A DNA stretch of 10,627 nt from Candidatus Thorarchaeota archaeon (GCA_003345545.1 PRDH01000018.1:1-10627), one strand, 5' to 3'. Shown: positions 1-10,627, counted from the first letter of the stretch. Numbers and translations: made by a program. Notes: generated by a model from the letters alone, not told the origin.

Positions 1-2
1 AG

Positions 3-122
3 GATAGAAGAGCCGATATCGTGTCGAATGACAGATTTTTGGACTGGATTGGTAGATATCCATGGCTGTCCAATAGACTAAGGAAATATCGGATGACTCC
101 AACAGGTCTCATTCTGCAGTGA
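3..122 (+). CDS. Partial (5'-truncated) Zc3h12a/Regnase-like NYN (PIN-fold) ribonuclease, C-terminal end
   Basis: Hand translation of frame +3 is open from the window edge to TGA at 120-122: DRRADIVSNDRFLDWIGRYPWLSNRLRKYRMTPTGLILQ*. The IVSND-x-F-x-D...W...RL pattern resembles the final catalytic motif of Regnase-type NYN domains. Not in the ORF track. Confidence 0.7.
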   Translation, partial: DRRADIVSNDRFLDWIGRYPWLSNRLRKYRMTPTGLILQ

Positions 123-156
123 GATGTAGAAGTTGCATGCACTGAAATGGATTCTT

Positions 157-170
157 CGAAAGCGTTAAAA
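157..170 (+). promoter_or_regulatory. Archaeal BRE + TATA-like promoter of alaS
   Basis: CGAAAGCGTTAAAA lies about 55 nt upstream of ATG 224. The same CGAA-N4-TT(A/T)(A/T) pattern occurs at 4785-4773 (-) and 10411-10424 (+). Confidence 0.55.
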
Positions 171-223
171 TCAGTCAGATACTGAGCAGTCTGACCTGCA
201 AGTCATCAGAGATGTGAGCGGCG

Positions 224-2005
224 ATGCAAATAGATAAGCTGAGAAGAATCTACCTCGAGTTCTTTAAACAAAAGGGCCACACAGTCATAGGTTCTGCTTC
301 GCTAATACCAGAGAATGATCCGACTGTACTCTTCACGACTGCAGGTATGCATCCGCTTGTTCCGTATCTTCTTGGTCAACCTCACCCCGCAGGAAAGAAA
401 CTTACGGACTGCCAAAAATGTGTGCGTACTACTGACATAGATGACGTAGGTGACACAGTACATCTCACTTTCTTCGAGATGCTCGGCAATTGGAGTCTAG
501 GGGACTATTGGAAAAAGGAGGCAATCACTTGGAGCTATGAATTCCTGACATCAAAGAAGTGGCTAGGAATCGACCCGAAAAAATTGTCCGTGACCGTTTT
601 CGCTGGAGATGATGATGCAGAACGTGATGAAGAGTCAGCCGCAGTATGGAGGAGTATGGGCATACCCAAAGAGCGCATCTACTACCTACCGAAGGCTGAC
701 AATTGGTGGGGTCCAGCAGGCATGACTGGTCCATGTGGACCCTGTACCGAGATGTTCATCGATGTGGACAAGATTCCCAAATGTAGCCCAGAATGCAGAC
801 CAGGTTGTAATTGCGGACATTATGTCGAGGTATGGAATGACGTCTTCATGCAGTACAACAGAGTCGAAGATGGGACCTATAGACTCCTTGGCAGGCGAAA
901 TGTGGACACGGGTATGGGTATCGAGCGTACTGCGGCGATGCTTCAGGGAGTGCCAACGGTCTATGATACTGAGGCCTTTGTGCCCCTCGTTAAGAGAATC
1001 AAAGAACTATCAAAGAGAGATACCTTCTCCGATACCGACAATGTCTTGATACGGGTGGTTGCGGACCATGTGAAATCTGCAGTCATGATCATGGCAGATG
1101 ATAGGCATATTGCACCCTCTAATGTCGAACAGGGATACATCGTCAGACGCCTGCTTAGAAAGGCGATACATATTGCGGACCGACTTGAAATAGCCCCCGG
1201 ATTCATGAATGAGTTGGCAGAGATTGTCATACGCATGTTTGAGAAAGTCTATGATGAGGTTGTGAGAAATCGCCAATTCATCATGGAAAATCTGACCGGA
1301 GAAGAAGCGAAGTTCAGAAGAACCTTGGGCAAGGCACTTCGTAAGTTTGACAGAATGTTCGCAGAGAACGGGAAAGTAACAGGAAGCGACGCATTCCTTC
1401 TGTTCACAAGCTTTGGGCTACCCCTTGAGATGACAAAAGAGCTGGCAGAAGAACGCGGAAGCGTCATTGACATGAACGAGTTTCGCAGACAGTTCGAGGA
1501 ACACCGAGAAACATCTAGAACAGCAACCGAGGGAAAATTCAAGGGTGGCCTTGCAGATCACAGTGATGAGATCACCAGACTCCATACCGCCACTCATCTG
1601 CTGCAAGCGGCGCTCAGAAGAGTGCTAGGAGAATCCGTTCAGCAGAATGGTAGTAATATCACTCAAGAACGGCTCAGGTTCGACTTCACATTTCAAAGAA
1701 AGATGACCACTGAGGAAATTGAACAAGTCGAGAACATGGTCAATGATGTGATAGCAAAGGGGGTTGCAATGGAACATACCTTCATGCCCTATGATGATGC
1801 GATAAAGCAAGGAGCATTAGCGTTCTTCAAGGAGAACTATGGCGAGGTAGTCTCTGTGTATACCGTGCCAGGATTCAGCATGGAACTCTGTGGAGGACCG
1901 CATGTTGAGAACACTGGTGTGCTTGGCAAGTTCAGAATCACTAAGCAGGAAAGGATCGGTGCAGGTATCCTACGTGTCAAAGCAGTTCTTGAGCCGAGTT
2001 CCTAG
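224..2005 (+). CDS. alaS: Alanine--tRNA ligase, short bacterial-type form (catalytic + editing core, no C-Ala)
   Basis: Catalytic motifs DPTVLFTTAGM, QKCVRT, HLTFFEMLGNWSLGDY, GPCGPCTE, EVWNDVFMQY, VDTGMGIER and GYIVRRLLR. Editing zinc motifs HTATH and ELCGGPH. The protein ends immediately after the editing domain (593 aa). Confidence 0.98.
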   Translation: MQIDKLRRIYLEFFKQKGHTVIGSASLIPENDPTVLFTTAGMHPLVPYLLGQPHPAGKKLTDCQKCVRTTDIDDVGDTVHLTFFEMLGNWSLGDYWKKEAITWSYEFLTSKKWLGIDPKKLSVTVFAGDDDAERDEESAAVWRSMGIPKERIYYLPKADNWWGPAGMTGPCGPCTEMFIDVDKIPKCSPECRPGCNCGHYVEVWNDVFMQYNRVEDGTYRLLGRRNVDTGMGIERTAAMLQGVPTVYDTEAFVPLVKRIKELSKRDTFSDTDNVLIRVVADHVKSAVMIMADDRHIAPSNVEQGYIVRRLLRKAIHIADRLEIAPGFMNELAEIVIRMFEKVYDEVVRNRQFIMENLTGEEAKFRRTLGKALRKFDRMFAENGKVTGSDAFLLFTSFGLPLEMTKELAEERGSVIDMNEFRRQFEEHRETSRTATEGKFKGGLADHSDEITRLHTATHLLQAALRRVLGESVQQNGSNITQERLRFDFTFQRKMTTEEIEQVENMVNDVIAKGVAMEHTFMPYDDAIKQGALAFFKENYGEVVSVYTVPGFSMELCGGPHVENTGVLGKFRITKQERIGAGILRVKAVLEPSS

Positions 2006-2158
2006 GTTTGAACTGGGGCACAAGCACTATTTGTCGTGTCAGCCATCTTGGAGCGGTAGTCTGTCTTGGCTAGCAGCAGTATCGGTTTCAGCATCATTCG
2101 GGATGATGGTGCTCTGGGTCATTTAGTTTGTCCTTTGCGAAGACCAAGATGGTCCTTC

Positions 2159-2905
2159 TCATGAATTATCAGTTTCAGGAATCCGATGAATTAGAATGTA
2201 AGCCCTTGCCAGCTCACCGAGTTCTGTGGCTTCTTCGACAGATAGATGAACGCGCGCTCCAGTGTCTGGGGTGACTGGATGTGTGGCCTCCAAAATTGCA
2301 AGGTCAGCATTGGTCACAGCCATCTCAACACCACTGCAGACCCTTGTATCGCCGGAATATGCTACGATAGACTCTCCGACTTGGACTCTGAACCCCAGCG
2401 CAGGCATGAGAACCTCGTTTTCGGTGTTGCATTCCGTTCCAAAGTGCTCGACTCCGAAGGATTTGACTTTGAAGAAGTCGGTATCGAACTCAGACCCCTG
2501 AGATGTTTCATGATACCAAATCTTGAACGGAAGGCTTTCAGGATAGCAGTCACGGAAACCCTTGATGATCCTGATTGCCTCTACGCAGTGAGTGGGAATG
2601 AGAATATTGAGAGGCTCTTTTCGCCCCAGCATTCTCATGAATCCAAGGAGAGTGTGAAGACCCCCAACATGATCAAAGTGCCCGTGAGTGATAGCGATAA
2701 GATCGATGTCGAAAACAAAACTAGTGGTTCCAGTTGAGTCAAGGAGGTCTCGGACAGCGCCATCCCCCACATCCATGAGCATGATTCTTCCGGTGAATTT
2801 TGACGTTAAGACAACTGTTGTGCCAACACCAGCGGCACTGAAGGGGACATTCACAAGTACCTCAGAGTTCTCCCAGTGACTCTGATACTTCGCTCGTTGG
2901 TCCAT
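2159..2905 (-). CDS. Metallo-beta-lactamase-fold hydrolase, RNase Z-like, lacking the tRNA-binding flexible arm
   Basis: Motifs MDVGDG, THGHFDHVGGL (HxHxDH), EH...LGFRV, YSGDT, LEAT, HLS and LIH. The start is placed at ATG 2905 (MDQRAK, purine-rich run upstream) rather than 2962; the start is uncertain. Confidence 0.85.
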   Translation of the reverse strand: MDQRAKYQSHWENSEVLVNVPFSAAGVGTTVVLTSKFTGRIMLMDVGDGAVRDLLDSTGTTSFVFDIDLIAITHGHFDHVGGLHTLLGFMRMLGRKEPLNILIPTHCVEAIRIIKGFRDCYPESLPFKIWYHETSQGSEFDTDFFKVKSFGVEHFGTECNTENEVLMPALGFRVQVGESIVAYSGDTRVCSGVEMAVTNADLAILEATHPVTPDTGARVHLSVEEATELGELARAYILIHRIPETDNS

Positions 2906-3031
2906 CCATCTTCCATTTCCTTTTGCATGTATAATCCTTACAGGTATGATATGATGAATCACCGGTATATTATATGTATTGAGATGAACTGGCCATTGAG
3001 AGAAGCCTCAAGCTGACTCTCGACGTCATTA

Positions 3032-4267
3032 TCAATCATAACCGAGTTTGGGCACACGAGCCAAGAAGTTCATGAAATAGCCTATCAGTACGGACACAAC
3101 AAGACCAGCAGTAGTGGTCAAGAGGATTGTGGCCCAGTCAGGCGTGGCTCCGCCAATAATCTGCATCCATGACCAATAGACTCCAGCCAGGGTCATGCCA
3201 GAGAATGCCACCTTTTTGAGAGGGACCTTAACGGACTTCGTCTGGAGCACACCCATATCTACGAGGGCACCGGATAGAGCTCCAGCCTTGTCGGGCTTCA
3301 AGTGAAGCCTCTTTCCAAGCTGACCGACTGTGACCTTTGACTTTGGTTTAATCATGTTCAGTGCCTTTGGAGCATACTCTGCTATATCCTGTGAGAAGAA
3401 GGTGATTGCATTTCCCGTGTCAATGCCACACTTGGAGCATGTAGGTGAGTTCTTTGGCCATTTCTTCCCGCACTTCGGGCATCGTTTGTTATCCCAAGAA
3501 CTTCCGGCAGCCTTACTGACTCTTGATACAAGTTCATTCTTGTCAATCTTCTCACCGCCTTTCTTTGGCATTCGGCGAAGCACGACTGGCCGTGGGAATA
3601 TACCAACATCAGAACCTCGCGTCGCACCGCGCATCTTGCGGGCCGCCATGATTCCCTGCTGGAACTCGTCCAAGGACATGATCAGAGTGAACACAGACAT
3701 CACTGTGAAACCAACCGTAATGAGCCCGCTCACTGACAGAATGGCAGCAGTGCCCGTGGGCCCCAGCCGAAGAACAAAGTCCTCGCTAACCGTTCCGTTC
3801 ACACTAGGTGAGGTTGAGTTTGAATATACAAAGGAGAAGGCACCTGTGATTGTTCCTGAAATCAGACTGAGGTTTCCGACGCTCATGAGGCTAGCCAGTG
3901 GGATTGATGCGTTGAGAATGCTTGCCGTGTAGTTCTCAGGGATTTCGCCATACACGCTTAGGTCGAATAGTTGATTGATAATCGGAATCGAAAGGTAGGA
4001 CATCGTGAACCTACCAGACTGTACTGTCAAGTTTGTGCCAGTATAGATTTGAAGTTCGATTGAAAGGTCAGAGGAAACATCTATTGGAATTGGATTTGCA
4101 GCATCAGACTCAGCGGCGTTCACTCCGTTGACCTCAAGCAGAAATGATAGACTTGAATCCCCACTCCATCCGACAGGGGGGGCAGCGTTGACAGGCATAA
4201 AAACCATAGTCCATAGAAGACAGGTTATGGTAAAGACAACAAGAAAGTGTGGTAGCGTTCTCTGCAA
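3032..4267 (-). CDS. Uncharacterised membrane protein: signal peptide, ectodomain, TM, zinc ribbon, winged-helix-like domain, 2 C-terminal TMs
   Basis: 411-aa ORF with TTG start, GGAGGT RBS at 4280-4275 and triple stop TGA TAA TGA. Hydrophobic N-terminus ending VNA|A. Hydrophobic segments at aa ~175-199, ~353-372 and ~379-402. Contains CPKC-x10-CSKC. Confidence 0.85.
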   Translation of the reverse strand: MQRTLPHFLVVFTITCLLWTMVFMPVNAAPPVGWSGDSSLSFLLEVNGVNAAESDAANPIPIDVSSDLSIELQIYTGTNLTVQSGRFTMSYLSIPIINQLFDLSVYGEIPENYTASILNASIPLASLMSVGNLSLISGTITGAFSFVYSNSTSPSVNGTVSEDFVLRLGPTGTAAILSVSGLITVGFTVMSVFTLIMSLDEFQQGIMAARKMRGATRGSDVGIFPRPVVLRRMPKKGGEKIDKNELVSRVSKAAGSSWDNKRCPKCGKKWPKNSPTCSKCGIDTGNAITFFSQDIAEYAPKALNMIKPKSKVTVGQLGKRLHLKPDKAGALSGALVDMGVLQTKSVKVPLKKVAFSGMTLAGVYWSWMQIIGGATPDWATILLTTTAGLVVSVLIGYFMNFLARVPKLGYD

Positions 4268-4368
4268 TCACTAGACCTCCAAGAGCCGCAGACTGGAAAA
4301 CATCACGAACTACTCCCTTTAACTCTTATTGAGAGAAATAGTCTGCCACTGTATGCAACTCTTCTCGG

Positions 4369-4734
4369 TCACTGCTTTCCACCCAGCGACTCCTTGATCT
4401 CTCTATCGAACTCCTCGTCGTCATCCGTTTCATATATGATGTGGCTCTTGCGTACAGGCTCCACAGGAGGAGTCCAATTATAGAATAATCCGAGAATCGC
4501 TCCACCTAGGACTGAGAGAGAAGACAACAAGACCGTAAATGTCGAGATTGGGACGACGTAGGCAAGCGGAATGAGTAGAATCACACCGCTAATGATGCTG
4601 AGTATGAGAACGAGTGCAGCTCTTCGAGCAATTCCATAACTTCTCATCGTACCTATGGAATACCCAAGCATCACTCCAAGAAGAATGCTGGGAAGAATCA
4701 CAGTTGAGATTTCCAAGGTATTGATTGGCTGCAT
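4369..4734 (-). CDS. Small hypothetical membrane protein (3 TM, acidic C-terminal tail)
   Basis: 121 aa with three hydrophobic stretches and the tail YETDDDEEFDREIKESL. GAGGAG RBS upstream of ATG 4734. Confidence 0.8.
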   Translation of the reverse strand: MQPINTLEISTVILPSILLGVMLGYSIGTMRSYGIARRAALVLILSIISGVILLIPLAYVVPISTFTVLLSSLSVLGGAILGLFYNWTPPVEPVRKSHIIYETDDDEEFDREIKESLGGKQ

Positions 4735-4772
4735 CAGGTACTCTCCTCATTTGTATTGTTCAGCTTCGGAAC

Positions 4773-4785
4773 ATTAAGTCTTTCG
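4773..4785 (-). promoter_or_regulatory. BRE + TATA-like promoter of the 121-aa membrane protein gene
   Basis: Minus-strand CGAAAGACTTAAT about 40 nt upstream of ATG 4734, closely matching the alaS promoter pattern. Confidence 0.5.
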
Positions 4786-4826
4786 GACTCGATAAATCGA
4801 ATATACACTCAATCGACTTCCTTCTC

Positions 4827-5369
4827 TTACCATTTGTTCCAATGCACAATCTCAGATAGTGGACGCCGCGTACGTGGTCTACTTGCTTTAGCGCGGGCTT
4901 CCTCATCCAAGAGCGTGATATCTCCTTCATACCCAAAGAAGACAACAGTGATAATTCGATACTCTTTGGGTATTCCTGTGATCTCCTTAAGCATGGCTTC
5001 ATCCCACCCAGCAGTTGGATGTCCCATCAATCCAAGATGTACTGCCTGAAGGAGCATGTTTTGGACTGCAAGGCCGACATCCATCGCAAAGTATGGGAGT
5101 TCATGCATGGGGCATCCTCCATCTTCCTTTGCAGCAACAATGATCATCACAGGAGCAGCCTTTGCATACGCGTTGCCCCGGCTCAGTGCTTCATGGACCT
5201 CAGCAAGGGCTTTCTTGTCGCGCATAACCACGAAGTTCCAGGCTTGTGTGTTCGAGCAAGAAGGAGCCCATCGACCCGCTTCCAGTATGGAATTGAGCAT
5301 CTCACCTGATACCGGTCTGTCAGCAAACACCCGGCCACTATGTCGTTTCATAATCTCCTCTAGAATCAT
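4827..5369 (-). CDS. Nitroreductase family flavoprotein (FMN-dependent)
   Basis: Family motifs KRHSGRVF, AGRWAPSCSNTQAWNFVV, DVGLAVQNMLLQAVHLGL and C-terminal RRPLSEIVHWNKW. Confidence 0.93.
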   Translation of the reverse strand: MILEEIMKRHSGRVFADRPVSGEMLNSILEAGRWAPSCSNTQAWNFVVMRDKKALAEVHEALSRGNAYAKAAPVMIIVAAKEDGGCPMHELPYFAMDVGLAVQNMLLQAVHLGLMGHPTAGWDEAMLKEITGIPKEYRIITVVFFGYEGDITLLDEEARAKASRPRTRRPLSEIVHWNKW

Positions 5370-5399
5370 GAAAGGTCATCCCATATGCTCCTCTCTCTA

Positions 5400-5564
5400 T
5401 TACTTCAACTTCATAGATGTTCCGCAATGGGTAGGGATATTCTGATGACCACAGGCAGGGCCCATCCAGCACACAAGCTGATTTCCTTCGATGTGCATCT
5501 CTCTCCCACAATGAACTGGCACCGATACTCTGGCACCACATTTCGGACAAACAAAATTACTCAT
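5400..5564 (-). CDS. 54-aa Cys/His-rich metal-binding mini-protein with two tandem C..CG..PxHCGxxM modules (not in ORF track)
   Basis: Hand translation gives MSNFVCPKCGARVSVPVHCGREMHIEGNQLVCWMGPACGHQNIPTHCGTSMKLK*. ATG at 5564-5562, AGGTGAGG RBS just upstream, double stop TAA TAG, and a clear internal duplication. Confidence 0.88.
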   Translation of the reverse strand: MSNFVCPKCGARVSVPVHCGREMHIEGNQLVCWMGPACGHQNIPTHCGTSMKLK

Positions 5565-5631
5565 TCTTCTTCCTCACCTTGCTGTTGTAAGTCGGAGCGG
5601 CTTAGCTGATTGTAAGATGACTTGCTCCTCT

Positions 5632-5655
5632 ATACTTGTTAACTATAGTTAGTAT
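5632..5655. promoter_or_regulatory. Palindromic candidate operator in the AT-rich promoter region of the mini-protein/nitroreductase unit
   Basis: Perfect 12-bp palindrome TAACTATAGTTA (5640-5651), with overlapping GTTAAC and outer ATACT...AGTAT arms (5632-5636 / 5651-5655). Confidence 0.45.
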
Positions 5656-5684
5656 TTGAATCTATGCTTTGCTGACATATCACG

Positions 5685-6947
5685 TTACTTTGGATAGTGC
5701 TTTCGCGGGTCCTCAGTATAGACTTTCTCCTTGGTCTTGTGAGCACCAGGAGTGTCAAGCTCAACGTCTCGCTTGTCGGAGCGGTCCTCTGAGAGAATCT
5801 CCTTGAAGATCTCATTCTGAATGATTAGCCGTTGTACCTCATTACTGCCAGTCCAGATTGTCGCAAGACGCGCATCTCGATAGAGTCGTTCAATAGGGTA
5901 GACATCAGTATATCCAATTCCGCCTAGCATCTGCATCGCCTCGTGAACAGCATTGAAGCCGGCTTCTGTCGCGAATACTTTCGCCTGTGAGACCTCCTTT
6001 CTGCACCACTCTCCCGTGTCAGCTTTCTTTGCAGCCCTGTACACCAGACCCCTTGCTGCATCGAGCTGAGTCATGCAGTCAGCAACTTTGAAACTGATGC
6101 CCTCATAGCTCTTGATTGGTCGACCGAATGCCTCTCGTTTGTCTGCATATCTTACGGCAATCTCAAGGCAGGCACGTCCCATGCCAATAGGCCCAGCAGC
6201 CGAGGTGAGCCGTTCAGGCACCATCATCGTATTGAAGACTGCATTGGCATCATTCAAGTTTCCAACAATGTTGGATTCAGGTACCTCGACATTCTTCATC
6301 ACAATTCTGGCTGCTCCCATCCCACGACAACCCAGGAGCTCGTACTCCTCCTCAACCTTCACGCCCATGTCTCTGTCCACTATGAAGGCACTCAATGACT
6401 CATGTGGTTTTGCGGTGAAGTCAGTCTTTGCGTATATGAGAAAGTAGTCAGCACCGACGCCACCAGCCACGAATCTCTTCTCACCATTGATTACGAACAT
6501 ATCACCCTTCTTCACAGCAGTTGTGTTCGTGCCAAAGAAGTCCGATCCGCCCCGAGGCTCAGTGAGTCCTTCTCCGCAGATCTTCTTCCCTTGGAGCGTA
6601 GGAAGGAGATATTCTTGCTTCTGAATTGGAGTACCATGCTTGTTGATAGATTCTCCAATAATACTGGGAAGAGAGAACGCACAACCAAGTGCAATACCTA
6701 GGACACCAATCTCTTCAAGTGCGACCATCTCTGACACCCAGCCAAGTCCTCTTCCTCCGTATTTCTTGGGGAAGCGTAAGCCGAGAAGATTCTCTTTTGC
6801 TGCAACCTTTATGAACTCGTATGGGTATTCCTTCTTCTTGCTGTCCATAGCAATGATTAATTCACGGTCTACTTTGTCACGCACAAAAGCACGAACCTCA
6901 TCCCTGATTTTCTTCTCTGCATCACTAAGAAGCTCTTCGAACATCAT
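5685..6947 (-). CDS. Acyl-CoA dehydrogenase family protein
   Basis: Motifs FPKKYGGRG, GLTEPRGGSD, INGEKRFV, RYADKREAFGRPI, AMQMLGGIGY and ERLYRDAR. GAGGT RBS upstream. Confidence 0.96.
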   Translation of the reverse strand: MMFEELLSDAEKKIRDEVRAFVRDKVDRELIIAMDSKKKEYPYEFIKVAAKENLLGLRFPKKYGGRGLGWVSEMVALEEIGVLGIALGCAFSLPSIIGESINKHGTPIQKQEYLLPTLQGKKICGEGLTEPRGGSDFFGTNTTAVKKGDMFVINGEKRFVAGGVGADYFLIYAKTDFTAKPHESLSAFIVDRDMGVKVEEEYELLGCRGMGAARIVMKNVEVPESNIVGNLNDANAVFNTMMVPERLTSAAGPIGMGRACLEIAVRYADKREAFGRPIKSYEGISFKVADCMTQLDAARGLVYRAAKKADTGEWCRKEVSQAKVFATEAGFNAVHEAMQMLGGIGYTDVYPIERLYRDARLATIWTGSNEVQRLIIQNEIFKEILSEDRSDKRDVELDTPGAHKTKEKVYTEDPRKHYPK

Positions 6948-6956
6948 CCTGACCTC

Positions 6957-7226
6957 TCATTCCGTTTCTCCGGTACCTTGCAACAAAGACTGTAATGTAT
7001 CCTCCGAGCCACCTTCGCGTTCAACAGCGATGGCTTCAACAGGACAGACAATCTCGCAGACAAGGCACAAAATACAATCTGATTCCCGAATCGGGTCAAC
7101 AACGGAATTTCCTGCTGTATCTCTGCTCGTTACGAATACATCCGTTGGACAAGCCAAGACACACTTCTCACAACCATAGCACAGGGACCAATCGACTCTG
7201 ACTATATGTCCATGTACTCTGCTCAC
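6957..7226 (-). CDS. 2[4Fe-4S] dicluster ferredoxin
   Basis: Two CxxCxxCxxxCP motifs (CYGCEKCVLACP and CILCLVCEIVCP). Likely GTG start at 7226 after GGGTG; the track start at 7247 is an alternative. The stop lies 9 nt before the acyl-CoA dehydrogenase start. Confidence 0.92.
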   Translation of the reverse strand: MSRVHGHIVRVDWSLCYGCEKCVLACPTDVFVTSRDTAGNSVVDPIRESDCILCLVCEIVCPVEAIAVEREGGSEDTLQSLLQGTGETE

Positions 7227-7352
7227 GTTGTCGCACCCACAAATCAATCAGATTGAACAATGCTACGCTATGATGTGACTCCTTTTAGAGAATGCGTATT
7301 CTGGCATGATGCCAGGTCGTAATATGTATAGACTTGTATAGAGGCTTCAATC

Positions 7353-7826
7353 CTAGAGTCTATGTTTCACGTCAAGCTCATCGATGCGATTTCGTAATTG
7401 GTTCAAGACGACCTCCCATTCCTCCAACTGATTTTGAATCTCAGCCGCAATGTCGGTTCTTGCTTCTTCTTCTGCAATTGCCGCCAGCTTTGCAAGTTCA
7501 GTGTGCAGTGTTCTTCCCTCATCGTAAAACGTTTCTGCGAGGACGAGCTGGTATGAGATTGGATTAAAACCATGCATGGCATTGCTCACATACCAGACTA
7601 GACTGTTCCGCTGAGACAGCACCGATTCGTCATAGAGAGCCCACACATCTCTGCACTTCATTCGTGCACCCAGTTGGGTGGCTATTATCAACAGAATCAT
7701 CAATACTGCAGCGGAAGCCACTACAAGTAGACTGGATTCAAAGACGCCGACAATCGCCAAGGCCCCAGTCAATAAGAGAGCAAGGTGTGAAATCACACGA
7801 AACATAGCTTCAGTTCTCAACCTCAT
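7353..7826 (-). CDS. Hypothetical membrane protein (2 N-terminal TMs, C-terminal helical/coiled-coil region)
   Basis: 157 aa with two hydrophobic segments at aa ~11-52, a heptad-like C-terminus, and GAGAGG immediately upstream of the ATG. Confidence 0.75.
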   Translation of the reverse strand: MRLRTEAMFRVISHLALLLTGALAIVGVFESSLLVVASAAVLMILLIIATQLGARMKCRDVWALYDESVLSQRNSLVWYVSNAMHGFNPISYQLVLAETFYDEGRTLHTELAKLAAIAEEEARTDIAAEIQNQLEEWEVVLNQLRNRIDELDVKHRL

Positions 7827-7894
7827 ATCCTCTCGAACACGAAATATGCAACTACACTTAACTCTCCTACTTACGGCGCATTGTACAAGATAGA

Positions 7895-8785
7895 CTACGG
7901 CTTTTTTCTCTCCGAATCTCGAAAAAGATAGTCTATCACACTCTGCCAGATAGTACCATCATTGCGTGCCTTGTTTTCGAAGTTATTTGTGTTAATCCAT
8001 TCAGCAAGAGCTGCCTTAGCCCGTTCAGGGAATACTTCGTTACTGAGTGCATCTAAGTATCCTAACGATACGAGAGCATGCTGAATCCTGATGGAGAGGT
8101 CTCCCTCAATCCTTCGCAGGTTGCTCGGTTCTTCCCTGCTGAGAAGCGTCATGTCGTATATCTTGAAAATGCGCTCAAGCTCTTTGATGGGGCTAGGATG
8201 TTCATCAACGCGAACGTCGACGTACCGATCATTTCCACCCTCATAGCCACCCTCTTTTCGTACAACAAGTATTGCAGCAGACTGCATCCCCCGACGATCC
8301 CCTCCAGCAGACTGTCCTGCGTTGAGCGCAGCAAAGAGCTTGTCGATTATATCACCGTCAGTCGTTTCATATGCACTGGCCATATTGGCTACCACATCTT
8401 CGCCAGCCAAGATGTTGCCCTGACAGGTGAAGCCTTTTCCGACAAGATGGCCAGCCCAACTCATACACTCCTTGCCGGTGTGTGCAACAACACGACCTTT
8501 TCGGTCTACGATACCGACTTGTCGATGCTGTGCACCTGCATCATCCTTCAACATGCTTCTCAGAGTCTGAGAAGCACTCTTACCTGCCGTGAGAAGATCT
8601 AATCCTCTTGGGCCATAGGACACGTTAGCCCAAGCCTGTGTTGCAACAGCTCCAGCCTCTGCCCTAGCCCATGGAACAACAGAACCCACGGCTGGGAACT
8701 TGGACTGGACTATGACTCCAAAATCGCCATTGGAGGGGTCCCGAGCTACGACCGAGAAAGTCGATGGATGACCAGAACCGACCAT
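7895..8785 (-). CDS. DUF1028 family Ntn-hydrolase-like protein with C-terminal putative peptidoglycan-binding-type domain
   Basis: Motifs TFSVVARD, AVGSVVPWARA..GAVATQA, RQVGIVD, HTG..C..WAG, QGNIL, AGGDRRGMQSAA and DVRVDEHPSPI.EL.R. C-terminal L..LGY...AL..W...NFE. Start likely ATG 8785, with GGAGG upstream. Confidence 0.9.
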   Translation of the reverse strand: MVGSGHPSTFSVVARDPSNGDFGVIVQSKFPAVGSVVPWARAEAGAVATQAWANVSYGPRGLDLLTAGKSASQTLRSMLKDDAGAQHRQVGIVDRKGRVVAHTGKECMSWAGHLVGKGFTCQGNILAGEDVVANMASAYETTDGDIIDKLFAALNAGQSAGGDRRGMQSAAILVVRKEGGYEGGNDRYVDVRVDEHPSPIKELERIFKIYDMTLLSREEPSNLRRIEGDLSIRIQHALVSLGYLDALSNEVFPERAKAALAEWINTNNFENKARNDGTIWQSVIDYLFRDSERKKP

Positions 8786-8986
8786 ATCTTCGTGTTCCTC
8801 CTTGTAGTGCAAGGCAATTGGGCCAAAGACTCCTATTTAGAGGGTCCGATTCTCAAGCGATGCTGAGAGTCCATCGGACTTGAGCCACTCGTACAAGTAT
8901 TGGCTAAAGTATGATTGAGATGAAGGCTATTCCTTTTTATGGAGGCATTCCATGGGCAAGTGCGACCCGAGTAGCATGGGAGGAAC

Positions 8987-9487
8987 GTGATAGTGGTATC
9001 CGAGATATTCATCAGGTATGAAACAGCTACCGGCCTCGAAAAGACGGCAAGGTTCAGATCGGATGAAACAACAATCAACTTGGACTTGAGGAACATAGCC
9101 TCAGTCGATCTACTTCCGATTATCTGGTGTGAAAACCTCGAATGCCTCTGTTTACGAAATAACGCCCTTGCTGAAATCGACCTCTCAGCCCTTGAGAAAG
9201 CCGGCAAGAAACTGAAATCAATCAGATTGAATCACAATCGTCTTCAAGAAATGGATTTAGGCCCTCTCAGCTCATGCCCGAATCTTGAAGAAGTGAATCT
9301 GGAGAATAATAGACTGAAACGTATTGATCTATCGCCACTCTTTCAGTGTGCGAATCTCAAGGAGCTTGCCATTGACAAGGACGTTGGGTTGACTGCGGAC
9401 CTCCTGCTCAGGTCTGTCGGCAGCTGGCCAGAGGTGCTTGTGGAACGATATCACAAGATCCTTTGGAAAGCTAGCTCGACCGAATGA
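8987..9487 (+). CDS. Leucine-rich repeat protein (IDLSPL-type LRR)
   Basis: About 4.5 repeats of 23-24 aa with consensus LxxLxLxxNxLxxIDLSPLxxCxN. GGGAGG RBS before the GTG. T-rich TATA-like TTTTTAT at 8934-8940. Confidence 0.9.
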   Translation: MIVVSEIFIRYETATGLEKTARFRSDETTINLDLRNIASVDLLPIIWCENLECLCLRNNALAEIDLSALEKAGKKLKSIRLNHNRLQEMDLGPLSSCPNLEEVNLENNRLKRIDLSPLFQCANLKELAIDKDVGLTADLLLRSVGSWPEVLVERYHKILWKASSTE

Positions 9488-9557
9488 ACGTCCTCATCAT
9501 CTAATTGAAATGGAACTAATAGTGTGTCACATAGTCAGTAACAAGAGAGGGAATATC

Positions 9558-10367
9558 ATGGACACAGGACTCTCGAAAAAGCATATAGTAATCACGGGAG
9601 CTTCCGGCGGGATTGGTATGGAAACTACCAAGCTATTCCTGGCGGAGGGTGCAAGGGTCACTGGCACATACAACTATTCAAAACGAAATCTTCAGACTCT
9701 GAAGGACTCTTGGCCAGATCAATTCCTGATGGTAAGGACAGACCAGACAAAAGAGTCTGATGTAAAGGAGCTGTTTGACACTGCCAATCAGACGTTCGGA
9801 CGGGTCGACGTGCTTGTGGCTAATGCAGGCATATCGATTGCAGAGGAGAAAGCGGTTCAAGATATGGCCCTGAAACAGTGGGAGAAGACACTCTCAGTAA
9901 ACCTCACTGGCACGTTCCTCTGTGCAAAATACTTCTTTGCAAACCTCGAGAAGTTCAGGGGCGAACATGCATCACTGATTATGATTGGATCCACTGCAGG
10001 ATATTTCGGAGAAGCATGGTTCTCTGACTACTCCACTACAAAGGCAGGCATGCATGGTTTGCTCATGAGTCTGAAGAATGAGATAGTTCATCTCGCTCGC
10101 AATGGACGGGTGAACCTAGTCAACCCAGGATGGACTCTTACGCCAATGGCTGAGAAAGAGCTCGCTGACAAGGACAAGGTGACGAGAATACTACAGACGA
10201 TTCCTATGCGGAAGACTGCGGTTCCGCAGGATATTGCTGGCGTAATCCTCTTTCTAGCATCGGACAAACTTGCGGGCCATGTCAGTGGTCAGACAATCAA
10301 CGTAGCAGGAGGTATGGAGGGTCGTGTACTTTTCACTCCGAGTGAGATTGATTCCGTTAATCAGTAG
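9558..10367 (+). CDS. Short-chain dehydrogenase/reductase (SDR)
   Basis: Motifs ITGASGGIG, VANAG, GS, YSTTK, VNLVNPG and VSGQTINVAGG. The start is moved to ATG 9558 (MDTGL), which has a GAGAGGG RBS and removes the overlap with the LRR gene. Confidence 0.95.
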   Translation: MDTGLSKKHIVITGASGGIGMETTKLFLAEGARVTGTYNYSKRNLQTLKDSWPDQFLMVRTDQTKESDVKELFDTANQTFGRVDVLVANAGISIAEEKAVQDMALKQWEKTLSVNLTGTFLCAKYFFANLEKFRGEHASLIMIGSTAGYFGEAWFSDYSTTKAGMHGLLMSLKNEIVHLARNGRVNLVNPGWTLTPMAEKELADKDKVTRILQTIPMRKTAVPQDIAGVILFLASDKLAGHVSGQTINVAGGMEGRVLFTPSEIDSVNQ

Positions 10368-10410
10368 TCTTTCCAGCGGCTGCTCACTGGAGATGTGGCG
10401 GCTGTCAGCC

Positions 10411-10424
10411 CGAATACCTTTTAG
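10411..10424 (+). promoter_or_regulatory. BRE + TATA-like promoter of the methyltransferase gene, probably giving a leaderless mRNA
   Basis: CGAATACCTTTTAG ends about 27 nt before ATG 10451, and no RBS precedes that ATG. Confidence 0.45.
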
Positions 10425-10450
10425 GGATACACATGTACTGGAACTCTATA

Positions 10451-10627
10451 ATGAGCACTTTTGACGACATCTCGTTGGCTTATGACAATACAATAGATTG
10501 GAAAATTCGACTCAGCCAAGAAATACCATTTCTTCTATCACTACTAGACAGTCCAAAGGGGAAAAGGGTATTAGATATGGCATGCGGAAGCGGGCGTCAT
10601 TCTGTTTCGCTGGCGGGACATGGGGCG
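10451..10627 (+). CDS. Partial (3'-truncated) class I SAM-dependent methyltransferase
   Basis: Hand translation gives MSTFDDISLAYDNTIDWKIRLSQEIPFLLSLLDSPKGKRVLDMACGSGRHSVSLAGHGA..., with motif I VLDMACGSG. The frame is open to the window end. Alternative in-frame ATG at 10433. Confidence 0.9.
   Translation, partial: MSTFDDISLAYDNTIDWKIRLSQEIPFLLSLLDSPKGKRVLDMACGSGRHSVSLAGHGA

Follow-up and report, generated by a model that had tools for sequence, protein, structure and literature searches.

The gene on the minus strand at positions 3,032 to 4,267 of the window (the whole stretch of 10,627 nucleotides from Candidatus Thorarchaeota archaeon that we analysed; GCA_003345545.1, PRDH01000018.1:1-10627) encodes a membrane-tethered protein with a predicted winged helix, in which known folds stand in an undescribed arrangement. 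Its family is a lineage-core family, kept at low copy and not sporadic, and its short members are paired with a gene for a small membrane protein with three transmembrane (TM) helices. To eukaryotes, no known organisms are closer than the Asgard archaea. Thorarchaeota are members of this group, and to our knowledge almost nothing is known about how they link the cell surface to the interior. If it is true that the inner module of this protein binds nucleic acid, a new kind of membrane-genome coupling in archaea would be at hand, and if it binds proteins instead, the family would mark a membrane complex that is core to a Thorarchaeota family. Either way, the analysis defines a protein family and a testable gene pair. 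The gene, the architecture, the conservation pattern, the phyletic spread and the gene pair are demonstrated. The long paralog, the distant subfamilies, a VWA fusion, the phyletic counts, the fold of the cytoplasmic domain modelled alone, the analysis of helix 3 and charge, and the 3-TM gene are new here relative to a preliminary description of the same DNA.

That description did not recognise the architecture as a described family, and our searches agree. Pfam and NCBIfam gave no full-length family match to the protein, NCBIfam yielding chance-level zinc-ribbon matches, and searches of the PDB and of full-text literature did not find the architecture described. A survey of ESCRT proteins mentions zinc ribbons and winged-helix domains, in other proteins (PMC11188069).

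The features of the gene and of its upstream flank, with the basis for each, are as follows.

3032..4267, minus strand: whole gene for a membrane protein of 411 amino acids (aa), from the open reading frame list and translation
4275..4280, minus strand: GGAGGT, resembling a ribosome-binding site and lying 7 nt upstream of the start codon TTG, read from the sequence
4184..4267, minus strand: signal peptide, aa 1-28, with putative cleavage at VNA/A, from hydropathy over 4-29 and a V/A-x-A motif in homologs
3746..4183, minus strand: predicted extracellular Ig-like beta-sandwich, aa 29-174, with six N-x-S/T sequons, from AF2, VIA and sequon statistics
3671..3745, minus strand: TM helix 1, aa 175-199, from hydropathy over 172-200 (KD mean 1.96) and an AF2 helix at 179-212
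3482..3670, minus strand: basic juxtamembrane linker, aa 200-262, modelled by AF2 as helix to 212, strand 228-232 and helix 243-257
3419..3481, minus strand: Cys4 zinc ribbon, aa 263-283 (C263, C266, C277 and C280), from invariant Cys residues and a Pfam match below cut-off
3218..3418, minus strand: helix and winged-helix-like unit, aa 284-350, from AF2 models, VIA and the ESM Atlas
3059..3217, minus strand: likely C-terminal TM hairpin, aa 351-403, from AF2 helices at 350-372 and 378-402
4369..4734, minus strand: 121-aa 3-TM protein with an acidic tail, a candidate partner, directly upstream and co-oriented, from the alignment

The reading frame is well delimited. Translation starts with TTG at 4267, directly after an in-frame TGA, and the 3' end of the gene is TGA followed by TAA TGA, which places three stops in a row. 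Homologs carry M at the matching start position and conserve the first 20 residues. The plus strand of 3032-4267 holds many stops and is closed to translation. A strand was not given in the earlier account; the minus strand is established here, and all of the residue numbers reported before agree with its translation. A scan for bacterial-type promoters and terminators returned nothing informative.

The order of parts within the protein, namely signal peptide, Ig-like ectodomain, TM helix, basic linker, Cys4 zinc ribbon, predicted winged helix and TM hairpin, is confirmed. Hydropathy over the whole protein marks segments 4-29, 172-200 and 377-405, with helix 353-373 moderately hydrophobic. The first segment and the V/A-x-A motif shared by homologs uphold the proposed signal peptide, which AF2 models as a helix over residues 5-22 followed by a low-confidence stretch. 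The second matches the TM helix previously placed at about 175-199. At the C-terminus, the two AF2 helices run antiparallel, as expected from the hairpin that had been described; because the first is moderately hydrophobic (KD mean 1.0, against 1.66 for the second), we regard this hairpin as likely and not as certain.

Sequons and charge point to the same orientation of these parts. The six sequons (N79, N112, N119, N132, N150 and N157) are all of the N-x-S/T sites of the protein and are confined to the ectodomain, as first noticed from the sequence, whereas shuffling of the ectodomain yields a mean of 2.2 (P(>=6)=0.008). Of about 170 sequons counted across 29 homologs, only 2 lie outside this domain, and individual sites are often retained (N157 in 28/29, N79 in 25/29 and N150 in 23/29). 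The Lys/Arg-rich character ascribed to the cytoplasmic region is also real, with 30 K+R versus 12 D+E over aa 200-350, compared with 2 versus 12 in the ectodomain. Given the agreement of sequon distribution, charge distribution and the AF2 model, itself a prediction, the out/in topology put forward before stands, and we infer that the ectodomain lies outside and the zinc-ribbon and winged-helix module inside. The ectodomain is thus a candidate for N-glycosylation, to judge from its sequons.

All statements on fold derive from AF2 models of moderate confidence (pLDDT 73-75). The full-length model, made with an alignment of 29 sequences, has a pLDDT of 73 and shows the ectodomain as a beta-sandwich over residues 34-168, with strands over 40-168 at a pLDDT of about 80. 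The likeness of this sandwich to known structures is generic. The top VIA rows are RhoGDI (Z 10.8), Spo0M (Z 10.5) and RbmA (Z 10.4), with unrelated rows close behind, and Foldseek with the whole model returned generic Ig-like sandwiches (RhoGDI, PDE-delta, arrestin and complement MG domains). A relationship to TRAP was considered on the basis of a subunit chain of 8b5l (Z 10.3); this match is tied with unrelated sandwiches and has an rmsd of 12.7, and the relationship is not claimed.

Beyond TM helix 179-212, the model continues with strand 228-232, helix 243-257, the ribbon and helix 284-296. The motif C263PKC-x10-CSKC280 is present as reported, and its four Cys residues (C263, C266, C277 and C280), for which conservation had been named as a check, are invariant in 29 close relatives from the 63-94% identity set and in 30 distant ones. 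AF2 places short strands around them. Pfam Zn_Ribbon_1 (PF13240) scores 20.9-23.4 bits on the window protein against a cut-off of 25, a few homologs have a precomputed PF13248 match, and PDB profile matches of the ribbon are to those of bL32 and eL43 (E 0.001-0.007), a likeness that is generic. Zinc binding by the Cys4 set is probable from these sequence features.

A winged-helix-like fold is likely for about residues 299-346, in keeping with the segment that was originally described as having winged-helix-like spacing. AF2 predicts helix 299-305, strand 311-313, helix 314-321, helix 325-337 and strand 341-346, which is the order H-S-H-H-S. Modelled alone with a diverse alignment, the cytoplasmic domain reached pLDDT 75 and pTM 0.62 and gave the winged-helix order again, so the separate fold prediction that had been proposed as a check comes out in favour of this fold. 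The structural matches behind it are weak. Foldseek of the cytoplasmic domain against the PDB gave no match at E<=0.001 (best E 0.73), and its weak list includes many winged helix-turn-helix (wHTH) domains of GntR, MarR and CRP as well as SWIRM and PCI-type units. With VIA, the overall Z for the cytoplasmic domain is at most 5.2 and the winged-helix rows lie at Z 4.0-4.8. For residues 50-112 of the domain model, low-rmsd matches are to FtsK gamma (Z 4.4, rmsd 1.8 A over 49 aa), the WHB domain of CUL1 (Z 4.3, 2.7 A, 62 aa), Z-alpha (Z 4.2) and the winged helices of SelB and a ROK-family protein, and CUL5 is also matched (Z 4.4). Models of GntR, ArsR and IclR proteins in the ESM Atlas align to the winged helix with a TM score by target of 0.51-0.64 and an rmsd of 2.3-3.1 over 55-60 aa, and an ESM Atlas feature search with aa 200-411 gave no usable match.

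Sequence profiles lean the same way, at scores below threshold. No winged-helix family in Pfam rises above its cut-off for the window protein or its relatives. Below threshold, distant members match FtsK_gamma (E 4.9e-4, 20.2 bits against a cut-off of 30.6), MarR_2 and DUF2582, and PCI and SNF8 also give weak sequence signals; against PDB sequences, TFE, FtsK and SNF8 stand at E 0.1-0.7. A profile alignment by hhalign to E. coli FtsK gamma sets the three helices in register at 23% probability.

The family to which these parts belong is well represented. A word-indexed search returned 239 proteins, the best 120 of which are 63-94% identical and nearly all full-length, and more than 200 full-length homologs occur in Thorarchaeota. 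The named homologs come from Candidatus Thorarchaeota and are annotated as 'hypothetical protein' or 'zinc ribbon domain-containing protein'. HMMER, run exhaustively over 1.84 billion representatives, retrieved only 44 proteins. Among these are relatives of about 470-550 aa that are 23-28% identical, have their parts in matching order and in most cases extend beyond the last TM helix with an acidic tail, which reaches about 100 aa at most. One relative of 1225 aa has VWA and Ig-like domains in place of the small ectodomain and keeps the TM helix, zinc ribbon, winged helix and hairpin, so the latter parts behave as a transferable inner unit.

Conservation is distributed unevenly along the protein. 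In an alignment of 29 homologs, the Cys4 set and many cytoplasmic and intramembrane residues are invariant. Mean pairwise identity is 57% for the ectodomain, compared with 77-81% for the linker, the zinc ribbon and the helix with its winged helix, and 80% for the TM hairpin, which carries the conserved polar residues S366, Q369, S392 and Y397. The linker (aa 200-262) has 79% identity and 26 of its 63 columns are invariant. Furthermore, across 30 diverse sequences, the Cys4 set, a Pro that follows its first Cys directly and two Trp residues are invariant or nearly so. The higher identity of the inner part relative to the ectodomain, together with the invariant polar residues in the TM helices, fits a conserved intracellular or intramembrane interaction and a freer outer face.

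The spread of the family was assessed with a family-profile search of 301 genomes of the phylum. In the taxonomic family of the window's own genome, all 76 of 76 genomes have matches, and as a rule a single long form (about 485-570 aa) is accompanied by a single short one (about 405-450 aa). In the genome of the window, the one long paralog lies on contig 28. Every sampled genome was also matched in four small families (2/2, 1/1, 5/5 and 1/1), with weaker scores. Two large families gave marginal single matches (1/68 and 1/19), and the other families searched gave none (e.g., 0/28 and 0/21).

The 121-aa protein encoded directly upstream has three hydrophobic segments and no Pfam match. A profile search places it once in each of 72 of the 76 genomes of the taxonomic family and in no other sampled genome of the phylum. 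Counted by hand from the listed coordinates, at least 66 pairs have the 3-TM gene directly upstream of the short paralog on the matching contig and strand, mostly at about 70-200 nt. Its acidic tail reads K-S-H-I-I-Y-E-x-D-D-D-E-F-D-R-E-I in the window and follows the consensus K-(S/R)-H-(I/V)-x-(Y/F)-(E/D)-x-acidic run-F-D-R-(E/Q)-(I/L)-x-E. In three relatives (63-79% identity), the genes upstream of the homolog encode ferredoxin, acyl-CoA dehydrogenase, nitroreductase and a small membrane protein, and the downstream genes differ among the three. In a relative with 41% identity, the nitroreductase is gone and the 3-TM gene is kept, its stop overlapping the start codon of the homolog. It is important to note that synteny counts for little as evidence within one taxonomic family, since many of the neighbouring genes share this conservation. 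The long paralogs have no 3-TM neighbour within the compared flanks and end in a built-in acidic tail about 100 aa long. This tail, in proteins that have no 3-TM neighbour, suggests that an acidic tail may work in concert with the basic module. When aa 170-411 and the 121-aa protein were modelled as a complex, the score was 0.02 against a mark of 0.32, which speaks neither for nor against an interaction. In the vicinity of the VWA-fused relative, a gene with a weak match to Peptidase_M50 is present about 4 kb away.

Given these observations, we tentatively favour the view that the protein is a coupling or adaptor protein that resides in the membrane and acts at the membrane face, a reading that we consider plausible. 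The variable Ig-like domain, N-glycosylated as its sequons would predict, would face outward and might make contacts, differing between lineages, with the cell surface or its surroundings. The three-helix membrane part, made of TM helix 1 and the hairpin, would clamp the module of helix, zinc ribbon, helix and winged helix at both ends, and a module clamped in this manner must sit at the inner membrane face. There, the conserved cytoplasmic platform would bind a candidate partner at the membrane surface, either a protein or an acidic ligand, and one candidate for the latter is the tail of the 3-TM protein encoded alongside. The adaptor would stay in the membrane throughout and would not be released. 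The conserved inner and TM part, the exchangeable outer part, the universal presence at low copy, the 3-TM gene and the invariant polar residues in the TM helices fit a stable membrane assembly of this kind. Which molecule serves as partner, and which way any signal would run, are inferences in this scheme.

A further question is whether the winged helix reads DNA. The family pattern of helix 3, x-x-A-G-(V/A)-(I/L)-(A/S/G)-(A/G)-A-(L/M)-V-D-x-G, is small and hydrophobic, with few polar side chains at the positions that usually read bases. In the AF2 model, the wing passes straight into the TM helix without a linker. In both Thorarchaeal forms, short and long, the module has a net charge of +7 to +18 (+13 for aa 236-350 of the window protein), compared with -7 to +7 in the most distant members, which keep the Cys4 set and the winged-helix scaffold. 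The Ala/Gly-rich helix 3, the loss of charge and the linker-free wing all lower the odds of sequence-specific DNA recognition. Moreover, positive charge beside a membrane is also expected from the positive-inside rule. Nevertheless, the basic module and its structural neighbours among DNA- and RNA-binding domains (FtsK gamma, Z-alpha, GntR and MarR) lead us to retain nucleic-acid binding as a possibility, and non-specific binding of a polyanion may be an activity of the module. On balance, a winged helix for protein interaction is at least as likely here as one that binds nucleic acid.

The first alternative is that the protein is a membrane-integrated one-component regulator working by ToxR/CadC logic, with the ectodomain sensing a cue and the clamped module binding DNA. 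This would account for the receptor-like layout and the order of winged-helix elements, and it draws on the wHTH DNA-binding domains among the structural neighbours, the sub-threshold FtsK_gamma, MarR_2 and DUF2582 matches and the charge of aa 236-350. With ToxR and CadC, the window protein shares an outer sensor and a cytoplasmic winged helix in one membrane-retained protein (DNA binding being putative here), and in its working it would most resemble such regulators, yet it does so without their defining features. Specifically, ToxR and CadC have an N-terminal wHTH of the OmpR family (Trans_reg_C), a flexible linker and a single TM helix. In the window protein, the winged helix comes after the ectodomain and is preceded by a zinc ribbon, three membrane helices provide a double tether from TM helix 1 to the hairpin, and no OmpR-family signal is seen, with PF00486 (Trans_reg_C) giving no match on aa 236-350 even at E<=1. 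The wHTH families all stay below their Pfam cut-offs, and the hhalign probability for FtsK gamma is low. The recognition helix is of the Ala/Gly/hydrophobic type, charge is lost in distant members and the winged helix has membrane anchors on both sides, the C-terminal one joined to it without a linker. Furthermore, a universal, syntenic, low-copy core gene is unlike a typical sensor gene, and no conserved target operon is evident, given that the downstream genes vary among the three relatives compared. We therefore consider a regulator of this kind somewhat unlikely, even if it might explain the layout of the protein.

A second alternative is a housekeeping tether in which the basic platform holds a polyanion, such as the chromosome, RNA or the ribosome, at the membrane. 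Universal presence and very high cytoplasmic conservation would be expected of such a protein, the positive charge is strong in both Thorarchaeal paralog types, the ribbon resembles those of ribosomal proteins in a generic manner, and FtsK gamma, a small winged helix that is likewise carried on a membrane protein, is the match with the lowest rmsd. However, the window protein lacks a translocase motor. The assignment to FtsK would call for FtsK_gamma above its cut-off along with an FtsK/SpoIIIE motor, whereas the profile scores fall well below threshold even in the distant members that give them, and the residues taken to contact DNA in FtsK gamma are not kept in the window protein. A tether of this kind would be comparable in function to FtsK gamma or to the MSC/LEM2-type winged helices of the eukaryotic inner nuclear membrane, for which an MSC domain beside two TM helices is characteristic; at E<=1, the 13 families listed for the window protein do not include MSC, and neither do the 25 of 87 families shown for the other members. 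Homology to MSC/LEM, among the families listed, or to FtsK did not emerge, and the module is accompanied neither by a motor nor by any further domain that acts on nucleic acids. The non-polar helix 3, the charge loss in distant members and the expectation of basic charge from the positive-inside rule also count against a tether, which leaves this proposal unlikely. A broader version, in which the clamped zinc ribbon and winged helix bind chromosomal DNA or RNA, either as a new class of archaeal transcription regulator that spans the membrane or as a membrane-nucleoid tether resembling the winged-helix proteins of the eukaryotic inner nuclear membrane, and are gated by an acidic tail, of the partner or of the long paralog itself, that mimics nucleic acid, seems to us improbable as well.

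The winged helices of cullin WHB, PCI and ESCRT-II (Vps22/25) proteins give structural matches comparable to those above, and the non-polar helix 3 of the window protein agrees with such a comparison. In contrast to the window protein, these are soluble complex subunits and not clamped membrane modules, and there is no significant sequence similarity. Uncharacterised membrane proteins with PF13240, PF13248 or DZR (PF12773) domains likewise carry, next to a TM helix and on its cytoplasmic side, a ribbon of the form CPxC...CxxC. The name 'zinc ribbon domain-containing', which NCBI gives to several homologs, covers about 20 of the 411 residues; the winged helix, hairpin, ectodomain and partner gene are outside described families.

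It seems appropriate also to question whether the outer part is what matters. The protein might be mainly a surface glycoprotein, either an adhesin or a component of the cell envelope, for which the inner module is an anchor or an assembly handle. VWA and Ig-like domains are typical of adhesins, and the relative with both would suit this interpretation, as would the glycosylatable Ig-like ectodomain of the window protein. Furthermore, many uncharacterised envelope proteins have a zinc ribbon beside a TM helix (PF13240 and PF13248 architectures). However, conservation peaks in the inner module and is lowest in the ectodomain, the reverse of the pattern expected if the module were a mere anchor, and we regard this explanation as quite doubtful.

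Finally, the SREBP-like release suggested in the preliminary description, in which regulated intramembrane proteolysis (SREBP/RseA logic) would free a latent factor, finds no support and is very improbable: cuts in the flanking TM helices could free the module, and the Peptidase_M50 gene near the VWA-fused relative could be read in its favour, but two cuts would be required, no recognisable intramembrane protease gene was seen among the window's open reading frames scanned or in the conserved neighbourhood, and the highly conserved TM helices with polar residues resemble those of a stable membrane assembly.

Two further observations concern the paralogs. A receiver-like gene lies by the long paralog in 7 of 12 other genomes, those of the closest relatives (60-79% identity), which raised the prospect of a link to response regulators. 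This link was dropped because the gene is absent from the compared flanks of the remaining 5 of 12, including all of the relatives at about 49% identity. Apparent stops inside short paralogs, including the window's own gene, are not gene breaks; they arise because the profile match overruns the end of the gene into the triple stop.

The genome from which the window derives also encodes a long paralog of the 411-aa membrane protein, which shares the family architecture of signal peptide, Ig-like ectodomain, transmembrane helix, Cys4 zinc ribbon, winged-helix-like unit and transmembrane hairpin, and which carries an acidic C-terminal tail:

Contig 28, 12909-14300 (locus L005:1450-2904), minus strand: 484-aa long paralog

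A 144-aa gene that by eye resembles a response-regulator receiver lies 75 nt upstream of this long paralog on the same strand. By tblastn, this neighbour was found in the seven closest (60-79% identity) of twelve other genomes compared and was not found in the flanking sequence compared for the other five, which include all of the relatives of about 49% identity.

More divergent short forms (375-407 aa) occur in genera g4, g13 and g14, where they lie downstream of the gene for the small acidic-tail protein (for example, G257:C3:72389-73114). In the family-profile search, these proteins match across the first 230-260 profile positions with E values of 1e-33 to 1e-40. The C-terminal part of the divergent short form in one genome, G143, contains two TGA codons.

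The module of transmembrane helix, zinc ribbon, winged helix and transmembrane hairpin is also joined to VWA and bacterial-Ig-like domains in a 1225-aa metagenomic protein (P0148, L022:8001-11678), which is named ‘Ca-activated chloride channel family protein’ at JGI.

Several other genes of the window were annotated:

224-2005, plus strand: gene for a short alanyl-tRNA-synthetase-like protein of 593 aa, containing the class II core and second additional domain
7353-7826, minus strand: 157-aa membrane protein, no Pfam match
7895-8812, minus strand: fusion of a DUF1028 protein with a putative peptidoglycan-binding domain (PG_binding_2)
8987-9487, plus strand: small (166-aa) leucine-rich-repeat protein

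Peptidoglycan is expected to be absent from an archaeon such as the host of the DUF1028 fusion, the gene for which holds a conserved neighbourhood position in two loci of relatives (L001 and L004). The synthetase-like gene keeps its position in relatives (L001 and L021), close to genes for a Zc3h12a-type RNase and an MBL-fold protein, and the genes for the leucine-rich-repeat and 157-aa membrane proteins are likewise conserved as neighbours in relatives.
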